Translations under genes and position numbers: made by a program
Assembly: GCA_001873565.1 (NCBI GenBank)
Contig: MNZJ01000025.1
Coordinates: 613-64,612, forward strand
Length of the DNA stretch: 64,000 nt
DNA from: Candidatus Peregrinibacteria bacterium CG2_30_44_17
Lineage (GTDB): Bacteria > Patescibacteriota > Gracilibacteria > UBA1369 > UBA12470
Reading direction: 5' to 3'
Notes under the pieces: model-generated
Database searches by the model: none
What the model saw: the letters and a program-made list of their open reading frames with translations, nothing else
What the model was told of the DNA's origin: nothing
In this document: positions 1 to 64,000 of the stretch, piece after piece
Position numbering within the stretch: the first letter of the stretch is position 1
How the letters are laid out: each line of letters begins with the position of its first letter

Positions 1-92
1 TTTTATACGACAGGACAGCGCGACCGCCGAACTTAAAATACTTAGCCAAATGAATCCTCTGTCAAAACCATATACATCCCCGTTTCGAGAAG

Positions 93-169
93 AGATTTTA
101 TTGTTAGCGAGAGAGCATCAGCAGGCTTCTTGTGAAGCCGATGCCGCGAACGAGCTAACAATAAAATCT
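93..169. other. Extended imperfect hairpin downstream of mfd, flanked by 10-nt direct repeats
   Basis: A perfect 15-bp outer stem pairs GATTTTATTGTTAGC (94-108) with GCTAACAATAAAATC (154-168). Inner stems are GCATC/GATGC and GGCTTC-TTGT-GAAGCC. ATACATCCCC occurs at 72-81 and 172-181. Confidence 0.6.
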
Positions 170-247
170 TCATACATCCCCAAGTTTTCAATGTGCAGTG
201 CAAAAAACATAGTACCATTTTCCAGCCAAGAGTCAACATGCCGCCTC

Positions 248-3200
248 CTACTCCTTAGTAAGATCAGTAAGTCCTGTTCTCTGAATCTTTCCGCCAACAC
301 GCTTTAGGCACTCGCCGAGCTCGTCAACCCAATGCACGCCGAGGTCGATAAATTTACATTTAAGCTTTGTTCCGGAGATAATCCATCTTGGATTGTACTC
401 AAGAAGATTCATGATGTTTTCAGGCTTAACTTTGTCAGACATCGTAAGAATAATTTGCCTGGCGTCGTCGCTATGAACATTCTCTGCTTTCACATTTGTA
501 AGATTAGCCTTTTTGGCAAGAAGCTTAAGCTCAAGAAGCCTAAACAGGTTGGAAACCTCTGTTGGCATCTTTCCGTAATCATCTACTATTTCAGACCGTA
601 GCTCCGACAAATACTTATAGCTGTCTGCACCGGCGAGCTTCTGATAGACATTGATTTTGTCCTTGAAATTAACAATGTAGTCGTCAGGGATAAGAGATGG
701 CAAAGGAAGTTCTATCGAAACATCTACAGGTTTCTCCTCTCCAACGACACTGACGCCATCCTTGAGCTCGGCAACAGCCTGATTAAGCATGCGAATAAAA
801 TGACTAACGCCAACAACGTTAATAGATCCATGCTGACTAGCGCCAAGGATATCGCCTGCCCCGCGAATCTCTAAATCTTTCATGGCTATCTGGAATCCGC
901 TACCAAGTTCTGACGCTTCTACGATTGCGCGCAGTCTTTTTTTCGCATCAAGTTTTAGCCTCTGCTGGCTATACAAAAAGAATGCATAGGCCTGCGTCTT
1001 GCTTCTGCCGACGCGACCACGAAGTTGATAAAGCTGAGCAAGTCCGAATTTTTCCGCATTGTTAACAATAAGCGTATTCGCATTAGAAAGATCTATCCCG
1101 TTTTCGATAATGGTAGAGCTGACAAGAACGTCGTATTCGCCATTTTTAAAAGCCATAATGCGCTCTTCGAGTTCGCTGCTTGAAAGCTTTCCATGCGTAA
1201 CAACAAACCTAGCCTCTGGGACAAGGGCTCTAAGCTTACTGGCCATATCCTCTATTGTTTGAACTCTATTGTGCAAAAAATATGCCTGACCACTTCTCTC
1301 GACTTCCTTCAAAATAGCCTCTCTTATAAGGTTGTAGCTAAACTTCCTAACCTCTGTGATTATAGGAAGACGACCAGGTGGAGGAGTAGTAATTGTAGTT
1401 ATATCTCTAAGTCCGTGAAGACTAATATTTAGCGTTCTTGGTATCGGTGTAGCAGTAAGAGTAAGAACATCTACTTCTGCACGGATATCTTTGAGTGCTT
1501 CTTTTTGCTTAACACCAAATCTCTGTTCTTCGTCTATCACAACAAGTCCGAGATTTTTGAACTCTACGTCGGGCTGCAAAAGACGGTGCGTACCAATGAC
1601 GACATCAACCTCGCCAGCTTTTAGTTGTTTCAAAATCTGTTTTTGTTCGGAAGTAGATTTGAATCGACTCATCATGGCGACGCGAACATGGAAGTCGTCC
1701 ATCCTTTTTTTGAAGCTCTTGTAATGCTGGTCTGCAAGAATAGTAATAGGAGAGACCAAGGCGACTTGCTTGCCGTTTTGAACAGCCTTAAAAGCAGCCC
1801 TCATCGCAACCTCGGTCTTGCCAAAGCCGACGTCTCCACATATAAGACGGTCCATTGGCTTTCCTCTCTCCATGTCGGATTTAACGTCTTTTATAGCTCT
1901 CATCTGTCCGGGAGTTTCTTCGTATTGAAAAGTTTTTTCAAAATCATTTTGAATATCGTTATCATCGGTATAAGAAAAGCCCTTAGCACTCTCTCTCCTA
2001 GCGTAAAGAGCTAGTAATTCTTGGGCGATTTTCTCGGTTTCTTTACGAACCTTGCTCGTAATAGTGGCCCATTCGGCGGATCCAAGACGCGTCAACCTTG
2101 GGGTTTGATCTCCGGCTCCGATAAACTTACTAACCTTGTCAGCTTGGTCGATAGGAACAAAAAGTTTGTCGTTCTCGGCATACCCAATTTTCAAATACTC
2201 ACGGGTAACGTCGTCGACAGTGCGTTTATCAAGACCCATAAAAACACCTATTCCGTGATCGGTGTGCACAACATAATCATTAACCTTGAGACCGGTAAGG
2301 AAATCGGAAAAAACTCTGTACTTGGCATCGTCAACCTTTTTCTTTTCGCGAATATCAATAACTTCTCGGTCGGTAACAACTATTAGTTTGAATTTGGGGT
2401 TTTGAAAAGCTAGTGGAAATTGATCATCTTTGTCTAAACAAACCAAGTTAACTCTAAAATCTTGAATACCGCCGTCTTTGACATCGTGATATTTAACATA
2501 GTTGTCGTCAAACGCTGTCTCGTATTCCGCCCTATGTTTGGTAAAAAGAATGACCTTCCATTCTGACGAGATCTTCTCTTTAACATCGGCTATAAAATCA
2601 AGGAGGTTTTGATACTTCAAAACAGACAAATAATGAAGATGGTGGTGGTACGGCGACTCCTCCATAAAAGAGGTAAAATTAACTCTTAGGGCTTGTGCGT
2701 CTATACACGATACTGAGGCATCATAAATTTCAAGATACTCGTCTAAGATCTCTAGTTCGTCCTCGATTATCAGGCTGTTTTTTCCGAAATAAGAAAAGAG
2801 AGAGGTGTCGTTTTCAACATCTCCAATTGGATAAATAGAAACTTTTTTAATATCTTTTGCGGCAGACCTACTATTTAAATCGTAACAAGAAATATTATCT
2901 ACTGAGTCAAAGCCTATATCTATTTTTATAGGCATTTCAAGATTAACTGGGTGTATGAGGAACACCTCCCCTTCTTTGTAATACTGTCCCTTGGATATTC
3001 TTTTGTCGTCGGAAGACTCGTATCCAACATCTATAAGGCTGTTAAAAAAAGAAACAGTATCTACGGCGTCGCCAACACCAAAACTAAGTATGTTTTTTGA
3101 AACATGATCTAGTGAAGGATACAGATTGGCTAGGTCGTGATAATCAACAATGAAAACGTGTTTTTTGTCAGAATTGATTTTGGCCAAAAAGCACATTGTT

Positions 3201-3505
3201 TTAATTTTGTTCATCCTGATTTTGTCCGCACTCATAAGGCCGCTTTGATCCAAATCCAAAACATGGACCTCTTGCTCGCCCCATATACTGAAAAATTTAG
3301 CCGCCTGCTCTTTTTCTTGATAATTAGAAACAACCCAAAGTGTGTTAACAATATTATCGTTGTCTAGAATTGTTTGAGCTACAAAATACGCCTTAGATGA
3401 AAAATTTCCACCACCTGATATAGTAGACTTTCCGTCGTGTTTAAACTGTTCACAAACATCCCGGTCACAAACACCGGGCAGTAATTTAACAAAATTACTA
3501 CTCAC
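248..3505 (-). CDS. mfd: Transcription-repair coupling factor Mfd
   Basis: 1085-aa ORF. SF2 helicase motifs GDVGFGKTEVA (Walker A) and DEEQRFG, CarD-like middle region, TRCF-length C-terminus. Apparent GTG start, TAG stop. Confidence 0.9.
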   Translation of the reverse strand: MSSNFVKLLPGVCDRDVCEQFKHDGKSTISGGGNFSSKAYFVAQTILDNDNIVNTLWVVSNYQEKEQAAKFFSIWGEQEVHVLDLDQSGLMSADKIRMNKIKTMCFLAKINSDKKHVFIVDYHDLANLYPSLDHVSKNILSFGVGDAVDTVSFFNSLIDVGYESSDDKRISKGQYYKEGEVFLIHPVNLEMPIKIDIGFDSVDNISCYDLNSRSAAKDIKKVSIYPIGDVENDTSLFSYFGKNSLIIEDELEILDEYLEIYDASVSCIDAQALRVNFTSFMEESPYHHHLHYLSVLKYQNLLDFIADVKEKISSEWKVILFTKHRAEYETAFDDNYVKYHDVKDGGIQDFRVNLVCLDKDDQFPLAFQNPKFKLIVVTDREVIDIREKKKVDDAKYRVFSDFLTGLKVNDYVVHTDHGIGVFMGLDKRTVDDVTREYLKIGYAENDKLFVPIDQADKVSKFIGAGDQTPRLTRLGSAEWATITSKVRKETEKIAQELLALYARRESAKGFSYTDDNDIQNDFEKTFQYEETPGQMRAIKDVKSDMERGKPMDRLICGDVGFGKTEVAMRAAFKAVQNGKQVALVSPITILADQHYKSFKKRMDDFHVRVAMMSRFKSTSEQKQILKQLKAGEVDVVIGTHRLLQPDVEFKNLGLVVIDEEQRFGVKQKEALKDIRAEVDVLTLTATPIPRTLNISLHGLRDITTITTPPPGRLPIITEVRKFSYNLIREAILKEVERSGQAYFLHNRVQTIEDMASKLRALVPEARFVVTHGKLSSSELEERIMAFKNGEYDVLVSSTIIENGIDLSNANTLIVNNAEKFGLAQLYQLRGRVGRSKTQAYAFFLYSQQRLKLDAKKRLRAIVEASELGSGFQIAMKDLEIRGAGDILGASQHGSINVVGVSHFIRMLNQAVAELKDGVSVVGEEKPVDVSIELPLPSLIPDDYIVNFKDKINVYQKLAGADSYKYLSELRSEIVDDYGKMPTEVSNLFRLLELKLLAKKANLTNVKAENVHSDDARQIILTMSDKVKPENIMNLLEYNPRWIISGTKLKCKFIDLGVHWVDELGECLKRVGGKIQRTGLTDLTKE

Positions 3506-3562
3506 GTTTCAATCTTATAGGAATAAAAGAAATTAATGTGCAAATACAAAAGCCCTGATCGA

Positions 3563-4666
3563 CTAGAGTTTAAGCGGCATAATTATATGCACATATTCTG
3601 TTTTCTTCAAGGGTTTTATCGTGACGGGGCTTACTTTGTCGACCATTTCAACAAAAACCTTGTCGTCATGGATACTAGCCAAGACATCGAGAATATACTG
3701 TGCATTCAGGGCGACTTTGTTGTTTTCTCCTTTTATGACAACGTCGACATCGGCACGACCCTCTCCAACTTGTGTTTCATCGGTAGAGACAACAAGAGTA
3801 CCGTCATTTGTAACGGATATCTTAACGTTGTTATTTGTCTCCATAACAAATAGGCTGACTTTTTTAACAGCAAGAACGAGGTCGTCAACGACGACCTCGC
3901 ACTGTGTTTTAGACTCTTTTGGAAGTATTTTTTCGTAATCAGGGAAGTGGCCCTCGATAAGTCTTGATATAAGAACAGTATCTCCGGATTTAAACATTAC
4001 CTGGTTGTTAGCAACGCGAACCTCTATAGAGCCTTTTTGAGAAGATATTATCTTACCAAGCTCGATAACCGTCCTGGCTGGAACAATACAGTCCTTGTCC
4101 TCTCCAGATCCGGTGTTCAACTTAAGAACTTTCTCAGATAGCCTATAACTGTCGGTTGCGACCATGCGAAGCTCGTTCTTTTTAAACCTAAACAAAACTC
4201 CTGTAAGAACAGGCCTGACTGCGTTAGTAGATGCTGCAAAAGCAACCTGATCAATTGCGTCTTTAAAGCTATCAACTGGAATTTCATAAGTAACGGCGTC
4301 CTCGATTTTAGGTATCAAAGGGAACTCTTCTGCGGAAATACCTTTTATTTTCGTTTCCGAATGACTTGCTTTTACAGACAAACTCATCCCATCCTCAAGT
4401 TTTAATTCAACATCGCCATCTTTCAAAAGCCCAACATAGCTGGAAAATATCTTGGCGGGTATAGTTACACTTCCTTCGTTAACGACATCGGCATCAATAA
4501 TTGTCTTTATTGCAATCTCAAGATTTGTTGCAGAAAAAACAACCTTCTTGCCCTCAACACTAATAAGTATGTTGTTTAAAACGGGTAAGGTGTTGTTAGG
4601 ACTAACAGCCTTGTTTACAATATTAAGAGCGCTTGCCAAAGCTTTTTGTGAACATTTTACTTTCAT
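3563..4666 (-). CDS. dnaN: DNA polymerase III beta sliding clamp
   Basis: 367-aa ORF of three-domain clamp length. Sequence pattern from N-terminus MKVKCSQKALASALNIV through C-terminal IIMPLKL is typical of DnaN. Confidence 0.9.
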   Translation of the reverse strand: MKVKCSQKALASALNIVNKAVSPNNTLPVLNNILISVEGKKVVFSATNLEIAIKTIIDADVVNEGSVTIPAKIFSSYVGLLKDGDVELKLEDGMSLSVKASHSETKIKGISAEEFPLIPKIEDAVTYEIPVDSFKDAIDQVAFAASTNAVRPVLTGVLFRFKKNELRMVATDSYRLSEKVLKLNTGSGEDKDCIVPARTVIELGKIISSQKGSIEVRVANNQVMFKSGDTVLISRLIEGHFPDYEKILPKESKTQCEVVVDDLVLAVKKVSLFVMETNNNVKISVTNDGTLVVSTDETQVGEGRADVDVVIKGENNKVALNAQYILDVLASIHDDKVFVEMVDKVSPVTIKPLKKTEYVHIIMPLKL

Positions 4667-5056
4667 AATTTTTGTTTATTAAATTCTTTTGAATTATACG
4701 TTCTTACTCAATTATTCTCAAAATCTTTTACAAAATACAAGTTGCCAACTTATTAAAAGAATTTTGCACAAACACACAAACACAAACAATCTCTATTTTT
4801 TTATTATATATAAATATATAAACAGTTGTAATAGAGAGGTATTAACAAAAACAAAAAAAGATTGTGATATATATATAAACAAACACTTATGACAATAAAA
4901 AACACCACTGGAAGCAAACAAAAACACAGCTCTTTTGTACAAATTGTGCAAAACTAAACAAAGAGAATCGCGGCTCCCAGACCTAGAAGTAGCGGTGAAC
5001 AAAAATATAAACCTTTAAAACCCTAATAGGATTGTGCAAAACAGGTGCACGAAATG
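4667..5056. promoter_or_regulatory. Candidate replication-origin-like region upstream of dnaN
   Basis: 390-nt non-coding gap. DnaA-box-like 9-mers fit TTWTNCACA: TTTTGCACA (4762-4770) and its inverse TGTGCAAAA (4945-4953 and 5033-5041). The exact 12-mer ATTGTGCAAAAC occurs at 4943-4954 and 5031-5042. An AT-rich tract at about 4795-4885 contains repeated ATATATAAAC. Confidence 0.4.
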
Positions 5057-6937
5057 TTAAACATTCATGATCCAAGGGACCACAAGTGGACTGCGAGCAA
5101 GGCTGCGGTGAGAAACACCGTCCAAAACCCTCTTAACATAATTGCACACATGAAACGAGTTTGCCTTAGGATCTTTTGCCAAAAGGGAGTTGTAAGCTTT
5201 TTCTGCTTCATCTTTCATTTTGGCGACTACTTCATCAGCCTCCTTTACATACAGAAATCCACGGGTCAAAACCAAAGGCTTGTCTTTGAGCTTCTTGGTC
5301 TTTTTGTCGGCACGGAATAAGACAACAAGAACGCCGTTGTGAGCCATAACCTCTCTGTCAACCAAGACCTGCGAGCCAGCATCTCCCATGCCTAGCCCGT
5401 CAACAACGATATAATTAGAAGGGACCTCTTCTTTAGTCATTCTGACGCCAGAACGGTCTATCTCCATGACATTACCATTACCTTCAAACAGGAATAAGTT
5501 TTGGTCACCCAGACCAACCTTCTTGCCCAGCTTGCTATGAGCGGTGCGCATATACAAATTACCATGAATTGGGGCAAGATTTTTAGGCCTGATAAGGCGC
5601 AGCATCTGTTCTAAGTCATCTTGTTTACCGTGACCAGAAGTATGAATATCCATAATATCGTTATTGACGATATTGGCGCCGAGCTTGCAAAGATTATTTA
5701 TAACAGCGGCAACAGCACGCTCGTTACCTATGATAGGATGGGCGGAAAGAACAACGGTATCGCCCTTTTGTATTTTTACATTCTTATGGTCTCCGATAGA
5801 CATTCTTGTCAAAGCGGACATGGCTTCTCCCTGAGAACCGGTTGTTATTATAAGGACTTTGTTCGGTGCAAGCTTAGAAACCTCCTTGATAGGCCTGATC
5901 AGTCCTCGAGGAACTTTTAAATAGCCAAGGTCTCTGGCTATATCGACATTGTTTTCCATGCTGCGACCACTCAGGGCAACAACACGATCATGCTTTTGAG
6001 CAGAGTTAAGTATTTGCTGAATACGACCAATAAGAGACGAAAAAGAGGCGATAATAATACGACCCTCTGTCTCAGATATTACCTTGTCTAATGATTCTCC
6101 AATAATTTTTTCAGATACAGTGCGTCCAGGCTTCAGAGCATTGGTGCTATCAGAAAAAAGCACATCAACGCGATCAAACCCTGTTTTGTTACCTATGGCG
6201 CGCATCTTGTCTGTCTCAGCTGGCACGTCGTCCGCAGGGGTCTCGTCAAATTTGAAATCTCCTGTGTGCACAATAGATCCTACGGGAGAGGTTAAATGCA
6301 CTCCTACGCAATCAGGGATACTGTGATTAACACGGAAAAATTTAGCCTGGAAATGCCCGAGCTTAAGACAGTCGGAGCTCTTGATCTCACGCAAATCGGA
6401 CTGCTTGAGGATTCCATGTTCAGAAAGCTGTTTTTTTATAAGTCCAAGAGTAAGCTTTGTTCCATATACGGGCGGAAATCCAAGTCTGGGTAGTACGTAA
6501 GCTAGCCCACCAATGTGGTCTAGGTGGCCATGAGTAATGATAATACCTCGTATGCGACGTTGCCGCTCTTCGAGATACGTAATATCAGGGATAATATAGT
6601 CTATCCCAAACATATCTTCCTCCGGGAATTGGAATCCCATATCAATGGCGATAATATCGTCGCCATACTCAAATACCATAGAGTTTTTGCCGACTTCTTC
6701 AAGACCGCCAAGCGGAATTACCCGAAGACGAGGGGATTTGTTTTTAGGTTTGCGAGAATGGTTTTGTTTTTTTGGGGGTTGCTTGGATGCCAAAACAAGC
6801 TCTTTGTCTGAGCCATCTTGCATGATTTGCGTTATAAATCGGTCCAGTGCACTACTCTCTTTCTCTTGAGACTGTCTACTTCCCCGGATTTTGTCATTTT
6901 CCATAAATTGAATTATAATATTTTCTAATGGACGCAT
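5057..6937 (-). CDS. rnj: Ribonuclease J (metallo-beta-lactamase/beta-CASP)
   Basis: HGHLDHIGG zinc motif, beta-CASP region and C-terminal domain. The start may instead be the ATG at 6904 (MENDKIRG), because TATAAT hexamers lie at 6940-6945 and 6912-6917 on the minus strand. Confidence 0.85.
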   Translation of the reverse strand: MRPLENIIIQFMENDKIRGSRQSQEKESSALDRFITQIMQDGSDKELVLASKQPPKKQNHSRKPKNKSPRLRVIPLGGLEEVGKNSMVFEYGDDIIAIDMGFQFPEEDMFGIDYIIPDITYLEERQRRIRGIIITHGHLDHIGGLAYVLPRLGFPPVYGTKLTLGLIKKQLSEHGILKQSDLREIKSSDCLKLGHFQAKFFRVNHSIPDCVGVHLTSPVGSIVHTGDFKFDETPADDVPAETDKMRAIGNKTGFDRVDVLFSDSTNALKPGRTVSEKIIGESLDKVISETEGRIIIASFSSLIGRIQQILNSAQKHDRVVALSGRSMENNVDIARDLGYLKVPRGLIRPIKEVSKLAPNKVLIITTGSQGEAMSALTRMSIGDHKNVKIQKGDTVVLSAHPIIGNERAVAAVINNLCKLGANIVNNDIMDIHTSGHGKQDDLEQMLRLIRPKNLAPIHGNLYMRTAHSKLGKKVGLGDQNLFLFEGNGNVMEIDRSGVRMTKEEVPSNYIVVDGLGMGDAGSQVLVDREVMAHNGVLVVLFRADKKTKKLKDKPLVLTRGFLYVKEADEVVAKMKDEAEKAYNSLLAKDPKANSFHVCNYVKRVLDGVSHRSLARSPLVVPWIMNV

Positions 6938-6973
6938 ATATTATACCATGTATGCCTGATTTAGAAAACCACT

Positions 6974-8326
6974 ATGATGTCAAAGCTGTCATCAAAAATA
7001 GCGATCCTTGGGTTTGGAGTAGAGGGAAGGTCTGCCGCAAAACACCTTCGAGCAGCAGGGTATACGGATATAACCATATGCGACAAAGGGGTCGACATAG
7101 AACATGGCGAGCAAGATTTAAAATACATACTAGGAGAGAAGTACATGGACAATCTCGCAGAGTTTGACGCAATCTTCAGGTCGCCGGGCATACCGATAAG
7201 CAGAGCGGAAATCCAGAACGCAGCAAAAAACCACGTCGAGATAACAAGCGTCACAAAGTATTTCTTCGACAAATGCCCCTGCAAAATAGTTGGCGTAACG
7301 GGAACAAAAGGAAAAGGGACCACATCGACGCTACTATACGAAATGCTAAAAGCGGGAGGGGTTGATGCGTATCTTGGCGGAAACATAGGCAATTCGCCGC
7401 TAGATTTTTTGCCAAAACTAGGAAAAGAATCGATAGTTGTTCTGGAGCTGGGACATGGACAAATAGAAGATCTGCACAAAGGGCCGGAAATCGGAATAAT
7501 TATAGGGGTCACAGAAGATCACTTGGATTATCACCCAAGCACCGACAAATATAGGGCCGCCAAGTATCCATTAATAGCAAACCAGACATCTAGGCAGAAA
7601 GCCATAATAAACGTCGACTACGAAGGAAATCAGCCGTTCCTTAAGCTTGGATGCAGCAAGAAGTATGGCGTATCTACGAAGCGGTCTGTTAGGCGAGGGG
7701 CATACATGTCGAAAGACAGTATAATGCTCAAAAAAGGGCTATTCGCCGAGACGCTAATGCATGCGTCGGAAGTCGGACTTCTGGGGAAGCACAATCTCGA
7801 GAATGTACTTCCGGCATCTCTGGCAGCATCAATCCTTGGCATGCCAAGCGTCAAAATTGCAGAAACGGCAAGAAAATTCGAAGGGCTTCCTCATAGGCTA
7901 GAGGTCGTAGCAAGTAACGACGGGATAAGCTTTGTAAATGACTCGTTCTCAACTACTCCACTTACATCAATCGCTGCAATGCGCGCATTTGAGACGCCGC
8001 TCATATTTATAGCCGGTGGATCGGAGAAACACGCAGACTTTACACAGTGGGCGGAGACAGCGGCCGAAACCACAAATCTCAAGGATATACTAGTAATAGG
8101 AGAGACAGCAGGTCGGCTTACGGAAGCGCTGCAAAAAGCTGGATACCAAAACACAAGAATGGTAAAAACGCTTGAGGGTGCGTTTCAGTATGTCAAAGAT
8201 AATGGAAAAAGAGGAGATACGGTTGTGCTTTCTCCTGCATGCGCAAGTTTTGACCAGTTTAAAGACTACAAGCAGCGCGGCGAAATATTCAGCAAGATGG
8301 CCAAGGAGTTCACGACGACTTCCTAA
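6974..8326 (+). CDS. murD: UDP-N-acetylmuramoylalanine--D-glutamate ligase
   Basis: 450 aa. Rossmann-like N-terminus ILGFGVEGRS and Mur ligase P-loop GVTGTKGKGTT. Confidence 0.9.
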   Translation: MMSKLSSKIAILGFGVEGRSAAKHLRAAGYTDITICDKGVDIEHGEQDLKYILGEKYMDNLAEFDAIFRSPGIPISRAEIQNAAKNHVEITSVTKYFFDKCPCKIVGVTGTKGKGTTSTLLYEMLKAGGVDAYLGGNIGNSPLDFLPKLGKESIVVLELGHGQIEDLHKGPEIGIIIGVTEDHLDYHPSTDKYRAAKYPLIANQTSRQKAIINVDYEGNQPFLKLGCSKKYGVSTKRSVRRGAYMSKDSIMLKKGLFAETLMHASEVGLLGKHNLENVLPASLAASILGMPSVKIAETARKFEGLPHRLEVVASNDGISFVNDSFSTTPLTSIAAMRAFETPLIFIAGGSEKHADFTQWAETAAETTNLKDILVIGETAGRLTEALQKAGYQNTRMVKTLEGAFQYVKDNGKRGDTVVLSPACASFDQFKDYKQRGEIFSKMAKEFTTTS

Positions 8327-9797
8327 TAAGAGCAAGCAGTTCTTTTGGGATCCCCTTTGTCAGAAGCAGCATCCCGCTATAAACAACACCACCAAGAGGT
8401 ATTAGTAGAAGGACATTCATATTTTGAATATACGAATAGCTGATGTCCCTAAGCGCCCAAACAGAAAGACCCATAAGGGTGCCGGCAAGCGAAACCTTCC
8501 AAACAGTACCGAAGCTAAATGTAAACTTAAGATATCGTCTAGCTACGCTAAACGCCAATACAAACAATAGCATCTCGGTAAGAACTGCCGTTATGGCGGC
8601 CCCTCTGGCTCCGAACTGAGGGATTAAGAAGAGATTGAGACAGACGTTCAAGATGGCGCAGCTGCCATTGATCCATAGCAGCTTGTTTTGATGGTTGGTA
8701 GCAATGATTGAGTAGATAAACAAGTTGTTTATGAACGAGATCATCATGGCGATCATGAGGATTTTCATCACAATATCAGAGCCATAAAACCCTTCGTCGA
8801 TACGACTTAAGAACTCCTCGGACGAGATAACGAATATAAGGGAGTAAGCCAAAACAAACGTGCCAACAACCATCGGAACCGCCGCCATAAAAAGAAAATC
8901 AAAGCTGTATTTAAGAATGTCTTTGACTCGGCTGCTTGCTTCCTTGATATGCCTAGTCAAAACAGGCAGAACGCTATTCATGAAGAAGACCGGGACCAGA
9001 GAAAGAATCTCTAAAATCCTCATAGGAACGCTGTAAAGACCGACTTCTGTAGGCCCCTGCATCAAGAGGAGCATGATAGAGCCGATGCGGAAATAAATCA
9101 TATTAAGCACAAGCGCGAGTCCGTAAGGGAGGCAGCGTACAAAAACACTACGGATATATTTAAAATCGGTGCCGAACCGTATACGACCATATTTTCTGGC
9201 GGCCAAATACGTAACGAAGACCAAAACAACATTGCCGACAACACCTGCGAATATCAGGTGATAGAATCCGTCTCCGACATTATTCGCAAACCCGTAAAAC
9301 GCAACATAAATCATGTACGACAGAGCGACCACCTTCCCCGCGACTTGCGCAAGAGCGGCGTATTGCATTTTAAGATTTAGTTGAAGAAGACTGGCCAGAG
9401 CGCTCTGAATAATAGATAAGAAAACGGCAATAGACGCTATCGCGATGCCCAGGTGCAAATCGTTATATTGCGGTATGAAATAAGCAGATACAATCGCAAT
9501 TGCCATAACTACGGTGCACAGAATCATTCGCAAAGTAATTATATTGGCGAGAACGTATTCTCTCTTTTCTTGAGAATCTTCTTTGGCCATTTCTCTTACG
9601 CCAATGGTGAAGAGTCCCAGATCGGCCGCTATCCCGAAAAAAGCCAAAAACTCGTAAATAGCGGCATACCGACCATATCCTTCGACGCCAAGATAGTTTG
9701 TAATGAGTTTTACGATAAATATGCTCAAAAAAGCCATAAACAAGCGGCCAGCGATTTGAACAACAGTATTTCCTAAGACTTTTCGGGCTATAGACAT
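8310..9797 (-). CDS. MOP-superfamily flippase (polysaccharide biosynthesis / MurJ-Wzx-like)
   Basis: 495-aa polytopic membrane protein with about 14 hydrophobic segments. N-terminal pattern is typical of oligosaccharide flippases. The 3' end overlaps the convergent murD by 17 nt. Confidence 0.7.
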   Translation of the reverse strand: MSIARKVLGNTVVQIAGRLFMAFLSIFIVKLITNYLGVEGYGRYAAIYEFLAFFGIAADLGLFTIGVREMAKEDSQEKREYVLANIITLRMILCTVVMAIAIVSAYFIPQYNDLHLGIAIASIAVFLSIIQSALASLLQLNLKMQYAALAQVAGKVVALSYMIYVAFYGFANNVGDGFYHLIFAGVVGNVVLVFVTYLAARKYGRIRFGTDFKYIRSVFVRCLPYGLALVLNMIYFRIGSIMLLLMQGPTEVGLYSVPMRILEILSLVPVFFMNSVLPVLTRHIKEASSRVKDILKYSFDFLFMAAVPMVVGTFVLAYSLIFVISSEEFLSRIDEGFYGSDIVMKILMIAMMISFINNLFIYSIIATNHQNKLLWINGSCAILNVCLNLFLIPQFGARGAAITAVLTEMLLFVLAFSVARRYLKFTFSFGTVWKVSLAGTLMGLSVWALRDISYSYIQNMNVLLLIPLGGVVYSGMLLLTKGIPKELLALIRKSS

Positions 9798-9868
9798 GCT
9801 GAGTGATATATAAGGAACTTCTGAGCGGCAAAACTATAGCGTAAAAGAACTTGCCAACAAAGGCGATC

Positions 9869-10780
9869 TTATAGAGGCTTTTTCAGTACACAATAGGTTG
9901 TGGAAAGGAAGAGCTCCTTGAGCAGAGGTATTCGGGCCAGTGCCTTAAAAAGAGTCTTGTTAAATGTAGAAAGGTGAACGTGCTTGATGGAGGCTGCGCC
10001 GGATTTTTCAAGCTTAGTAACTACCTTAAAAAACTTCCTAATAGTAATGCGATTAAGGTAAGAGATATGTTCGCGCCCACGCTCATCCCGTGAAATTCTA
10101 AAAGAAACACGCCTATCGCCATTCGGATACTTCTTTATCGCCTCTTTGTAGAGGGCTATGCGGAATTTCTCGGTAGTGAAGACGTGGAGCCATGGGATCA
10201 TAAGGGCATCCCATAGATGGTGGCCATATACAAAATAATATCCTTCAAAATTAATGTAGATCTCGCCACCCGGCTTAAGAATGCGGAGAGCTTCCAGAAG
10301 AGCTTTCTTGGTGTTGGGGATATGCTCGATAGCATCATTAAAAATAACAAAATCAAAATAGCTATCAGGCAGGAAGGAGCTTGTGGCATCGTCAACCGAG
10401 AAACGGCATTTGTCGGAGACTCCCTTCTCCTCAGCCATAGAATTCGCTTGAGCAATAAACTCGGCATTGAGATCAATACCCCAAACTTCCGCAGGGCCAT
10501 TCATCGCCAAAAATATCGTTTTGCCACCACCTCCGCATGCAAAATCAGCCACCTTTTTGCCACGCACTTTTTCAAAAAAAAGGCCAAATCTATCATACCT
10601 TTTAAACAAATTCGGAGCTGTCGCAAACTCGTATGGAGCATAATTCAGATTCTCTCCAATCCCATCTTCGTTAAACGGATGAGGCATTGGCTTGAAAAGG
10701 CGATTAAGCCTTAGAAAGAATTTTATCAAAAACTTATTCATATAGTGAGAGTAGTATACCAAAGCCCAAGGCAAGGGCAA
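9869..10780 (-). CDS. Class I SAM-dependent methyltransferase
   Basis: Motif I VADFACGGGG and ILKPGGEIYINFE. The likely true start is the ATG at 10741 (MNKFLIKFF). Confidence 0.7.
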   Translation of the reverse strand: MPLPWALVYYSHYMNKFLIKFFLRLNRLFKPMPHPFNEDGIGENLNYAPYEFATAPNLFKRYDRFGLFFEKVRGKKVADFACGGGGKTIFLAMNGPAEVWGIDLNAEFIAQANSMAEEKGVSDKCRFSVDDATSSFLPDSYFDFVIFNDAIEHIPNTKKALLEALRILKPGGEIYINFEGYYFVYGHHLWDALMIPWLHVFTTEKFRIALYKEAIKKYPNGDRRVSFRISRDERGREHISYLNRITIRKFFKVVTKLEKSGAASIKHVHLSTFNKTLFKALARIPLLKELFLSTTYCVLKKPL

Positions 10781-10861
10781 TCACGATGCTGCAAAAACAC
10801 AAAATCGGTTGCGGGGTAGCCTTACACAGGCTAATCTAGCGGCGCTGGTAACCAATTTTTT

Positions 10862-11950
10862 ATGCAAGAGACCAAAGAGAGACTTAAGGTAATACAAAAG
10901 GAGATAAAGTCCGCAAAAATATTCCTCAAATTCCCGCAGCTCGAAGAGGAATTAAAGCAGCACGACCTCGAAATGAGCACGGAGGAATTTTGGAGCGACC
11001 AAGAACATGCAAAGAAGCTATCAGAAGAGGCAGGAAACATTAGGAAGACGCTATCGGAATGGAATGAATTCGAGAAAGAAGTACAAGATACGGAAGAGTT
11101 AACGGAGATGATGGATCCGGCAACAGACATAGAGGCTTTCGAAGAGCTCAAAAAATCTACAGCAGAAGCGGAAGCAAAGCTAAGCAAGTTGTCTGTACAA
11201 CTATATCTGAACGGCAAATACGACAAAAACAACGCTATTTTATCCATTCACGCAGGTACGGGCGGAACGGATGCTCAGGACTGGGCGGAAATGCTCATGC
11301 GAATGTATCTTCGTTATGCGGACATCAAGGGGTGGAAGACGGAGATAGTAGAAAAAACTCAGGAGGACGAAGCTGGAATAAAGAGCGCGGAGATCACAAT
11401 CACTGGACAGTTTGCGTATGGATTTCTAAAAGAAGAACACGGCGTACACAGGCTTGTAAGGATCAGTCCGTTCAACTCCGGAGGAACAAGGGAGACGTCA
11501 TTCGCGCTTGTAGAGGTCACGCCTGAGATAGAAGAGCATGAAGTCGAAATAAAAGACGACGACCTCAAGATAGAGACATTCAGGGCTAGTGGTCGCGGAG
11601 GTCAGTCGGTCAACACGACAGACTCCGCCATACGTATAACTCACACGCCAACAGGAATAACTGTTCAGTGTCAGAACGAACGCTCTCAGCTTCAAAACAG
11701 GCAGGTCGCATTAAAAAACCTCAAGTCCAAGCTCGTAGCTCTGCAAGAAAAACACCATCTGGAAACAATAGAGCACCTCAAAGGCGAGCACGCACAGCAT
11801 TCATGGGGTAACCAGATCAGATCCTACGTTTTGCACCCATACCAAATGGTCAAGGACCATCGTACGGATTACGAAACAAGCCAAATAGACAAAGTTCTAG
11901 ACGGCGAATTAGATGATATAATTGAGGCGTCACTAAGGTCGGAAAAATAA
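10862..11950 (+). CDS. prfB: Peptide chain release factor 2
   Basis: 362 aa with the RF2-specific SPF tripeptide (RISPFNSGG) and GGQ (GRGGQSVN). The ORF is uninterrupted, with no programmed +1 frameshift site. Confidence 0.9.
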   Translation: MQETKERLKVIQKEIKSAKIFLKFPQLEEELKQHDLEMSTEEFWSDQEHAKKLSEEAGNIRKTLSEWNEFEKEVQDTEELTEMMDPATDIEAFEELKKSTAEAEAKLSKLSVQLYLNGKYDKNNAILSIHAGTGGTDAQDWAEMLMRMYLRYADIKGWKTEIVEKTQEDEAGIKSAEITITGQFAYGFLKEEHGVHRLVRISPFNSGGTRETSFALVEVTPEIEEHEVEIKDDDLKIETFRASGRGGQSVNTTDSAIRITHTPTGITVQCQNERSQLQNRQVALKNLKSKLVALQEKHHLETIEHLKGEHAQHSWGNQIRSYVLHPYQMVKDHRTDYETSQIDKVLDGELDDIIEASLRSEK

Positions 11951-11964
11951 CCCTACCCCTTACG

Positions 11965-12459
11965 ATGTTAGAAATACTCACGGGAGAAACCAACAAAACT
12001 CTCCGCGAAAAATCAGTCTCGGTAGCGAAAATAGACTCGTCGATCAAGAAGCTGATCAAGGAGATGGTTAAGTCTATGGGTTCGGAAAATGGCGTTGGTC
12101 TTGCAGCCCCTCAAGTCGGCAGCAATATCAGGGTCATCATAGCCAGACTCAATCCGGGAGAAGGAAACGAGATCATTGTAGCAATGGTCAATCCGGAGAT
12201 AGCCTCTTGCTCCGAAGAAAAAGAAGCTGGAGAAGAAGGATGTTTGAGCCTTCCGGGGATGTGGGGTCAGGTGGTAAGGTCCAGAGAAATCATCGTCAGA
12301 TTCACGAGTCAAAAAGGACAAGATCAGACGCTCAAGATGGAAGCGCTTAATGCTCGTATAGTCCAGCACGAAATAGACCACCTCGATGGGGTATTGTTTG
12401 TGGACAAAGCAACTGGAATACACGAAAAGAAGATGGAAATAGACGATTTGCAAATCTAG
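11965..12459 (+). CDS. def: Peptide deformylase
   Basis: All three signature motifs are present: GVGLAAPQVG, EGCLSLPG and QHEIDHLDG. Confidence 0.92.
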   Translation: MLEILTGETNKTLREKSVSVAKIDSSIKKLIKEMVKSMGSENGVGLAAPQVGSNIRVIIARLNPGEGNEIIVAMVNPEIASCSEEKEAGEEGCLSLPGMWGQVVRSREIIVRFTSQKGQDQTLKMEALNARIVQHEIDHLDGVLFVDKATGIHEKKMEIDDLQI

Positions 12460-12460
12460 C

Positions 12461-12509
12461 CAAAACCTCCCTCTTCCATTCCTGACTCCGTAGTGTGAAC
12501 AGGCCCTAG
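12461..12509. repeat. 49-nt dispersed intergenic element, copy 1
   Basis: caaaacCtccctcttccatTcctgaCtcCgtagTgtgaacaggccctag matches 46558-46606 at 44 of 49 positions. It fills the def/FemAB convergent gap, and the FemAB TAG stop lies within it. Confidence 0.85.
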
Positions 12510-13477
12510 CCAATTCTCTTCTTCGTCCTCATAGCCCAGTACCAAAAAGGCTTAAGAACTTTTTCGCGTGCCTTGGTATAGCTCTGCAACTCGCCGCCAA
12601 ACTTTTCCTTGAACTTGGTAATGCCTGCCCATGGATGTTGAGTGTCTCCCTCTGGAGCAACCCCAAACAAATCATAAGTCCTGCACCCTCGCTCCTTAGC
12701 ATCCAACATCGCGCGCCACTGTAGCAGGTACGGTGCCATAGCCTCTCGATGCTTACTGGACGAGGCTCCAAAATAGTAAATAGCTGTGTCTTTGTAGAAG
12801 GTGACAATAATGCCGGCAATCACCTCGCAGTCGAGTTCGGCTAAATAAAGGACAGCATTTTTACCAAGCCGGTCGAGCATCGATTGATAATATTCTTGGT
12901 CATGTCCACGAAATCCGTCACGCCCAGTAGTCTCTACAAAAATCTTAAAAAACTCACTAACATCGCGCGATGTCCGTACCGCAACGCCATGCTTCTCGGC
13001 AACCTTGATATTGTATCTGCCCTTTGGCTTCATCTGCTTAAGGATGTCTTCTTCGCTCTGGCCTAGATTGACCAAAATCGTATCCTCTGGGAAATAGTGA
13101 GAATGAGCGCTTCTCCCCCATTTGCTCAAAAAAGAACAATTACCGCAAGGCGGCTCAACTCTGACAAAAACACACTTCTCTTTTCTGGCCATTTGGATAA
13201 ACCCATCCATCAGCGGACGAAAATACCCAGGCCCGTCCAAAAGCGGTCCTCTTGGTGCAAAATACCAGCAAAGGCCCATAGGTAGCTTCTGCCTAACAAA
13301 AACCGCAGCAGCGCGCAAGCTATCGCCATCCTTGACCCCGCAAATCACAGACTTGCCTCGCGCAGCCACATTGGTTTGAAAATCCGCCCACATCGAAGTC
13401 TGATGGATATTGCCTTTTGGGTGTTTGAGCGAGAAGGCATCAAGCTCCTTTTCGGAAATTTTGCAAAATTGAAGCAT
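12506..13477 (-). CDS. FemAB-family peptidoglycan interpeptide-bridge aminoacyltransferase
   Basis: 323 aa. Length and sequence pattern (MWADFQ, YYFGASS, KFKEKFGG) are typical of FemX/FemAB family proteins. Confidence 0.75.
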   Translation of the reverse strand: MLQFCKISEKELDAFSLKHPKGNIHQTSMWADFQTNVAARGKSVICGVKDGDSLRAAAVFVRQKLPMGLCWYFAPRGPLLDGPGYFRPLMDGFIQMARKEKCVFVRVEPPCGNCSFLSKWGRSAHSHYFPEDTILVNLGQSEEDILKQMKPKGRYNIKVAEKHGVAVRTSRDVSEFFKIFVETTGRDGFRGHDQEYYQSMLDRLGKNAVLYLAELDCEVIAGIIVTFYKDTAIYYFGASSSKHREAMAPYLLQWRAMLDAKERGCRTYDLFGVAPEGDTQHPWAGITKFKEKFGGELQSYTKAREKVLKPFWYWAMRTKKRIG

Positions 13478-13541
13478 AAAAAAACATTACGGACTGAGAT
13501 TAGCAGGAAGTGACACGTAGCAACAAGTTTATTCGTTGGCG

Positions 13542-13778
13542 TTAGCCCAGTGCCAATTTCTCGCGAATCGCATCAACAGCCCCGGCAAGCCCATCAGGTT
13601 TTTCGAAAAACATAAAAGTATCGGGAGCAAACGAGGCTAATAGTTCCTGAATCTTCGTGCGCTCGGAAGGATTGTCAGGGGCTGAACAGTGCAATATAAC
13701 AAGCTGGCATCTTTGAGAAATCGCTTCCCGCGCTCTATCGCCATCTTCGGCCCACAAAACGGTTGTTGGCTTATTCAC
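13542..13778 (-). CDS. Hypothetical small protein (weak resemblance to a truncated receiver domain)
   Basis: 78-aa ORF with GTG start. TVLWAEDGD and FFEKPDGL are loosely CheY-like, but the ORF is too short for a full receiver domain. Confidence 0.35.
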   Translation of the reverse strand: MNKPTTVLWAEDGDRAREAISQRCQLVILHCSAPDNPSERTKIQELLASFAPDTFMFFEKPDGLAGAVDAIREKLALG

Positions 13779-13840
13779 GAGGAGGAGAGTAAAAATACAC
13801 AGATCCGAATTATGGCTCTGCTTAAGGAAAAAGTCAAAGC

Positions 13841-13869
13841 AAAAGCCCCTCGCTCATGCGAGGGGCTTT
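13841..13869 (-). terminator. Intrinsic terminator after ftsZ (bidirectional shape)
   Basis: A 9-bp GC-rich stem, GCCCCTCGC (13844-13852) / GCGAGGGGC (13857-13865), with loop TCAT. It is flanked by an A-run and a T-run. Confidence 0.65.
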
Positions 13870-13960
13870 TAAGTTCTTATTAAAGATTTTATTTTTGCTT
13901 CAGGAGGCCTTGGAAACGTCCGAAGGATTTGCCCGGAAGCGAAAAGTAACAAATCAAAAT

Positions 13961-15115
13961 CTAATTCCCCATCTTCTGGCGTATAAACGCAGGGATATCG
14001 TATTCACTCTCTGTCTCCTTCATTGCGGTTGTGTCAGGGCGATGAAGTGATGAAGAGTGCAAAGTGGAAACGGTTTTGCGATGGTCGTCAAAGCCCGTAG
14101 CAACTACGGTCACCTTGATCTCGCCGGTATAAGAATCGTTGATTACGGAACCGAATATAATATTGGCTTCCGGATCGGCAGCTTCGGTAATAATACGAGC
14201 AGCTTCGTCCACTTCAAACATAGACAAGTCATTTCCACCTGTAATGTTGAACAGGATGCCTTTAGCTCCGGCAATATCCATTTCAAGAAGAGGACTGTCG
14301 ATAGCAGCACGAGCAGCTTCGGCAGCACGGTTTTCACCAGTGCCGTAACCTATACCCATAAGAGCGCTACCAGCATTTTCCATAATTGCTTTAACGTCAG
14401 CGAAGTCAACGTTAATCATTCCGTGTACGGTAATCAGGTCGGAAATACCCTGAACACCTTGCCTAAGAACATCGTCAACGACAGTGAAAGCTTCCGTAAG
14501 AGGAGTCTTTTTATCGATGAGTGACAAGATTTTGTCATTAGGAATGACGATCATCGTGTCAACCTTGTTCTTAAGGTTTTCTAGGCCTTCGTCAGCCTGA
14601 GTCTTTCTTCTGTGTCCCTCAAAAGAAAAAGGCTTGGTAACTACGCCAACGGTAAGGATGCCAAGATCTTTTGCGATCTCCGCAATAACAGGAGCGCCGC
14701 CGGTTCCCGTGCCACCGCCTAGCCCGCAAGTAATAAAGACCATGTCGGCCCCGTCAAGCACTTGCTTGATTTCCTCGGAGCTTTCTTCAGCAGCCTGCTT
14801 CCCTACTTCAGGATGGCTGCCTGCGCCTAGCCCACGAGTTGTTGCTTTTCCCACGTTCACCTTGGTAGGTGCCTCCGAGTGGTACAAAGCTTGAGCGTCT
14901 GTATTGACCGCAATGAAATCCATACCCTTTACGTTGGATTTGATCATGCGGTTTACAGCGTTTCCACCTCCTCCCCCTACACCGACCACTTTGATTGACG
15001 CAACAGGAGTGATGTCTGGAGTAATCTCCATATTTCTTTTCCTGTTGTTAGCTCCAGAAAACAAGTTCTTGAGAGCGTCATCAGAGCCACCGGATTTTCT
15101 ATCGTCGTTTGTCAT
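13961..15115 (-). CDS. ftsZ: Cell division GTPase FtsZ
   Basis: Tubulin signature [22 protein letters not shown] and a conserved C-terminal peptide DIPAFIR. Confidence 0.96.
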
Positions 15116-15212
15116 GGTTAATGAGTTTAGGAGACAAATGGGGGGGGTATATATAATTGTTAGTTATCAAAAAATCTTGGCCTTAATTTTCAAATTGTAC
15201 TACTGACTGTCT

Positions 15213-16454
15213 CTATGGCATCAGCCCTTTCACCCAGCTCTTCACGCTTCCCCAGGCCTTGTCGATCTTGAATCCCTTCAGATCGATTCCGTATCCGCTA
15301 TGTCCTTCGAACCTGGCGCCCCATATAGCTAAGCCTATTGCGGTTGCATAAGCGGGGTCGTCGATTTTATCAACAACTCCTTCGAAGTTCTGAGGGAAAC
15401 CAATCTGGACAGGCAGGTTAAGGGTATCTCTTGCCAAATCCACGGCTCCGGGAATCTTGGTCGCAGCTCCTGTCAAAATCGCTCCGGCTGGAAGCATGCC
15501 ATCGCGGCTAATCTTGGCTAAGTCGTCCTTGACCATACAAAAAATCTCGTGATATCTGGCTTGGATAATCTCAGCCAGCTGCCTCTTGGAAACGGTTTGC
15601 GTATCTATTTTGCTTAAAAGAGAAAGATCTATGGTTTCGCGATCATTAACATCTTCGGGTATGCAAGATCCATACTCAATCTTAATCTTGTCAGCTGTAT
15701 CAATAGAAGTACGTAATCCGATGGCAATATCGTTAGTCACATTCTCTCCTCCAACAGGAATTACAGAGGTGTACAAAGTAGTGCCTTCTTCGAAGACGGA
15801 AACAGAAGTTCCTCCGCATCCAACGTCTATTACAACAACGCCCAACTCTTTCTGCCTTTTTGACAGAACAGCTTCGGCAGCTGCAAGACCGGATGGAATA
15901 ATATCGTCAATATCAACGCCGGCTTGATGCACACACTTCTCAATATTTTTTACAGCAGGAGAAAGTCCAGTAATAAGATGAGCCTCGACTTCAAGCCTAA
16001 TGCCGATCATGCCAACTGGATACTTAATACCTTTCTGTTCGTCTACGGTAAAAGACTTAGGGATGATTCGCAAAATTCTTCTGTTGCTTGGAATAGAAAC
16101 AGCTTGCGCTGCTTCAAGAACTCTGTCGACGTCATCCTCTGCGATTTCATTTCCACTGTGAGAAACCGCAATAACACCCTTGCTATCCTGAGAAGCCAAG
16201 TGTGTTCCTCCGATTCCAAGGAAAACATGGTGGATAGGTTCTCCGGCCATCCTCTCCGCATCTTCTAGCGAAGACGAAATGCTGTTTATGGTCTCTTCTA
16301 CATCAATAACGCTTCCCTTTCGAAGACCAAAGGAAGGCGCAACGCCAACGCCAATAACATTTGGAACAGCTCCCCTCTCTTCAAGCGTGCATACAACTGT
16401 ACGAATTTTAGAGCTACCAATATCTAGGCCGGCAATCAAACGGCTTTTGGACAT
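15213..16454 (-). CDS. ftsA: Cell division protein FtsA
   Basis: 413-aa actin-fold protein (LDIGSSKIR, VIDVGCGGTS) located immediately upstream of ftsZ. Confidence 0.9.
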   Translation of the reverse strand: MSKSRLIAGLDIGSSKIRTVVCTLEERGAVPNVIGVGVAPSFGLRKGSVIDVEETINSISSSLEDAERMAGEPIHHVFLGIGGTHLASQDSKGVIAVSHSGNEIAEDDVDRVLEAAQAVSIPSNRRILRIIPKSFTVDEQKGIKYPVGMIGIRLEVEAHLITGLSPAVKNIEKCVHQAGVDIDDIIPSGLAAAEAVLSKRQKELGVVVIDVGCGGTSVSVFEEGTTLYTSVIPVGGENVTNDIAIGLRTSIDTADKIKIEYGSCIPEDVNDRETIDLSLLSKIDTQTVSKRQLAEIIQARYHEIFCMVKDDLAKISRDGMLPAGAILTGAATKIPGAVDLARDTLNLPVQIGFPQNFEGVVDKIDDPAYATAIGLAIWGARFEGHSGYGIDLKGFKIDKAWGSVKSWVKGLMP

Positions 16455-16545
16455 GTTTTTGATTTTAAGGAATTTTCTCTGCGTAGTCTACGAGGAATAT
16501 AAGCAAAAAGCAAAGGGCACATCAAGACTTTGTATACCTTTTTTT

Positions 16546-16659
16546 GCCAAAAAACGGCTAGTAAAAGCCAAGTGTGCTAATTTTTTATACAGCTACTCAA
16601 TCTGATAAAAGCCGAAAAACCACAAAAAACCAACAGCCAAAAAACGGCTAGTAAAAGCC
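16546..16659. repeat. Direct 24-nt repeats in the ftsA upstream gap
   Basis: GCCAAAAAACGGCTAGTAAAAGCC is exact at 16546-16569 and 16636-16659. The overlapping 15-mer TAAAAGCCGAAAAAC occurs at 16606-16620 and 16652-16666. Confidence 0.85.
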
Positions 16660-16868
16660 GAAAAACATGTTCAAAGTAGACCGCGAAACGCACGAGCATT
16701 GAACAATAAAATTACTCTGTCGAAAATATAAATAATTTTTTTGTTCACGGAGCCGAGAAGAGGGCTTCGGGAAGGGATCAAGTAGCCATCGGGACTTTTG
16801 AGAGGCGTATGGCGGGATCAACGAGCATGGCACGAAATAAAAAATCTGACAAAAGCAGGCCGATCATC

Positions 16869-16901
16869 AAAAAACCCCTTGTACAAGCCGTAAACAGGGG
16901 G
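16869..16901 (-). terminator. Probable intrinsic terminator after the 5'-3' exonuclease gene
   Basis: The minus strand reads CCCCCTGTTTACGGCTTGTACAAGGGG followed by TTTTTT. The stem is CCCCT(GU)/(AC)AAGGGG with one bulge. Confidence 0.5.
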
Positions 16902-16976
16902 TTTCGGTGGCCAAGATACAGCTTCACAACAATATTCGCATTAAGGCAACTCAAAACAGCTGTTTTTCATAGAGTC

Positions 16977-17900
16977 CTAAAACAAACTTAGCTGACTTTT
17001 TTTAAATTCACCATTTTTTTTGTTGTGTTCCCATTCGCCATTGAGAGCATGGAATCGTCCCGTTAGGCTGTTAAATTCCAACTCCTCAAATAGTTTTAGG
17101 ATTTTCTCGTGGTCGACATCATGAGTAATACAGTCGGCAAGGCGGAAGTCGATATCGACGTCATTGACAAGCTGAGCAAGGTCCCTGCTAAAGAATGCCA
17201 TCTTCTTATTGTCGACAAGCTTGTCTCGAAGCTTGCCGCTAACATTGTCTATGTTGTTGTATACACCCTCCAGCGTCTCGTAATCGTTCAAAAGCGAAGC
17301 GGCCGTTTTTGGACCTACTCCGGCAACTCCGGGAATATTGTCGCTGGGGTCACCGCACAAGCCTTTGTAGTCAACAACTTGGCTTGGTTTAATACCTAGT
17401 TTTTCCATAACCTGATCGGGAGTATAATATGTAACTTCTCGGTATCCCTTCCTTGGAGAAGCAACGGTGGTATGTTCGTCAATTAACTGAAAAGCATCTT
17501 TATCCCCTGTAACAATAACAGTTGTAAGGTCGTGATCCTTGGCTTTGGATGCCAAGGTTGCAATCAAGTCATCTGCCTCGTAGCCGGACTGTTCAAAAAT
17601 AGGCATATTAAAAGCACGAACAATTTCCTTGATACGAGGTATTTGAGAATAAAGTTCGTCCGGGGCTTTAACTCGAGTAGATTTGTATTCATCGTAAATC
17701 TCATGCCTATGAGTAGGGCCTTTTTTGTCAAAGGTTACAGCGATATAATCAGGAACTTCTTCCGCCAAAACGCCCATCAACACAGTAGTGAAGCCAAAGA
17801 CGGCATTGGTCATCTCTCCGGATGCGGTAAAAAGAGGAGGAATGGCATGGAACCCTCTGTGAACAAGTGCATTTCCGTCGATAAGAACAAGTTTTTTCAT
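16977..17900 (-). CDS. Stand-alone 5'-3' exonuclease (PolI N-terminal / FEN domain only)
   Basis: 307 aa. LIDGNALVHRGFHA, VTGDKDAFQL and the H3TH region GVAGVGPKTA are present. No polymerase domain is attached. Confidence 0.85.
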   Translation of the reverse strand: MKKLVLIDGNALVHRGFHAIPPLFTASGEMTNAVFGFTTVLMGVLAEEVPDYIAVTFDKKGPTHRHEIYDEYKSTRVKAPDELYSQIPRIKEIVRAFNMPIFEQSGYEADDLIATLASKAKDHDLTTVIVTGDKDAFQLIDEHTTVASPRKGYREVTYYTPDQVMEKLGIKPSQVVDYKGLCGDPSDNIPGVAGVGPKTAASLLNDYETLEGVYNNIDNVSGKLRDKLVDNKKMAFFSRDLAQLVNDVDIDFRLADCITHDVDHEKILKLFEELEFNSLTGRFHALNGEWEHNKKNGEFKKSQLSLF

Positions 17901-17921
17901 GAAAACGCGAGAAGCTACTAA

Positions 17922-18278
17922 CTAATCCAGGCTGTCTGAGCTATTGGAATTATCGGTTATGCCGGTAATGGTGTCGATAATGTCGCCAAAGTTGATGTAT
18001 TTGATGATATCAAGACCCATTGCACGTCCAACGGTACCAACAATCACAACGGACAAAATAGTAACAACGAGCCCTATAATTGCATACCTGATAGTACTAA
18101 CAGCTTGTTTTATTTTATCCTCCTGTCCTCCCGATAATATGAAAGAAATTCCTCCGAAGAAGATAAAAGCAACACTCAAAAACCCGGCAATTATAATCGC
18201 ATAAGCTATTCCCCTGTTGATAATCTCTACTACGTCGTAAGTTTCCGCGGCACTTACTATTGAAACATCGGGAGCCAT
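17922..18278 (-). CDS. Small two-TM membrane protein, TrbC/VirB2-type (T4SS pilin-like)
   Basis: 118 aa. Two hydrophobic helices flank SGGQEDKIKQA, an arrangement typical of the small pilin-like proteins common in reduced genomes. Confidence 0.45.
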   Translation of the reverse strand: MAPDVSIVSAAETYDVVEIINRGIAYAIIIAGFLSVAFIFFGGISFILSGGQEDKIKQAVSTIRYAIIGLVVTILSVVIVGTVGRAMGLDIIKYINFGDIIDTITGITDNSNSSDSLD

Positions 18279-18382
18279 AATTATTTAGTTACAAGATTAA
18301 AGTGTAGAAAGAGTACAAAAATTCTACTGCTCTTTATAGGAGTAAGCAACCGGAAAGACTGTTGCATCTTTGGTAAAAGATT

Positions 18383-18691
18383 TTAGAGTTCTCCATTGCT
18401 GGAGAAGGCAACCTCGGAGCCATCGGGTTCGATGATCTTGAGATTCACTCTTGCATTGTGTTTTGAGCCAATCACGCGCAAAAGCACGCGCAGAGCTTTC
18501 GCAGTTTGCCCGTTTTTACCAATTACCTTGCCCATATCCTCTTTAGCAACCTTGAGCGTAATAAGTACGCCCATCTCATCAACAACTCTCTCAACAGCAA
18601 CCTCGTCGGGGTTGTCCACAACCTGCTTAACAAAATACAAGATAAAATCTTTGTCTGGGCCTACGGAGTGATCGTCAGTGGCGGCGGTCAT
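18383..18691 (-). CDS. KH-domain RNA-binding protein (UPF0109/YlqC-like)
   Basis: KH GXXG motif VIGKNGQTAKALR. Conserved position directly downstream of rpsP. Confidence 0.8.
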   Translation of the reverse strand: MTAATDDHSVGPDKDFILYFVKQVVDNPDEVAVERVVDEMGVLITLKVAKEDMGKVIGKNGQTAKALRVLLRVIGSKHNARVNLKIIEPDGSEVAFSSNGEL

Positions 18692-18767
18692 TTACAGAGT
18701 TATTTAAAGAATAACTGGCGATATTATACACCAGTGATAGCGTGACGCAATATAACCGAGAGAATGT

Positions 18768-19382
18768 TTAAGCAGCCTCAGCGTCTTTTTTGTCCTCTTC
18801 TTCCGCAGGTGCCTCTTCGGTAGCTGGCTGATCGGCAGACTCCGCTTCCGCCGCAGGTTTTTCTTCCGAAGCCACCTCTGGTTCTAATGCCTCTTCGGCA
18901 GGAGCTTCCTCTTTTGATTCCTCCGCTGTAGCGGGTTCTGGTGCGACTTCAGCTTCCTTTTTGGCCTCTACAGGTTCTACTACCTCTTCAGGAGGAGTAG
19001 CGGAGGATTCCTCGACGTGCTTGTCTTCAGCAGGTGCTGGGGTTGCAGCAGGTGGACTACTTGCGGGTGGAGTAGTAGGAGCTTCTTCCTCTGGCCCCTT
19101 CCCTTTCCTCTTCTTGTCTCGAGGCGCAATATACTTGTCCATATCTGCCATACCTTTGCTCTTCAATAGAGACGCAACGGTATCGGTTGGTTGAGCTCCG
19201 ACAGAAATCCAATATTTAATACGATCTTCTTTGAATTCAAGCTGTTTAGGATTCTCTATAGGATTGTAGAACCCCAAGACTTCGATAAATTTACCTTTAA
19301 TGGGAGACGTGTGTTCAGCAACGACTATTCTATAAGATGGTCTGTTTGTTTTCCCTGTGCGGGTTAGTCTGATTCGCAGCAA
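18768..19382 (-). CDS. rpsP: 30S ribosomal protein S16 with about 120-aa Ala/Pro/Glu-rich C-terminal extension
   Basis: N-terminus MLRIRLTRTGKTNRPSYRIVVA and FYNP match S16. TTG start. The low-complexity tail is encoded at about 18768-19127. Confidence 0.85.
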   Translation of the reverse strand: MLRIRLTRTGKTNRPSYRIVVAEHTSPIKGKFIEVLGFYNPIENPKQLEFKEDRIKYWISVGAQPTDTVASLLKSKGMADMDKYIAPRDKKRKGKGPEEEAPTTPPASSPPAATPAPAEDKHVEESSATPPEEVVEPVEAKKEAEVAPEPATAEESKEEAPAEEALEPEVASEEKPAAEAESADQPATEEAPAEEEDKKDAEAA

Positions 19383-19475
19383 TGTTGAAAAATTAAAAAA
19401 TACTGATTGGTAAGCGAAAAATCGCTCCCATAGTCTATCGAGAAAATGACGTAAGTCAAGGGAAGTAGCGAAAAC

Positions 19476-19781
19476 CTAGCCAACGAGCTTGGTTTTTACG
19501 GTCTTTATAACGCCGGAAAGGCTGGAGTCTTCTTCAATAAGTTTAATAAGACGCTCTTTGTTCAAAAAAACCTCTCTCCCCCAGGCGGAGCTGCCTACCT
19601 CGACAGTAAGAATGCCATCCTTGAAATACAAAGGGGTAATCTCGGAGGCATCACCGCCCCATATATCACGGACGGACTGACGTGCCCGATCGCGAACTAA
19701 GGCAGCCCTGACTTCTCTTTGCATTCCATATGCATTGGCAGCCTTTGGCAGTAGGTCTTTTAGAAGTGTAAAACCATCCAT
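19476..19781 (-). CDS. DUF721 / DciA-like protein (candidate replicative helicase operator)
   Basis: 101 aa. ILTVEVGSSAWGREV matches the DUF721 signature (L.V.V.SS.W..E). Confidence 0.65.
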   Translation of the reverse strand: MDGFTLLKDLLPKAANAYGMQREVRAALVRDRARQSVRDIWGGDASEITPLYFKDGILTVEVGSSAWGREVFLNKERLIKLIEEDSSLSGVIKTVKTKLVG

Positions 19782-19797
19782 AAATACGGGATTATCT

Positions 19798-20919
19798 CTA
19801 TGCGCAAACCTCGTGATACATTTTCAAAACTTCTTTTGCCATCTTCCGCCAGCTAAACTCCTTAACGCGTTCCCTGCCTTTGGCAATCAGCTCTTGTTGG
19901 AGGCTTTCATTGACCCAAATTTTCATAACAGAGTCACTGATGTCGGTAGGGTCATATGGATCAAAGAAGACGGCGTTCCCTTCGCCGCAAATCTCCGGTA
20001 TACATGCGGCTTTTGACGCAGCGACAGGTGTGCCACAGGCCATAGCCTCCAGCGGAGGGAGTCCAAATCCTTCGTACAAAGAGGGGAAAACATACACCGT
20101 GGCGGCGCTATACAGAGCAGGTAGGTCAGCTTCTGGCACCATATCTGTAAATACAACATCTCCTTCGAGACCAAGATTCTGAATAGTACTTCTGACTTCT
20201 ACATATAGAGGATCTTCTTTGCCTGTTATGACAAGCTGACCATCAAACTTCTCATCCTTTTTCAGATACGAAAAAGCTTTGATAAGATTGACTAAATTTT
20301 TGTGACTCCTCCATACGCCAGTATAAAGAATGAAAGGCTTAACAATGCCATATTTCTTCTTGATATCGGATAACACAGACCTTCTTGTGACCTCTTTGAA
20401 TTCAGGGTTAACGCCTTCATATATAACTTCGATTTTTCCAGAAGGAACTTTGGTAAGTTCGATTAAATCCTTCTTCGTGTTTTCGGAAACAGCTATCACC
20501 CGAGAGGCATGCCTTGTTACAGACTTGATAGCAAGTTGGTAAGCGAGCCTACGATACAGAGAAGTCATCTTCTTGCCGGGGTAGAAATGGAGAGTTAGGT
20601 CGTGAATAGTCACGATCGAAGGCCTTGTGTATAGAATCGGCGCATTGAAATGCGTAAAATGCACTAAGTCTATTTTTTGCTTACGGAGCATCAGCCAAAA
20701 CGTAAACTGCTCGGAAAAAGAATAGTGACGTGCGTTTGCCAAAACCTTAGTAACACGCTTATTTGGCGGCGTAAAATCCTCGTATTCAGGACTGTTCATA
20801 AAGAGAACGTACTCATTCTCGTCGTCAATTTCGAGAAGATTGGAAATCAGCTCGTGGACATAGCGGCCGATACCGGTAAACCCGGGACCATATATACGAG
20901 CATCGATACCTATTCTCAT
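19798..20919 (-). CDS. Glycosyltransferase, GT4 (GT-B fold)
   Basis: 373 aa. C-terminal EGFGLPPLEAMACGTPV is the typical GT1/GT4 E-X7-E region. Confidence 0.85.
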   Translation of the reverse strand: MRIGIDARIYGPGFTGIGRYVHELISNLLEIDDENEYVLFMNSPEYEDFTPPNKRVTKVLANARHYSFSEQFTFWLMLRKQKIDLVHFTHFNAPILYTRPSIVTIHDLTLHFYPGKKMTSLYRRLAYQLAIKSVTRHASRVIAVSENTKKDLIELTKVPSGKIEVIYEGVNPEFKEVTRRSVLSDIKKKYGIVKPFILYTGVWRSHKNLVNLIKAFSYLKKDEKFDGQLVITGKEDPLYVEVRSTIQNLGLEGDVVFTDMVPEADLPALYSAATVYVFPSLYEGFGLPPLEAMACGTPVAASKAACIPEICGEGNAVFFDPYDPTDISDSVMKIWVNESLQQELIAKGRERVKEFSWRKMAKEVLKMYHEVCA

Positions 20920-20932
20920 AAAAGAAAAATTA

Positions 20933-21844
20933 TTAACGAGGGGATGTTACCTTTAAGTTCCTTAAAATTCCAGCCCACTGGGCTCTTTTGACAGGGCTTG
21001 TGCGGAATTGCTTATTAAAATCTGTCTCATTGGAAGGTATTTCCACGGATGCCAAATTAGACAAAGGCGTCTCTGCGCTATCAATATTCCGCGCCCTTAT
21101 ATTATGAGGGCAGACTTCTTGGCAAATGTCGCACCCAAAACAAAAATCCTGGCTACCTAGCATCTCCTTCTCTTCGGGTGAGAACTCCCCTCTTTTCTCT
21201 ATGGTGAGGTATGAAACACACTTCCTCGCATCAAGGCATTGACCTGATAGAGCGCCTGTAGGACAAGCATCGATGCATTTTCTACACTCCCCGCACCTTC
21301 CAAAATCCAGCTGATTGCCAGCATCGTAATTATCAAACTCAAGCTTCGTTAATATAGATCCAATAAGAACCCACGAGCCGAAATCTTTTGTAATAAGACA
21401 AGTATTCTTACCTATAAAACCAAGGCCGGCTTTCGCTGCGAAATATCTTTCAAAAATAGGACCTGTGTCGACATACCACCTAGCGTCAGAATCCCCAAGA
21501 ACGGCAATATAATCGGCGAGTTTCTGTAGGTCAGCACCCATCGCAGAGTGATAGTCGTCATACCAAGCATAGCGCGCCACCCTGCCGGTTTGCATTACGT
21601 GATCGCCGGGATAATAATTCCTGCCAACCATAATGATGCTTCTCGCACCTGGCAAAATAAGGGCTGGGTCAGAACGTTTATCAGCGGAGCGGCCTAGCCA
21701 TCCGGACATATCTCCAGCTTTGCCATCGGCTAGCCAATCATAAAAAAACCTTACCTCCGTGTCGTCAACACGAGTATCGGTTGCGCCAAAAAGCTGAAAG
21801 CCAAGGCTGGTAGCGTAAGAATGTATTTTTTCAATAATTTTCAT
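20933..21844 (-). CDS. queG: Epoxyqueuosine reductase
   Basis: Two 4Fe-4S motifs, CGECRKCIDACP and CFGCDICQEVCP. Start reassigned to the ATG at 21844 (MKIIEKIH); the longer ORF up to 22039 would overlap hpf. Confidence 0.8.
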   Translation of the reverse strand: MKIIEKIHSYATSLGFQLFGATDTRVDDTEVRFFYDWLADGKAGDMSGWLGRSADKRSDPALILPGARSIIMVGRNYYPGDHVMQTGRVARYAWYDDYHSAMGADLQKLADYIAVLGDSDARWYVDTGPIFERYFAAKAGLGFIGKNTCLITKDFGSWVLIGSILTKLEFDNYDAGNQLDFGRCGECRKCIDACPTGALSGQCLDARKCVSYLTIEKRGEFSPEEKEMLGSQDFCFGCDICQEVCPHNIRARNIDSAETPLSNLASVEIPSNETDFNKQFRTSPVKRAQWAGILRNLKVTSPR

Positions 21845-21934
21845 AGCTTTACACAAGCGGAACGGAATCCTATTATAGCAGTGGAGATAATCTAGGGCTA
21901 TCTTCGAAAGGCAAATACCATAAATAACAAAAAC

Positions 21935-22246
21935 ATGCAGGTAAACATTGTTACGAAACACGTTAGTGACAGGAAGAAAGAAGAATTTACAAGCTATTTT
22001 GACAAAAAAATACCAAGGATAGAGAAGCTTACAACTCATTTCGCGGACGACGCAGTCCTCCTAACGGCTACGCTTGAATATTTCGAGAAGCATGATGCCT
22101 ATAGGGCGAACTTGAGAATGGAAGTGCCGTCAAATACACTAGTCGCTGAAGAATCAGCGCACTCAGTGACGAAGGGAGTCGATGACGCTGTCGACAGACT
22201 TGTATTGCAGCTCAAAGATCACTTGGACAAATTGAGGAGTAGCTAG
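21935..22246 (+). CDS. hpf: Ribosome hibernation promoting factor / RaiA family (short form)
   Basis: 103 aa. Pattern from MQVNIVTKHV to AVDRLVLQLKDHLDKLRS is typical of sigma54-modulation/RaiA proteins. Confidence 0.75.
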   Translation: MQVNIVTKHVSDRKKEEFTSYFDKKIPRIEKLTTHFADDAVLLTATLEYFEKHDAYRANLRMEVPSNTLVAEESAHSVTKGVDDAVDRLVLQLKDHLDKLRSS

Positions 22247-22414
22247 AGCCAAATCAAAGTAAAATGATTCACGACACAGGAGTGAATATTTTTCGCGGAA
22301 AATCGAGCAAAACCCTATCGAGGGATAGCAGCGCTATTTAAGGCTTTTGAGAGAGGAGCCATATGGCAAAATACTCCTGAATATCTGTGTTATTTTATTT
22401 TGATTTGGCTCTAG
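22243..22414. repeat. 172-nt element closed by a perfect 16-bp terminal inverted repeat (candidate structured RNA or MITE)
   Basis: CTAGAGCCAAATCAAA (22243-22258) pairs with TTTGATTTGGCTCTAG (22399-22414). The helix continues with GTAAAAT/ATTTTAT and ACACAG/CTGTGT plus GGAGT/ACTCC. Interior mini-hairpins are TTTTC-GCG-GAAAA and CTATC-GAGG-GATAG. The 5' arm contains the hpf stop codon. Confidence 0.8.
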
Positions 22415-22478
22415 CTGGACGATAGCCGCATAACTTAGTACACTGTGGCTACGGAATTAACACTATCTAACTTACACA

Positions 22479-24011
22479 ATGGAAGCATTCAATATATTAC
22501 TACTGGTAGCTGGTTCCGCTATAGGAGCGGCGATAAGCTTTGGCGCCTTACGCGTTAGCAAGCATTACAAGGAAAAACTAGAGCAAAAAGAAAAAGAAAT
22601 ACTGGACGCGGCAAGAGAGCAGGCTGCAAAACTGATCACAGAGACGCGAGCAAGAACAGAGGAGATCAAGGAAACTGCCAAGGAAGAGACTACGAATATG
22701 GAGCAGCAATTAGAGATGCTGAAAAAAGCGCTAGACTTCAAGGGGAGCATTTTGGACAAACGAGAACAACGCAACGAAGCAATCAAAAGTTCGCTCAACG
22801 AAACCAACAGGGAAATAAGAAAGCTGGAGGAAGATATAGAAGGGGCGGAACAAGAGATGGTAGAGAAGCTTAAAGAGAAGACAAAGTTGAATGCGGACGA
22901 AGCAAAGAAAATGATCTTGGCGAAATTCGACGCGGAAATGGAGTTGCAACGCGGCAAACTTTTGAAAAAGACAGAGGAGGATTTGGCGGAAGATATTATA
23001 AGTACAAGCAAAAATATTCTAAGAGGTGTTATTCAGAAGATCACTTCCCCAAGTTCTGTAGATAAAAATTCAACAGCGGTTAAGATCAAGAATGACAAAT
23101 TCAAAGGAGTTCTTGTAGGCAAAGGTGGTAAAAACATAGAATACTTTGAAAGCATGCTCGAAAACATAAGTATCATTTTTAATTTGGAGCCAAACTCGAT
23201 TTATGTCGGTGGATTAAACTTGGTGAATAGGAATATAGCCAAGCTTGCTATAGAAGAATTGCAGAAAGAACGCGGCGCATTTGGAGAGCACCAGATCAAG
23301 CGAGCTCTGGACTATGCTAGAAGCGAAATAGACAAAAAGATCTTGAAAGCCGGACGGGAGGCAATCAAGATAGCTAATATCAACATGGATATACCGGAAG
23401 ACTTAGTTAGGCTTGTAGGCAGACTGAAGTTCAGGACAAGCTTCGGGCAGAATATTTTACAACATTCGATAGAAATGGCGGCGATGGCGGCATTAATGGC
23501 GGCCGAAATCAATGCCGATATTGAGAAGGCGAAGGTAGCAACATTTTTCCACGATATTGGAAAAGCGATCGATCACGAAGTTGGAGGATCTCACGACATA
23601 TTAACTAAGGAGATTCTTGAAAAATACAACTTCGATCCGGACATAGTACATGCGGCATATGCTCATCATGACGGAGAGCCTCAGAGAACGGCAGAGGCCA
23701 TGCTGGTTAAAGCGGCAGATGCAATATCTGCGGGACGCCCAGGCGCAAGACAAGAGTCTTTGACAAGTTACTTGGAGAGGATACAAAAACTTGAGAAAGT
23801 GACAAGAGGTTTTGAAGGAGTCAAAAAATCTTACGCAATATCTGCGGGACGAGAAGTTCGCATTATAGTCGACGAAGACAAATTGACGGATGAAGCGATG
23901 AAGGAGCTCGCGCAAAAAGCGGCAAAACAAATAGAAGAAGAGCTGACGTATCCTGGAAAAATCAAAGTGAACGTAATTCGCAGAACGGAAGCCATAGATT
24001 ACGCACGCTAA
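22479..24011 (+). CDS. rny: Ribonuclease Y
   Basis: N-terminal TM helix, long coiled coil, KH domain (VGKGGKNIEYFE) and HD domain (FFHDIGKAIDHE). Confidence 0.92.
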   Translation: MEAFNILLLVAGSAIGAAISFGALRVSKHYKEKLEQKEKEILDAAREQAAKLITETRARTEEIKETAKEETTNMEQQLEMLKKALDFKGSILDKREQRNEAIKSSLNETNREIRKLEEDIEGAEQEMVEKLKEKTKLNADEAKKMILAKFDAEMELQRGKLLKKTEEDLAEDIISTSKNILRGVIQKITSPSSVDKNSTAVKIKNDKFKGVLVGKGGKNIEYFESMLENISIIFNLEPNSIYVGGLNLVNRNIAKLAIEELQKERGAFGEHQIKRALDYARSEIDKKILKAGREAIKIANINMDIPEDLVRLVGRLKFRTSFGQNILQHSIEMAAMAALMAAEINADIEKAKVATFFHDIGKAIDHEVGGSHDILTKEILEKYNFDPDIVHAAYAHHDGEPQRTAEAMLVKAADAISAGRPGARQESLTSYLERIQKLEKVTRGFEGVKKSYAISAGREVRIIVDEDKLTDEAMKELAQKAAKQIEEELTYPGKIKVNVIRRTEAIDYAR

Positions 24012-24032
24012 AAATAAAAAAATCATAAGGCA

Positions 24033-24302
24033 ATGACTCAAGACGACAACAAGAAGAAAGAACATATCGTGGACAAGGTCGACAAACTTGTGGTAGGTGC
24101 CATAATCGGCGGCGCCATAGGATCCGTCCTAGGGTTGACGCTAGCTCCGAAAGAAGGCAAAAAAACCAGGCAAGAGGTAGCAGAAAGATCCAAGAAATTC
24201 ATAGGAGAGCATCAGAAGGAATTTGCCATTGCGAAGAAACTTACAAAAGAGACTGCAATCGGGATATACAAACTTATCAGAAATACAGTAAGGAAAAAGT
24301 AA
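24033..24302 (+). CDS. YtxH-like small membrane-associated protein
   Basis: 89 aa. GAIIGGAIGSVLGLTLAPKEGKKTR matches the YtxH pattern. Confidence 0.6.
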   Translation: MTQDDNKKKEHIVDKVDKLVVGAIIGGAIGSVLGLTLAPKEGKKTRQEVAERSKKFIGEHQKEFAIAKKLTKETAIGIYKLIRNTVRKK

Positions 24303-24307
24303 TACTG

Positions 24308-26158
24308 ATGAAAAAGTTAAAGCCAAATCTCAAAATCACGGCGATAGTAGTGTTGGCACTAGCTATTTTTGGAGCGATTTACGTGCTGCAGTTTGCGTAC
24401 GCTGACTTCGTGTATCCTAGTACGTTTATAGGCGATACGAATATTGGGTTAATGCACAAGGATGAGGCGATGGATATTATAAAACAAGAATTGTCAGGTT
24501 TCACAGGAGAAAAGGTTGTAATTATAAATAATGGTCAGGCATTCGAGTTTACGGCGGAGAGCCTCGGAGTGTTATATGATGCAGGCAAGATAGAGGAGTC
24601 ACTGCCAACACTATGGAAAAACAACGGCATTGTTAGAGGAATATATATGGCTATAGTCAAGAACCAAGTAGGCTTGGAAGTTGCGGTAGATGAAGAGAAG
24701 CTCAAGGAGTCCATATCAATACTATACACCGAAGATGCTCCTCAAAATGCATATTTGTATTTAAACGAGGATACTGGCGAAATAGAGATTAGCAGCGAAG
24801 TTAATGGGCAGACACTTAATATAGAGGATTTTGTACTTAGCCTGAAAAATAAATTCGAGAATATGGACAGTGAAGCAATAACGCTATCGTTAGACACGCT
24901 CTATCCTAGCGTTACGGCCGGGGACGTCGAACCATTTGTAGGCATGGCAAAAGATATATTTGGAAACACGGTATCCATACACTATAGCGATAAGTCATGG
25001 GATTTTGATCCTAACCAGCATGCGGAAATCATAACTTTTGGGACGCAAAGCACACTGGAAATAGATGGTATAGAGAGGCAAATCGAAATAGCTTGGGATG
25101 ATAGCGGCAACAGTGAGCAAGCAGACTTGTCTGAAAAAGTTCTAACGACCCTAAAACTGTCGTTAGACGAAAACGCAATACATGACTATATAAACCAAGA
25201 AATAATAAGTGCTGTCGAAACACCATCTCAAAGCGTCGTGATAACTATTGACGAAGCCGGCGATATATTCTTTGAAGGTACGGCCGAAGATGGAATTACG
25301 GTAAACGAAGAGGCTTTTAAGATGGCTTTGGGGCTTGCGTTGGAAAACAAAGTAAGCGAGATAGAAGTGCCGACTATGACTGTAAGAGGAGGGGTGGATA
25401 TACCAGAGGAGCTACAAGAGCTTGGTATAACAGAGCTGATAGCTACGGGCTACACGGGTTACTCGGGATCGCCATACAACAGGGGAATGAATATAGCGGT
25501 AGGAATGAGCAAATTTAACGGTGTTCTGGTCGAGCCAGGGGAGGTTTTCTCTTTTCTGGACACTCTTGGAGTAGTGGATGGATCGACCGGGTACTACAAG
25601 GAACTTGTAATAACGAATAACGAAACCAAGCCGGAATACGGAGGAGGGCTATGCCAAGTTTCGTCAACAATGTTTAGAGCAATGCTATATGGTGGACTAC
25701 CTATAGAAACAAGATACGAGCATTCATATGCCGTTTCATATTATGCGTACCCGAACGGATACGGGCTGGACGCAACAATATACCAACCTTGGCCTGATTT
25801 ACAGTTCACGAACGATACAGGTGGATACATACTAATACAGGCTTATGTAGAAGAGAACGAAGCTTATTTCAAATTTTACGGAACGAGTGATGGGCGTACC
25901 GTTGCAATGGATGGTCCGTATTACAGCAACTACGTCTCTCCTCCGTCTGACGTCATTATCTACACAGACGAGTTACAGCCTGGTGTAAGTAGCAAACAAG
26001 ACAGTGCTCATACTGGGTTTGACGTGGATTGGTACAGAACAGTAGTCATGCCGGACGGCACCGAAACAACGGAAAACATTCACAGCCACTATCAGGCATG
26101 GCCGGCAAAATACTTGGTCGGAGCGCCATTGGAAGAAAGTACGGAGGATCAGGAGTAG
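24308..26158 (+). CDS. VanW-family protein
   Basis: 616 aa with an N-terminal TM helix. The C-terminal VanW core contains GGGLCQVSSTMFRA. Confidence 0.75.
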   Translation: MKKLKPNLKITAIVVLALAIFGAIYVLQFAYADFVYPSTFIGDTNIGLMHKDEAMDIIKQELSGFTGEKVVIINNGQAFEFTAESLGVLYDAGKIEESLPTLWKNNGIVRGIYMAIVKNQVGLEVAVDEEKLKESISILYTEDAPQNAYLYLNEDTGEIEISSEVNGQTLNIEDFVLSLKNKFENMDSEAITLSLDTLYPSVTAGDVEPFVGMAKDIFGNTVSIHYSDKSWDFDPNQHAEIITFGTQSTLEIDGIERQIEIAWDDSGNSEQADLSEKVLTTLKLSLDENAIHDYINQEIISAVETPSQSVVITIDEAGDIFFEGTAEDGITVNEEAFKMALGLALENKVSEIEVPTMTVRGGVDIPEELQELGITELIATGYTGYSGSPYNRGMNIAVGMSKFNGVLVEPGEVFSFLDTLGVVDGSTGYYKELVITNNETKPEYGGGLCQVSSTMFRAMLYGGLPIETRYEHSYAVSYYAYPNGYGLDATIYQPWPDLQFTNDTGGYILIQAYVEENEAYFKFYGTSDGRTVAMDGPYYSNYVSPPSDVIIYTDELQPGVSSKQDSAHTGFDVDWYRTVVMPDGTETTENIHSHYQAWPAKYLVGAPLEESTEDQE

Positions 26159-26215
26159 GCTTGACAAAAAGCATAGATAAAGTAAAATTACGCTCTTGTA
26201 ATCGAAAATATCCAG

Positions 26216-27844
26216 ATGGTTATGCTACTACCGGGAGATGAACCAGGCAGAGACGAGGCAGCAAAGGACCCGCAAGAAGAAGCCACCGCAGGCGGTACCG
26301 TGCCGGAACAACGCGCAGAGAATGATGCTACGCAGGCCGGTAGTATGAGTGGTGGTATACAAATACTGGCAAGCAGTATAAGGACTTCAGTAGTTAAGGG
26401 CGTCTTGGAATGTGATCCTGCACAAAGAGTGATTTCAACGACAATTAATGTCGGAGGACAAGAGATACGAGTAGCGGGAGTATTCCCAGAAGGCTTGGAA
26501 GTAGGCGAAATGAGCAGGTACATAACGGTATTAGAAACTTATCACGCAAGCGAAGGATTGCACCCGTTCTATCAACAAATGGTACAGTCGATCATATACT
26601 CATACGCCAGGTCGGCTTTGAATACAGCAGCAAGAAGCGGGATGCAACAACCTGTTATAGTAGAAGCGGGTGCGGGGACGGGGCTAGTGACGGAGGTTGC
26701 GGCAAAGGCGTTCCCGGATGCCATCATATTCCCTGTCGACATAGATACTCAGTATCACGAATTCCTTAAACGGAGGACGGAAGGAGACTTCCGGATACTG
26801 CAAAGCGAAGAAGATGCTGATGGAGTAACGGTTGAGGGGTTTCCTGCAAATGTCATACCTCTGCATGGAGACGCAAGGCATTTTGATCTGCCAGGCACAG
26901 GCGCTGTTGTAATAATGTCAGCATTCCACAAGCACCATATACCGGATTGGGACTTGGCAGATTCTTTCAGGCAAGATGCAGCAATGCTTAAACAAGCCAA
27001 AAGGCTTTATCCGGGCTGCGAACCGATAGTGATCGTAGCCGATGAGAATATAAGCGAAAAAAGACACAGAAGTTTAGATACAAAACAAGAAGAACTCTCG
27101 AATATGCATGCAAAATTCATAAGAGATATGCAAACGGAGAAGGCGGAAACAGAGGTAATTACAGGTGAGATAGAAGAATTGATAGAACTTATGTCTCGAG
27201 ATCCGAAAGACCAAAGCAGGATTGCACGCCAAGCAGAACACATAAGGGAGTCGGATCCATACAGTAGCTATGTCGTAGCAACAAAGGCACATGTTGGTAT
27301 AGTTGGAAAACAGCCTACGACTATAGGGAGCGACGACGGCATGGATGCTGTGTATCCGAGTGACGAAGCTAAGTGGGCGGAAGCGGAGAGTCAAGTTCAA
27401 CATATGTTGATAACGCTGAAGAGAAGGGCAGATAAACTACTTGGAATGTTGTCGACAAACGAAGAGTCCTCTATGAGGGAAGGCATAAGAGGCATCTTGG
27501 CAGTAAAGAAATTCATGAAGCAGGCACATGATGCGGGAGTAACAATAGATGGCGCAGTTGTAGAACCTGATTACAATCCAAGCTCTCGCGAATGGGAGAT
27601 GATAAAACCACAACTGGCACAGAAAGGATTAACTCTTCCAAGAGTTGGAGAGTGCAAAAGGTCGCTTGCAGAACAAAACGAAGCAGCCAAAATGGCAGGG
27701 TTAGAAAGGCAGGGGGGAATAAGAGTCGGACCAACGGGGACAGATCAATTAGAATCCGGCGGCGGAGTATGGATTTCAATATATCAACTCACGGATGAAA
27801 CCATACAGCAGCTGATTGAAGAGTCCCAAGATACTACTCCATAA
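26216..27844 (+). CDS. Hypothetical protein with central class I methyltransferase-like fold
   Basis: 542 aa. Acidic disordered N-terminus; motif I VEAGAGTGLV, then FPVDID and HGDARHF. The long helical C-terminal half is unrecognised. Confidence 0.5.
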   Translation: MVMLLPGDEPGRDEAAKDPQEEATAGGTVPEQRAENDATQAGSMSGGIQILASSIRTSVVKGVLECDPAQRVISTTINVGGQEIRVAGVFPEGLEVGEMSRYITVLETYHASEGLHPFYQQMVQSIIYSYARSALNTAARSGMQQPVIVEAGAGTGLVTEVAAKAFPDAIIFPVDIDTQYHEFLKRRTEGDFRILQSEEDADGVTVEGFPANVIPLHGDARHFDLPGTGAVVIMSAFHKHHIPDWDLADSFRQDAAMLKQAKRLYPGCEPIVIVADENISEKRHRSLDTKQEELSNMHAKFIRDMQTEKAETEVITGEIEELIELMSRDPKDQSRIARQAEHIRESDPYSSYVVATKAHVGIVGKQPTTIGSDDGMDAVYPSDEAKWAEAESQVQHMLITLKRRADKLLGMLSTNEESSMREGIRGILAVKKFMKQAHDAGVTIDGAVVEPDYNPSSREWEMIKPQLAQKGLTLPRVGECKRSLAEQNEAAKMAGLERQGGIRVGPTGTDQLESGGGVWISIYQLTDETIQQLIEESQDTTP

Positions 27845-28583
27845 GCTTCTTGACCTCTTGATTGTAAGGATCCAACTCAAGGAGTCTCTTTGCTGCACTG
27901 TGCAGTTCGTCCGGAAGACCAAGCTTCTTATAATATTCAATAGTAGCCCACAAATAATCTTTGTTGCGTGGAGATTTGCGACTGGCTTTTTCAAAATTAT
28001 GTAAAGCCTTCTCGTCATTATTAAGTTCGCGATATACATGGGCCAAATTAGCAAATCTTGCGGCCCTGTTGTCATCCATGGACAAAGCATTCTCATAAGC
28101 CTCTGCGGCTTCAAGCAGCCTCCCCTGCCTATATAAAGCCAAACCGAGATTTCCATAATAAACGGGATCTTTCTTGAGATTAACGAGTTTATGGAAGAAA
28201 AACTCGGCTTTCGGGTAGTTTTCTATCTCCAAATACACAAGTCCAAGATGCAGGTTCGCATCAAGGTGAGTCTCATCAATGGAAAGAACATTGATAAAAG
28301 TCTGTTCGGCGGCGGCAAAATCTTTCCGAGAAAATAATACCTCACCCTTTTTAAAAATTTTACGTATATCATCACCTTTCGCAATTTTCACAGGAGCGCT
28401 ATGGGTGTCATCAGTTTCTTCTACAGTCTGTGTCTTGTTATCTATGTCTTGCAATCTGCGCTCTTCCTCTTCTAGTTTAGCTTGCATCTTGTTTTGAGTG
28501 AGCAGCAGCAGCAGTCTACGTACAAAAACAAACCCCAGGAAGACAAATCCGCCAATAACTATAAGAAGTTTAATAAAAAACAT
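27834..28583 (-). CDS. Membrane-anchored TPR-repeat protein
   Basis: N-terminal TM helix, a charged linker and about five TPR-like 34-aa repeats (AEQTFINVL, LGLVYLEIENYPKAEFFF, GLALYRQGRLLEAAEAY). Confidence 0.7.
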   Translation of the reverse strand: MFFIKLLIVIGGFVFLGFVFVRRLLLLLTQNKMQAKLEEEERRLQDIDNKTQTVEETDDTHSAPVKIAKGDDIRKIFKKGEVLFSRKDFAAAEQTFINVLSIDETHLDANLHLGLVYLEIENYPKAEFFFHKLVNLKKDPVYYGNLGLALYRQGRLLEAAEAYENALSMDDNRAARFANLAHVYRELNNDEKALHNFEKASRKSPRNKDYLWATIEYYKKLGLPDELHSAAKRLLELDPYNQEVKKLME

Positions 28584-28589
28584 AAATAA

Positions 28590-29450
28590 TTAGTTAGTAT
28601 CAGATTGGCTGTCGTCATCAAAGCGCTCCTTGGGTGGAACAAATTTCTTAATATCGGAAACGCTAGCGGAAAAGAATTCGCCATCGTTTTCAAGACGTAT
28701 CTTCTGATTCAAAACGTCGGCACCGCGCAGCCTGCCTTTGCGTTTATCATTTAGGAAAACCTCACTCATCATAGGGGGTATGTTTTTGCGCAAATTATCA
28801 TATTCCTTCGCTTCATAAGAAAGACAACACATAAGTTTGCCGCAGACGCCAGAAAGCTTCTCGCTACCTTTGTTAGACATGCCCTGCACGCGTACCATGT
28901 CCATTGTAATACTGCTCAGCTTGCCAACAACTTGGCCACAACACAATTTCCTGCCACATTTTCCATATCCACGAACAAATCTGGATTTATCACGAGGGCC
29001 TATCTGTTGCAAATGGATCTGTTTTTGAAATTTTTTGGCAAGATCTTTCACCAGTTCGCGGAAATCAACTCGCTCCTCAGATGTAAAAACAAAATTGATT
29101 TTCGCACCATCCAGAGAATATATAGTCTCTACAAGATGCATGTTAAGTTCGTATTCGTCTATGAGCTTCCTGCATGCTGCCGCAGCTTCATCGGAAGATT
29201 CTTTATTTGCATTGAGCCTCTGAACGTCATGGTCAGTAGCTTTTCTAAGGACAAGGTAGCCCTTGGACAAGTCATCGTCTTCGACATCGGTAGGAGACAT
29301 AATGACCCTACCCATCTCATTAGAACCTTCATCGTCAGAAAAAACAACGATGTCAGCCTTGTCAAAAGAGTCATCATCAGCCGAGGGGATGTAAATAGTC
29401 TTATAATGAAAAAAGGAGGATATTCCGTGGGCCTTGGTTTTTTTAGCCAT
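28590..29450 (-). CDS. PSP1-domain protein (YaaT/RicT-like)
   Basis: Cys-rich PSP1 core (CGRKLCC, CGKLMCCLSYE). Conserved position downstream of holB. Confidence 0.8.
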   Translation of the reverse strand: MAKKTKAHGISSFFHYKTIYIPSADDDSFDKADIVVFSDDEGSNEMGRVIMSPTDVEDDDLSKGYLVLRKATDHDVQRLNANKESSDEAAAACRKLIDEYELNMHLVETIYSLDGAKINFVFTSEERVDFRELVKDLAKKFQKQIHLQQIGPRDKSRFVRGYGKCGRKLCCGQVVGKLSSITMDMVRVQGMSNKGSEKLSGVCGKLMCCLSYEAKEYDNLRKNIPPMMSEVFLNDKRKGRLRGADVLNQKIRLENDGEFFSASVSDIKKFVPPKERFDDDSQSDTN

Positions 29451-29452
29451 GT

Positions 29453-30430
29453 TTAAAAGCTTAACATCAGATTTTCTAAAGCGAGCTTGGTATTCACATT
29501 TCGACCCATAAGATAGCGTGTTTCATCTATTTTGTGAACCAAATTAAGTAAATTCTCTTTTGAAAAAGATATTACTTCGGGGAAATCATCATTATCCGTA
29601 TCGTTTGTAGAAATTTTTGCATTTAGTAGGCTGCGCGCGATATGGAGAAAAATCTCCATAAATATATCACGATCCCTGGGATCAACTTCTTTATCGGTAA
29701 GAGTTTGAACATACAAAAACCGTTTTGTAATATCTTTGTCTCGAAAAAACGACCTTATGTCATTATAAAAACGCAAATAAGCGGAAAGCACATCGGTATC
29801 GCGCAAAAGCTCAATGGCTTTGCCGGGCCTACCTAGGGAGAGCATGCAAGCTCTATTCAGCATCTCAGGCGTGGAGTCTATGTTGAGTGCTTCCTGCATT
29901 GCAGCGATTTGAGACGCGAGTTTGCGTTCCGAAATCGCTGGAAATTTCATCACTCGTGATCTGGAAACTATAGTGGGAAGCAGACCATGTACATTAGTAG
30001 CAGTCATTAAAAACAGTGTATTCTTTGGCGGCTCTTCGAGAGTTTTCAAAAAACAATTAGCAGCCTCTGGCGTCATTCGCCCAATATTATCCAGTAAAAC
30101 TATTTTGTATTTGCCCTGCGCGCTCATGTGGAGAGTTGAGATAAGATCACGGATTTCCTCGATTTTTATAGATTCTCCATCGTCTCTGATTTCGATTGTA
30201 TCCAAGTGAACCCCTTTCTCTATTTGGATACATACAGGGCACTTGCGGCAATAATTCTCGCTGCATTGCAAAATCCCGGACAGAGTCTTTGCGACCAAGA
30301 ATTTACCAACCTTATCAGGGCCTACGAACAAGTAAGAATGGCTAAAATTCCCGCTGGAAAGATCACTTTCCAGTTTTTGGAGCTGTAACTCGTGTCCAAT
30401 GATGGGCCATTTGTACAACATAAGTAGCAA
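29453..30430 (-). CDS. holB: DNA polymerase III delta' subunit
   Basis: AAA+ clamp-loader pattern: HSYLFVGPDKVGK, a zinc module C..C..CP.C, and the LLKTLEEPP box (here FLKTLEEPP). Confidence 0.8.
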   Translation of the reverse strand: MLLMLYKWPIIGHELQLQKLESDLSSGNFSHSYLFVGPDKVGKFLVAKTLSGILQCSENYCRKCPVCIQIEKGVHLDTIEIRDDGESIKIEEIRDLISTLHMSAQGKYKIVLLDNIGRMTPEAANCFLKTLEEPPKNTLFLMTATNVHGLLPTIVSRSRVMKFPAISERKLASQIAAMQEALNIDSTPEMLNRACMLSLGRPGKAIELLRDTDVLSAYLRFYNDIRSFFRDKDITKRFLYVQTLTDKEVDPRDRDIFMEIFLHIARSLLNAKISTNDTDNDDFPEVISFSKENLLNLVHKIDETRYLMGRNVNTKLALENLMLSF

Positions 30431-30465
30431 AAAATACGGAGTGGAAGCGTATTATAGCACAAATA

Positions 30466-31767
30466 CTATATACTCTCCCAAGAATCATCCTGCCTCACCA
30501 GTAAGTCTCTTGCTCTCTCAGGCTCAGCCATGATCTCTTTGATACATCTCTCGAGCCTAACTTTATTTTGAGATCCTTTGACCAAGACGATGTCGCCGGT
30601 CTTTAGCTTACCGGAGAGAAACTCGCCTGCGTCTTTTGAGTCAACAAAACTCCAAACATGACTTTGTTGAAGTCCGGCTTTCACAGCCTCTTCGGCATAC
30701 AAGCGCGCGTGGTCACCGACTGTTATGAGCAAATCAGCAACTTTTGCAGCTTCTTTGCCGACTTTGCGATGCTCGCTGTCTGTGAGGTCTCCAATTTCAT
30801 TCATGTTACCAAGGACTGCAATGCGTCGGCCAACACCTTTTGGATGTATTTCGCCAAGGACATCGAGAGCTACGGCCATTGTAGCTGGAGAAGCATTGTA
30901 AGAACTGTCGATTATAATACTATTTGAAACTCCGGGGATGAGGTTCATGCGACCTGGTGGCAAGACGAAATCTTCGAGACCAGCCTTAATAGTTTCCCAC
31001 TTGAATTGATTTAAAAAGCCAATAGCAATTGCAGGAAGCACAACATAGACATGATGCTTCCCAATCAAATTCGGAAGCTGCACGTGTATAGTTTTTTCAT
31101 CAAACAGGAGGTCGAATTCCAGTCCTTTTTCGCTGCTTTTTACATTCATAGCTCTGATATCGGCGCCCTCCCCCATGCCAAAAGTAATAACATTTGCACT
31201 CAGCTGATTTGATATTAATGACAAATAGTGATCATCGGCATTCAAAATAGCCCAATCGTTTTCGCCCATCCTTTTTACTAATTTCGATTTTTCATTAAGT
31301 ATTTCTTCCAAATTCTTAAACTGACCCTCGTCCAGGTGAATAGGCTTGATCGTCGTCATAACTCCAACAGTTGGCTGTACGAACTGGAGAAGGACATCCA
31401 TGTCTTTTGGCTTGTCGACACCCATTTCGAGGACCATCTTCGTGTATGGAGTCTTGTCAAAAAAAGCGGTTTCAAAAGCCCCCCAAAGCGCTATCATCCA
31501 TTTCAGAGGTGACGAAAAGCCGGACTCTTGATTAAGTATAGAAAGAAGCAACCCGAATTCGGTATTGTAACTTTTCTGATTTTTCAGAACCTGTTGGCGA
31601 CGTGCAAGGACATGATAAATAGCCTCTTTCGTGCTGGTTTTCCCAACAGAGCCAGTCACACCTATAATCTCAGGCTTCAGCTTGTTGAGACGATGTCTCG
31701 CAAGCGTCTTTAAGTACCAGAGAATAGCGGATTTTGCCTTGTTTTTAGCCTTCATTGAGGGATTCAT
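30466..31767 (-). CDS. murF: UDP-N-acetylmuramoyl-tripeptide--D-alanyl-D-alanine ligase
   Basis: Mur ligase P-loop IGVTGSVGKTSTKE. Length is 433 aa. Confidence 0.85.
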   Translation of the reverse strand: MNPSMKAKNKAKSAILWYLKTLARHRLNKLKPEIIGVTGSVGKTSTKEAIYHVLARRQQVLKNQKSYNTEFGLLLSILNQESGFSSPLKWMIALWGAFETAFFDKTPYTKMVLEMGVDKPKDMDVLLQFVQPTVGVMTTIKPIHLDEGQFKNLEEILNEKSKLVKRMGENDWAILNADDHYLSLISNQLSANVITFGMGEGADIRAMNVKSSEKGLEFDLLFDEKTIHVQLPNLIGKHHVYVVLPAIAIGFLNQFKWETIKAGLEDFVLPPGRMNLIPGVSNSIIIDSSYNASPATMAVALDVLGEIHPKGVGRRIAVLGNMNEIGDLTDSEHRKVGKEAAKVADLLITVGDHARLYAEEAVKAGLQQSHVWSFVDSKDAGEFLSGKLKTGDIVLVKGSQNKVRLERCIKEIMAEPERARDLLVRQDDSWESI

Positions 31768-31802
31768 GAATGCATTCTGCCGAAAATCCTAAAAAAAAGA
31801 AA

Positions 31803-31828
31803 TTGACCGCAAAAGAAAATGTTATAAT
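31803..31828 (+). promoter_or_regulatory. Putative sigma70-type promoter (extended -10) for the acyP leader
   Basis: TTGACC (31803-31808) and TGTTATAAT (the -10 at 31823-31828). The spacer is only 14 nt, so the extended -10 reading is favoured. Confidence 0.45.
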
Positions 31829-31864
31829 ACGAGAGCATGCGATATCAAAATTGCTCACTATCTC

Positions 31865-31880
31865 GCGCGAAGCGCTCCAT
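31865..31880 (+). promoter_or_regulatory. Conserved 16-nt leader box GCGCGAAGCGCTCCAT (copy 1)
   Basis: Identical 16-mer at 58979-58994. It contains the GCGAAGC mini-hairpin core. Confidence 0.7.
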
Positions 31881-31943
31881 CCCTACACCCTACACCCTAC
31901 ACCCTACACCCTACACCCTACACCCTAAGTCCTAAATCTTACC
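31881..31943 (+). repeat. Heptanucleotide tandem array (CCCTACA)x6 plus 3 degenerate units, ending at the acyP start codon
   Basis: Six perfect CCCTACA units span 31881-31922, followed by CCCTAAG, TCCTAAA and TCTTACC. TTG at 31944 follows directly. The minus strand reads (TGTAGGG)n. Confidence 0.95.
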
Positions 31944-32219
31944 TTGCCAGCATATAAACTCAAAATTCACGGGAAAGTTCAAGGAGTATTCTATCGAGAC
32001 TTCGCCAGAAAGCAGGCGGAAGCCTTGGATATTAGCGGATGGGCGAAAAATGATTCCGACGGAACAGTCACTGCTTACATTCAGGGGGAGGAAGACAAGA
32101 TCGATTATTTTCTCGTACTACTATGGAGCGGACCGGAAGCATCAAAAGTTCAAAACATACAAAAAGAGCCCTCCGTAGAGGACCCTATGATAACTCTATT
32201 TGAAATCAGATATGACTAA
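31944..32219 (+). CDS. acyP: Acylphosphatase
   Basis: 91 aa with GKVQGVFYRDF and GWAKNDSDGTV signatures. The only in-frame start after the upstream stop at 31926-31928 is TTG at 31944. Confidence 0.8.
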   Translation: MPAYKLKIHGKVQGVFYRDFARKQAEALDISGWAKNDSDGTVTAYIQGEEDKIDYFLVLLWSGPEASKVQNIQKEPSVEDPMITLFEIRYD

Positions 32220-32253
32220 ATGGTAGCGAGGATATCCCTATCTAGGGTCTGCG

Positions 32254-32601
32254 CTACGCACGTGCAAGCTCAACGATTTTCTTGAAAGTTTCAGGCTTAT
32301 GGACTGCAATATCAGCTAAGATTTTTCGATCAACGATAATTTTCTTCTCAGATAAAGCATTGATGAATCTACTATACATCCAGCCCTCGGCACGTACAGC
32401 CGCGTTAATTCGAGTAATCCATGTCCTGCGAAAAACACGCTTTTTGTTGCGGCGATCTACGTATGCATGCATACCGGCTTTGGCAACGGCATTCTTCGCG
32501 GTCCTAAAAAGGTTTTTCCTTTTGCCGCGATAGCCTTTCGCCATCTTAGTAACTTTGTTGTGTCTCCTCCTGGTGACTGTACCGTGTTTAACTCTAACCA
32601 T
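32254..32601 (-). CDS. rplT: 50S ribosomal protein L20
   Basis: 115 aa. [17 protein letters not shown] is the canonical L20 N-terminus. Confidence 0.95.
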
Positions 32602-32630
32602 CGTAGTTTAAGTGTTATGATTGTAAAAAT

Positions 32631-32819
32631 TTAAGACAGAAGGGCCTTCAGCTTCTTTTCGTTTGTTTTAGAAACGCACTGCTTGTCACCTCCCATTGAT
32701 TTCTGACGCTTAGACTTTTGTGCAAGTAGATGCCTTTTACAAGACTTTTCCATACGTATTTTGCCGGAACCTGTCTTTTTAGCGCGTTTTTTTGTTCCAC
32801 TATGAGTTTTCTGCTTCAT
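32631..32819 (-). CDS. rpmI: 50S ribosomal protein L35
   Basis: 62-aa basic protein (MKQKTHSGTKKR) in the infC-rpmI-rplT arrangement. Confidence 0.9.
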   Translation of the reverse strand: MKQKTHSGTKKRAKKTGSGKIRMEKSCKRHLLAQKSKRQKSMGGDKQCVSKTNEKKLKALLS

Positions 32820-32852
32820 AATTATGTGAATTTATAGATTATTAATTCCTTC

Positions 32853-32880
32853 TCTACAGTCTACAGTTTACAGTCTACTT
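32853..32880. repeat. Heptad array TCTACAG TCTACAG TTTACAG TCTACTT in the infC-rpmI spacer
   Basis: CTA/TTA occur at 32854, 32861, 32868 and 32875, exactly 7 nt apart. The unit at 32875-32877 is the infC TAG stop on the minus strand. Confidence 0.8.
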
Positions 32881-33435
32881 CAGCGGACTCAAAATCATAT
32901 TCATCGTATGTCCTTGGCTCTTTGGCTCTTGGTCTACTTTCGCAATGTCCAGTAGTCCATCTCTGAACTGTATCATCTTAGCTAGGCCCAAGTCCTTGTG
33001 TACAATTTCCCTACCTTTAAACATTAACTGGATCTTCAGACTATTACCTGCATCCAGGAACTGCTTGGCTCTCTTTAGCTTTACCTCCATATCGCCTACA
33101 TCGGTCCTCAATGTCAGCCTTATACCTTTCATTTCACGCTTCTTTTGAGCTTTTTTCTGCTTCTGATCAACCTTTTTCTGCTGATATTGGAACTTGCCAT
33201 AATCCATAATCTTGCAAACTGGAGGGGTCGCTTTTGGCGAGACTTCTACCAGGTCCAAACCTTGCTCTTCGGCCAGGCCGCGAGCCTTGTCAGTCCCCAT
33301 AATACCTAGCTGCTCGTGATCTTCGCTCACCAAGCGGACAGTTGGGACTTTAATCTCATGATTGACTCTTGTTTTCTTAGCTATTTTGGTAAAATTACGG
33401 ATCGAAAACTCTCCTGTAACGAAAAGCCCCGCCAT
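32875..33435 (-). CDS. infC: Translation initiation factor IF-3
   Basis: VNHEIKVPTVRLV and PPVCKIMDYGKFQYQQKK match IF-3. The start is uncertain: ATG at 33435, the ORF opening at 33483, or a non-ATG (ATC at 33402) preceded by AGGAGAG. Confidence 0.85.
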   Translation of the reverse strand: MAGLFVTGEFSIRNFTKIAKKTRVNHEIKVPTVRLVSEDHEQLGIMGTDKARGLAEEQGLDLVEVSPKATPPVCKIMDYGKFQYQQKKVDQKQKKAQKKREMKGIRLTLRTDVGDMEVKLKRAKQFLDAGNSLKIQLMFKGREIVHKDLGLAKMIQFRDGLLDIAKVDQEPKSQGHTMNMILSPLK

Positions 33436-33493
33436 CTTATGAGAATTCTTGATGTTAGTCAAGTAAAAGGGTATATTTGGCAAGCTTTAATAT

Positions 33494-34531
33494 TTGGCTA
33501 TGGAAAGCCGTATTGTAAAAATCGGAGACGTAAGAATCGGAGGAGGCAATAAACCTGTTATACAGTCGATGTGCTCAACAGACACAGAGGATGTGCAGGC
33601 GACGATATGTCAAATCAATGAACTTACAAAAGAAGGGTGCGAGATTATTCGCGTTACAGTGCCTACAGTGAAGGCAGCCAAGGCAATTTCGAAGATAAAA
33701 AAAGCGATAAAAATACCACTGATTGCGGACATTCATTACAGTCCGGATTTGGCTATATTGGCGCTAGAAAACGGTGCAGACAAGATTCGCATTAATCCGG
33801 GGAATATAGGTGGTCGAGACAAATTGACAAGGATAATAATCAGCGCAAAAAAACACAAAGCTGCAATAAGAATCGGGGTGAACGAAGGGTCGTTGGAATC
33901 AGACTTGCTTAAGAAATACGGATCCCACTCGCCAAAAGCATTAGTTCTATCTGCGAAAAGATGGATTAAGTTTTTCGAGAATGAATCTTTTAGAAATCTG
34001 GTTGTATCGGTGAAGAGCAGCGATGTGCGGACGACAATCGAAGCAAACAGAATGCTGAAAAACTGTGGATACCCATTGCATATAGGGGTGACGGAAGCTG
34101 GCACAAAAGAATCTGGCACGATCAAAAGCGCGATTGGCATTGGAACACTACTTGCCGAAGGGGTGGGAGATACGATAAGAATCTCGCTTTCGACAGATCC
34201 TATAGAGGAGGTCAGCGTAGCAAAAAAAATCTTAGACGCTCTTGATATAATCAAACTTCCTCTCAGGGTTATAGCATGCCCTACATGTGGCAGAAACAAG
34301 TCGGATGTATGGGGCTTGGCGGAAAAACTGGAAAGAGACTTTGAGCCCAAAAAGCCGCTAACGGTAGCCGTATTGGGATGCGGAGTGAACGTCGTTGGCG
34401 AATCAAAGGCGGCGGATTATGCTATCGTAGGGGTAAATGGAGATAAGTTTACTCTCTTCAAAAAAGACAAACCCATCATAAGAATGGCATCTTATAATCA
34501 GATACTTTCATACCTTAAAAAACAAATTTAA
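33494..34531 (+). CDS. ispG: HMBPP synthase (GcpE)
   Basis: IGDVRIGGGNKPVIQSM, a TIM-barrel region and a C-terminal 4Fe-4S domain (CPTCGR). Confidence 0.9.
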   Translation: MAMESRIVKIGDVRIGGGNKPVIQSMCSTDTEDVQATICQINELTKEGCEIIRVTVPTVKAAKAISKIKKAIKIPLIADIHYSPDLAILALENGADKIRINPGNIGGRDKLTRIIISAKKHKAAIRIGVNEGSLESDLLKKYGSHSPKALVLSAKRWIKFFENESFRNLVVSVKSSDVRTTIEANRMLKNCGYPLHIGVTEAGTKESGTIKSAIGIGTLLAEGVGDTIRISLSTDPIEEVSVAKKILDALDIIKLPLRVIACPTCGRNKSDVWGLAEKLERDFEPKKPLTVAVLGCGVNVVGESKAADYAIVGVNGDKFTLFKKDKPIIRMASYNQILSYLKKQI

Positions 34532-37131
34532 TGCAAAAAGCAGTAAAGGTAATAGTAGGTTTTGCGTGGCTTTCGGTCGTCGGATATTATTATTTTTTCA
34601 AGAACCATCCGTACTACATGGAGGCAGGTTCGTTTGCCGGAAGAATTGTAGGTAGTGTCGTCGCAGTACTAATAGGAATCGCACTCATAGCAGGCTTGCA
34701 GCTCGCATGGAACTATCTAAGAAAAAAGGATCTGAAAGAATTCGGCGTCAGTGCATGGAAGGTCGTAGCAATGACGTTATTGATGGCGATATCAGTGCTA
34801 ACAGCATATCAACTTAGTGCCGATTTGGCTTTTTACAGCGGAGATACGATTTTCCAAGACAATCAATCGTGGGGGCTATTGCCCGAAGGCGCGGAAGCAT
34901 CAGGCGATATGACGATCATTTTGCAGAAAGATTCCATCGCCAATAGTTCAAGTTCGTTAATAGAGATATTGCCGGCGGAAATACAAGAATATTTCACAGA
35001 GGCTTCGGCGTGGCGGAGTGCCGTTTTTGTCACTCGAAACGTAGTTTGGAACTTGCTGCTTATGCTGATATTCACTTTGGCATCATGCGCAATCGGCCAC
35101 AGGATTTTAAGATTCACAAAAATAGGTGCGGAATGGACGTCATCTAAGCCAGGCTTAAGCCAGATGCTGCTGAGTATAGTAGCGGGTCTAATTGCATATA
35201 TGATGTTGGTCTTTGTGCTAGCATTGTTTGGCGCAGCCCATGCTTGGGCGGTTTTTGGTGGCATTACATTGATGGCGATAATAAGCTACGAAGACCTATG
35301 GGGGTTTGCAAAATTTATAGCCACAAAGGTGTCATCCAGTATTAAGATCAATCCGAAGTCGCTTCCGTTCTGGACCGTAGTTTCGGCCGGTATCATGGCG
35401 GTATACAACATCTTGGATATTATAAGGCCTATGCCGATCGGATGGGACGACTCAAACCATTACTTGTATATATCGGAGAAAATCGCACAGACGGGTAGCT
35501 TACTGGAAAGCGCCGGAGGCATGTACAACTGGGAACTTATAAACGCAATTGGATCTTACACGTCCTCGGCAACATTGCCTTTATTCATAAATTTCTGTGG
35601 AGGGCTATTGGCAATAGCATCCTTGTACTTGGTATTGCAGATCTTCATGAAAAAAGACACCGCGGTTATGCTGACAAGCTTTTTCTACATAATTCCAAGC
35701 GTCGTATTCCAGTCAGCAACAGACCTTAAAAACGATCTCGCCCTGATGTTCTTTGTATTGATGGGGCTTTATGCAGCTATTGAGTGGTGGAAAAGCGGCA
35801 AAAATCAGTGGCTATACTTAGCAGCGGCGATAATGGGAATTAGCATAGGAATCAAAATCACAGCAGGGATAGCTCTAATGGTTCTGATTGCAGCTGTAGC
35901 TGGAAAATCAATAGGCAAAAAAGGAGCGCTTGGTACGTCACTAATGCTAGTTGGGGTCGCTATATTCATGGTCGGAGCGGGAGACCAGTACGGAGTGTCT
36001 ATAGAAACCGCAAAGATAGTTGGAATAGTCATGATGCTGTCGGGACTGATTCTTGGCGTGCTCTCATTCAGAGAGTCAAAACCACAGATAGGCCATCTCA
36101 AAGTTGTCGCTATATCCGCTGTCATCATTGTGTTAGCAGTATTGCCGTGGGTTATAAAAAACACGCTAATAGACGACATGGCGCTAAACATATCAAATTA
36201 TCACGCATCGCGAGCAGATATATACATTATGGATCTCGATATGGCTCAAACTTGCGAGACAGAAACCTTGGGTGACGAATTTTCGGACTACGTGGTGGGG
36301 CGTGGGAACTCGGAGCAAACTGCAAGTATTGTAAGCCTCCTTAAGATGCCATGGCAGATGACAATGAACACAGGATTTACAGGGCTGTACATTGACATGA
36401 CGTTCGTATTCCTTGGGCTTTTGCCTTTGCTGCTTTGGTACTTGATAGAACAAGATGACAAAGCATATCGGCGTGTGTTTTGGGCTGCTGTATTATATTT
36501 CGTCATATTGACACTCTTCTTCAATGGCGTTGTATGGTACGGATACGTAGGACTCAGCCTGCTATTGATACTGATTGGGAAAATGACTGAAAGCTACGGG
36601 AAAGACACTTGGCAAGGAGACAGGGTCTTGAGCTTGGCACCAAAAATCGCTATAGGAATTACGGCATTCTCGGTTGTCATAATACGCATGGCATCGTTCG
36701 GAAGCATCGAAGAGTTAGCGTATTTGGGAAGCATCATAGACGATGACCAATATATAAGTTCGATTAGTCCGGGGATTTTGGAAACAGTAGCAGCGATAGA
36801 GGCAGATAATGATCCAAACTTAATCATCTACCGTATTGGAGGAGCAACGTCATATTATTTGGCTGGAGAGAATGCGAAATTTATATACGACGAATCGCTG
36901 GATACATTTGCTTGTATGCAGTCCAAGTATGCAGGCGAAGAAATCGCCACTATCTTGAGTGAAGAAGGAGTAGACTACGTTGCCTTCGACTACACATATG
37001 CACTGGGAGCTGAATACGGAGATCCAACGGCAGCCAGATACGCAGACTTCTTCGAGTTTGGGAAATCCAATTTGGAGACGGTAGTTGAAGACGGAGATTA
37101 CATACTGTTTAAAGTCGAGGATCAAGAATGA
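34531..37131 (+). CDS. Large polytopic membrane protein, possible GT-C (ArnT/PMT-like) glycosyltransferase
   Basis: 866 aa with at least 14 hydrophobic helices. The loop motif GWDDSNHYLYISEKIAQTG resembles the GT39/GT83 WDE..Y signature. Translationally coupled on both sides (TAATG at 34529-34533, ATGA at 37128-37131). The CDS call is solid; the function is tentative. Confidence 0.55.
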   Translation: MQKAVKVIVGFAWLSVVGYYYFFKNHPYYMEAGSFAGRIVGSVVAVLIGIALIAGLQLAWNYLRKKDLKEFGVSAWKVVAMTLLMAISVLTAYQLSADLAFYSGDTIFQDNQSWGLLPEGAEASGDMTIILQKDSIANSSSSLIEILPAEIQEYFTEASAWRSAVFVTRNVVWNLLLMLIFTLASCAIGHRILRFTKIGAEWTSSKPGLSQMLLSIVAGLIAYMMLVFVLALFGAAHAWAVFGGITLMAIISYEDLWGFAKFIATKVSSSIKINPKSLPFWTVVSAGIMAVYNILDIIRPMPIGWDDSNHYLYISEKIAQTGSLLESAGGMYNWELINAIGSYTSSATLPLFINFCGGLLAIASLYLVLQIFMKKDTAVMLTSFFYIIPSVVFQSATDLKNDLALMFFVLMGLYAAIEWWKSGKNQWLYLAAAIMGISIGIKITAGIALMVLIAAVAGKSIGKKGALGTSLMLVGVAIFMVGAGDQYGVSIETAKIVGIVMMLSGLILGVLSFRESKPQIGHLKVVAISAVIIVLAVLPWVIKNTLIDDMALNISNYHASRADIYIMDLDMAQTCETETLGDEFSDYVVGRGNSEQTASIVSLLKMPWQMTMNTGFTGLYIDMTFVFLGLLPLLLWYLIEQDDKAYRRVFWAAVLYFVILTLFFNGVVWYGYVGLSLLLILIGKMTESYGKDTWQGDRVLSLAPKIAIGITAFSVVIIRMASFGSIEELAYLGSIIDDDQYISSISPGILETVAAIEADNDPNLIIYRIGGATSYYLAGENAKFIYDESLDTFACMQSKYAGEEIATILSEEGVDYVAFDYTYALGAEYGDPTAARYADFFEFGKSNLETVVEDGDYILFKVEDQE

Positions 37132-38084
37132 AAACAATAATAATACTGGGTTCAACTGGATCGATAGGGCGCCAGACTTTGGATGTTATTCGCGCATCAA
37201 AAAACAAATTCAAAGTAGTAGGACTCAGCGCAAACACGAACAAATCACTGCTCGAAAAACAAGCGAAAGAGTTTGGAGCAAAGTGGATCACCACGGAAAA
37301 TCCGGCAGAACTTGCGTCAAAAAAGTGCGACATAGTGGTCAACGCAATTAGTGGACTTGCTGGACTTGAGCCAACGCTGGCAGCGCTAAAAGTGGGGAAC
37401 AAAATAGCTTTGGCGAACAAAGAATCAATAGTCGCATCAGGAGAGAAGATCATGCGTCTAGCCATGTCCGGACAGATAGTCCCTGTCGACTCGGAACATT
37501 CATCAATATATCAATGTCTGGTCGGACGCGACATCAACACCGTAGACAAAATAATTCTGACTTGCTCGGGCGGACCGTTCTTAGGCAAAAAGAAATCGGA
37601 GTTAAAAAACGCATCAGCATCGCAGGCTCTTGCCCACCCAACATGGAGCATGGGCAAAAAAATCTCAGTCGATTCCGCAACATTAATGAACAAAGGATTC
37701 GAAATCATAGAAGCTCACCACTTATTCGGCATACCTTATAAACAAATCGAAGTATTGATACATCCGCAAAGCATTGTGCATAGCATGGTTGTTTTCAAAG
37801 ACGGATCGATAATAGCGCATGCATCGATGCCTGACATGAAGATTCCTATAGCTTATGCGTTGGGGGCGAATGTGTCTTTTTCAAAGCTGGATCTGGCCGG
37901 TAAGAATCTTAATTTTTTACAGCCGGATCACGAGACTTTTGAAGGGATAAAAATTGCATTAAAATACAAAAACCGTGGCAAGAAATTAGTTGAAGCAAAC
38001 GACGAAGCTGTACACAAATTCCTAGCAGGCGAGATAGAATTTCTGGATATTTACAAAGAGATCAAGAAGTCTCTGGCAAGATAA
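37128..38084 (+). CDS. dxr: 1-deoxy-D-xylulose-5-phosphate reductoisomerase (compact form)
   Basis: ILGSTGSIGRQTLDV, LANKESIV, DSEHSSIYQC and NKGFEIIEAHHLF match Dxr. It is only 318 aa, against about 390-400 aa for typical Dxr. Confidence 0.85.
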   Translation: MKTIIILGSTGSIGRQTLDVIRASKNKFKVVGLSANTNKSLLEKQAKEFGAKWITTENPAELASKKCDIVVNAISGLAGLEPTLAALKVGNKIALANKESIVASGEKIMRLAMSGQIVPVDSEHSSIYQCLVGRDINTVDKIILTCSGGPFLGKKKSELKNASASQALAHPTWSMGKKISVDSATLMNKGFEIIEAHHLFGIPYKQIEVLIHPQSIVHSMVVFKDGSIIAHASMPDMKIPIAYALGANVSFSKLDLAGKNLNFLQPDHETFEGIKIALKYKNRGKKLVEANDEAVHKFLAGEIEFLDIYKEIKKSLAR

Positions 38085-38095
38085 CAAACTAAATT

Positions 38096-39265
38096 ATGAA
38101 TATAGGCATCATATTGGCAGCCGGCCAAGGATGGAGACTGGGAGCCGGCACAAAAAAAGCTTTTGTAAAAGTGCTGGGCAAGCCATTGATTTATTTTTCA
38201 GTTGCAGCATTCTTAGACTCGGAAGACATAGAGACGATAGTCGTAGTAGTGCCAAAGGGATCAATCAAGGAATTTGATGAATTCGCGGAAGAAATTGAAA
38301 TGAACAAAAAACTTATAAGGATCACGGGGGCGGACTCAAGATTCGGCTCTTTGAAAAAAGCAATAAACGAACTGGACAAACATTTCAGTAAGAGACAGCT
38401 ATCCAATGCAAAAATAATTATTCACAATGCGGCTAATCCGCTTGTAACTCTCGGCGAAATAAAAAGAGTTACGGAGACGCTTGAGAAATACGATGCAGCT
38501 GGAGTTGGAGTGCCATTACAAGATACGATAAGAAGGGTCTCTAGGACAAAAACAGAGACGCTTGAGCGCGAAAACATATGGCGAATGCAAACGCCGCAAG
38601 GACTCAAGTACAAAATATTAATGGAAGGGATTAAGGCTGCAAAAGGCAGCCCGACAGACGACATTCAGCTGGCGGAAATCATAGGCATCAAACCAAAACT
38701 TATTCCTGGCGTAGCCCAGAATTTCAAAGTGACTACTCAGACTGATTTGGACCTACTGGAGGACGTACTCCTTTCAAGACGCGAATACAGCGCGGGACTT
38801 GGCGAAGACAGTCATCCTTTTGGCGAAGAAGGGAAGCTCATTTTGGGTGGGTTAACGATAGCCAAACATCATAAGATGCAGGCGGATTCGGACGGAGATG
38901 TCATGATACACTCATTAATTACGGCAATATTGCAGGGGCTTGGGCTGGGATCGCTTGGTCCTTTTGCGGAACCAATGCTGCAAGAAGGAATAACGGATAG
39001 CCGAGAGTATTTGGCAAGAATATTAGACATGCTTGATGATGAAAACTGGGAGATCGACGGAATAGAATTTGTATTCGAATGTCTGGAACCCAAGATAGAC
39101 CCAATAGCAAGCAAGCTAAAAAAATCCATAGCGAAATTATGTGGAATCGAAGAAGAAAAAGTCAGTATTGCGGCACACACGGGAGACGGACTAACGGCAT
39201 TTGCTAGAGGCGAAGGTATCAGATGCCAATGCTTGGTAACACTAGCAAGAATATGGTTAGACTAA
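38096..39265 (+). CDS. ispDF: Bifunctional MEP cytidylyltransferase / MEcPP synthase
   Basis: N-terminal IspD (ILAAGQGWRLG) is fused to C-terminal IspF (GLGEDSHPF, SDGDVMIHSL). Confidence 0.9.
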   Translation: MNIGIILAAGQGWRLGAGTKKAFVKVLGKPLIYFSVAAFLDSEDIETIVVVVPKGSIKEFDEFAEEIEMNKKLIRITGADSRFGSLKKAINELDKHFSKRQLSNAKIIIHNAANPLVTLGEIKRVTETLEKYDAAGVGVPLQDTIRRVSRTKTETLERENIWRMQTPQGLKYKILMEGIKAAKGSPTDDIQLAEIIGIKPKLIPGVAQNFKVTTQTDLDLLEDVLLSRREYSAGLGEDSHPFGEEGKLILGGLTIAKHHKMQADSDGDVMIHSLITAILQGLGLGSLGPFAEPMLQEGITDSREYLARILDMLDDENWEIDGIEFVFECLEPKIDPIASKLKKSIAKLCGIEEEKVSIAAHTGDGLTAFARGEGIRCQCLVTLARIWLD

Positions 39266-39945
39266 AGTCGTATGCAAAAGTAAATTTAGCCCTCGACATT
39301 CTCGGCAAAGACGAAAAAAGCGGATACCATTTCGTGGACACGGTAATATGCGAAGTGATGGACCTCTATGATGAAATAGAAATAACGCCGTCTGGCAAAC
39401 TTACAGTCGAAACGGACATCGAGAGCCTGAACAACGAAGATAATCTGGCATACAAAGCTGCTAAGCTCATAGGCGCAAAAGCGCATATCAAAATCAAGAA
39501 AAACATACCACTCCGTTCTGGTCTTGGCGGAGGTTCAAGCAACGCAGCCTCTGTATTGAAAGCGCTTGGAGTCGGCAAATCAGAGGAGGAACTACTCAAG
39601 CTCGCATCAAAGCTCGGGATGGACGTGCCAATTTTCATACTTGGAGGTGTTTGTCACGCAACTCATTACGGAGAGTCGGTAGAGAGGATAAAAACAGATT
39701 TGGAGCTCAGCATAAAAATAACGCTGCAAAGCAGGCCACAAACAACGCGTGATGCTTATGCAAAAGTTGACCTCTCGAAAGTTGGAAAAGACCGTCCCAA
39801 AACGGCTGCACTAATAAAAGCGCTCAAAGAAAATAATTTGGAAGGCGTAATCAAAAACTTGCACAACGACTTCGAAACAACCTCCGCATGCTTGCATCAT
39901 CTCTCTGGATCAGGGCCATCATATTTTGAACTTACACAAGGCTAG
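39253..39945 (+). CDS. ispE: 4-diphosphocytidyl-2-C-methyl-D-erythritol kinase
   Basis: GHMP kinase motif PLRSGLGGGSSNAAS. Start taken at the ATG at 39253 (MVRLKSYAKVNL). Overlaps the ispDF end by 13 nt. Confidence 0.8.
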   Translation: MVRLKSYAKVNLALDILGKDEKSGYHFVDTVICEVMDLYDEIEITPSGKLTVETDIESLNNEDNLAYKAAKLIGAKAHIKIKKNIPLRSGLGGGSSNAASVLKALGVGKSEEELLKLASKLGMDVPIFILGGVCHATHYGESVERIKTDLELSIKITLQSRPQTTRDAYAKVDLSKVGKDRPKTAALIKALKENNLEGVIKNLHNDFETTSACLHHLSGSGPSYFELTQG

Positions 39946-40537
39946 TCCTTCCATTCATGGCTCTGCTGATAGTGGTTTGATCAGCGTATTCCAAATCTCC
40001 TCCGCTTGGTAATCCACGTGCTATACGAGTGATTTTGATATCGAAAGCAGCAAGAAGGCGAGCGATATAAAGCCCTGTAGCCTCTCCTTCAAGGCTTGGA
40101 TTTGTAGCTACAATAATTTCGCTGATAGATCCTTCGGAAGCGCGATCAAAGAGCTCTTTCATCTTTAGCTCATCGGGTCCAATGCCATCAAGAGGGGTAA
40201 TAGCACCATGCAAGACATGATATAGCCCTTTGTATTCCCCTGTTTTTTCGATCGCAATTAGATCCATAGGGTCTTCGACAACGCAAACCAAGCTGCGATC
40301 ACGGGAATCGTCTTGGCAAATTTCGCATAAGTCGGTAGTGGCAAGAGTGAAGCACTCTTTGCAAAAGACGATGCCGTCTTTAACCTGCAAAAGTGCATCA
40401 GAAAGACCTCTCGCAGTGAAATCAGGACTCTTCAGAATATGGAAAGCAAGCCTCTGAGCCGTCTTAGGCCCAATGCCGGGAAGTCGGTTGAATTCGTTTA
40501 TGAGTTCGTCAATATTTTTCGGGAGGTATTTAGCCAT
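39932..40537 (-). CDS. recR: Recombination protein RecR
   Basis: HhH ([15 protein letters not shown]), Cys4 zinc finger (CKEC, CEIC) and a Toprim domain. Confidence 0.92.
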
Positions 40538-41069
40538 TTACTAATCTTAAGAATTCGTTACGGGTATCTGTATTCCTTTTAAATAGTCCTTTGAGTGCGG
40601 AAGTTGTTACATTGCTGCTCTGTTTTTCTACACCACGAGCCATCATACAAAGATGCTTCGCCTCAATAATAACAGCAACGCCTCGAGGATGTAATACGTC
40701 GTCAAGCGCATCTGCAATTTGCTGAGTAAGCCTCTCCTGATTCTGAAGTCGGCGCGAAAAAACCTCAACCAATCTGGGGAACTTAGATAGGCCAACTATC
40801 TTGCCATTGGGGATATAGGCGATATGAACTTTCCCAAAAAAAGGCATCATGTGATGTTCGCAAGTACTAAAAAACTCAATATCCTTAACCAAAATCATCT
40901 CATCGTAATTTTCTCCGTCAAACGTCTTTATGATATCTTTCGGATTTTCGTTGTAGCCTCCAAAAAGCTTTCCTACCATCTTCTCGACACGCTTTGGCGT
41001 GTCAAGTAGGCCCTCTCTGTCGGGATCTTCGCCTATCGATTTAAAAAACTCTCTAAGATTCTGCATCAC
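40530..41069 (-). CDS. folE: GTP cyclohydrolase I
   Basis: [10 protein letters not shown] and QERLTQQIA signatures. 179 aa. Confidence 0.9.
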
Positions 41070-41625
41070 ACATTTTTAAAAAATATTTATGCACGGTTGT
41101 ATCAAGGGTCAATTCGGGATGGAAGGTCGATACGAGAATATTCCCTTGGCGACACATTATAATGTCAGATTGGTATTTAGCCAAAATTTCTACATCGCTA
41201 CCGACATGCAAAATCCGCGGAGCACGAATAAAAACGGCATGTATAGTTTTGCCAAGCACCTCGATCTCAGATTCAAAACTATCAAGTTGCCTTCCGTATG
41301 CATTTCTCTCGATATCTATATCTATCAGTCCAAGGTTGTCAGCTTTTAGATCACCTGATACGGTTTTTGCTAACAAGATGGCTCCAGCACAAGTGCCGTA
41401 AACAGGCATTCCGGTGCGCACACGTTTTATTATAGCTTTGCCGAGTCCTTCGAGCTTAAGGAGCTTCCCAATAGTGGTACTCTCGCCACCTGGCATAGCA
41501 AGGAGGTCTACCTTGTCAAGATCAGCAGTTGTTCTAACTTCGATAACATCTCCTGCGCCGGCTCTTTTGAGGGCTCGTACATGTTCAATGACTGAACCTT
41601 GGATTGCTAGGACTCCTGCTTTCAT
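41053..41625 (-). CDS. pdxT: Pyridoxal 5'-phosphate synthase glutaminase subunit
   Basis: 190-aa class I amidotransferase ([17 protein letters not shown]). Confidence 0.9.
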
Positions 41626-41648
41626 ATGTTTATACGTAATAATGTAAG

Positions 41649-41724
41649 TTTTTTTGTTTTCGCGAGCGGCTCTGCAGTCCCGCCTTGGCGGGACGAAGCC
41701 CTAGCGAGTGACAAACAAAAAAAA
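41649..41724. other. Long intercistronic hairpin between pdxS and pdxT
   Basis: The core GTCCCGCC (41677-41684) / GGCGGGAC (41687-41694) is nested inside the flanking complementary runs TTTTTTTGTTT (41649-41659) and AAACAAAAAAA (41713-41723). Confidence 0.65.
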
Positions 41725-41727
41725 CTC

Positions 41728-42615
41728 CTACCATCCGCGCTCAGCAAACCTATCATCAAGCTTTGTTATTTCAAGGCTATGCATAGCTTCGCCAAGGCCT
41801 TCGGATGCTTTTGCGATTTTAGCTGGATCATTAAAATACATCACCGCTTCGACGATAGCCTTTGCCCTTCTCTTGGGATCGGAAGATTTAAAGATGCCAC
41901 TGCCTACGAAAACGCCATCACATCCAAGTTGCATCATCATAGCGGCATCAGCAGGAGTGGCAATGCCTCCAGCAGCAAAATTAACAACAGGAAATTCGCC
42001 ATCTTTGGCAACTTTGGTGACAAGCTCCAAAGAAACCCTCATCGAAGCAGCAGCCTTCTTCCTTTCTGCTGCATTCATTTTTATAAGAGCTTCAAGCTCA
42101 CGCATTATTTTCTTCCAATGCCTTACGGCTTCGACCACATTTCCAGTCCCAGCCTCCCCTTTGGTGCGTATCATTGCAGCGCCTTCATCGATTCTACGCA
42201 GCGCTTCCCCAAGTCCGGTAGCGCCACATACAAAAGGTACTTTGAATTTGGATTTGTCGACATGAGCCTCTTCGTCCGCTGGAGTCAGAACCTCGCTTTC
42301 GTCGATATAGTCGATGCCAAGAGCTTCAAGTATTTGAGCCTCGACAAAATGTCCAATACGAACCTTCGCCATCACAGGGATGGAAACAGCTTTCATAATG
42401 CCTTTTATCATTATAGGGTCGCTCATACGAGCAACGCCTCCATCTCTACGAATGTCGGAAGGTACGCGTTCAAGAGCCATAACAGCAACAGCGCCAGCAT
42501 CTTCGGCAATCTTAGCTTGTTCGGGATCAACGACGTCCATGATGACGCCACCTTTGAGCATTTGCGCCAACCCCTTCTTTAGATTGGTCGTGTTTTTAGC
42601 TATTTTTTTAGGCAT
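41728..42615 (-). CDS. pdxS: Pyridoxal 5'-phosphate synthase lyase subunit
   Basis: Highly conserved PdxS sequence ([25 protein letters not shown]). Start set to the ATG at 42615; the longer ORF up to 42663 adds an unconserved extension. Confidence 0.92.
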
Positions 42616-42647
42616 AATTGAATTGATTTTAAGAAAAACGCAGGGCG

Positions 42648-42676
42648 ATTCTACCTTGAGCAAGGCAAAAAAACAA
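42648..42676 (-). promoter_or_regulatory. Putative pdxS promoter (TTGTTT-17-TAGAAT) with CGCCCT discriminator
   Basis: The minus strand has TAGAAT (42653-42648) and TTGTTT (42676-42671). There are 32 nt between the -10 and the ATG at 42615. Confidence 0.5.
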
Positions 42677-42693
42677 CGCAGAAGTCATCCATT

Positions 42694-42728
42694 CACTAAT
42701 CCCTAACCGCTAAATCCTAAGTCCTAAC
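42694..42728. repeat. Heptad array with five CTA in exact 7-nt phase
   Basis: cACTAat ccCTAac cgCTAaa tcCTAag tcCTAac, with CTA at 42696, 42703, 42710, 42717 and 42724. The unit at 42724-42726 is the TAG stop of the TrmB-like gene on the minus strand. Confidence 0.85.
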
Positions 42729-43032
42729 TTAATACCGGTATAAGCATCTTAAGCTTATTTTCGGCTTCGACAATAATTGACCTTTTTATTTTGAGCATGC
42801 GGAGAATTTTATCAGGACTGCATGGGGCAAAATGCTTAATACCATTTCGGGTCTCCATTCTAAAAATCCCTCTATTACAAAGACATGCAAGATGATTGTA
42901 TGCGTCAACTCTTTTGACATCGGCTTTGCGTGCAATAATACTGGCAGGCTGAGGGCCAAGCTTAAGCGCGGCCATATAGAGCTGCTCATCTTTTGATGTA
43001 AGGTCCAAGATTTGGAAAATCTCACCTAACAT
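42724..43032 (-). CDS. TrmB-like winged-HTH transcriptional regulator (N-terminal domain only)
   Basis: 102 aa. DLTSKDEQLYMAALKLGPQPASIIARKADVKRVDAYNHLACLCNRG fits the TrmB/ArsR-type wHTH pattern. Confidence 0.55.
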   Translation of the reverse strand: MLGEIFQILDLTSKDEQLYMAALKLGPQPASIIARKADVKRVDAYNHLACLCNRGIFRMETRNGIKHFAPCSPDKILRMLKIKRSIIVEAENKLKMLIPVLS

Positions 43033-43064
43033 AGCTTCTTAGAGTAATCAAATGGTAGAGGGCG

Positions 43065-43093
43065 ATTCTAGACGCTAATAATGAATTTGTCAA
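43065..43093 (-). promoter_or_regulatory. Putative promoter of the TrmB-like gene (TTGACA-17-TAGAAT) with CGCCCT discriminator
   Basis: The minus strand has TTGACA (43093-43088), a 17-nt spacer and TAGAAT (43070-43065). There are 32 nt to the ATG at 43032. The 12-mer TAGAATCGCCCT is shared with the pdxS promoter. Confidence 0.6.
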
Positions 43094-43216
43094 GTCTCGT
43101 TGTCATGAAACACGCAGGAAAAAGATGCCAATCAGTGCATAGACAAACCTGTAAACCGCCTGTAATAAGCCATTTACAGCAGGACTGTGTCAAAAGGCTT
43201 GCACAGCGCAAAAGCC

Positions 43217-46200
43217 CTATACGTACTCATCCCATCCTTTGATCTTGAGGTCAGAGATGTCGTATTTGGCTATTGTCTTAACCATCAGCCTGGCGACTTG
43301 TAGATTCGTAATCAGCGGTATGTTGAGATCGATAGTGCGTCTGCGAATCTGATATCCGGAGGTCATCTCCTCGTGACTGTAATTACGCGGAATATTTATG
43401 ACAAGGTCGATACTTCTTTCCTTCAGGTAGTCATCAAGGTCGGGTGACCCCTCTCCTATTTTATTGAGTTTGTGAGCCATAACGCCACGTTCTTTTAGGA
43501 AATCCGCAGTGCCGGCTGTAGCAAAAAGTGAGTAGCCCATGGCGCGTAGCTTTTGCGCTGAGTCGACAAACTCAGCCTTGTCTTCGATACGGCCTATGCT
43601 AAGTAAAATATTTTTCTTTGGTATCTCAAATCCAACAGAGATCATAGCCTTAAGAAAGGCTTCTTCAATGTCATCGCCAAAACAAGCAACTTCTCCGGTA
43701 GAAGCCATTTCAACCCCAAGTACGGGGTCAGCCCCTTTGAGTCGTGAGAAGCTAAACTGCGGAACTTTGACTCCGACATGATCTATATCAAGCGTCCTAT
43801 AATATTTCTTCTTCATCTCTCGAGGGCTTGCGCCAAGCATAGCCTTTGTAGCGAGCTCAATGAAATTATAGCCAGTCACTTTCGAACTAAAAGGGAAGCT
43901 CCTACTGGCACGCAAATTACACTCTATAACTTTGATCTCGTTATTTCTCGCTAAGAATTGGATGTTGAAAGGGCCTGTAATGTTCAGTGCTTTAGCAATC
44001 TGTTTGGTGATGTGCCTGATTCGCTTAATTGTTTCAAGATAAAGTTTTTGTGGAGGCAGTACGATAGTGGCATCGCCGCTATGAACTCCGGCATGCTCAA
44101 CATGTTCGGCCATTGCCCAGATTACAACTTCGCCCTTTGCAGCGACAGCATCGATCTCGATCTCTTTCGCGCCTGTTTCAAACTTGCTGATAACGACAGG
44201 AGCGTCGGTAGAAATTTTTACAGCTCGCAACAAATAAGCTTTGAGTTCGGCCTCATTTTGCGCGACATTCATTGCGGCGCCGGATAGAACGTAAGAAGGC
44301 CTAACAAGAACAGGATATCCTACGTCAGTCGCAAATCTATAAGCGTCTTCTGGGCGGGAAAAATCTTTCCACCTAGGCTGATCAATATCAAGCTTATCGA
44401 GCATCGCGGAAAATTTATGACGGTTCTCGGCGCGATCAATATCCTTAGGACTGGTTCCAAGGATTTTGACATTCTCCTTATCAAGCTTCACGGCAAGATT
44501 GTTAGGGATTTGCCCACCGGTAGAAATGATGACACCGTGAGGTTTTTCAAAATCACAAATATCCAGTACTCTTTCAAGCGAAAGCTCGTCAAAATAAAGC
44601 TTGTCGCAAATATCATAGTCTGTAGACACAGTTTCTGGATTATAATTAATCATGATCGTCTCAATCTTTTCTTTCGCCAAGTATTGCGTCGCGGTTACGC
44701 AACACCAATCAAATTCGACAGAAGAACCTATACAGTAAGGACCACTGCCAAGGACAATAACTTTTTTGCGACCGGTTCTGGAGACATCGCTTCTGTCACC
44801 ATGATATGTAAGGTATAGATAGTTCGTACTGGCAGGCCATTCCGCCGCCATGGTATCGATTTGCTTTACTACGGGGGTGATGCCGAATTTCTTTCGGAGG
44901 CTTCGAACAGCGAGTTCACTTTTGTCAGTGCATATACCAATTTGACGATCGGAGAACCCTTGTTTCTTTGCACTAAGAACAAGCTCTTTGGATAGGCGTT
45001 CTGCCTTGAGCTTTGTCTCGGTATCGACAACATTCTTGATTTTGGACAAAAACCATTTATCAATTCCGCTTAATTTGTTGATTTTATCAATGCTCCATCC
45101 TTGGTGGATAGCTTCTACTATGGCCAAAATCCGTTTTGGAGTTGGCACAGATATCTCTTGCTGTAATTTCTCCGCAGAAATCCCAAGCCTCTCGTTTCCG
45201 GTCAGCCCATAGAATCCGACTTGGAGCATTCGAAGTCCTTTCTGTATCACCTCCTCAAAACTCCTGCCAAGCGCCATGATCTCTCCCACAGACTTCATTT
45301 CACTTGTGATTTCTTGCGAAACCTTCCTGAATTTATCAAGGTCCCAACGAGGTATTTTAAGAGCCAGATAATCGAGTGCAGGTTCGAAACACGCAGTTGT
45401 ATTTTTAGTAACGGCATTTTTGATTTCAGGCAGGCTATATCCCAGAGCTAGCTTAGCCGCAACGTGAGCAAGCGGATAACCGGTAGCCTTGGAAGCCAGA
45501 GCGGAAGATCTCGACAGCCGAGCATTAACTTCGATAACGCGATAATCTTCTGACTCAGGATCAAGCGCGTACTGGATATTGCACTCACCAACGATACCAA
45601 GATGCCTAATCGTCTTAATCGCAATTTCTCTCAGCTTGTGGTACTCGCTATTTGTCAAAGTTTGAGATGGCGCAACCACAATGCTCTCTCCGGTATGAAT
45701 CCCCAAGGGATCAAAATTCTCCATATTGCAAACAGTAATGCAGTTGTCGTATGAGTCGCGAACAACTTCGTACTCAACCTCTTTCCACCCTTTCAAGTTC
45801 TCTTCTACCAAAACCTGCGGGCTGTAAGCAAAGGCGTTCTCGAGGAGAACTTTGAGTTCATCCTCGTTATTAGCAAAACCACTGCCCTTACCACCCAAAG
45901 CAAAAGCGGCACGTACAATAACCGGATAGCCGATGACCTTGGCGGCATTCAGACCACGTTCGACAGACTCACAAGCCTTGCTGCGCGGAACCTTGATGTC
46001 GATTTCAGCAAGAGCCTTGTTAAAAAGCTCGCGGTCCTCGGTAGTTTCAATAGTAGATACCGGAGTCCCAAGGACTTTGACATTATATTTTGCAAGTACT
46101 CCTGACTTATGTAGCGCCACACCGCAATTAAGAGCGGTCTGACCTCCAAAGCTGAGGAGGAGTCCATCGGGCTTTTCTCTGGCAATAACTTTTTCTACGA

Positions 46201-46414
46201 AATAAGGATTCACAGGCAGAAAATAGATCTTATCAGCAAGACCCTGACTGGTTTGATTTGTGGCAATATTCGGATTTACCAATACGGTTTTTATACGTTC
46301 CTCGGACAGGGCTTTTATAGCTTGCGAGCCGGAGTAGTCAAACTCACCAGCTTCGCCGATTTTCAGGGCTCCACTGCCCAAGATAAGAACTTTTTTTGGT
46401 TTGATTTTATTCAT
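43217..46414 (-). CDS. carB: Carbamoyl-phosphate synthase large subunit
   Basis: 1065 aa with a duplicated ATP-grasp architecture and a C-terminal MGS-like domain. Strongly conserved throughout. Confidence 0.95.
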   Translation of the reverse strand: MNKIKPKKVLILGSGALKIGEAGEFDYSGSQAIKALSEERIKTVLVNPNIATNQTSQGLADKIYFLPVNPYFVEKVIAREKPDGLLLSFGGQTALNCGVALHKSGVLAKYNVKVLGTPVSTIETTEDRELFNKALAEIDIKVPRSKACESVERGLNAAKVIGYPVIVRAAFALGGKGSGFANNEDELKVLLENAFAYSPQVLVEENLKGWKEVEYEVVRDSYDNCITVCNMENFDPLGIHTGESIVVAPSQTLTNSEYHKLREIAIKTIRHLGIVGECNIQYALDPESEDYRVIEVNARLSRSSALASKATGYPLAHVAAKLALGYSLPEIKNAVTKNTTACFEPALDYLALKIPRWDLDKFRKVSQEITSEMKSVGEIMALGRSFEEVIQKGLRMLQVGFYGLTGNERLGISAEKLQQEISVPTPKRILAIVEAIHQGWSIDKINKLSGIDKWFLSKIKNVVDTETKLKAERLSKELVLSAKKQGFSDRQIGICTDKSELAVRSLRKKFGITPVVKQIDTMAAEWPASTNYLYLTYHGDRSDVSRTGRKKVIVLGSGPYCIGSSVEFDWCCVTATQYLAKEKIETIMINYNPETVSTDYDICDKLYFDELSLERVLDICDFEKPHGVIISTGGQIPNNLAVKLDKENVKILGTSPKDIDRAENRHKFSAMLDKLDIDQPRWKDFSRPEDAYRFATDVGYPVLVRPSYVLSGAAMNVAQNEAELKAYLLRAVKISTDAPVVISKFETGAKEIEIDAVAAKGEVVIWAMAEHVEHAGVHSGDATIVLPPQKLYLETIKRIRHITKQIAKALNITGPFNIQFLARNNEIKVIECNLRASRSFPFSSKVTGYNFIELATKAMLGASPREMKKKYYRTLDIDHVGVKVPQFSFSRLKGADPVLGVEMASTGEVACFGDDIEEAFLKAMISVGFEIPKKNILLSIGRIEDKAEFVDSAQKLRAMGYSLFATAGTADFLKERGVMAHKLNKIGEGSPDLDDYLKERSIDLVINIPRNYSHEEMTSGYQIRRRTIDLNIPLITNLQVARLMVKTIAKYDISDLKIKGWDEYV

Positions 46415-46431
46415 GGCTGTAAATGTTTTGT

Positions 46432-46460
46432 AAAAAAAAACGCCCCTGCCAGTGAGCGTT
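46432..46460 (-). promoter_or_regulatory. Weak hairpin plus U9 tract 17 nt upstream of the carB start
   Basis: The minus strand reads AACGC-tcactggcaggg-GCGTT followed by nine T, then acaaaacatttacagcc ATG. Confidence 0.3.
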
Positions 46461-46557
46461 GAAAGATCACCTTGAATGGAGCGAACCGCTGACTATGTAT
46501 TGTAGTAAAAGCATATTCTTGTCTCGGAATATACAGTAAGAAACGACTTGTCGCAAA

Positions 46558-46606
46558 CAAAACTTCCCTCTTCCATCCCTGATTCTGTAGCGTGAACAGG
46601 CCCTAG
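46558..46606. repeat. 49-nt dispersed intergenic element, copy 2
   Basis: Matches 12461-12509 at 44 of 49 positions. All five differences are C/T transitions. It lies between the comM stop and the carB start. Confidence 0.85.
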
Positions 46607-46626
46607 GAAGTTCAAAGAGTCAAAAG

Positions 46627-48114
46627 TCATCTGCTCCTGTAAGATAGCGCCTCGGCAACGTCTTGCGGCTCTATTTCGTTATGTCCTTCAAGATCAGCAA
46701 TACTTTGCGCCACCTTGATAGTATTAAAATACCCTCGTCCGGACACGAATTTTGCATTCAAGGCCTTCTTCATCAGGTCATCTCCACGCATGCTCATTTT
46801 GCATAAATGACCGACATCCGAGATCGTCAGCTCTCCATTGTAATTGGCGGAGCAGTTTGCAAGCCGTCTATGTTGTCTCTCCAAGGCATCATCGCTATTC
46901 GCGCATGAATCAAGCACATCATCCGCGCAAATATCGTCTTCATCAAGCGCAGGTACTTCTAAGACCATGTCTACCCTGTCCCAGAAAGCAGCAGGGAATT
47001 TCGAAGAAAATTTTCTCAAAGAAAACTCACCACAACTACACTCCACTTGAGATACAGACGATCTTTTTCCGCACAAGCATGGATTCATCGTTGCGATCAT
47101 CATAAAATCCGCAGGCATACGAACCTTTTTCCTTCCAGCGCAAACAAGTACACTCTTCTCCTCCATAGGCTTAATCAAAGCTTCAATATGTGCACGCGAA
47201 AAATTATGCAAATCATCAAGCATCAGAATCCCTTTGTGAGCTAGACTCATTTCGCCGGCTTTAAGTTTGGCTCCACCACCTGTTAGAGTTGATACGGAAA
47301 CAGTATGACTAACCTCTCGAAAAGGTCTAAAAACCTTAAGTCCGCAAGGGTGATTGTCAAAAGCGGATTGGATGCGAACAACTTCACAAATTTCATCAGA
47401 ATTCAGTGGCGGCATGAGCCCGGCAGCACTTCTTGCGAGCAGACTTTTACCCATGCCCGGCGGTCCGACAAGCACAATGTGGTGGCGAAATAGCGAGGCA
47501 ATTTTGAGGGCACGTTGGACGACAGCGTGGCCTTTTATAGGGATGCCGGGTTTGCGCACGCCGGATTTCACCATTAGATTGCGTGATTCGCTCAAAGCAA
47601 CATCTCCTTTGATATAAGAGACAAGTTCTTTGAGATTTCGCGGAGCAAAGACCTGAATACCGGAGACCAAATTAGCCTCGGGAGCACGATCATCTCCAAC
47701 AAAAATCCTTTTGAATCCAGCTTCACGCGCCGCCATAACCATAGAGAGAGTGCCGGGAACGCCTCTTATAGTCCCATCAAGACCAAGTTCGCCAACAAAC
47801 ACACTGGACTCTAGAATCTCACGCGATACTAACTGTTTGGACGCCACCAAAAGTCCAATTGCAACAGGCAGATCAAACTGAGTCCCCCTCTTGCGTATAT
47901 TAGACGGCGCCAAGTTCACAACTTTGCGAAATCTGGGAAAATCAAACCCACTGCTCTGTATTGCGACTTTGATACGGTCACGGGCTTCGTAAATGGTGGT
48001 ATCCGCAAGTCCGACAAAAACAAAATAAGGCAGTCCACGTGCCAGCTCGGTTTCAACACGCACAATAGAGGCATCGGAACCGCTAAGTACTGCAGAAAAA
48101 GTCACAGTAGGCAT
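46627..48114 (-). CDS. comM: Mg-chelatase-like AAA+ protein YifB/ComM
   Basis: Lon-protease-like N-domain, AAA+ P-loop GPPGMGKS and a C-terminal ChlI-like domain. TGA stop. Confidence 0.85.
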   Translation of the reverse strand: MPTVTFSAVLSGSDASIVRVETELARGLPYFVFVGLADTTIYEARDRIKVAIQSSGFDFPRFRKVVNLAPSNIRKRGTQFDLPVAIGLLVASKQLVSREILESSVFVGELGLDGTIRGVPGTLSMVMAAREAGFKRIFVGDDRAPEANLVSGIQVFAPRNLKELVSYIKGDVALSESRNLMVKSGVRKPGIPIKGHAVVQRALKIASLFRHHIVLVGPPGMGKSLLARSAAGLMPPLNSDEICEVVRIQSAFDNHPCGLKVFRPFREVSHTVSVSTLTGGGAKLKAGEMSLAHKGILMLDDLHNFSRAHIEALIKPMEEKSVLVCAGRKKVRMPADFMMIATMNPCLCGKRSSVSQVECSCGEFSLRKFSSKFPAAFWDRVDMVLEVPALDEDDICADDVLDSCANSDDALERQHRRLANCSANYNGELTISDVGHLCKMSMRGDDLMKKALNAKFVSGRGYFNTIKVAQSIADLEGHNEIEPQDVAEALSYRSR

Positions 48115-48190
48115 AAAACATTTTTAAGATGTAATACGCCAGTATTAACACACCAACATTAAATTTTTATGAAAAAACCACTCGAAGCTC

Positions 48191-49138
48191 CTACTCTTCC
48201 CTTAGTTCGAAAATAGATTCACCACTTTTTACATAAACGGACTCCCCACTACTAACGATCAACGATTCGGCAACATCAATATCAAGACCGTCAACGATAA
48301 CGTACACGCTATTTCCATCATAACTTCCAACGACAGTGCCGGCTACGGCAGTCTCGTCGCCAAGCTCGGAAGCGTCGGCCAAGAAGTACAGATGGCCATC
48401 CGCGTAAGTGGTTTGAGGAAGACCCCAATTAAAAGGCAGTTTTCCAAGCTCACCATCGGAAAACCAGTACAAAGACCCGGCATCGACTATGTATGAATCC
48501 CCTGCGAACATAACCTCGCTGAGTCCTTCAAGAGTAAACAGATAGCTTCTTGTGTCTTCAAGGAAATTTACGAAATAAGCATCAAAGCTAGTCAGATCAT
48601 AAACGACAGCTCCAGTCAAATCCGGCTTAACAAAGATCATAGCGTCAAGCATGCCCTTGGTGAAAGTACCTCGCCTAATCTCTCCTTCCCAGAGAGTAAC
48701 GTATTCCGTAGTAGGGTCGGTTTCCAAATAAAACAAATCGGAGAGATCGCAGTCATAAGTGTCTCCGTAGCAAAACTCAAATATGGACTCGTCTACATCG
48801 GCTTTGGAGAGGTCGCCGGCGGAGAGACTCGGTATAACGACTAATTCAACAGTGGTTTCATAGACGCCATCCTTCTCAACAGAAAAACTGTCCTGCACCA
48901 CATAATACCCTTCTTTGTCTGCATAAAATGCGTACTCTCCAATGTCGAGAGAGTAAGTGCATGTCGAGGAATCACATTCGTAAGAAACAACATCGGAATC
49001 GGAAACAAATTGAGCCTGATAAGGAAAAACATCGGATATCAAAACAACACTTCCGGAAGCTCCCTTCAAGAAGAGCGAGAAGACAAAAACTCCAAGGACG
49101 AGCACCAAAACAACCATTAATATAAGTTTTTTACGCAT
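48191..49138 (-). CDS. Hypothetical N-terminally anchored extracytoplasmic protein
   Basis: 315 aa. One N-terminal TM/signal helix followed by an acidic, beta-rich sequence with no recognisable motif. Confidence 0.55.
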   Translation of the reverse strand: MRKKLILMVVLVLVLGVFVFSLFLKGASGSVVLISDVFPYQAQFVSDSDVVSYECDSSTCTYSLDIGEYAFYADKEGYYVVQDSFSVEKDGVYETTVELVVIPSLSAGDLSKADVDESIFEFCYGDTYDCDLSDLFYLETDPTTEYVTLWEGEIRRGTFTKGMLDAMIFVKPDLTGAVVYDLTSFDAYFVNFLEDTRSYLFTLEGLSEVMFAGDSYIVDAGSLYWFSDGELGKLPFNWGLPQTTYADGHLYFLADASELGDETAVAGTVVGSYDGNSVYVIVDGLDIDVAESLIVSSGESVYVKSGESIFELREE

Positions 49139-49177
49139 TTTTATTTTTGTTAAGGCTCCTTTATTATTACAGGTCGA

Positions 49178-49492
49178 TTATAACACATTTTGTAAGTGCG
49201 TAATCTCCCTCCCCAAAACAAGAACGGCGTCAATACGCCACGGTTTCGTGATGTCCAAATAAATCTCGGCAATACGAGCAATTTTGGAGATTTTACGCCA
49301 ATCTATCGAGTCCTCAGGCGTGCCGCATGCATCGGAAGATCGCCTCTTTACCTCTACGAAGACGACCTCGTCACCATCCATACAAATCAGGTCGACCTCG
49401 CCAAAATTTTTATAACGAAAATTTCGCTCAAGAATCTTATAGCCAATTCCGCAGAGATATTCAGCCGCCAGATTTTCGCCAAAATCATCCAT
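49178..49492 (-). CDS. yraN: YraN-family (UPF0102) endonuclease-like protein
   Basis: 104 aa. GENLAAEYL, RNFRYKNFGEVDLI and VVFVEVKRR match the UPF0102 pattern. Confidence 0.75.
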   Translation of the reverse strand: MDDFGENLAAEYLCGIGYKILERNFRYKNFGEVDLICMDGDEVVFVEVKRRSSDACGTPEDSIDWRKISKIARIAEIYLDITKPWRIDAVLVLGREITHLQNVL

Positions 49493-49624
49493 ATGCTACG
49501 CCATATATCATAAAGACCTTAAATTTTTATTAAAAAAATAAATCGCTCAAATTAGGAAGTCCAAAATATTGCATAGCATATGTAAAAGAGTAAAGTACGA
49601 AATCCCTACCACTACTAAACAAAA

Positions 49625-51013
49625 ATGCCGCAGGATTTGAAAGTACCTCCGCATAATTTAGAGGCCGAGAAGTCAGTACTCGGCTCCCTATTGCTTGATA
49701 AAGATGCGATCATAAAGATCGCAGACATGATCGACGTAGAGGATTTTTATTACGACAACCATCGCACGATTTACAATGGCGTTTTGGAGCTTTTTTCAAA
49801 AAGGTCGCCAATAGATATCTTGATGCTCAGTAACTACCTCAGAGAGAATAACGAGCTGGACAAAGTCGGAGGTAACGCATACCTGACAGAGCTGATTAAC
49901 GAAGTCGTAACGGCATCACACATAGTGCAGTATGCAGTGATCGTCAAACAGAAGTCCACACTCCGCAAACTTATCAAGGCTGGTCAGGAGATAACTACAC
50001 TTGGATTTAAAGAGAACGAAGAAATCGACGAACTGATCGAAGAGGCTGAGAAGACTATTTTTTCAGTCTCCCGCACATTCCTCAAAGACAAATTCGTACA
50101 CATCAAGGACATTCTCGCTCAAACTTACGAGAAGATATCAGACCTGCATGACCCGGAAGCGAAGGACAAATACAGAGGAATCCCTACCGGCTTCAAGTCT
50201 TTGGACAATATGCTATCCGGACTTCAGCCGTCAGACTTGGTTGTTCTGGCCGCAAGACCATCAATGGGTAAAACAGCCCTTGCTTTGAACGTAGCGCAGA
50301 ACGTATCAAAGGTGGGAAAATCGGTAGGTATCATCTCTCTGGAAATGTCCAAAGAGCAACTTGTAGAGAGAATGTTCTGCTCTCTCCTTGCAGTAGATTC
50401 TTGGAAGATGAGAACAGGACGTTTAACAGAAGAAGATTTCGCAAGAGTAGGATCGATAATGGACGAGCTAAATCAGTCCAAAATATTCATAGACGATTCA
50501 GTTGGAGGATCGATCGCGGAACTTAGAGCAAAAGCACGCCGCCTGCAGTCCGAACACGGATTAGATCTTCTCATAGTTGATTACCTGCAACTTATGAGTG
50601 CAGGCAAAGGAGGATCTTCCATTACAAACAGAGTTCAAGAGATCTCGGAGATATCCAGATCATTTAAATCGCTTGCTCGCGAACTTCGCATACCAATCAT
50701 TGCGCTATCTCAGCTATCGCGTGCTGTAGAACAACGCCCAAGCAAGATCCCTCAACTGTCCGATCTGCGTGAGTCTGGAGCAATCGAGCAGGATGCAGAT
50801 TTGGTACTGATGATGTATCGCGAAGATTATTACGAAGAGGACACAGAGCGCGCAGGAGTTACGGATTTGTATATCCGCAAGCACAGGAATGGTCCTATCG
50901 GCAAAATAGAGCTCATGTTCAAAAAGGAACAGATGCGTTTTTACGACGTGGAAAAACAACGTAAGTACGAAGGCGCACCAACCAGCAGTGGCCCGATCCC
51001 AGTATCGTTTTAG
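49625..51013 (+). CDS. dnaB: Replicative DNA helicase DnaB
   Basis: PPHNLEAEKSVLGSLL at the N-terminus, Walker A ARPSMGKTALAL, and LIVDYLQLM. Confidence 0.95.
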   Translation: MPQDLKVPPHNLEAEKSVLGSLLLDKDAIIKIADMIDVEDFYYDNHRTIYNGVLELFSKRSPIDILMLSNYLRENNELDKVGGNAYLTELINEVVTASHIVQYAVIVKQKSTLRKLIKAGQEITTLGFKENEEIDELIEEAEKTIFSVSRTFLKDKFVHIKDILAQTYEKISDLHDPEAKDKYRGIPTGFKSLDNMLSGLQPSDLVVLAARPSMGKTALALNVAQNVSKVGKSVGIISLEMSKEQLVERMFCSLLAVDSWKMRTGRLTEEDFARVGSIMDELNQSKIFIDDSVGGSIAELRAKARRLQSEHGLDLLIVDYLQLMSAGKGGSSITNRVQEISEISRSFKSLARELRIPIIALSQLSRAVEQRPSKIPQLSDLRESGAIEQDADLVLMMYREDYYEEDTERAGVTDLYIRKHRNGPIGKIELMFKKEQMRFYDVEKQRKYEGAPTSSGPIPVSF

Positions 51014-51063
51014 ATGTAGCAGCTATGCCATGTTGGTATTAGATTTTTGCAAAAAACGTACTA

Positions 51064-51100
51064 TACTACTGACTACCGACTACTGACTAAATCCTACTAA
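51064..51100. repeat. Heptad array ACTACTG ACTACCG ACTACTG ACTAAAT CCTACTA ending 2 nt before the lysS start
   Basis: CTA at 51066, 51073, 51080, 51087 and 51094, exactly 7 nt apart. Confidence 0.8.
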
Positions 51101-51102
51101 CC

Positions 51103-52668
51103 ATGTTTTGGGTAGACGAAATCGCAGACGACATAATAGCCAAATATCCCGACCAAGACACATTCGTAATCCGTGATGAGAAGACGCTGTCCGGACGTGT
51201 CCACATAGGATCTCTTCGAGGAGTAGTCATACATGGTATCATTGCACAGGCACTTCGCGAACGCGGCAAAAAAGCGGAATACTACTTTGAGTTCAACGAC
51301 TTCGATCCGATGGACGGACTACCTGTCTACTTGGATCAGGATAAATACAAGCAGTACATGGGGCAGCCACTTTATACGGTTCCATCGCCGGATCCTGATT
51401 TCAAGAACTATCCCGAATACTTTGGTGAGGAGTTCTTGAGCGTAATAAAGGCCGTAGGCTTCGACCCAAAAATTATAAGAGCAAAAGATCTATACCAAAA
51501 CGGGACCTATAATAAATGGATAGAAAAAGTCCTGACCCATCCAAACGAAATCCGCCAAATTTACAAAGAAGTTAGCGGCAGCGAAAAACCCGACGACTGG
51601 TACCCGTTGCAGGTAATATGTGAAAAATGCGGCAAAGTCGGCACGACAAAAGTCACAGGCATCAAAGGCGACAAAGTAACATACAAATGCATGCCTGACA
51701 TGGTGTCATGGGCGCAAGGATGCGGACACGAAGGCGAGATAAATCCATACGATGGACGCAGCAAACTGCCTTGGAAAGTAGAGTGGGCGGTCAAATGGTC
51801 CGGATTGCCGGTTACGATTGAGGGATCGGGCAAAGACCACAACGCAGCAGGAGGATCTCACGACATTTCCGTCAGGATTTGCAAAGAGATACTGGAGATG
51901 CCGGTTCCATACAACATACCTTACGAATTTTTCTTAACAGGTGGCGCGAAAATGAGCTCATCAAAAGGTGAAGGAGCGACAGCAAAAGCTATCGGGGAAT
52001 TATTGCCACCTGAGATCCTAAGATTTTTGATGATTCAGAAGCACCCAAAACGTCCGATCGAGTTCAACCCGGAGGGATCAACAGTCCCGGTTCTATTCGA
52101 TCAGCACGACAAAGCATCGGAGCAGTATTTCGCCTCGGAGCCGGAAATCCCGGACCATGGAAGACTTTTTCACTACTCTCAAATCAGCGACGCCAAACCG
52201 GTCAAGCATTATTTGCCACGATTCACGAGAGTTATTTTCTTCCTGCAAATGCCGCACATGGACGCGGAGAAGGAAATAGCAGAGATAAAAGGTAGCAAGC
52301 TAACAGTGGAAGACAAAGAAGAAGTGGCAATGCGAATAAAGTACGGCAAAAAGTGGCTAGACTCATACGCACCGGAAGACTTCGTATTTGAGGTGCAAGA
52401 AGTAGCGCCGTCAGTTGATTTGTCTCAAGACCAGAAACAATTCTTACTCCATATAGCGGAAGCGATGAAAGGCGCGGATCTAAAAGGCGAAGACCTCCAC
52501 GCAGAAATCCACAAGATCAGAAAAGCATCACCGTTGCAGCCTCGTGACGCGTTCCAAGCGATATACTTAGCACTTCTGGGAAAAGACTCCGGTCCTCAGG
52601 CCGGTTGGTTCTTGGAAGCTCTTAAAAAAGAGTTCGTAATAAAAAGGTTCACAGAATTGTCAGCCTAA
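51103..52668 (+). CDS. lysS: Lysyl-tRNA synthetase, class I (archaeal-type)
   Basis: 521 aa. HIGH-like SGRVHIGSLRG and KMSSSKG (the class I LysRS form of KMSKS), with no class II motifs. Confidence 0.85.
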   Translation: MFWVDEIADDIIAKYPDQDTFVIRDEKTLSGRVHIGSLRGVVIHGIIAQALRERGKKAEYYFEFNDFDPMDGLPVYLDQDKYKQYMGQPLYTVPSPDPDFKNYPEYFGEEFLSVIKAVGFDPKIIRAKDLYQNGTYNKWIEKVLTHPNEIRQIYKEVSGSEKPDDWYPLQVICEKCGKVGTTKVTGIKGDKVTYKCMPDMVSWAQGCGHEGEINPYDGRSKLPWKVEWAVKWSGLPVTIEGSGKDHNAAGGSHDISVRICKEILEMPVPYNIPYEFFLTGGAKMSSSKGEGATAKAIGELLPPEILRFLMIQKHPKRPIEFNPEGSTVPVLFDQHDKASEQYFASEPEIPDHGRLFHYSQISDAKPVKHYLPRFTRVIFFLQMPHMDAEKEIAEIKGSKLTVEDKEEVAMRIKYGKKWLDSYAPEDFVFEVQEVAPSVDLSQDQKQFLLHIAEAMKGADLKGEDLHAEIHKIRKASPLQPRDAFQAIYLALLGKDSGPQAGWFLEALKKEFVIKRFTELSA

Positions 52669-54389
52669 GGAGTAGTCTCAGGAGCAGCTGCATTCAGGTC
52701 GTCAATAGAAGTAGATGTGGGCACGACACCACCTTGCCATTTGCCGTCTTTGTAAAATCTGAATCCGCTTTCATTGCCGGAGAGCCATGCGCTCTTAATT
52801 GGCTCAGAAATCTGCGATGGATCTGCGAAAACAACAACGTTTACAGCCTCGTTACCAGAGGCAAGTGCGAACTGTCTAGCCGTTTCACGCCCATCTTCGC
52901 CAAAAGCAACTAGAGACACTCCATCATAGCCTTTGACCAAGGTATCAAAATTAGTAGTGGTGACTTCTCGTACTTGCCCCGCTGTAAACGGTTCCGGTTC
53001 AAGCGCATGCAAAGGTGCGGCAAGTGCGTCAATAAGCGTGTTGAATTGACTGTTATACGACATGATAACAAGGTCGTAAGGACTTTCCTCTGTAGTCGTA
53101 ACCAGTAAGCCTTGCACCGACTCGGTGCCAGCGTATTTGAGGCGAATAAATATCAAATTACCATAGTGTATGTCGTCAGCATCAACCATTTTATCGACAC
53201 GAAACATTTCAGCGGTAGAGCCAGGCAAAATAGACTCTGCAGTCTCAGTAAGGGCGTCATCCTTAATCTCGTTTTTTAAAAATCTCTTCCACTGCCTATC
53301 GAAAGCAACTTGCCTCTGTCTAGTCTCGCGCTTCTCTCGTTTTTGCTCGCGAGCAGTAGGCTCCGCTGGTTCATCATCAGCCACTACTGGCCCATTCTGT
53401 GGACTGCCAACTGTGCCTTGAATTGGAGCGGCAGGAGGCTGAGCATCTGGTCCCGTCTGTGGTCCGCTGTCTGTATCTGCGCCTTGTGGTCCGTTGTCTG
53501 CAACGGTAGCAGTAGGATCATCGGTTGTGGCAACAGTAGCAAGTTCGGCATCATCAACATCATCAGGTTGAGCAGCAGGTTCATCAACAGTGTGAGTCCC
53601 AGTCAGATCAGAAGTATCGTCATCAGCCACGTCATCAGCATCCACCGACCCAGTCTGTGGTCCGATGTCTGCGCCTTGTGGACTGCCAACTGTGCCTTGC
53701 TCTCTACCAAGCAAACCTTCGTAATTATTCCCAAGCCACTCGGCAAAAGCTATATTTTGAGCCGCCGTACCCTTATAACCCGTATCAACATTAGATATAG
53801 AGGTGGTGAGTTTAGAATTAATAAAAGCTAAACAGCCAGGATGGGTCTTTAGAAACGCCTTGCGTCCTGCAAAAGTAGGATCCAAGCCCAAGGATCTCAT
53901 TATAGCAACAACGCTACCTGTATCTTTGGCAATTTCGATTGCGGAAGTAGTAGTCAGGATTTCCTCATTAAGGCGTGCATGCTCTAAAGCCGCTTTAGCA
54001 GTTGCCTTATCAGGAGTAAATAAATCCACTTTTGTTTCTGTGGCCGCGCCATCAAGCTGGAATCCGAATTCGAAGCTGCCGCTATTCGCATAAATATTGA
54101 ACTTATCACCAGTGTGCATTTTTGGCGTGCTGATACCATGCCTCCTTACTCGCAAGTCGACATTGATAATTATTTTCTGTTGAGCGGCATTAAGCTCTGC
54201 GAATTTCTTGCCATAAAATCCTTCAGCCATAGCAGCCGTAAAAGACGGGCTGTTTGAACTAACAGCAAAAGCTTTGTTTCCCAGAGTAGTAAGCGCAGCC
54301 TTTAGCTCATCATCTGTCATTTTCCAAGCAGGTTTCTCTGCCAAATGCTCTTGTACTTCTACCTGCGATTTAGGCTCTTCGTAAGGCAT
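52665..54389 (-). CDS. Hypothetical protein with acidic Gly/Pro/Gln-rich repeat linker
   Basis: 574 aa with no signal peptide. The central low-complexity segment carries QGTVGSPQ twice, encoded by exact 23-nt repeats. The C-terminal about 100 aa are loosely thioredoxin-fold-like but lack CxxC. Confidence 0.55.
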   Translation of the reverse strand: MPYEEPKSQVEVQEHLAEKPAWKMTDDELKAALTTLGNKAFAVSSNSPSFTAAMAEGFYGKKFAELNAAQQKIIINVDLRVRRHGISTPKMHTGDKFNIYANSGSFEFGFQLDGAATETKVDLFTPDKATAKAALEHARLNEEILTTTSAIEIAKDTGSVVAIMRSLGLDPTFAGRKAFLKTHPGCLAFINSKLTTSISNVDTGYKGTAAQNIAFAEWLGNNYEGLLGREQGTVGSPQGADIGPQTGSVDADDVADDDTSDLTGTHTVDEPAAQPDDVDDAELATVATTDDPTATVADNGPQGADTDSGPQTGPDAQPPAAPIQGTVGSPQNGPVVADDEPAEPTAREQKREKRETRQRQVAFDRQWKRFLKNEIKDDALTETAESILPGSTAEMFRVDKMVDADDIHYGNLIFIRLKYAGTESVQGLLVTTTEESPYDLVIMSYNSQFNTLIDALAAPLHALEPEPFTAGQVREVTTTNFDTLVKGYDGVSLVAFGEDGRETARQFALASGNEAVNVVVFADPSQISEPIKSAWLSGNESGFRFYKDGKWQGGVVPTSTSIDDLNAAAPETTP

Positions 54390-54511
54390 TTTATTTTTAT
54401 TTAAAAATTTATCTATGAATTATAGCATAAAACACTCACTCTATCAACCCTCGTAACCTTACAAATTGCCTGAAAAAACGCTAAAACTAAGGAGTCACAA
54501 ACGAAGATACT

Positions 54512-56173
54512 ATGCCAAAGAAGCATAAAATCAGCAGCAAACTAAAAATCGCAATATACTCTGTCGTAGCGGTATTGGCGACGCTAATGCTGGTAGCAAT
54601 TTATGCGCTCGGTCCACTTAAGACATTTCTTCCAAACATATGCAATTTGACAGGTACGATTTTCGGAAGCAGGACGTACTTGATACTTTTCCAAAACAAT
54701 TACGAGATTAGGCCTACGGGAGGGTTCATATCGGCTTACGGAGTACTCACTATAAATCACGGGATTCCGGGGATTCAGTTCTACGACGTGTACGGAGAGG
54801 TAGATGAGCACGAATACATAGATCCACCACACTATCCAATGCAGGAGCTACTGGGTGGCCCGACATACGGAGGCTACACATTTCGTGATACCAACTATTA
54901 CGTGGATTTCCGTGATTCGGCGCAAGAGATGTTAGACTTCTATCACATTACTCAGCCTGAGTCTGAGATAGACGGCATAGTTGCAATAGACTTCACTATG
55001 CTCGAAAGCTTGGTTGGACTATACGGTCCGGTTAAGGCAGGCGATTTCGAGCTCACGGAGAACAATTTATTCGAAACGCTTTCAGCTGAAGTATCAGATA
55101 TAAACAGGCACGACGCGGAAGAAATTTATGGTCGCAAAGACATCATGAAAGATGTCGCAAAAGACATCATAAAAAACGCAATCCTGAGCCCTTTCAAGTA
55201 CAGAGGTTTCTCAGCCCTAATCGCAAAAAATCTCGATGAAAAGCACGTAATTCTTTGGTTCGCAGACGAAGGGTTGGAATCAAAGGCGATAAGGCTCGGA
55301 TGGTCAGGCACGATGCCGGAAGATTACGAAGACTTACTTGCAGTAAGCGAAGCTAATCTGGGCGGGATGAAAAACGACAGATATATGGCTCGCAACATCA
55401 AGTACGAAGTTGATATTCAGGAAGATCAAATTGTTTGCAATCTAGAAGTCACGATGGATCATTTCGGCGGAGAAAACATTCCGCTAAGCGGTGACTACAA
55501 AGGATATCTCCGTGCATATATACCGTCAGAGGCAACTCAAATCACGGACAAAACCGAAGAGTCAAAAGGCAACTATAAATCTTTAGGCGAGATAATATAT
55601 TTGTCCAAGACTGAAGAAAAAACCGTTGAATTCGAGTACACATTACCGATAAGCATTATTGAAGACGGCACATATTCACTGGATCTGGTGAAGCAACCAG
55701 GGACGGAGGCGGACAATTACGAAATAATTATTCATACTCCTCAAGGTTCGACGCTCGAAAGTGAGAGTTTTACGACTCATGAAGAACACGCATATTTATC
55801 AACAGGCCTGAGCACAGACCAACGCTTCGAACTAACTATAATTCCCGATGAAACGGAGCCGCGAATTCACTCGCATGAAATCGTAGAACTTAACAAAATT
55901 TGGATAGGGTTCAACGAGCCTCTGGATTGCGATACAGCCTCAGATCCTTTTGCTTACGCAATAACGGACACAAACACGGCAGCATCAGAGACAGACACTG
56001 TCTACATAGACACTATAACCTGTTCTGGCAGGGATGTTTGGCTAGACACAATAGGCATGACTAGCCAAAACGAAGAGTTCTACGAGATAATTTTGCGCAA
56101 TATCCGCGACAAAGCAGGTAACTATATCGACCCGAATCCACGCACGATCACAGTCGTGCAACGTGGCCTATAA
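54512..56173 (+). CDS. DUF4012-domain membrane-anchored protein
   Basis: N-terminal TM helix. NNYEIRPTGGFISAYGV matches the DUF4012 core (E.R.TGGF.G.YG). An AAGGAG Shine-Dalgarno site lies upstream. Confidence 0.7.
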   Translation: MPKKHKISSKLKIAIYSVVAVLATLMLVAIYALGPLKTFLPNICNLTGTIFGSRTYLILFQNNYEIRPTGGFISAYGVLTINHGIPGIQFYDVYGEVDEHEYIDPPHYPMQELLGGPTYGGYTFRDTNYYVDFRDSAQEMLDFYHITQPESEIDGIVAIDFTMLESLVGLYGPVKAGDFELTENNLFETLSAEVSDINRHDAEEIYGRKDIMKDVAKDIIKNAILSPFKYRGFSALIAKNLDEKHVILWFADEGLESKAIRLGWSGTMPEDYEDLLAVSEANLGGMKNDRYMARNIKYEVDIQEDQIVCNLEVTMDHFGGENIPLSGDYKGYLRAYIPSEATQITDKTEESKGNYKSLGEIIYLSKTEEKTVEFEYTLPISIIEDGTYSLDLVKQPGTEADNYEIIIHTPQGSTLESESFTTHEEHAYLSTGLSTDQRFELTIIPDETEPRIHSHEIVELNKIWIGFNEPLDCDTASDPFAYAITDTNTAASETDTVYIDTITCSGRDVWLDTIGMTSQNEEFYEIILRNIRDKAGNYIDPNPRTITVVQRGL

Positions 56174-56202
56174 AAGTAGAATCAAACCCTCATAAATCCA
56201 CT

Positions 56203-57972
56203 ATGGATAAAATAGCAATTTTAGATTTCGGAAGTCAGTTCGCTCACTTACTCGCAAATCGCATTAGGCGTCTCGGCGTTTATTCGGAAATAATCGATGC
56301 GGACACAAAAGCGGTAGATTTAAAAGACTACAAAGGCATAATCATTTCGGGAAGTCCGGCGTCGGTCAACGCTCCTGATTCGCCGAAAGCAGATCCGAAA
56401 ATCTACGAACTTGGCATTCCGATTTTGGGAGTTTGTTACGGTCATCAATTAACGATGAAAACTCTTGGCGGCGAAGTCCGAAAAGGCAGTGTCGGAGAGT
56501 ACGGCCTGACAAAATTCACAGTACAAAAAAACACAGGAGTTTTAAGCAAATTAGAACAAAAAACTTACCAAGTTTACGCCAGCCATTTCGATTCGGTAGG
56601 TAAGTTGCCAGAAGGGTTCGAAGCGCTAGGCTCAACGCCGGATGATCAGTTTTCAGCAACCGCCAACGAAGAGCGAAGAATCTACACGCTGCAGTTCCAT
56701 CCTGAGGTTACCCATACTGAATGCGGCATGCAAATACTGGAATCATTTGTGGAAATCACAGGAGCAAATCGCGACTGGAGCATAGACAAATTCATAGAGC
56801 TCGAGCTGGATTCGATCACAAAAAAAGTCGGAGACAAAAAAGTCTTCATGCTCGTATCTGGAGGAGTCGATTCGTCTGTAGCGTACGTTCTCCTCGCAAA
56901 AGCCCTCGGACCTGAGAGGATCTACGCGATGTATGTCGACACGGGCTTCATGCGCAAAAACGAAAGCGAAGAGATCAAAAAATTCCTCAAGACGGCGGGA
57001 GTTACAGATTTGCACGTTGAGTACGCGGCGGAAGAGTACTTTATGGCGCTCAAAAACGTTTACGAACCGGAACAAAAACGCAAAATCATCGGCGACAAAT
57101 TCCTGGAAATTCAACGCAGAGTTGCGCAAGAACTTAATCTGAATCCGGATGAGTGGCTCTTGGGGCAAGGCACGATTTATCCTGATACAATCGAGTCGGG
57201 TGGCACAAAGAACGCAGACAAGATCAAGACACATCACAACCGTGTACCGGAAATAGAAGAGATGATCCGCCAAGGCAAAATAATCGAACCGATAAAAGAG
57301 CTCTACAAAGACGAAGTTCGCATGGTAGGACGCAAACTGGGTCTGCCTGACGAGATGGTCGACAGACATCCATTCCCCGGCCCGGGATTAGCGGTAAGGT
57401 GCTTATGTGCGGAGGTGGCGGAGTCATGTAGCGCAGAGGTAGAAGCAGAAGGCTACAAGACGAATGTCTTGCCAATTCAATCTGTCGGAGTCCAAGGAGA
57501 CGAAAGGACTTACAGACATCCTGCTATATTGGAAGGAGATCATGACTGGGAAAAACTCAGAAAGTTGTCTCCTCAAATCACAAACAAATATTCGGAAATT
57601 AACAGGGTTATGTTTGCAGCAAGCGGCCCAATTACGTCAATCTCGGTAACACCTTCCTATCTGACCGAAGAACGTATCGCAACGCTTCAGGAAGCAGATC
57701 AACTCGTCATGGATTTTATCCGAGAAACCGACAAGGAAGGTCTCGTATGGCAGTGTCCAACAGTTCTGTTGCCAATCAGCATCAACGCAGAAGGCAAGGA
57801 GTCGATAGTCATAAGGCCGGTCAGCTCAACAGAGGCAATGACAGCCAATTTCACAGAGCTTCCGTGGGATGGCGTACAGCGCCTCGCAGAAAAGCTCATG
57901 CAGCTGCCAAATATCTCAGCCGTCTTCTACGACATCACGAATAAGCCACCTGGAACGATTGAGTGGGAATAA
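56203..57972 (+). CDS. guaA: GMP synthase (glutamine-hydrolysing)
   Basis: GATase domain (GVCYGHQ), ATP-PPase loop SGGVDSS and C-terminal PPGTIEWE. At 589 aa it is somewhat longer than the usual about 515-525 aa. Confidence 0.9.
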   Translation: MDKIAILDFGSQFAHLLANRIRRLGVYSEIIDADTKAVDLKDYKGIIISGSPASVNAPDSPKADPKIYELGIPILGVCYGHQLTMKTLGGEVRKGSVGEYGLTKFTVQKNTGVLSKLEQKTYQVYASHFDSVGKLPEGFEALGSTPDDQFSATANEERRIYTLQFHPEVTHTECGMQILESFVEITGANRDWSIDKFIELELDSITKKVGDKKVFMLVSGGVDSSVAYVLLAKALGPERIYAMYVDTGFMRKNESEEIKKFLKTAGVTDLHVEYAAEEYFMALKNVYEPEQKRKIIGDKFLEIQRRVAQELNLNPDEWLLGQGTIYPDTIESGGTKNADKIKTHHNRVPEIEEMIRQGKIIEPIKELYKDEVRMVGRKLGLPDEMVDRHPFPGPGLAVRCLCAEVAESCSAEVEAEGYKTNVLPIQSVGVQGDERTYRHPAILEGDHDWEKLRKLSPQITNKYSEINRVMFAASGPITSISVTPSYLTEERIATLQEADQLVMDFIRETDKEGLVWQCPTVLLPISINAEGKESIVIRPVSSTEAMTANFTELPWDGVQRLAEKLMQLPNISAVFYDITNKPPGTIEWE

Positions 57973-57979
57973 AAACCAC

Positions 57980-58016
57980 CAACTACCCCCTAAGTCCTAA
58001 ATCCTAAGTCCTACTT
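57980..58016. repeat. Heptad array between convergent guaA and murI
   Basis: CTA at 57983, 57990, 57997, 58004 and 58011, exactly 7 nt apart (CCTAAGT/CCTAAAT units). The unit at 58011-58013 is the murI TAG stop. Confidence 0.85.
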
Positions 58017-58841
58017 ACCATCCCCCCCCTCAACATTCACCATCTCAATCTTTGGGATAGGATGTCCAAGGAATTTTTCGCCCATTTTCTTGAACTTAAT
58101 AGGATCGTCGGTAGTCATGTAAGTGCGTTTGCCATTACGCGACAAAGACTTGTCTATATCGGGATGCCTCTTGAGGTAGTCCTTTAGGCTTTTTGCCAAG
58201 ACCGAGCCATCTCCGACAATATGCACTTTGCTTCCCATATATTTCTTAAAATCACGCATCATGAGAGGATAGTGAGTACATCCGAGGATCAAGGTGTCGA
58301 TGTGCCGACTTTTCATCGGGCGTAAATACTTTTTGAGGACCATTTTGGCCTCGGGCTTGTCATGCCAGCCTTCCTCAATGAAAGGAACAAGGAGAGGGCA
58401 TGGCATTGAAAAAATCTCTATTTCAGGATCAATCTTCAGAATTTCAGTCTCATAGGCACGAGAACTTATCGTGCCTTTGGTCCCAACGACGCCAACTCGC
58501 TTGTTTTTTGTTTTTGTAGCAGCCTCCTCTGAAAATGGGAATATAACACCAAGTATGTTTTTCTTATCTTTCAGCCCTGCATCAACGATGTATTTATTCT
58601 GCAAATGCCTTAGAGCAAGTCCTGATATGGTATTGCATGCCACTATGATGAGTTTCACGTCTCTATCAAAAAGAAACTCAACAATCTCCTCGGAGAATCT
58701 GGTAATTGTCTCACGACTATGCGATCCATAAGGTGCGCGAGCGCTATCGCCAAGGTAAACATAATCGTACTCAGGCATATCCGATAGCAGCCCTTTGAGC
58801 ACAGAGAGTCCGCCGAAGCCGGAATCTATAACACCAATCAT
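58011..58841 (-). CDS. murI: Glutamate racemase
   Basis: IGVIDSGFGGLSV, the catalytic Cys regions IVACNT and LGCTHYP. 276 aa. Confidence 0.92.
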   Translation of the reverse strand: MIGVIDSGFGGLSVLKGLLSDMPEYDYVYLGDSARAPYGSHSRETITRFSEEIVEFLFDRDVKLIIVACNTISGLALRHLQNKYIVDAGLKDKKNILGVIFPFSEEAATKTKNKRVGVVGTKGTISSRAYETEILKIDPEIEIFSMPCPLLVPFIEEGWHDKPEAKMVLKKYLRPMKSRHIDTLILGCTHYPLMMRDFKKYMGSKVHIVGDGSVLAKSLKDYLKRHPDIDKSLSRNGKRTYMTTDDPIKFKKMGEKFLGHPIPKIEMVNVEGGDGK

Positions 58842-58918
58842 AAATAGTCAGTAGTTTGTAGTAGAAGCGACCAAAAAGCATTATCTAAGCTGGAAGGCCA
58901 CAAGTCTACCCTAACAGA

Positions 58919-58947
58919 TTGACCTATTGGGCAAAAACAGGTATAAT
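58919..58947 (+). promoter_or_regulatory. Near-consensus sigma70-type promoter upstream of the K+ channel gene
   Basis: TTGACC (58919-58924), a 17-nt spacer and TATAAT (58942-58947). Confidence 0.65.
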
Positions 58948-58978
58948 ATACAGATAAAATTATGTCTAAAACTAACCT

Positions 58979-59017
58979 GCGCGAAGCGCTCCATGGAACA
59001 AAACCCCTAAGTCCTAA
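58979..59017 (+). promoter_or_regulatory. Leader boxes GCGCGAAGCGCTCCAT and CCCTAAGTCCTAA (copy 2)
   Basis: The 16-mer at 58979-58994 is identical to 31865-31880. The 13-mer at 59005-59017 is identical to 31923-31935. Confidence 0.7.
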
Positions 59018-59033
59018 CTACAAAAAGCACCTC

Positions 59034-59792
59034 ATGGATTTCAAAGAAGCAATTAACATTATCGAACAGCGCGGAGACTTCAATCAGTATGCGAAGTTAC
59101 GTACTGTTTTTGAAGATAAATTACAGGAGTTGGACAGGTCGGACTACACGGAAAGAGGGCTTTGCTACTATTACCTCTTAGTTAGCTTGCTCAAAGCACA
59201 CTTGGTTTACGATACGGAAGAGTGTAGGGAGTTTTATACAAGAATGGACATCGAATTCCAGAAGCAGGAAGAGAAATACAAAGAGGAGAGGGCAAGATTC
59301 TCAGGCATGGAGATTGCGGATTTTTACCATCTAATGGAGCGTTGTTACAGCTCGCTCGAGATCATATACGAGAAGAAAGACTTTGCAGAGAGCCGCAAGA
59401 AATCTTATGAAAGGAAGATGATTTTTAGGAAAAACGCATATTGGTTCGAAAAAAAATACGGAAGTTGGCTCGAATACGAACTGCTGCAACTTACATGTCT
59501 ATATGGCGACAGTTTCGTTAGATGGGGAATAACTGCATTAGCTTTTAGCTTTGTAGTAGCTTTCTTATATTTCTTGATAGACCTGCCTGTCGCAGAGCAG
59601 CACAAAATGGTTTCAGGCCTCGGAGGGCACTGGTTTGATTACATCTACTTCTCTATCATTACCCTGACAAGCTTGGGATTCGGGGATTTCGTACCGATGA
59701 CATTAGCAGGGAAAATACTAACCTCAATAGAAGCATTTTTTGGATTCGTAATGCTTGGTATTTTTATCACACTGATACAGAAAAAAATCTAG
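59034..59792 (+). CDS. Two-TM potassium channel (Ion_trans_2) with N-terminal soluble domain
   Basis: K+ selectivity filter TLTSLGFGD lies between two C-terminal TM helices. Start set at the ATG at 59034, because 58962-59033 carries a nucleotide-level repeat shared, in a different frame, with the acyP leader. Confidence 0.7.
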   Translation: MDFKEAINIIEQRGDFNQYAKLRTVFEDKLQELDRSDYTERGLCYYYLLVSLLKAHLVYDTEECREFYTRMDIEFQKQEEKYKEERARFSGMEIADFYHLMERCYSSLEIIYEKKDFAESRKKSYERKMIFRKNAYWFEKKYGSWLEYELLQLTCLYGDSFVRWGITALAFSFVVAFLYFLIDLPVAEQHKMVSGLGGHWFDYIYFSIITLTSLGFGDFVPMTLAGKILTSIEAFFGFVMLGIFITLIQKKI

Positions 59793-59801
59793 GCCCTAAT
59801 G

Positions 59802-60446
59802 CTATTTCTGCAAAAGCCACCAAAGAATTGGTTGTAGTCCCAGAATGACAGCGAGAAGGATTATATAAACCTTCGAATTCACTTTTTCCAGCTCCAATTG
59901 ATTCTCGAGTGATTTAGCAGTCTGCAGGTAATTCCTCGCAATAGATTTGATTTTTTCAACCTTGGCTTCGGATTTCCTGCCTTCGGCCTTGAATTCAAGT
60001 AGAGGAACAGAGTGTTGGACTTGCGCTTCAAGTTGACCGACTCTGTAATTAGCTATTTCAAGCTTCTGTTGGTATTCCTTAATATCATCCCGTGCCTCTT
60101 TAAAAAGAATTTCATAAACGCTCTCAGACTTATCTTCCTTGACTACGTCTTCGCCCAAAATGCGTCCAACTTCCGCATGCACGTCAATTGCCGGACCATC
60201 TTGAGCGGCAAAGTTATTGATAGAACGATGTATGCGATGAGAATCATCCATCTCGTGATCGCCAACATCAGCTCGTGGAACATAGCCGGAGTTAAAAGAT
60301 TTGACCTCGTTCCCATTGAGTCTGATAAAACCATTAATTTTACGCGCCGTAAGCCGTCCTCCGCGTATATAACGGTCCAGCGTCCTAAGCGATATGCCAA
60401 GTGCCTCTGAAGCCGATTTCCGATCTACTGTGTACGAATCACTCAT
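59802..60446 (-). CDS. Tail-anchored DNA-binding protein: excisionase/MerR-type HTH + coiled coil + C-terminal TM helix
   Basis: 214 aa. The N-terminus SASEALGISLRTLDRYIRGGRLTARKINGFIRL fits the HTH_17 pattern. The middle is heptad-rich (EYQQKLEIANYRVGQLEAQV). The last about 22 aa are hydrophobic (VYIILLAVILGLQPILWWLL). Confidence 0.65.
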   Translation of the reverse strand: MSDSYTVDRKSASEALGISLRTLDRYIRGGRLTARKINGFIRLNGNEVKSFNSGYVPRADVGDHEMDDSHRIHRSINNFAAQDGPAIDVHAEVGRILGEDVVKEDKSESVYEILFKEARDDIKEYQQKLEIANYRVGQLEAQVQHSVPLLEFKAEGRKSEAKVEKIKSIARNYLQTAKSLENQLELEKVNSKVYIILLAVILGLQPILWWLLQK

Positions 60447-60496
60447 TTTTCATTTTTATTTATACCCAAATACATATTAATCACCGACAGACAACT

Positions 60497-60634
60497 TGTC
60501 TAGACAAAATAGACGGCGTGTCTACTTGATGTCTACTAGTGACTAGTCCAGAAAGAGGCTTAAAGCCTAGGCAGTAGACGAGCTGTCTGGACATGTCTAC
60601 CTTGCTGTCTAGACAAAATAGACAGGCTGTCTAT
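60497..60634. repeat. Iteron/palindrome cluster upstream of the tail-anchored HTH gene
   Basis: The 18-mer TGTCTAGACAAAATAGAC is exact at 60497-60514 and 60606-60623, and each copy starts with the palindrome TGTCTAGACA. Additional GTCTAC/GTAGAC/GTCTGGAC units lie at 60520-60525, 60531-60536, 60574-60579, 60585-60592 and 60595-60600. The centre has the palindrome CTAGTGACTAG (60535-60545) and the hairpin AGGCT-TAA-AGCCT. Confidence 0.85.
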
Positions 60635-60875
60635 GCTGTTTGGATAGGCGGAAATGAGATATGAACTAGGACACATGCTCGCTATGCAGGTTTGTGGCGG
60701 GAAACATGGTTTTGACGTGGTGCGTTTTGTATTGCTGAGTGTCTAATCGACTAAGCAAAAGAGGCTGGTTCTAGGGCGAAAATCTATAGGCGATATCACA
60801 AGGTAGCTGGCGCGTGCGCCAATGAAATGGTATTTTTATGCTCGAAAAATAATTCGAATAATCAATGCTCTCTGA

Positions 60876-61391
60876 ATGGCTAGCAAAAAGAAAAAACCCA
60901 GTTTGGATAGTTGCATAGTTGACAAAAAAGGATCGGTAATCGTTGTGCTTGATAACATACGAAGTCTTCACAATGTTGGAGCTATTTTTCGCACTTGTGA
61001 TGGCGCAGGAGTGAAAAAGATATATCTATGTGGCATGACGGGAACTCCTCCAAGGAGAGAGATTACGAAGACTGCAATAGGGGCGGAAGATACTGTTCCA
61101 TGGGAATATAGACGGTATACGCTGCGGCTTGTTAAAAAGCTGAGAGAGGAGGGTTATCAGATAGTCGCGCTAGAGAAAAACAGTCAAAGCGAAATATTCA
61201 AGAAGGCAAAATACAGAAAAAAAACTTGCTTAATTGTGGGACACGAAATAAATGGTGTAAAGGACTCAGTCTTGGCGCAGTCGGACAAAATCGTACATAT
61301 ACCAATGTATGGAATCAAAGAGTCACTTAACGTAGCGACCGCTTTTGGCATAGCTGTCTACGAGATTGCCAGTCAACTTAATGACCTGTAA
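60876..61391 (+). CDS. SpoU/TrmH-family RNA 2'-O-methyltransferase
   Basis: 171 aa. SLHNVGAIFRTCDGAGV, IVGHEINGV and ESLNVATAFGIAVYE are the three SPOUT motifs. Confidence 0.8.
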   Translation: MASKKKKPSLDSCIVDKKGSVIVVLDNIRSLHNVGAIFRTCDGAGVKKIYLCGMTGTPPRREITKTAIGAEDTVPWEYRRYTLRLVKKLREEGYQIVALEKNSQSEIFKKAKYRKKTCLIVGHEINGVKDSVLAQSDKIVHIPMYGIKESLNVATAFGIAVYEIASQLNDL

Positions 61392-61392
61392 G

Positions 61393-62397
61393 ATGCCTCT
61401 GATGGTAAAAGCGTTAAAAAAAATCATTAAGTATACGGTCCTGCTATCCATATTGTTGTTGTTCTTGGCATGGTATTTCTTGGTTGGGCTGCATGGATCT
61501 AGCTCAGGCGAAGAGTTTAACAGAGGTGAGAACGGACTTTGGATTAAGCACGCATGGGTTGGTAATGAGCAGGACACGAGTGTTGTAGAAGATTTAGCTC
61601 TCAAGCTCGCCAAATACGACATTAAATACGTCTACGTTCACACTGGCCCTATAGATAGTGATGGAACTATCCCGGAGGAGCGGTACAAATTCGCAGAAGA
61701 GTTCATAGACATACTGACAGCCAAGAATCCGGAGGTTGTTCCTCTTGCGTGGCTCGGTCAAATTAGATCGGATATAGATATAGACGACCCGGAAATACGG
61801 TCCAATATAGTAGAAACATGCGCAAAACTTGTTTCCGAAACAGGATATGCAGGGATACATTATGATATTGAACCTGTTCCGCACGACGATCAGGGTTTTT
61901 TGGACCTGCTTCAAGAAACACGAGACAAACTTGGAGACGAAACTTTTATTTCGATAGCGACAGATGAATGGCAGCCTACTCTTGTGAGCGATGTCGTTGG
62001 AGTTATTTTGGATCAAACCATCGAAAGCTACTGGGAGACGGAATATTTCCAGGCGTCAGCGGAGATAGTGGATCAAATAGTCGTTATGACATACGACACG
62101 TCTCTAGGTGACTCTGAGCACTACGAGTGGCTTGTGGAGCAACAAGTTATATATTTGTCTCAGGTCTTGGCGCCATATGGCAAAGAGCTTCTGATTGGCA
62201 TACCAACTTACGAAGATGACAAAGAAAGCTTCGACCCGGAAGTGGAAAACATGGAAACGGGCCTAAACGGTATCATCGCAGGATTAAATAACAAGCGTAC
62301 GACACGTGACGCATTCACAGGAGTTGCTATCTATGCTAACTGGGAAACCACTGAATCCGAATGGGATATATACGAAAAACTTTGGCAAGGACTATGA
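61393..62397 (+). CDS. Membrane-anchored TIM-barrel glycosyl-hydrolase-like protein (GH18-like)
   Basis: N-terminal TM helix. AGIHYDIEP resembles the GH18 D-x-D-x-E catalytic strand. Start taken at the ATG at 61393. Confidence 0.45.
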   Translation: MPLMVKALKKIIKYTVLLSILLLFLAWYFLVGLHGSSSGEEFNRGENGLWIKHAWVGNEQDTSVVEDLALKLAKYDIKYVYVHTGPIDSDGTIPEERYKFAEEFIDILTAKNPEVVPLAWLGQIRSDIDIDDPEIRSNIVETCAKLVSETGYAGIHYDIEPVPHDDQGFLDLLQETRDKLGDETFISIATDEWQPTLVSDVVGVILDQTIESYWETEYFQASAEIVDQIVVMTYDTSLGDSEHYEWLVEQQVIYLSQVLAPYGKELLIGIPTYEDDKESFDPEVENMETGLNGIIAGLNNKRTTRDAFTGVAIYANWETTESEWDIYEKLWQGL

Positions 62398-62804
62398 TAA
62401 ACCTCACTTACTCAAACCAGACAAGAGACACAGTAGACGAAACAATCTTCGAGAAACTGCTGCCGAAAATTCAAAAAAGACATCTTAATGCTGAGGGCGA
62501 AATCAGTCTTACCATCGTAGACGACAAGACTATACAAGAGCTGAACCGCGAGTATCGCGGGAAGGACAAGCCAACAGATGTCATCTCGTTCGCCTACAGT
62601 GAGAGCGAAAAATTCCCCGGTGAGAACATGCTTGGTGAAATATACATTTCGATAAAAACAGCAAAAAGACAGTCCGAAGACTTGGATAGAGAGCTGAAAT
62701 TTCTATTCATCCATGGAGTACTTCACTTGCTTGGATACACGCATGAGACAGATGAAAAATACTCCGAAATGATGGAAGAAACAGAGGAAATTATTCGGCT
62801 ATAA
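62394..62804 (+). CDS. ybeY: Endoribonuclease YbeY
   Basis: Zinc motif HGVLHLLGYTHE. ATGA overlap with the upstream gene. Confidence 0.88.
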   Translation: MINLTYSNQTRDTVDETIFEKLLPKIQKRHLNAEGEISLTIVDDKTIQELNREYRGKDKPTDVISFAYSESEKFPGENMLGEIYISIKTAKRQSEDLDRELKFLFIHGVLHLLGYTHETDEKYSEMMEETEEIIRL

Positions 62805-62850
62805 TTGTCATCTTGCGTCTCTATACTTATTGCCTGTACATTAGAAGCCA

Positions 62851-64000
62851 ATGTTCAATCCAAATCCAAACAGAACGATCCCCATTCTCATGGGTACGCA
62901 ACACCCGGATAATGCGTCTGTGCCTTTTTGGAATGATAGTGCGTTCGTAGAGTCGAGGCAGGAGACTGATGAGGTCTATCAGAACTTTTTTACGCTGGAT
63001 TGCGACGAGTACATGTGGGACTGGGAAGGGAAATTTGCGGACGAAGCGATGATCGAGAGGCTGATGTCAAAACATCTCAAGGATTTCAAACAAAAACAGG
63101 TTGGTCGAGACAAGTTCATAACGATAAGGATTCCGAATATATGGGAAGAGAAGACTTTTAAGCTGGCGAGGGCCTACATGAGCGTTCTGTCGGCAGCAGA
63201 GTTTACCAAGTCTTTACAGGTATACACGCCACCTGTATTCGAGTTCATATTGCCGATGACAACTTCAGCGGCTCAGATGCTTCACGTCCAAGAGACTTTT
63301 CGCAAGACGGCGAAGCTGCATGAAGAGACTTTTGGCGAGAATATGTTTGGAAAGGGGTACGTACATATGATCCCGATTTTTGAAAGCGTAGAAGATTTGG
63401 CAGGATGCGCAAAGATACTTAGGGACTATATAGTAGGTCACAGGGAGATGTGGGGCGAAAACCCTGCTTATTTGAGGGTTTTCATCGCGAGATCAGACCC
63501 GGCGCTTAATGCAGGATTTGCACCGGCGATGCTAGCCACAAGAATGGCACTGCGTGAAATGTACAAAGTAGAAGAAGAATTCGGTATACCGGTATATCCA
63601 ATTGTTGGCACAGGATCGTTGCCTTTTAGGGGAGGTATAAATCCGGACAATATCGAAAACAGTCTGCCTCAGTATGAAGGGGCTAAGACAGTGACAATAC
63701 AATCGGCTTTCAAGTACGACTATCCGATACAAGACGTAAAAAAAGCACTCGATTTCATCGAGAAAAAGCTGACAAAAGTAAAGCCGGTCAAGTTCGGTGA
63801 TGATGAGTTCCAGACCATGGAAGTCTTAAACGACATATTCAAGAATTTTTACAGGCCTACAATCGAGAAATTCGCACCGATGATCAATCGGATGGCTCAG
63901 TTCGTGCCAAACAGGCGCGAAAGATTGCAGCACATAGGGCTGCTAGGCTACAGCAGAGGGGTGGGAGAAGTAGCACTGCCTAGGGCGATTAAGTTCACGG
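62851..64000 (+). CDS. ppcA: Archaeal-type phosphoenolpyruvate carboxylase (partial, runs off the window)
   Basis: Absent from the ORF track because no stop is reached. Frame translation gives MFNPNPNRTIPILMGTQHPDNASVPFW, then IPIFESVEDL and GTGSLPFRGG. The MGTQHPDN N-terminus is the hallmark of PepcA. Confidence 0.8.
   Translation, partial: MFNPNPNRTIPILMGTQHPDNASVPFWNDSAFVESRQETDEVYQNFFTLDCDEYMWDWEGKFADEAMIERLMSKHLKDFKQKQVGRDKFITIRIPNIWEEKTFKLARAYMSVLSAAEFTKSLQVYTPPVFEFILPMTTSAAQMLHVQETFRKTAKLHEETFGENMFGKGYVHMIPIFESVEDLAGCAKILRDYIVGHREMWGENPAYLRVFIARSDPALNAGFAPAMLATRMALREMYKVEEEFGIPVYPIVGTGSLPFRGGINPDNIENSLPQYEGAKTVTIQSAFKYDYPIQDVKKALDFIEKKLTKVKPVKFGDDEFQTMEVLNDIFKNFYRPTIEKFAPMINRMAQFVPNRRERLQHIGLLGYSRGVGEVALPRAIKFT

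Follow-up and report, generated by a model that had tools for sequence, protein, structure and literature searches.

We have analyzed a seven-nucleotide tandem repeat in the leader of an acylphosphatase gene (acyP) within a 64,000-nt stretch of DNA (below, the window) from Candidatus Peregrinibacteria bacterium CG2_30_44_17, an uncultured groundwater member of the Candidatus Peribacteria (CPR). The acyP feature is the longest, and the only perfectly repeated, copy in the window of a module that also occurs elsewhere, both in leaders and between cistrons. On balance we consider it probable that this module is specific to the Peribacteria lineage and serves initiation that is independent of the Shine-Dalgarno (SD) sequence, with a heptad tract that expands by slippage. 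On the sense strand the order of elements in the module is a short G/C hairpin, the motif (A/T)CCAT, a G-poor tract of CTA-type heptads and the start codon. Leader modules of this kind, found here in a CPR lineage without SD sequences, are recognisable but had not been described before. How ribosomes find start codons without SD pairing has hardly been studied in the CPR, because few of them are cultured. The acyP locus provides a concrete, repeated sequence architecture before ordinary genes in an SD-less lineage, together with a natural allelic series of 6, 8, 14 or more units.

The acyP locus and its leader

The acyP gene has holB, a PSP1-domain gene, infC-rpmI-rplT and ispG among its neighbours and is divergent from a gene for a MurF-type Mur ligase. 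Relatives of this MurF come from MAGs of the Candidatus Peribacteria/Peregrinibacteria (CPR); among species representatives, the most similar one is 80% identical. The elements of the locus are as follows.

30466..31767, minus strand: MurF-type Mur ligase gene, divergent from acyP, used as the anchor for locus retrieval
31803..31828, plus strand: putative acyP promoter, with TTGACC (31803-08), a 14-nt spacer and an extended -10 element TGtTATAAT (31820-28)
31857..31864, plus strand: flank ACTATCTC, a CTA-type unit before the hairpin, which has the consensus ACTAWCTC when seven loci are aligned (A1)
31865..31875, plus strand: hairpin GCGC-GAA-GCGC, a 4-bp G/C stem with a triloop (RNA dG -5.2 kcal/mol)
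31876..31880, plus strand: TCCAT 3' of the hairpin (TCAAT in one copy of the module)
31881..31922, plus strand: six perfect CCCTACA units (TRF), the hypervariable part
31881..31927, minus strand: (TGTAGGG)n on the template strand of acyP, a motif of the quadruplex type (G3N4) located 5' of the divergent murF
31923..31943, plus strand: degenerate units CCCTAAG TCCTAAA TCTTACC, abutting the TTG start codon
31944..32219, plus strand: acyP, a 91-aa acylphosphatase (PF00708 annotation) that starts with TTG and lacks a Shine-Dalgarno sequence

Reading of the sequence places the box GCGCGAAGCGCTCCAT (31865-31880) directly 5' of the heptad array. TRF reports the array as (CCCTACA) x6.7 at 31881-31927, with 100% matches and a score of 94, which makes it the top-scoring tandem array of the 64-kb window. 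The first 13 nt of the degenerate units are the shared box CCCTAAGTCCTAA (family D1). TRF and direct reading thus agree with the preliminary description of this locus, in which six perfect and three degenerate units end at the acyP start; it is confirmed that the leader array is real and terminates precisely at the TTG. The acyP translation shows the VQGVxxR and GWxxN motifs, and the TTG start call is sound, since orthologs start at the same codon (GTG in L007, ATG in L040). Between the repeat and the TTG no GGAG-type motif was seen in the leader.

The plus strand is free of G over the 54 nt from 31875 to 31928. No significant fold of the leader was predicted for either the 6-unit allele (MFE z = -0.19) or the 14-unit allele (z = -0.61), the heptad array is unpaired in the predicted structure, and in neither allele is a long RNA hairpin predicted that would pair the repeats with a G-rich partner. 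The earlier characterization of the plus-strand leader as G-free and expected to be unstructured therefore stands. Across the 64 kb neither a tRNA nor an Rfam family (at gathering scores) was found, and relaxing the Rfam threshold to E<=10 for 31700-32050 gave no match either.

Two open reading frames were considered as coding readings of the heptads. The first, 31770-31928, is in frame with acyP but stops at the TAA at 31926; the second, 31837-31935, would encode PTPYTLH repeats. Both were rejected: they have no conserved counterpart in L007 or L040, the copy numbers of 6, 8 and 14 do not preserve the frame, and other modules have stops in all frames. The TTG-started acyP beside the array is usually overlooked by gene callers.

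Copy number variation between populations

Copy numbers were obtained by retrieving the locus from independent groundwater assemblies through exact-protein look-ups, with MurF as the anchor, because the metagenome scan did not return the acyP locus; it did not return the 58979 locus (see below) either, though its pattern matches both. The preliminary description had proposed looking for variation of the heptad number in related genomes, and such variation was found. Six units are present in four assemblies (the window, L003, L005 and L032), eight in one (L002) and 14 in two (L001 from JGI and L030, NCBI GCA_002773865.1). L006 has at least 10 units, with the array at a contig end; L004 has an N-gap inside the array and the L038 contig ends inside it. 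Among assemblies of the same population the flanks of the array are 99.83-100% identical, and over the 11-21 kb compared no indel was found outside the array. Given these alleles, the near-identical flanks and the lack of any other indel, the acyP array is a genuine hypervariable repeat whose copy number differs between natural populations.

The array breaks or gaps several metagenome assemblies. It is extremely improbable, for all that, that the differences in copy number are assembly artefacts of a short tandem repeat. Short-read assembly is error-prone at such repeats, and three contigs end or have a gap inside this one. Against this, the final k-mers, to judge from the k127/k141 contig names of several assemblies, were longer than the arrays (47-103 nt), and the same numbers recur across pipelines, six units in four assemblies and 14 in both JGI and NCBI records; both points argue that the copy numbers are not artefacts. 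Moreover, the shorter or imperfect arrays nearby (32853, 57989 and the 58979 module) never vary in length.

The distance from hairpin to start codon at acyP is 68, 82 or 124 nt for 6, 8 or 14 units, respectively, and the 21 nt adjoining the TTG are constant across the alleles. The strains differ at 23 variable sites, 13 of which cluster in one gene. The 6-unit alleles are on one SNP haplotype and the 8- and 14-unit alleles on another. Since there are at least three alleles at this one locus, the repeat mutates faster than point sites; the data show polymorphism at the strain level, and rapid switching is not demonstrated. Ahead of an unrelated gene lies a second perfect array, (TACTGAC)n, with 4.6 units in L020 and 3.6 in both L019 and L021.

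In the mechanism that we favor, replication slippage of the tandem 7-nt units would expand and contract the tract, and at acyP the tract would have grown to between six and at least 14 perfect units, polymorphic between natural strains. Such expansion would lengthen the acyP leader while leaving the sequence beside the start codon as it was. A change in copy number would then not act as an on/off switch for acyP; its influence on expression would at most be graded. The effect should be graded and modest because the 21 nt adjoining the TTG stay constant. There is no switch of frame or of promoter spacing, because all three frames close before the TTG; the array itself lies downstream of the -10 element and upstream of the start, where copy number leaves core promoter spacing unaffected.

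The preliminary description regarded the heptads as a plausible contingency (phase-variable) locus. The polymorphism on which that idea depended is real, and a selected phase-variation role for acyP is unproven. A contingency or rheostat locus, in which selection maintains the hypermutable array so that sub-populations differ in their level of acyP or murF, is in our judgment unlikely. The array is perfect, long and polymorphic and sits between a conserved promoter and a start codon, the contig breaks and gaps in several assemblies are compatible with heterogeneity within samples, the TACTGAC array also differs by one unit between samples, and graded control by (ATCTTTC)n at hmwA of Haemophilus influenzae is a precedent (PMC8262952, PMC12721329). 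However, acyP encodes a cytoplasmic acylphosphatase of housekeeping type and not a surface, restriction-modification or host-interaction protein, and ordinary genes such as those for V-ATPase and purH have comparable tracts in front of them. The closed frames and unaltered promoter spacing leave no on/off mechanism visible, and unlike those of hmwA the repeats have no G-rich pairing partner or predicted hairpin. Copy number also tracks the SNP haplotypes, which strain-level drift fits as well as rapid switching does, and the array is absent from the acyP leaders of related species.

A dispersed family of modules

In the window there are two exact occurrences of the box GCGCGAAGCGCTCCAT, at 31865 and 58979. 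Exact copies of CCCTAAGTCCTAA lie at 31923, 57988 and 59005, and with up to two mismatches it has seven matches in the window, compared to 1.25 expected. The second copy of the module is arranged as follows.

58979..59017, plus strand: second module copy, with the box at 58979-94, 10 nt, and CCCTAAGTCCTAA at 59005-17

This copy lies downstream of TTGACC-17-TATAAT (58919-58947) and upstream of an ATG at 59035, and it is also inside the longest ORF, which starts at 58962. The gene downstream carries the PF07885 Ion_trans_2 domain. In six other assemblies the length of this module is unchanged. The module thus exists elsewhere without the heptad expansion, in keeping with the earlier proposal that the acyP heptads are an expansion inside a conserved module.

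That proposal was framed around one paralogous pair of leaders. The metagenome scan and fuzzy searches reveal instead a dispersed family, with at least seven unlinked loci in ~107 kb of non-redundant sequence. A chance match of the boxes, which had been named as grounds for abandoning the idea, does not account for them. The exact box is found at five distinct loci and variant boxes at two more. Exact boxes precede a rubrerythrin/VIT-like gene in L019, L020 and L021, a purH-like gene in L020 and the gene for V-ATPase subunit F in L022 and L023; the variant boxes precede the genes for V-ATPase subunits E and D. L019-L023 are placed in the same lineage only by shared sequence features and one protein name: the V-ATPase B from a box-bearing locus is identical to one assigned to 'Candidatus Peregrinibacteria bacterium CG22_combo...'.

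All seven boxes lie in the sense orientation relative to the gene that they precede, are followed next by CTA-type heptads and have a start codon 45-85 nt further on. Boxes internal to operons lie a few nt past the upstream stop codon, and those at acyP and 58979 are about 25-30 nt past a promoter-like -10 element. A search with a covariance model in 210 kb yielded no further copies that held beyond the seven loci, and the box has no match in viral contigs. That five of the copies are identical over all 16 nt could be due to a repeat having spread recently and not to selection.

Variation and replacement of the hairpin

The hairpin is paired in 28 of 28 pair cells across the seven box loci. 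One copy, GCGT-GAA-ACGC, has a compensatory change from C-G to U-A, and another, GCGC-GGAA-GCGC, is a variant in loop size. These covariations are single events only, and 73 of 500 shuffles reach the observed score; the copies in sibling species are not orthologous. In this species the 4-bp hairpin is weak (-5.2 kcal/mol). In L038, whose MurF is 99% identical, the same site has a hairpin that is 23 nt longer, with a dG of -17.5, and still ends in ...GGAAGCGCTCCAT.

Two sibling species, whose V-ATPase B proteins are 89-91% identical, have their own hairpins. Window and sibling hairpins were compared by direct hairpin search, the MAFFT alignment being out of register. The sibling hairpins are listed here.

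GTTTCGC-GCA-GCGAAAC, sibling-species hairpin
GTTTTCGC-GAA-GCGAAAAC, sibling-species hairpin
GTTTCGC-ACCA-GCGAAAC, sibling-species hairpin
GTCCCGC-TGA-GCGGGAC, sibling-species hairpin
GTTTCGCC-CAA-GGCGAAAC, sibling-species hairpin

They have 7-8 bp, with dG values from -7.9 to -13.1 and z scores from -2.1 to -6.5. The motif 3' of the hairpin reads ACCAT, ACAAT, ACCAA or CTGCC, and is followed by (ACAAACT/ACGAACT)x5, (GTACTAR)x5 or CTACAA-type repeats and then an ATG. The window box and one sibling hairpin have the core CGC-GAA-GCG in common. A hairpin of a second type is present in the window itself.

41677..41694, minus strand: second hairpin type GTCCCGC-CAAG-GCGGGAC, 70 nt upstream of a minus-strand gene (41053-41625)

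Its stem matches that of a sibling-species module hairpin (L036 6012).

Since loop and stem vary across copies, strains and species, what appears to persist is a hairpin with (A/T)CCAT and not the sequence GCGAAGC. The preliminary description had pointed to GCGAAGC as an exceptionally stable mini-hairpin sequence; that this particular sequence is conserved is contradicted by the GGAA loop, the GCGT/ACGC stem and the longer hairpin of L038. The d(GCGAAGC) mini-hairpin was reportedly characterized by Hirao and colleagues in the 1990s. The window box contains this heptamer, and the difference is that the lineage appears to keep a hairpin rather than the sequence.

The putative promoter and the fate of the acyP leader in relatives

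The putative acyP promoter was missed by a simple promoter scan because its spacer is 14 nt. It is supported by GAAATTGACC and AAATGTTATAAT, which are conserved in the acyP-murF spacers of L007, L040 and L042 (MurF 75-80% identical) and so are kept in four species, the window included; the extended -10 promoter of the preliminary description is thereby upheld, as a putative one. About 36 nt separate the -10 element from the box GCGCGAAGCGCTCCAT.

Downstream of the promoter, the acyP leader is fluid on comparison of these sequences. In L007 the leader lacks a hairpin, and its TCCAT leads into 45 nt that are rich in CTAC. That of L040 is plain and 30 nt long, and this species has a hairpin with ACCAAT upstream of the -10 element instead. 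The L042 assembly is gapped at the acyP leader downstream of the promoter. The module is thus dispensable for acyP, because the leader of L007 is without the hairpin and that of L040 without either element.

Such turnover bears on the possibility that the module is a selfish or neutral REP- or MITE-like dispersed repeat, spread or homogenised within each genome, with a slippage-prone tail and no function in expression. We regard this as rather unlikely. In its favor, the hairpin is species-specific and near-identical among the copies within a species, sibling-species modules precede different, non-orthologous cistrons than those of the window species, the module is absent from orthologous acyP leaders, its hairpin region differs by a 23-nt indel in strains whose MurF is 99% identical, and some tracts lie between convergent genes. 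This reading sits poorly with the uniform orientation of the boxes, all seven being in the sense orientation and 45-85 nt before a start, and with the fact that 9 of 11 arrays are forward and adjacent to starts (see below). The composition of the tracts agrees, furthermore, with the G depletion that starts of this genome show in general, and viral contigs have no match to the box.

Heptad tracts and starts without Shine-Dalgarno pairing

Of the 11 unique intergenic arrays of period 7 or period 14 in the lineage, nine are forward and end 1-27 nt before a start. In the V-ATPase operon of L022, CTA-rich tracts, mostly of the CCCTAnn type, precede all nine cistrons. The types of heptad unit found in the lineage are CCCTACA, CCCTAAG, TCCTAAA, ACTACTG and TACTGAC. 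The 7-nt periodicity signal in the autocorrelation of intergenic DNA is weak, and for this reason the heptads are regarded as local arrays. Four more tracts of the window are these.

32853..32878, plus strand: (TCTACAG) x3.7 in the infC-rpmI spacer, antisense to both genes, stable in length
42695..42727, plus strand: degenerate tract ACTAATCCCTAACCGCTAAATCCTAAGTCCTAA between gene ends (families D1 and D3), not upstream of a start
51065..51102, plus strand: ACTACTG ACTACCG ACTACTG ACTAAAT CCTACTA ACC, ending at the ATG at 51103, with no hairpin box
57988..58014, plus strand: CCCTAAG TCCTAAA TCCTAAG TCCTAC, between convergent genes and not upstream of a start, invariant in six assemblies

The tracts at 57988 and 42695, which do not precede starts, and the antisense tract at 32853 count against our preferred explanation.

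Among 64 ATG-started ORFs of the lineage, G makes up 7-10% of positions -15 to -1, compared to a background of ~21%. SD-like motifs are not enriched at these starts (8 of 64, compared to 10 of 64 in a control window), while CCTA is (12 of 64, compared to 4 of 64). Ca. Peribacter riflensis has been listed among SD-scarce organisms, with 7% SD genes, and its 16S tail reads GAACACTTCCTTA instead of ...CCUCC... (PMC10783764). The heptads were also considered as an alternative SD sequence. Such pairing was rejected because the tail GAACACTTCCTTA, which is the published one of Peribacter and not this organism's own, is rich in pyrimidines and unable to pair with a tract free of G.

Bacteria of this lineage hardly use SD pairing, if at all, and we infer that the module acts at the RNA level and has a role in initiation. 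In the favored mechanism the heptad tract would be a G-free, unstructured landing zone for SD-independent initiation, reached through binding of the 30S/S1 type or through another single-strand-binding factor. The hairpin would mark the 5' edge of this zone, roughly 40-90 nt from the start, and might be either a structural boundary or an element of processing and stability. A bolder form of this idea, which we advance only tentatively, is that the module is the own signal for start-site selection of the Peribacteria, whose 16S rRNA would have lost the CCUCC anti-SD. The hairpin would fence off a single-stranded platform of ~45 nt or longer where the 30S subunit, or some dedicated RNA-binding factor, would be recruited, and heptad slippage would retune translation gene by gene. 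If this were true, slippage would give natural populations a built-in means of such retuning.

Quadruplex potential of the template strand

The minus strand of the acyP array had been noted to fit the G-quadruplex (G4) pattern, and it is in fact the only motif of four G3 runs with N1-7 spacers on either strand of the 64 kb (mean in shuffled sequences, 0.29). Equivalent template-strand motifs occur at L022 4348 and 10428, giving three such leader tracts in the lineage. The potential is not kept in siblings: no G4 motif or G/C runs were found in the equivalent tracts of L007, L033 and L036. Most heptad tracts of this genome (TCCTAAA, TACTGAC and ACTACTG) are unable to form a G4. Because equivalent tracts of sibling species are without the motif, we treat the G4 potential as a by-product, and to judge from the sequences it looks like one of the CCCTAnn units. 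It may add to the instability of the acyP array.

Alternatively, DNA structure could itself be the selected feature, with a G-quadruplex on (TGTAGGG)n and an i-motif on the C strand that would modulate the promoters of the divergent genes acyP and murF or cause replication to stall. The acyP motif is the sole canonical one in the window, two other leader tracts of the lineage also give template-strand motifs, and at least seven G-tracts are retained in every observed allele. Nevertheless, the sibling units ACAAACT, GTACTAA and CTACAA, as well as L007, are without G/C runs or G4 motifs, and most tracts of the genome itself cannot form the structure, so that selection on DNA structure is very improbable.

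Comparison with known systems

The module for SD-independent initiation that we propose can be compared with several systems. REP/BIME palindromes are likewise short, species-specific hairpins with many intergenic copies, often just past the stop codons of operons. The stems of this species are much shorter, their orientation is strictly tied to the downstream gene and a heptad tract always follows them. CTAC is abundant in the heptads and is not adjacent to the hairpin stem.

The (ATCTTTC)n repeats of hmw1A/hmw2A are, like the acyP array, a heptanucleotide SSR between promoter and start that is polymorphic in copy number (PMC8262952, PMC12721329). Both are transcribed, or presumably transcribed, as part of a 5'-UTR, and a graded effect of length is conceivable for both. 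The H. influenzae hmwA heptad repeat acts via a long hairpin cleaved by RNase III (PMC12721329), in which the repeats pair with a G-rich arm; the acyP leader has neither such a partner nor a fold. The hmw genes encode surface adhesins under host selection, whereas acyP encodes a small metabolic enzyme.

SD-independent initiation as described in Flavobacteriia and others (PMC10783764) resembles the situation here in that starts are G-depleted, A-rich and unstructured, and the Peribacter 16S tail without CCUCC and the 7% of SD genes fit the same picture. A repetitive heptad initiation region and an upstream hairpin do not belong to the Bacteroidetes pattern as described. The cyanobacterial STRR or heptamers (Nostoc recF/recO; 10.1101/2022.06.06.494920) are also genome-wide intergenic arrays near promoters or starts in a lineage of weak SD usage; their unit sequences and phylum differ, and no hairpin box accompanies them.

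The closest precedent is a heptamer repeat, TAACTGA, that lies directly 5' of start codons without SD in Beggiatoaceae and some Cyanobacteria and Bacteroidetes and that shows 7-nt indels when strains are compared (MacGregor 2015, PMC4679880). In both these and the Peribacteria heptads the tandem unit of 7 nt contains no more than one G, and the units are in forward orientation, a few nt from SD-less starts. Both precede many unrelated genes, operon-internal ones included, and show 7-nt indels between close strains, and a translational role has been proposed for both. The differences lie in the units, CCCTACA, CCCTAAG and TCCTAAA in the Peribacteria, where only TACTGAC has the ACTGA core; in the phylum, that of the CPR Peribacteria; and in the coexistence of several unit types in the Peribacteria. 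Many Peribacteria tracts are, in addition, coupled to an upstream hairpin and CCAT, which is not described for TAACTGA repeats. With the Peribacteria, heptamer repeats upstream of start codons are now seen in a fourth group, which is very distant from Beggiatoaceae, Cyanobacteria and Bacteroidetes; this argues for convergent use of such repeats in SD-poor genomes.

Heptad arrays in related genomes

A second polymorphic heptad array, of the unit TACTGAC, is found in contigs that carry the 16-nt hairpin box (GCGC-GAA-GCGC plus TCCAT) at loci unlinked to acyP. It has 3.6 copies in L019 (10111-10135) as against 4.6 in L020 (2285-2316), lies downstream of that same box and stops 1 nt 5' of the ATG of a rubrerythrin/VIT-like gene. 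The sibling species L040 has a long composite array at ~900-1060, consisting of four copies of CTACGGCCTACGAA, then four of CTACGAA, and repeats of the GAAATTC type. Its placement between the 3' ends of acyP and rplT shows that, in relatives, heptad and 14-mer arrays accumulate at convergent gene ends as well.

Gene calls

The acyP product (31944-32219) is recorded in just 4 contigs, although the DNA is identical and the collection has 89 indexed blocks for the neighbouring MurF and 107 for L20. Evidently, gene callers pass over this TTG-started ORF, which lacks a Shine-Dalgarno sequence. For the Ion_trans_2 gene, the longest ORF begins at ATG 58962, and in the added stretch (58962-59034) the hairpin box would be read as LREALH. 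Since the box is non-coding at all its other sites, ATG 59035 is more likely to be the true start.

Strain variation

Among the strain assemblies, 13 of the 23 variable sites are crowded into 660 bp of the PSP1-domain gene (28728-29385). This clustering, together with spacings that are mostly multiples of 3 and mosaic combinations of the variants, suggests a recombined or mixed-strain segment.

Other repeats

22241-22416, ~175-nt inverted-repeat element; also in L020 (~7017-7190), L021 (32-84) and L042 (~1340-1470)
16546-16569, 16636-16659 and 16866-16889, 24-nt repeat GCCAAAAAACGGCTAGTAAAAGCC

The first element is bounded by 28-bp terminal inverted repeats (AGAGCCAAATCAAAGTAAAATGA...TGTTATTTTATTTTGATTTGGCTCT) and is predicted to fold into a single long hairpin (dG -70.6, z = -8.55). 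Another locus holds a copy with 79-89% identity, and the core, AGCGCTAT..AGGCTTTTG..GCCATATGGC, recurs adjoining murF in a sibling species. An Rfam search gave no match for the element; a MITE-like nature is one possibility, a structured RNA not yet annotated another.

The GCCAAAAAACGGCTAGTAAAAGCC copies, two of them exact and 90 nt apart and the third 75% identical, all fall within a gene-poor stretch. A 56-nt sequence (CAAAACYTCCCTCTTCCATYCCTGAYTCYGTAGYGTGAACAGGCCCTAG...) is present at 12461-12516 and 46558-46613; the two copies are 86% identical and lie where minus-strand genes end or in the gaps separating them.

Follow-up and report, generated by a model that had tools for sequence, protein, structure and literature searches.

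The guaA gene (56203-57972, plus strand) and the murI gene (58011-58841, minus strand) converge on a spacer of 38 nt that is filled almost entirely by an array of CTA trinucleotides in constant phase. Direct reading of the sequence (positions 57980-58016, AACTACCCCCTAAGTCCTAAATCCTAAGTCCTACTTACC) places CTA at 57983, 57990, 57997, 58004 and 58011, which verifies all five positions of the initial annotation, where they had been described as lying exactly 7 nt apart. The last of them (58011-58013) is the murI stop codon on the minus strand, as had been claimed and in agreement with the murI gene call. The plus strand carries TAA at 57991, 57998 and 58005, past the end of guaA at 57972, and the series of TAA at 7-nt spacing that had been reported beyond the guaA stop is therefore also present. 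The predicted fold of the plus-strand RNA leaves the array unstructured, and the array shows no sequence difference among 10 strain contigs.

The window, by which we mean the whole 64-kb stretch of DNA analysed here, encodes a class-I LysRS and a GuaA protein of 589 aa. In a comparison with 185,579 species genomes, the nearest GuaA loci all come from Candidatus Peregrinibacteria/Peribacteria MAGs (73-81% identity). A cyanobacterial source, which the STRR-like repeats might suggest, was rejected on account of the class-I LysRS and of these GuaA relatives. Exact-protein look-ups place the same species (>99.7% nucleotide identity) in about 100 groundwater assemblies and in GCA_002783025.1. Gene calls for the window were obtained independently from such look-ups and come with Pfam hits. 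We also assembled a lineage set consisting of the window and 80 related loci (1.24 Mb in total, individual loci being referred to as L001 and so on), in which the gene calls of the relatives are crude, being the longest ORFs, and their start coordinates are likewise crude.

Arrays of the same architecture recur across the window (Table 1). The initial annotation had described arrays at 42694-42728 and 32853-32880 whose first units are the stop codons of a TrmB-like gene and of infC, arrays abutting start codons at 31881-31943 and 51064-51100, and a number of shorter versions. These descriptions hold: the two stops lie at 42724 and 32875, the two abutted starts are those of the acylphosphatase and lysS genes, and the shorter versions are all present, each of them being within chance expectation when taken singly.

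Table 1. Phased CTA arrays and the associated leader motif in the 64-kb window, with their position relative to neighbouring genes.
Feature	Sequence	Coordinates	Strand	Position relative to genes
guaA/murI array	CTACCCC CTAAGTC CTAAATC CTAAGTC CTACTTA	57983..58017	+	almost all of the 38-nt convergent spacer
TrmB-like array	CTAATCC CTAACCG CTAAATC CTAAGTC CTAACTT	42696..42730	+	includes the TrmB-like stop codon (CTA at 42724, minus strand)
infC/rpmI array	CTACAGT CTACAGT TTACAGT CTAC	32854..32880	+	between infC and rpmI
Acylphosphatase leader array	(CCCTACA)6, then CCCTAAG TCCTAAA TCTTACC	31881..31943	+	abuts acylphosphatase TTG start (31944)
lysS leader array	CTACTGA CTACCGA CTACTGA CTAAATC CTACTAACC	51066..51102	+	abuts lysS ATG (51103)
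dnaB leader, short CTA-rich run	CCCTACCACTACTAAACAAAA	49603..49624	+	abuts dnaB ATG (49625)
def leader, two units	CCCTACC CCTTACG	11951..11964	+	entire 14-nt spacer from the release-factor gene stop to the def start (11965)
murI leader array	CUACUACAAACUACUGACUAUUU (minus strand)	58842..58866	-	abuts murI ATG (58841, minus strand)
K-channel leader, short array	CCCTAAGTCCTAACTAC	59005..59022	+	upstream of the K-channel gene
Mini-array, two phased CTA	CTAACTACTA...	17915..17924	+	second CTA (17922) is the stop of a pilin-like gene (minus strand)
Leader motif	GCGCGAAGCGCTCCAT	31865..31880	+	GCGC-GAA-GCGC mini-hairpin, immediately 5' of the 31881 array
Leader motif, second exact copy	GCGCGAAGCGCTCCAT	58979..58994	+	between a predicted promoter (58919-58947) and the 59005 array

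Read on the minus strand, the infC/rpmI array gives TAG (the infC stop), TAA, TAG and TAG, while some 80 nt separate the TrmB-like array from the start of pdxS further downstream, also on the minus strand. The short versions at 11951, 49603, 58845 (minus strand) and 59005 are each found 0-16 nt upstream of a start codon. For the K-channel gene, the true start is ATGGATTTC, near 59035. The array at 58842..58866 is the sense-CUA leader of murI and reads TAG on the plus strand. The leader motif that precedes two of the arrays is kept in the L001 ortholog. Besides the promoter at 58919-58947, another is predicted near 31805.

The units vary around a common core. The module CCTAAGT/CCTAAAT is found at four array sites (7 matches against 0.4 expected), a single CTAAATC unit is present in the 51066 array, and the only core variants in the window arrays are two changes of CTA to TTA, which turn TAG into TAA on the minus strand. 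The phase of CTA extends into flanking units that differ at the remaining four positions. The initial annotation had emphasized varied units with a kept CTA phase: the kept phase stands, as CTA persists beyond the homogeneous core, but the units are less independent of one another, given the shared CCTAAGT/CCTAAAT module.

CTA arrays are confined to period 7. In the window, the phased-trinucleotide scan identified arrays of at least five CTA units starting at 31883 (8 units), 42696, 51066 and 57983 (5 units each), together with a 3-unit TAG array at 58845, and no CTA array at periods 4-6 or 8-12. TAG also forms two 3-unit runs at each of periods 9 and 12. Among 200 second-order Markov simulations, arrays of at least three units arose at a mean of 0.19 per window and arrays of at least five units never arose. 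TRF independently reports (CCCTACA)6.7, (TCTACAG)3.7, (ACTACTG)3.6 and (CCTAAGT)3.6 in the window. All five window arrays of at least three units lie between genes; coding sequence accounts for about 90% of the window. Consistently, 30 of the 35 CTA/TAG pairs at spacing 7 are intergenic, compared with 3-7 of the 9-31 pairs found at each of the other spacings from 4 to 11.

In the lineage set, strict gap-free arrays number 15 at period 7 and at most 6 at each of the other periods of 4-12. TRF reported 93 arrays at period 7 and 142 at period 9, the latter mostly coding. Lineage arrays are intergenic in 27 cases and within ORFs in 18, with 87% of the sequence in ORFs, which amounts to an approximately 10-fold enrichment in the non-coding DNA (about 13% of the sequence). 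A comparison with shuffled controls and between intergenic and coding DNA had been proposed as a check; the excess over simulation in the window and the intergenic enrichment are both large. CTA/TAG is the most over-represented trinucleotide among the lineage array units (14 against 5.9 expected), and a stop triplet is present on at least one strand in 27/30 intergenic arrays of the lineage compared with 57% of intergenic 7-mers (p ~1e-4).

An association of the arrays with stop and start codons had also been proposed. Spacers in this genome measure only 14-110 nt, so that an array in one of them can hardly avoid contact with a stop or a start codon. Relative to random placement within the same spacers, overlap of arrays with the upstream stop is about twofold above expectation (8 observed, 3.8 expected) and start codons are abutted 2 times against 3.0 expected, the start coordinates of the relatives being crude.

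Period 7 is likewise the repeat period in excess in the relatives, with unit families that vary by genome. L001 has a five-unit CTA array in its K-channel leader, with filler bases unlike those of the window, a 14-unit TAG array (GTAGGCC GTAGTTC) that starts at the stop of the K-channel gene, and a third array that terminates at the stop of the convergent gene. Arrays with a gene stop as first unit are also found in L049 and L047, and additional CTA arrays in L059, L060 and L075. L049 and L078 contain inverted TAG/CTA array pairs, and in L001, L049 and L078 CTA and TAG arrays occur on one strand a few dozen bases apart. Inverted pairs located right after stops are predicted to fold into long hairpins in L049 (-35 kcal/mol, z = -7), L001 (-51.6 kcal/mol, z = -5.6) and L078 (z = -4.6). 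Orthologous lysS leaders in L045 and L006 are also CTA-rich with other filler, and the L045 dnaB leader carries CCCTACCGTTAC at the equivalent place. The leaders that retain CTA arrays (lysS and K-channel) belong to relatives at 76-84% GuaA or LysS protein identity. Elsewhere in the clade the heptamers are without CTA (TCAAAAC, TTGAAAA, TTAAGAC, GTCAATT and AATTTGT), sometimes at a density of one array per 1-3 kb, so that CTA is not universal. Phased arrays are a clade-wide feature that is real and significant.

The position of an individual array is another matter. Conservation of position in related genomes had been put forward as a check, and it fails for the guaA/murI array, which was not found in the orthologous spacers downstream of guaA in any of the nine relatives examined. 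The L001 guaA 3' spacer contains an ordinary hairpin instead.

Comparison between strains revealed that one array is unstable. The perfect (CCCTACA)n array has 6 copies in the window and in three contigs, and 14 copies in two other contigs. The strains with 6 and 14 copies are >99.9% identical, differing by 0.03-0.07% elsewhere, and the jump occurs with no other change. It is the only array with a copy-number difference; the degenerate arrays show none, the comparison covering 10-12 contigs for most of them and 3-5 contigs for the arrays at 11951, 32853 and 42694. Substitutions are also found: L097 differs from the window by 13 mismatches, 3 of which are inside the 91-nt dnaB-lysS spacer, and two of these convert the second unit of the lysS array from CTACCGA to CCACTGA, breaking the CTA core.

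Arrays can also be found within genes. The guaA gene of L059 contains three in-frame sense-CTA arrays, (CTACCAG)4.3, (CTACAAG)3.6 and (CCTACCT)6, two of which are insertions relative to the window protein. Arrays therefore arise where an intergenic function cannot be invoked, and those in genes persist in the orientation without a stop triplet.

We then examined the orientation of the arrays relative to the flanking genes. At six window sites (def, acylphosphatase, dnaB, lysS, murI and K-channel), the array runs in the G-poor CUA sense to within 0-16 nt of the downstream start codon. The remaining three run in the UAG sense from a gene stop (infC, TrmB-like and murI), with the next start at least ~35 nt away. 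The sense found at start codons is the G-poor one for 6/6 window arrays and for 7/8 comparable arrays in relatives. These CUA-sense arrays match the usual leader make-up of the organism. Among 60 genes, only five have a Shine-Dalgarno core (GGAG, GAGG or AGGA) at -20 to -4, the G content at -16 to -1 is 3-15% compared with 22% genome-wide, and the 16 nt immediately preceding starts show a 3-5 fold enrichment of ACTA and CTAA even when the array genes are left out. Sense-CUA arrays are predicted to be unpaired, including the 31881-31943 array in its leader fold.

Taken together, these results suggest that the arrays are probably slippage-driven degenerate heptanucleotide microsatellites, with the flanking genes acting as a filter on where they lie and which way they face. 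This reading, which stood last among the roles listed by the initial annotation as a slippage-prone microsatellite, is now the best supported, notably by the 6 or 14 copies of (CCCTACA)n and the in-frame arrays of L059; the comparison of copy number between strains, which had been suggested as a check, came out positive for that array with the others constant. Arrays would arise, lengthen, shorten and diverge by slipped-strand mispairing or related local copying. The sites at which they persist and their orientation fit tolerance by the neighbouring genes. An array in the CUA sense, being G-poor and unstructured, suits leaders that are depleted in G and nearly free of Shine-Dalgarno sites, and can therefore extend right up to the start codon, or even occupy an in-frame position inside a gene. 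An array in the UAG sense is untranslatable and confined beyond the gene end, where the first in-frame TAG is, or becomes, the stop of the gene. In this compact genome, the arrays largely constitute the intergenic spacers.

The common CTA core and the shared CCTAAGT/CCTAAAT module are most likely due to shared ancestry of the arrays or to copying from one to another, in addition to a lineage-specific sequence bias of the generating process. The over-representation of CTA, its kept phase, the excess of units with stops and the orthologous leaders that keep CTA are not predicted by simple neutral slippage. These points leave room for selection on the CTA core or for a sequence-specific generating mechanism.

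The phased CUA/UAG triplets might serve as a binding array for an RNA- or ssDNA-binding protein, or for the ribosome, acting on initiation without Shine-Dalgarno sites or on mRNA 3' ends. We regard this as unlikely, even though the CTA core is kept alongside varying filler, within single arrays as well as from one orthologous leader to the next, six arrays lie 0-16 nt from starts in a genome almost without Shine-Dalgarno sites, and the conserved motif GCGCGAAGCGCTCCAT precedes two arrays and recurs in the L001 ortholog. A similar role has been put forward for the TAACTGA repeats discussed below (MacGregor 2015, PMC4679880). If the core were read by such a factor, it would constitute a new translation or termination signal. 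However, in a positional motif test of the 60 genes neither CTA nor YTA shows a sharp peak relative to start codons; YTA at -7 to -5 occurs in 13/60 genes against 4.8 expected, which represents a general enrichment only. The phase of the array relative to the start also differs by gene (-5/-12/-19, -6/-13/-20 or -9/-16). With no positional peak and differing phases, a fixed motif substituting for Shine-Dalgarno is unsupported and we rejected it. Furthermore, the neighbouring genes have no common functional theme, other genomes of the clade have heptamers without CTA, and the copy number went from 6 to 14 with nothing else altered. At gathering thresholds, no Rfam family matched anywhere in the window, and the arrays and the leader motif are therefore not explained by a known RNA element.

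The closest precedent for a triplet-reading factor is HutP, a hexameric protein whose operator has three XAG motifs separated by 4 nt; with U4 spacers, the recognised triplets have a period of 7 (PMC2425495). Likewise, the minus-strand transcripts of three arrays (57983, 42696 and 32854) carry an AG-ending triplet at this period, UAG-N4 repeated 4-5 times, with UAG or UAA every 7 nt. Unlike the arrays, which have no terminator context, the two HutP sites lie on either side of a terminator stem, ahead of a single operon, and HutP is required. Most arrays here have the complementary CUA sense, and the HutP and TRAP families are absent from the Pfam hits of the ~60 window genes.

A bolder version, which we consider doubtful, would have the phased CUA/UAG heptads form a clade-specific cis-code read by a Peregrinibacteria factor, either a HutP-like ring-shaped RNA-binding protein or the ribosome. 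The CUA sense would replace the Shine-Dalgarno sequence as a landing pad, the UAG sense would mark or secure gene ends, and slippage would tune expression via the number of units. The ribosomal protein bS21 is frequently absent from ribosomes of the clade (PMC9297842).

The initial annotation had proposed that the arrays may be all-frame stop blocks or translational insulators. On this reading, the TAG-sense arrays would be selected as fail-safe terminators for read-through or frameshifted ribosomes and would insulate neighbouring reading frames. The murI, infC and TrmB-like stops are indeed the first units of their own arrays, as are the stops of relatives (the K-channel gene of L001 with its 14-unit TAG array and the gene convergent to it, L049 and L047). 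TAG is a main stop codon in this genome (28/60 genes), and the core variants keep a stop, namely the minus-strand TAG to TAA changes of the window and a TGA to TAA change in L047. The excess of stop-containing units and the twofold overlap with upstream stops described above agree with this reading, although twofold is a small departure from random placement. Selection on fail-safe stops should be visible as conservation of the stop triplets, and across the lineage these are no better conserved within arrays than the filler (mismatches of 11.5% and 14.3%, respectively; p = 0.17). Of 67 variant triplets, no more than 11 have remained stops, about as many as chance would give. At six of the nine window sites the array precedes a start in the CUA sense, (CCCTACA)n is without a stop on its sense strand, arrays occur in frame within the L059 guaA gene, and the L097 variant destroys CTA. 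Given the mismatch rates and the absence of the guaA/murI array from nine relatives, the insulator reading is not sustained and selected fail-safe stops appear improbable. Since a period of 7 and a unit containing a stop triplet place stops in all three frames by simple arithmetic, the all-frame stops look like a by-product rather than a purpose.

Another role suggested for such arrays is in transcription termination, either as C-rich, G-poor Rho loading sites or, for inverted pairs, as hairpin terminators or RNA-stability elements. Past guaA, the plus strand runs for ~80 nt nearly without G, with abundant C and no predicted structure, features that fit a Rho site, and the 38-nt convergent spacer has no intrinsic terminator; in L049, L001 and L078 the inverted TAG/CTA pairs after stops fold into the long hairpins mentioned above. 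However, most window arrays lie inside operons or leaders (dnaB to lysS, release-factor gene to def, infC to rpmI), and termination inside operons or just before start codons would be harmful. The leader arrays are also shorter than the 70-80 nt of a Rho site, the UAG-sense arrays are G-rich, and the window arrays have no inverted partner. A terminator scan found no hairpin followed by a U run in the window arrays, which are unpaired in the predicted folds. We therefore hold a termination role to be distinctly unlikely.

It is very improbable that the clustered CTA would mark, or arise from, primase priming or slippage on the lagging-strand template: CTA is on the plus strand at 8/9 window sites whatever the gene direction, the only core variants are TTA, and Firmicute-type DnaG primases (Staphylococcus, Bacillus and Geobacillus) start at d(CTA) and to a lesser degree at d(TTA), with d(CTA) initiation also known in Proteobacteria (PMC2978363), but L001, L049 and L078 mix CTA and TAG arrays on one strand, and with 701 CTA copies in 64 kb arrays are unnecessary for priming. 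Neither GC skew, which tracks the gene strand in the window, nor the dnaN-proximal spacer, which contains no DnaA box, links the plus-strand CTA bias to a replichore.

Returning to slippage-driven microsatellites, the arrays belong to a known class, the heptanucleotide long simple sequence repeats, and are new in unit sequence and in host. The initial annotation had not recognised them as a described class of element; intergenic heptanucleotide tandem repeats are in fact on record as STRR, TAACTGA and GGGAATC repeats. The arrays share with this class head-to-tail 7-nt units (3.6-6.7 copies by TRF), a preference for non-coding DNA and copy-number instability between strains. Our literature search found no description of such repeats in Peregrinibacteria or CPR.

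STRR heptanucleotide repeats were reportedly described in heterocystous cyanobacteria (Calothrix, Nostoc and Anabaena) by Mazel et al. in 1990. The units of STRR1-3 are CCCCAGT, TTGGTCA and CAACAGT. Like the arrays of the window, STRRs consist of 7-nt head-to-tail units of variable length, with several families per genome, mostly intergenic and located between operon genes. Unlike STRRs, the arrays here are short and degenerate with a common CTA core, their units are CCTAAGT, CCCTACA, TCTACAG and ACTACTG, and the host is a member of the CPR rather than a cyanobacterium. Strict identity with STRRs was rejected on the basis of these units and of the host, Candidatus Peregrinibacteria. STRR heptamers of Calothrix and Nostoc are also mentioned in more recent work (PMC4692102).

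Marine Beggiatoaceae carry 169 sets of TAACTGA repeats, mostly forward and just upstream of starts, and these repeats also occur in some cyanobacteria and Bacteroidetes (MacGregor 2015, PMC4679880). The resemblance extends to the heptameric unit (2-6 copies in TAACTGA sets), the location near starts in spacers without Shine-Dalgarno sites, the lack of predicted RNA structure, the lack of a functional theme among adjacent genes and the presence of stops in all three frames in one orientation. Because forward TAACTGA repeats carry stops in every frame, any overlap with gene ends is marginal (PMC4679880). The window arrays have a comparable placement, with six of them 0-16 nt before starts and Shine-Dalgarno cores in 5/60 genes. 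In contrast, TAACTGA is a single invariant unit whereas the filler varies around CTA here, some of our arrays lie at stop codons in the TAG sense, and strains differ in copy number. The TRF output of the window contains no TAACTGA array, and membership of that family by unit was rejected.

The Peregrinibacteria are a third, unrelated lineage with heptamers at starts that lack Shine-Dalgarno sites, after Beggiatoa and cyanobacteria, which makes the question of repeats in Shine-Dalgarno-independent initiation more general and more testable. Despite their very compact genomes, these CPR bacteria carry dense and unstable heptanucleotide microsatellites that form many intergenic spacers, influence the placement of stop codons and have even expanded, without loss of frame, within housekeeping genes. 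The arrays are usable as strain markers (VNTR), and they are likely sources of assembly breaks and of gene-start miscalls in MAGs.

Heptamers are the commonest long simple sequence repeat in most genomes surveyed, and slippage has been proposed as their origin (Mrazek et al. 2007, reviewed in PMC4679880 and PMC4692102). As in the arrays described here, heptamers dominate among such repeats (5-11-nt units), vary in length and sequence between close relatives and occur as inverted array pairs; their intergenic location follows from a unit length that is not divisible by 3. The GGGAATC heptanucleotide repeats of Xanthomonas (PMC4692102) and the Nostoc repeats differ from our arrays in being G-rich and quadruplex-forming, a potential that is found here only in the complement of (CCCTACA)n.

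The two window leaders that carry GCGCGAAGCGCTCCAT are unrelated, one belonging to an acylphosphatase gene and the other to a K-channel gene. In both of them, a promoter lies on one side of this 16-nt motif and an array of phased CTA heptamers on the other. A GCGC-GAA-GCGC mini-hairpin is predicted within the motif. L001, a relative whose GuaA is 76% identical, has the motif conserved in its own K-channel leader. In the public annotation, the K-channel protein is 276 aa long and starts at position 58962; the N-terminus called there (58962-59034) consists of the leader motif and the repeat array. The conserved protein starts with ATGGATTTC near 59035, and the called start is probably too early.

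Features of the window and of related genomes
Feature	Location	Strand	Context
GCGCGAAGCGCTCCAT, 16 nt	window 31865-31880		acylphosphatase leader
GCGCGAAGCGCTCCAT, 16 nt, exact copy	window 58979-58994		K-channel gene leader
GCGCGAAGCGCTCCAT, relative's copy	L001 about 6176-6197		K-channel leader
Heptamer arrays, n=3, in frame	L059 1808-1837, 2419-2443, 2971-3013		guaA coding region, related Peribacteria MAG
Inverted TAG/CTA array pairs	L001 6993-7157; L049 3391-3457, 8901-8973; L078 14599-14685		related genomes
AT-rich spacer, 390 nt	window 4667-5056		upstream of dnaN
Spacer, 430 nt	window 60447-60875
Variable gene	window 52665-54389	minus	between DUF4012 gene and lysS

Related genomes hold the heptamers in further arrangements. 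The in-frame arrays within guaA of L059 encode stretches such as PATSYQLPALS that are missing from the window GuaA. At loci from three relatives (L001, L049 and L078), a TAG-sense array starting from a stop codon is followed by an inverted CTA-sense copy, and these pairs are predicted to fold into long hairpins (z = -4.6 to -7) made of heptamer units only.

Stop codons and Shine-Dalgarno sites were counted across the whole window using 60 gene calls taken from contigs of the same species (L081, L086, L096 and L100). TAG and TAA each terminate 28 genes and TGA only four; two of these four TGA stops are seen where genes overlap by ATGA (PMT_2, GH18). Shine-Dalgarno cores are found in only 5 of the 60 leaders.

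The spacer upstream of dnaN contains tandem repeats of CACAAACA and ATATATAA together with three copies of TGTGCAAAAC; a search allowing up to one mismatch found no DnaA box in it. GTGCAAAACTA is also present upstream of dnaB in several relatives. This spacer could be an origin or could carry a clade-specific promoter motif. The 430-nt spacer has many copies of TGTCTAC/GTAGACA in direct and inverted orientation and may be an operator-like region.

The gene lying between lysS and the DUF4012 gene has no Pfam match. Across strains that are >99.7% identical (L086-L099), the length of its product as called varies between 84 and 621 aa, and in some cases the call falls into two pieces; the gene looks hypervariable and probably contains repeats.

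Follow-up and report, generated by a model that had tools for sequence, protein, structure and literature searches.

A predicted tail-anchored winged-helix protein of Peregrinibacteria and the conserved TAGACA array at its own promoter: a candidate membrane-pinned chromosome anchor

Chromosome organisation and segregation in the ultra-small bacteria of the CPR/Patescibacteria are essentially unknown. The locus described here, contained in a window of 64 kb (the whole stretch of DNA that was analysed), raises the question of what a small protein with a DNA-binding domain at one end and a hydrophobic helix at the other might do with a dense cluster of short repeats that lies directly upstream of its own gene. 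The original prediction took the two together as a possible membrane–DNA tether. The system is compact and testable, comprising a gene of about 640 bp and about 150 bp of sites.

The protein and its family

The gene, its recognisable parts and its divergent neighbour are as follows.

59802–60446, minus strand: coding sequence of the tail-anchored HTH protein, 214 aa, including the stop codon (ORF list; ATG start)
60291–60434, minus strand: MerR/Xis-type winged HTH, residues 5–52 (AF2, Foldseek, invariant columns)
60132–60281, minus strand: disordered linker, residues 56–105 (pLDDT 40–58)
59871–60131, minus strand: long heptad-patterned alpha-helix, a putative coiled coil, residues 106–192 (AF2, periodicity)
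59994–60071, minus strand: near-invariant block in the long helix, residues 126–151 (120-sequence columns)
59811–59870, minus strand: predicted transmembrane tail anchor, residues 193–212, followed by two residues (hydropathy)
60876–61391, plus strand: divergent neighbour, SpoU-family RNA methyltransferase (Pfam PF00588, E=4.9e-37)

The original prediction read the protein as an excisionase/MerR-type HTH, a central coiled coil and one hydrophobic helix at the very C-terminus, and proposed an AlphaFold model as a check; Pfam, AF2, hydropathy and periodicity all agree with that reading. In the AF2 model, the winged HTH (residues 5–52, pLDDT about 90) and the disordered linker are followed by a single helix over residues 106–213 (pLDDT above 94), in which residues 106–190 display a heptad periodicity of 3.5–3.6 residues together with the 7/3 harmonic. 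The Pfam family HTH_17 matches residues 12–50 (E=9.5e-5), with a score under the gathering cut-off for the 214-aa protein; across the family it matches 116 of 120 members, and MerR matches 96 of 120. Kyte–Doolittle hydropathy averages 2.23 over the C-terminal residues 193–211, VYIILLAVILGLQPILWWL, whose hydrophobic moment is low, at 0.18, and LQK alone remains after them. By these two measures, the C-terminus is a hydrophobic segment of 19–20 residues rather than an amphipathic helix, and is predicted to be a true transmembrane tail anchor. No effector domain was found in the protein by Pfam or AF2.

Foldseek matched the N-terminal domain to the Xis structure 4j2n (TM-score 0.74, normalised to target length; rmsd 1.1 Å), and its structural neighbours include Pukovnik Xis, RacA (5i44), BldC (6ama), RdfS and the DNA-binding domain of pSK1 Par (8csh), with target-length-normalised TM-scores of 0.57–0.78 for RacA, Par, BldC and Xis. 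The likeness to RacA in the HTH and coiled-coil layout, which had been noticed beforehand, is thus borne out at the structural level; in a profile comparison with PDB sequences, RacA is a weak match confined to the N-domain and not significant (E=0.53), and Xis is weak as well. In the RacA alignment, R25 of the 214-aa protein pairs with RacA R19.

A family search at E<=1e-3 yielded 836 clusters at 50% identity, and 227 homologues fall within the length class of the 214-aa protein. At least 100 species genomes of Peregrinibacteria/Peribacteria have the gene in one copy and in synteny, within a conserved neighbourhood of housekeeping genes (ybeY, spoU, murI and guaA); in the window, it is surrounded by genes for an ion channel, SpoU, MurI and GuaA. 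The spoU gene opens an overlapping string, spoU/GH18-like/ybeY, that is syntenic across the class; the family gene and spoU are separated by a further gene in most loci, so that their adjacency is not kept. The HTH carries the invariant motif S-x-R21-T22-L-D24-R25-Y26 in the family alignments. Within the long helix, the block 126–151 (Q-x3-E-x-ANYRVGQLE-x-Q-x3-S-x-P-x-LE) is invariant or nearly so in 120 sequences, including three near-invariant glutamines (Q126, Q138 and Q142); no Pfam or NCBIfam family was found over it, and it is probably an oligomerisation or partner-binding surface. In the predicted transmembrane helix, Q205 and P206 are invariant and W209 nearly so, and L208 does not vary across an alignment of 34 sequences. 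No NCBIfam assignment was found for the family, and neither the window protein nor the 120 members have a ParB-family Pfam match. PF04394 (DUF536) is absent from all families matched at E<=1 by the window protein, from the 25 most often matched of 142 families among the 120 members, and at E<=10 from the matches of three C-terminal halves.

The array at the promoter and inside the gene

The spacer of 429 bp upstream of the gene holds the following elements.

60474–60502, minus strand: promoter of the 214-aa gene (consensus scan; the geometry recurs in the related loci L001–L004)
60484–60536, no strand: promoter-proximal sub-array (repeat and motif scans)
60556–60568, no strand: central short palindrome AGGCTTAAAGCCT (sequence; GGyTwwAAGC weakly conserved in L001–L004)
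60574–60633, no strand: distal sub-array (repeat and motif scans)
60610–60637, plus strand: weak promoter-like element TAGACA-16-TATGCT facing the divergent spoU operon (consensus scan only)
60641–60651, minus strand: a second motif, specific to the clade, CCGCCTATCCA (relatives have CCGCCTATACA), shortly past the array (motif scans)

The unit of the array is the 6-bp half-site TAGACA/TGTCTA. Nine exact half-sites are packed into the 137 bp between 60497 and 60633, for which the Poisson expectation is about 0.07, and 34 are scattered over the other 63.9 kb (43 in the 64 kb in total); variants with one mismatch sit at 60484, 60488, 60510, 60575, 60584 and 60588. The proximal sub-array includes CCGACA and CAGACA variants, TGTCTAGACA at 60497–60506, TAGACg at 60510, and TGTCTA at 60519 and 60530. 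The distal one includes TAGACg at 60575, TGTCTGGACA at 60584–60593 and TGTCTA at 60594, as well as TGTCTAGACA at 60606–60615, TAGACA at 60619 and TGTCTA at 60628. Spacings between half-sites peak at 10–11 and 22 bp, that is, in phase with the helix. The arrangement TAGAC-N5-GTCTA, with up to one mismatch, occurs five times in the window, four of them inside the array, and in 100 shuffles its mean was 1.15, with none reaching five.

The original prediction had described two copies of an 18-mer 109 bp apart, each with a palindrome, further units around a central hairpin, and an iteron-like character of the whole. The 18-mer, TGTCTAGACAAAATAGAC, is indeed found at 60497 and 60606, as part of a 28-nt repeat with 89% identity, the exact palindrome TGTCTAGACA occurs at these two positions alone within the window, and AGGCTTAAAGCCT sits between the sub-arrays, in the 38-bp spacer that separates them. 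The further units form a real cluster around this centre and are better described as TAGACA/TGTCTA half-sites. The iteron reading had to be given up: each unit is a half-site of only 6 bp, with phasing at 10–11 and 22 bp, and the 18- or 28-nt repeat is one three-site module used twice. A non-coding RNA in the 429-bp spacer was also discarded, the spacer having no Rfam match at the gathering threshold; there is no tRNA or tmRNA in the whole window. The second motif, CCGCCTATCCA or CCGCCTATACA, is present in one to three copies upstream of the family gene in L001, L002, L003 and L017.

The promoter consists of the −35 hexamer TAGACA (60497–60502), a 17-bp spacer and the −10 hexamer TAATAT (60474–60479), so that the promoter-proximal half-site is the −35 hexamer itself, a geometry typical of autorepression. 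Of 80 loci, 60 have an element of the form TNGACA-N16-18-TAnnnT upstream of the gene, and control stretches drawn from those loci have none. The canonical layout of MerR regulators, in which a C-terminal domain binds an effector and the operator sits within an over-long −35/−10 spacer of 19–20 bp, was not found here, the spacer being 17 bp long and the half-site coinciding with the −35 hexamer. On the opposite strand, the TAGACA-16-TATGCT element overlaps the distal sub-array. Judged from these sequence features, it is well supported, and in our view highly probable, that the 214-aa protein binds its own array and regulates its own synthesis. Autoregulation had been named as the conservative alternative to tethering; since the −35 element of the promoter falls on the proximal palindrome, autoregulation belongs to the picture rather than competing with tethering.

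Conservation of the array was assessed in 80 loci of relatives with flanks of 12 kb, about 790 kb of flanking DNA in all. The density of TAGACA is 15.7 per kb between −200 and +350, compared with 0.46 per kb elsewhere, and 46 of the 80 loci have at least four upstream sites. In L001–L004, which share 57–74% protein identity, the sites have been retained and the flanks have diverged, leaving a phylogenetic footprint. The repeats are thus a real, conserved cis-element that tracks the family gene across about 80 genomes. In one family clade, with proteins of 166–190 aa and a basic linker, there are few TAGACA sites, located around the promoter and start codon, and a large array is therefore not obligatory. 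The layout of the array shifts together with the type of linker in three clades.

Most relatives carry a second array inside the linker-coding segment of the family gene itself; in the clade of the window, this segment is free of sites and there are none within the window coding sequence. Val-Asp is encoded as GTAGAC in 117 of 230 instances in the linker (51%) versus 64 of 900 (7%) in neighbouring ORFs, and the base that follows is A in 110 of the 117, versus 38 of the 64 in neighbouring ORFs. Sites in the reverse orientation encode other residues (MS, LST and VST), which selection on the peptide alone cannot account for. This codon pattern indicates that the intragenic sites are under selection at the DNA level. 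In most relatives, then, the linker sequence is written by DNA sites, an unusually clear case of a coding sequence doubling as a protein-binding array, and one that bears on how overlapping codes constrain protein evolution. The half-site varies at its second base (TAGACA, TCGACA, TGGACA), whereas the helix S-x-R-T-x-D-R-Y is invariant; no covariation between recognition helix and half-site variants was found across the family, because both are nearly invariant.

Neither the 64-kb window nor the flanks of the 80 loci contain a second array or an isolated composite site. Further sites beyond the promoter had been envisaged, and a palindrome unique to this promoter had been named as the outcome pointing to plain autorepression; given the absence of further arrays, the sampled DNA fits the latter description. 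A three-site mini-cluster upstream of guaA (55999–56048; chance about 0.02 by rough Poisson arithmetic) was considered as a second target and dropped, as it is not conserved in L001–L004. A metagenome scan with TGTCTATAGACA-N0-30-TAGACA returned at least 120 stretches, with the family gene in 7 of those listed; the dense arrays elsewhere belong to unrelated elements such as archaeal plasmid/virus-like iterons and simple tandem repeats, and the scan has no bearing on extra arrays in Peregrinibacteria genomes. The region at 4.7 kb that had been called oriC-like corresponds to an AT-rich spacer of 390 bp that precedes dnaN (3563–4666), a gene 56 kb away from the array; there is no dnaA next to dnaN in the window, and GC skew over the 64 kb is uninformative as a test for an origin.

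A membrane-pinned anchor and its rivals

The following mechanism would accommodate these observations. The tail-anchored protein, probably a dimer, would read a half-site TAGACA with each of its flexibly attached N-terminal winged HTH domains, and a large number of copies would line up along a single face of the helix, with 10–11-bp phasing, over roughly 15 upstream half-sites. Occupation of the −35 site would switch transcription off and thereby titrate the protein level to the array. The C-terminal transmembrane helix would hold the loaded array, and with it the chromosomal locus, against the cytoplasmic membrane from the inside, and the ANYRVGQLE..P block in the coiled coil may serve higher-order assembly or recruit a partner. 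The pinned complex would itself be the functional output, a centromere-like anchor or organiser of the chromosome, by analogy with RacA, RocS, RicO and pSK1 Par. The sequences show the architecture of the protein, the array and its retention alongside the gene, selection on the sites at the DNA level and the promoter overlap; that the 214-aa protein is what binds the array, that it forms dimers and enters the membrane, and that it serves anchoring or segregation, is inferred. For the full explanation, an autoregulating, array-loaded, membrane-pinned chromosome anchor, we see an even chance, and for anchoring or segregation as the biological role, argued from analogy, somewhat less than that. 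The tether proposed originally is upheld as far as its domains, its RacA likeness and its conserved cis-element are concerned, and is weakened by the lack of sites beyond its own promoter in the sampled DNA.

The strongest rival, which we nevertheless consider rather unlikely, sees in the protein no more than an autorepressor with a membrane anchor, or a transcription factor of local reach. The array would then supply only very tight, cooperative negative feedback and, in the clade of the window, perhaps also control of the divergent spoU-ybeY operon; the real job of the protein would lie elsewhere, for instance with its conserved coiled-coil block or with isolated sites, few in number, at other promoters. 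The conserved −35 overlap, the promoter-like element that faces spoU across the distal sub-array, the restriction of the palindrome to its own locus in all sampled DNA and the ability of the short clade to cope with few sites near the promoter and start codon would all fit such a regulator. However, 10–28 half-sites per locus, conserved to the depth of the class and placed even within the coding sequence, go far beyond what autorepression needs; a regulator of itself alone would be without function, no regulon sites were seen in the sampled DNA, and control of spoU is at odds with the intervening gene found in most loci. Were the protein only an autorepressor, the finding would be modest, yet a conserved family that lacks annotation would have been defined, along with its operator.

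Two further readings appear improbable. In the first, the protein is a membrane-sequestered transcription factor that is freed by regulated intramembrane proteolysis and acts as a soluble dimer on distant targets, with the invariant Gln-Pro of the transmembrane segment as a helix-breaking determinant for a site-2-type protease. The invariance of Q205 and P206 within the helix and the tail-anchored topology without a sensor domain are compatible with this, but the near-invariant transmembrane residues could equally reflect helix–helix packing, the conserved neighbourhood contains no linked protease gene, the sampled DNA no distant targets, and the array at the protein's own gene would be left unexplained. 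In the second, which we find marginally less probable, the array serves another binder, a replication or iteron function or −35-like decoys, and the HTH gene is a mere neighbour. TAGACA is one base off the sigma-70 −35 consensus and TGTCTATAGACA forms iteron-like arrays in unrelated elements (e.g., the archaeal plasmid/virus-like loci L107 and L155); against this, the array accompanies the family gene in 80 genomes whatever the upstream neighbour, enters that gene's coding sequence and covaries in layout with the linker type of the protein in three clades. Finally, the gene could be what is left of a mobile element, with an excisionase-like product and repeats that once served as attachment sites or in recombination directionality. 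This is suggested by the HTH_17/excisionase-type domain and by phage Xis as best structural match but is scarcely credible for a protein of 214 aa with a predicted coiled coil and transmembrane helix (versus 55–80 aa for excisionases), no integrase nearby and a chromosomal position that stays fixed among housekeeping genes across 100 species or more. A phage origin of the family was likewise dismissed, as the four matches to viral contigs are short and unrelated HTH matches, confined to 45 residues of the N-domain.

Returning to the membrane-pinned anchor, its boldest form would be a self-contained, one-gene device of this CPR lineage, sharing a deep ancestry with RicO, RacA and RocS and still reading the TAGACA code, with its own promoter, and in most members also its own coding sequence, as the single centromere-like site. 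We regard this version as doubtful. If true, it would extend this class of segregation and anchoring proteins past Firmicutes and present a coding sequence shaped as the landing pad of its own product.

Comparison with known systems

ParR/parC and ParB/parS are systems of centromere-binding autoregulators, whose repeated sites lie beside or across the promoter of the partition operon and are centromere and operator at once. In Bacillus subtilis, the first parS falls within the coding region of spo0J, so that a centromere site in the gene of its own binder has a precedent. These proteins differ in fold (RHH, or a ParB-type HTH with CTPase) and need a ParM or ParA motor, for which no linked gene was found in the conserved neighbourhood of the 214-aa gene. 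BldC of Streptomyces (6ama/6amk) and the lambda-type and Pukovnik Xis proteins have the minimal MerR/Xis winged-helix fold in common with the N-domain and assemble cooperatively, head to tail, on arrays of short repeats, with roughly one site to each turn of the helix, which fits the 10–11-bp direct-repeat phasing observed here; they are, however, soluble proteins of 55–70 aa without coiled coil or membrane anchor.

Among known proteins, the nearest class is that of RacA, RocS, RicO and pSK1 Par, in which a MerR-type winged HTH, a coiled coil and a membrane anchor form DNA–membrane bridges for segregation. RacA of B. subtilis (5i41/5i44) has a MerR-like winged HTH flexibly tethered to a coiled coil and anchors the chromosome at the envelope through centromere-like sites, the role proposed here. 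Unlike the 214-aa protein, it lacks a membrane anchor, acts through DivIVA and is specific to sporulation. The ram sites that it binds are inverted repeats of 14 bp, rich in GC, of which 25 are spread over about 600 kb, inside the coding sequences of other genes. pSK1 Par, a staphylococcal single-protein plasmid partition system (8csh), resembles the 214-aa protein in its winged HTH, whose structure matches the N-domain (Foldseek), in a coiled coil, putative in the 214-aa protein, and in a C-terminal tail that probably targets the membrane; it differs in being plasmid-borne and in its DUF536 module, MinD-like helix and other repeat sequences. Its centromere is reportedly made up of repeats immediately upstream of par, so that centromere and gene operator would coincide, as proposed here.

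In RocS, RicO and probably pSK1 Par, a C-terminal amphipathic helix bridges DNA and membrane (PMC11500499; bioRxiv 10.64898/2026.03.06.710092), a precedent for the direct membrane anchor on a RacA-like design that was originally suggested. The amphipathic helix of RocS, RicO and Par, or the DivIVA-binding tail of RacA, is the hallmark of the class; the transmembrane segment that takes its place here would, by analogy, be functionally equivalent, although a different device. RocS of Streptococcus pneumoniae must oligomerise by way of its coiled coil in order to bind the membrane, and a conserved module is required for its function and dispensable for its dimerisation (PMC11500499). This module parallels the ANYRVGQLE block, which also contains three near-invariant glutamines, but it corresponds to DUF536 (PF04394), which is absent from the matches listed for family members, and RocS further differs from a protein with a transmembrane tail and TAGACA sites in its MinD-like amphipathic helix, DNA binding without a defined motif and interaction with ParB.

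The most extensive parallels are with RicO of Staphylococcus aureus (SAUSA300_0383), which has a small N-terminal MerR-like HTH, a coiled coil and a C-terminal membrane anchor, the layout predicted for the 214-aa protein, and bridges DNA and membrane through specific sites, one ricS lying upstream of ricO itself (bioRxiv 10.64898/2026.03.06.710092). The validated probe ricS1 reads TAGACA-N6-TGTCTG-N4-TAGACA, sharing its hexamer with the array described here, and its TAGACA copies are 22 bp apart, the same two-turn spacing; the critical arginine of RicO (R18) and RacA (R19) lines up with the invariant R25. Compared by its published description, RicO is longer (about 318 aa versus 214 aa) and carries an amphipathic rather than a transmembrane helix. 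Its nine single 18-bp sites extend over about 700 kb around oriC; in both RacA and RicO, many sites are dispersed around the origin, whereas in the sampled DNA one dense array is seen, at the gene itself. The RicO authors call ricS non-palindromic, and deletion of all ricS left the RicO level unchanged, with no evident autoregulation (bioRxiv 10.64898/2026.03.06.710092). They also leave open how far the RacA/RocS/RicO class reaches outside Firmicutes (bioRxiv 10.64898/2026.03.06.710092). The 214-aa family is a candidate member from beyond that phylum, with a cleaner design that combines a predicted true transmembrane tail anchor with one dense, self-located array.

A conserved gene and its upstream array

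The helix-turn-helix (HTH) gene and the half-site array upstream of it are real, conserved and not annotated before. All 227 database relatives of 200–230 aa come from Peregrinibacteria, Peribacteria or 'Gracilibacteria'-labelled CPR genomes, and every one is without a name. An exhaustive profile search over clusters at 50% identity gave 836 at E<=1e-3 and 137 at E<=1e-30, and a relative is encoded in at least 100 GTDB species genomes. In the 80 loci fetched for comparison (831 kb in total), the common gene order is ybeY, (GH18-like), spoU, the divergent HTH gene, then murI and guaA, a fixed chromosomal housekeeping neighbourhood in which no integrase was found; in viral contigs, the N-domain found nothing beyond generic HTH matches. 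The features of the locus are as follows.

59802..60446, minus strand: HTH protein ORF, ATG start, 214 aa
60502..60497 (TAGACA), 17-bp spacer, TAATAT ending at 60474, minus strand: promoter-like element of the HTH gene, the best-scoring on the gene's strand
60484-60536: promoter-proximal sub-array
Between the sub-arrays: 38-bp spacer holding the small palindrome AGGCTTAAAGCCT
60574-60633: distal sub-array
60641-60651: second motif, CCGCCTAT(A/C)CA

As originally predicted, an 18-mer occurs twice, 109 bp apart (at 60497 and 60606, within a 28-nt repeat of 89% identity), and each copy opens with TGTCTAGACA, which is absent from the rest of the 64 kb. The natural unit of the repeats is the hexamer TAGACA (TGTCTA on the opposite strand), of which nine exact copies fall in 60497-60633, where ~0.07 would be expected, versus 34 in the remaining 63.9 kb; six further copies with one mismatch lie at 60484, 60488, 60510, 60575, 60584 and 60588. 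TAGAC-N5-GTCTA (at most one mismatch) matches five times in the window, with four of these matches in the array, and a total of five was reached in none of 100 shuffles.

The proximal half-site is the −35 hexamer of the promoter-like element, so that occupancy of the array should occlude the −35 element and autorepression should be built into the locus. The TAGACA-17-TAnnnT geometry recurs in the four closest family loci (L001-L004), and TNGACA-N16-18-TAnnnT is found upstream in 60 of the 80 loci versus 0 control stretches from the same loci.

The sites accompany the gene. L001-L004 (57–74% protein identity) have drifted apart in their upstream DNA, yet they keep TAGACA, TGTCTAGACA and TGTCCAGACA units in clusters of 7–11. 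Half-site density across the 80 loci is 15.7/kb at −200 to +350 of the start codon versus 0.46/kb elsewhere, with peaks at −100..0 and +200..+300; at least four upstream sites are present in 46 of the 80, and TCGACA or TGGACA replaces TAGACA in some lineages. In non-coding arrays, start-to-start spacings of direct repeats peak at 10–11 bp and 22 bp, those of tail-to-tail pairs at 4 or 6 bp and those of the remaining pairings at 17, 28 and 30–31 bp; the half-sites therefore share one helix face, at about one per turn. BldC and Xis, which have minimal MerR/Xis-type domains, likewise load onto repeat arrays at about one site per helical turn on the same face.

Several side observations concern the surrounding DNA. 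Reading frames of the spoU-type methyltransferase, the GH18-like 343-aa protein and ybeY (60876-62804) overlap (61366 before 61391; 62361 before 62397), pointing to a single, translationally coupled operon that diverges from the HTH gene. On the other side, an ion-channel gene (58962..59792) converges with the HTH gene (end 59802), the stops being 9 bp apart, and no terminator-like hairpin was detected between the two (59790-59805). At a distance of 4.4 kb from the main array, the gene upstream of guaA has three exact half-sites in its 3′ end, packed into 50 bp (55999-56048; TGTCTAcaTAGACA ... TAGACA; chance ~0.02); the trio is not conserved in L001-L004. The CCGCCTAT(A/C)CA motif, present in one to three copies just past the TAGACA array in the window's clade and L017 only (L001 5797-5807; L002 5566-5576, 5766-5776; L003 302-312, 451-461, 540-550; L017 5274-5497), is often adjoined by a ATGTTTTATAACTTA-like element and may be another factor's site or a piece of the divergent promoter. 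Dense iteron-like TGTCTATAGACA/TAGACA arrays also occur on unrelated hot-spring metagenome contigs (L090, L107 at 6300-6680, L112, L117, L155 at 9750-10130, L173); in L107 and L155 the arrays adjoin a conserved 168-aa protein (MNMTKRKSKKETYRDRWLREHP...), and these two contigs carry AbrB-like, primase/helicase-like or DNA-methyltransferase-like genes as well. The arrays have the look of archaeal plasmid or virus replication regions.

Sites within the coding sequence

Most relatives, the window's own clade excepted, carry 4–13 extra sites within the HTH gene, in the codons of the disordered linker (~+170..+330 of the gene in L019, L060, L068, L016 and L045). Translating these sites yields the unusual linker composition VDxVDMSTxxMSIDxxVD, in which GTA-GAC-A becomes Val-Asp and a codon starting with A, A-TG-TCT-A becomes Met-Ser and GTAGACATGTCTAC becomes VDMST. 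In the family gene, 117 of 230 Val-Asp pairs are written as GTAGAC, versus 64 of 900 in the remaining ORFs (≥150 aa) from the same loci, and the following base is A in 110/117 versus 38/64; this skewed codon usage shows that selection on the intragenic sites acts at the DNA level. Peptide selection cannot account for the pattern, since sites in reverse orientation code other residues (MS, LST, VST). Even the invariant RT-L-D-R-Y and the K-L-S-T motif are often coded cTAGACAgg and tTGTCTAc (in the same five loci and most others). The linker of most members is thus coded by an array of presumed binding sites, a clear dual use of coding sequence. In four members of ~300 aa (P0167, P0168, P0170, P0189) the linkers are ~90 residues longer, with more VDR/VDK, LST and SRQ repeats, which would be the translation, in each of the three frames, of additional TAGACA-type sites.

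Table. Site layout and linker type in the three clades
Clade; half-sites; linker
Window clade; bipartite upstream array; without sites
Main clade; upstream and intragenic arrays; Val-Asp-rich
Short clade (166–190 aa); few, only around the −35, the start codon (ATG TCT ACn) and HTH codons; basic

This co-variation of layout and linker type is the best evidence in these data that protein and sites belong together. Residue-to-base covariation between HTH protein and half-site was not found, because the recognition helix and the half-site are both nearly invariant.

Protein architecture

The predicted layout of an HTH, a central putative coiled coil and a hydrophobic C-terminal helix holds. Pfam HTH_17 matches the window protein below threshold (residues 12–50, E=9.5e-5) and MerR matches it weakly, but among 120 relatives they match 116 and 96, respectively; no Pfam or NCBIfam family covers any part past the HTH. 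The structure prediction proposed originally, an AlphaFold2 model from a 120-sequence alignment (mean pLDDT 81), gave a beta-alpha-alpha-beta-beta-alpha winged helix (residues 5–52, pLDDT ~90), a disordered stretch (56–105) and a single unbroken helix (106–213, pLDDT >94). Family-averaged hydrophobicity shows a heptad signature in residues 106–190 (periods of 3.5–3.6 residues plus the 7/3 harmonic), which makes a coiled coil there plausible. The terminal 19–20 helix residues, VYIILLAVILGLQPILWWL, followed by three more, combine a mean hydropathy of 2.23 with a hydrophobic moment of only 0.18, and are thus predicted to form a transmembrane tail anchor and not an amphipathic helix. In the family alignment, a variable linker separates conserved parts, namely the invariant recognition motif S-x-R21-T22-L-D24-R25-Y26, the near-invariant block Q126...E130-x-A-N-Y-R-V-G-Q-L-E140-x-Q...S146-x-P148-x-L-E and an invariant Q205-P206 in the transmembrane helix.

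Putative role and known systems

Each winged-helix domain would read one TAGACA, and the long helix would form a parallel dimer, one end of which carries a pair of DNA-binding domains on flexible tethers and the opposite end a pair of transmembrane helices. On the array, many such dimers could load cooperatively, producing a self-titrating nucleoprotein complex kept at the membrane. An excisionase and a ParB or Noc protein were rejected as identities, as was a canonical MerR regulator, because the spacer is 17 bp, the site is on the −35 element and an effector domain is lacking.

That the protein binds its own array and autoregulates is very probable. That the pinned locus serves in its own right as a chromosome anchor or centromere, and is more than a by-product, we regard as possible rather than probable. 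Array size and conservation favour this role, as do the pointlessness of a regulator of itself alone and the precedents of RacA, RocS, RicO and pSK1 Par; no second site or array was found in the 64 kb or the flanks of relatives, which counts against it, as do the short clade with few sites and an origin proximity that is only putative. The original prediction of a membrane–DNA tether is sustained in part, in its architecture and RacA-type analogy, whereas autoregulation, set apart there as the alternative, appears integral to the design, given the −35 overlap with the proximal site. The one particular of the locus not confirmed is the oriC-like region that it placed elsewhere in the window, which reduces to a 390-bp AT-rich spacer (within 3563-5056) preceding dnaN (3563..4666, minus strand), with TTGTGCAAAA(C) or its complement three times (~4763, 4944, 5033) and RNase J, not dnaA, on its far side; the spacer may represent an origin whose boxes are non-canonical.

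Foldseek matched the N-domain to Pukovnik Xis (4j2n), RacA (5i44), BldC (6ama), RdfS (8dgl) and the pSK1 Par DNA-binding domain (8csh), with target-length-normalised TM-scores of 0.56–0.78, rmsd of 1.1–2.2 Å and probability ~1.0; the sequence match to RacA is weak (E=0.53). RacA combines a winged HTH (wHTH) with a coiled coil and binds DivIVA. The analogy to it is strengthened by RocS, which bridges membrane and DNA in pneumococcal segregation and consists of a wHTH, a coiled coil that dimerises, a DUF536 module in which three glutamines are essential, and an amphipathic helix, pSK1 Par having the same modules on a plasmid (PMC11500499), and by RicO of S. aureus (wHTH, coiled coil, amphipathic helix), which anchors origins to the membrane and whose nine ricS binding sites surround oriC, one ricS lying upstream of ricO (bioRxiv 10.64898/2026.03.06.710092). 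In a profile alignment to RacA, the invariant R25 aligns with RacA R19 and RicO R18, an arginine contacting base and phosphate (bioRxiv 10.64898/2026.03.06.710092). The same authors describe ricS as lacking a repeat or palindrome, with ricS1 being GTTTGTCTGAGGTTAGAC and the 54-bp EMSA probe in their supplement reading ...ATTAGACATCAGTTTGTCTGAGGTTAGACATACC... (bioRxiv 10.64898/2026.03.06.710092). This probe can be read as TAGACA-N6-TGTCTG-N4-TAGACA, that is, the hexamer of the window array twice, 22 bp apart, with an inverted TGTCTG between; as one published site, it is a lead only.

On paper, the window protein would work like the RacA/RocS/RicO/Par class, with which it shares the wHTH fold, although we stop short of calling it a proven member. 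DUF536 is absent from the Pfam matches listed for it and 120 relatives, and a predicted transmembrane helix replaces the amphipathic helix of RocS and RicO. The distribution of the class beyond Firmicutes is unknown according to the RicO authors (bioRxiv 10.64898/2026.03.06.710092); new here are the CPR lineage, the predicted transmembrane tail anchor and an array of sites placed at the gene of its presumed binder and, for most members, within that gene too.
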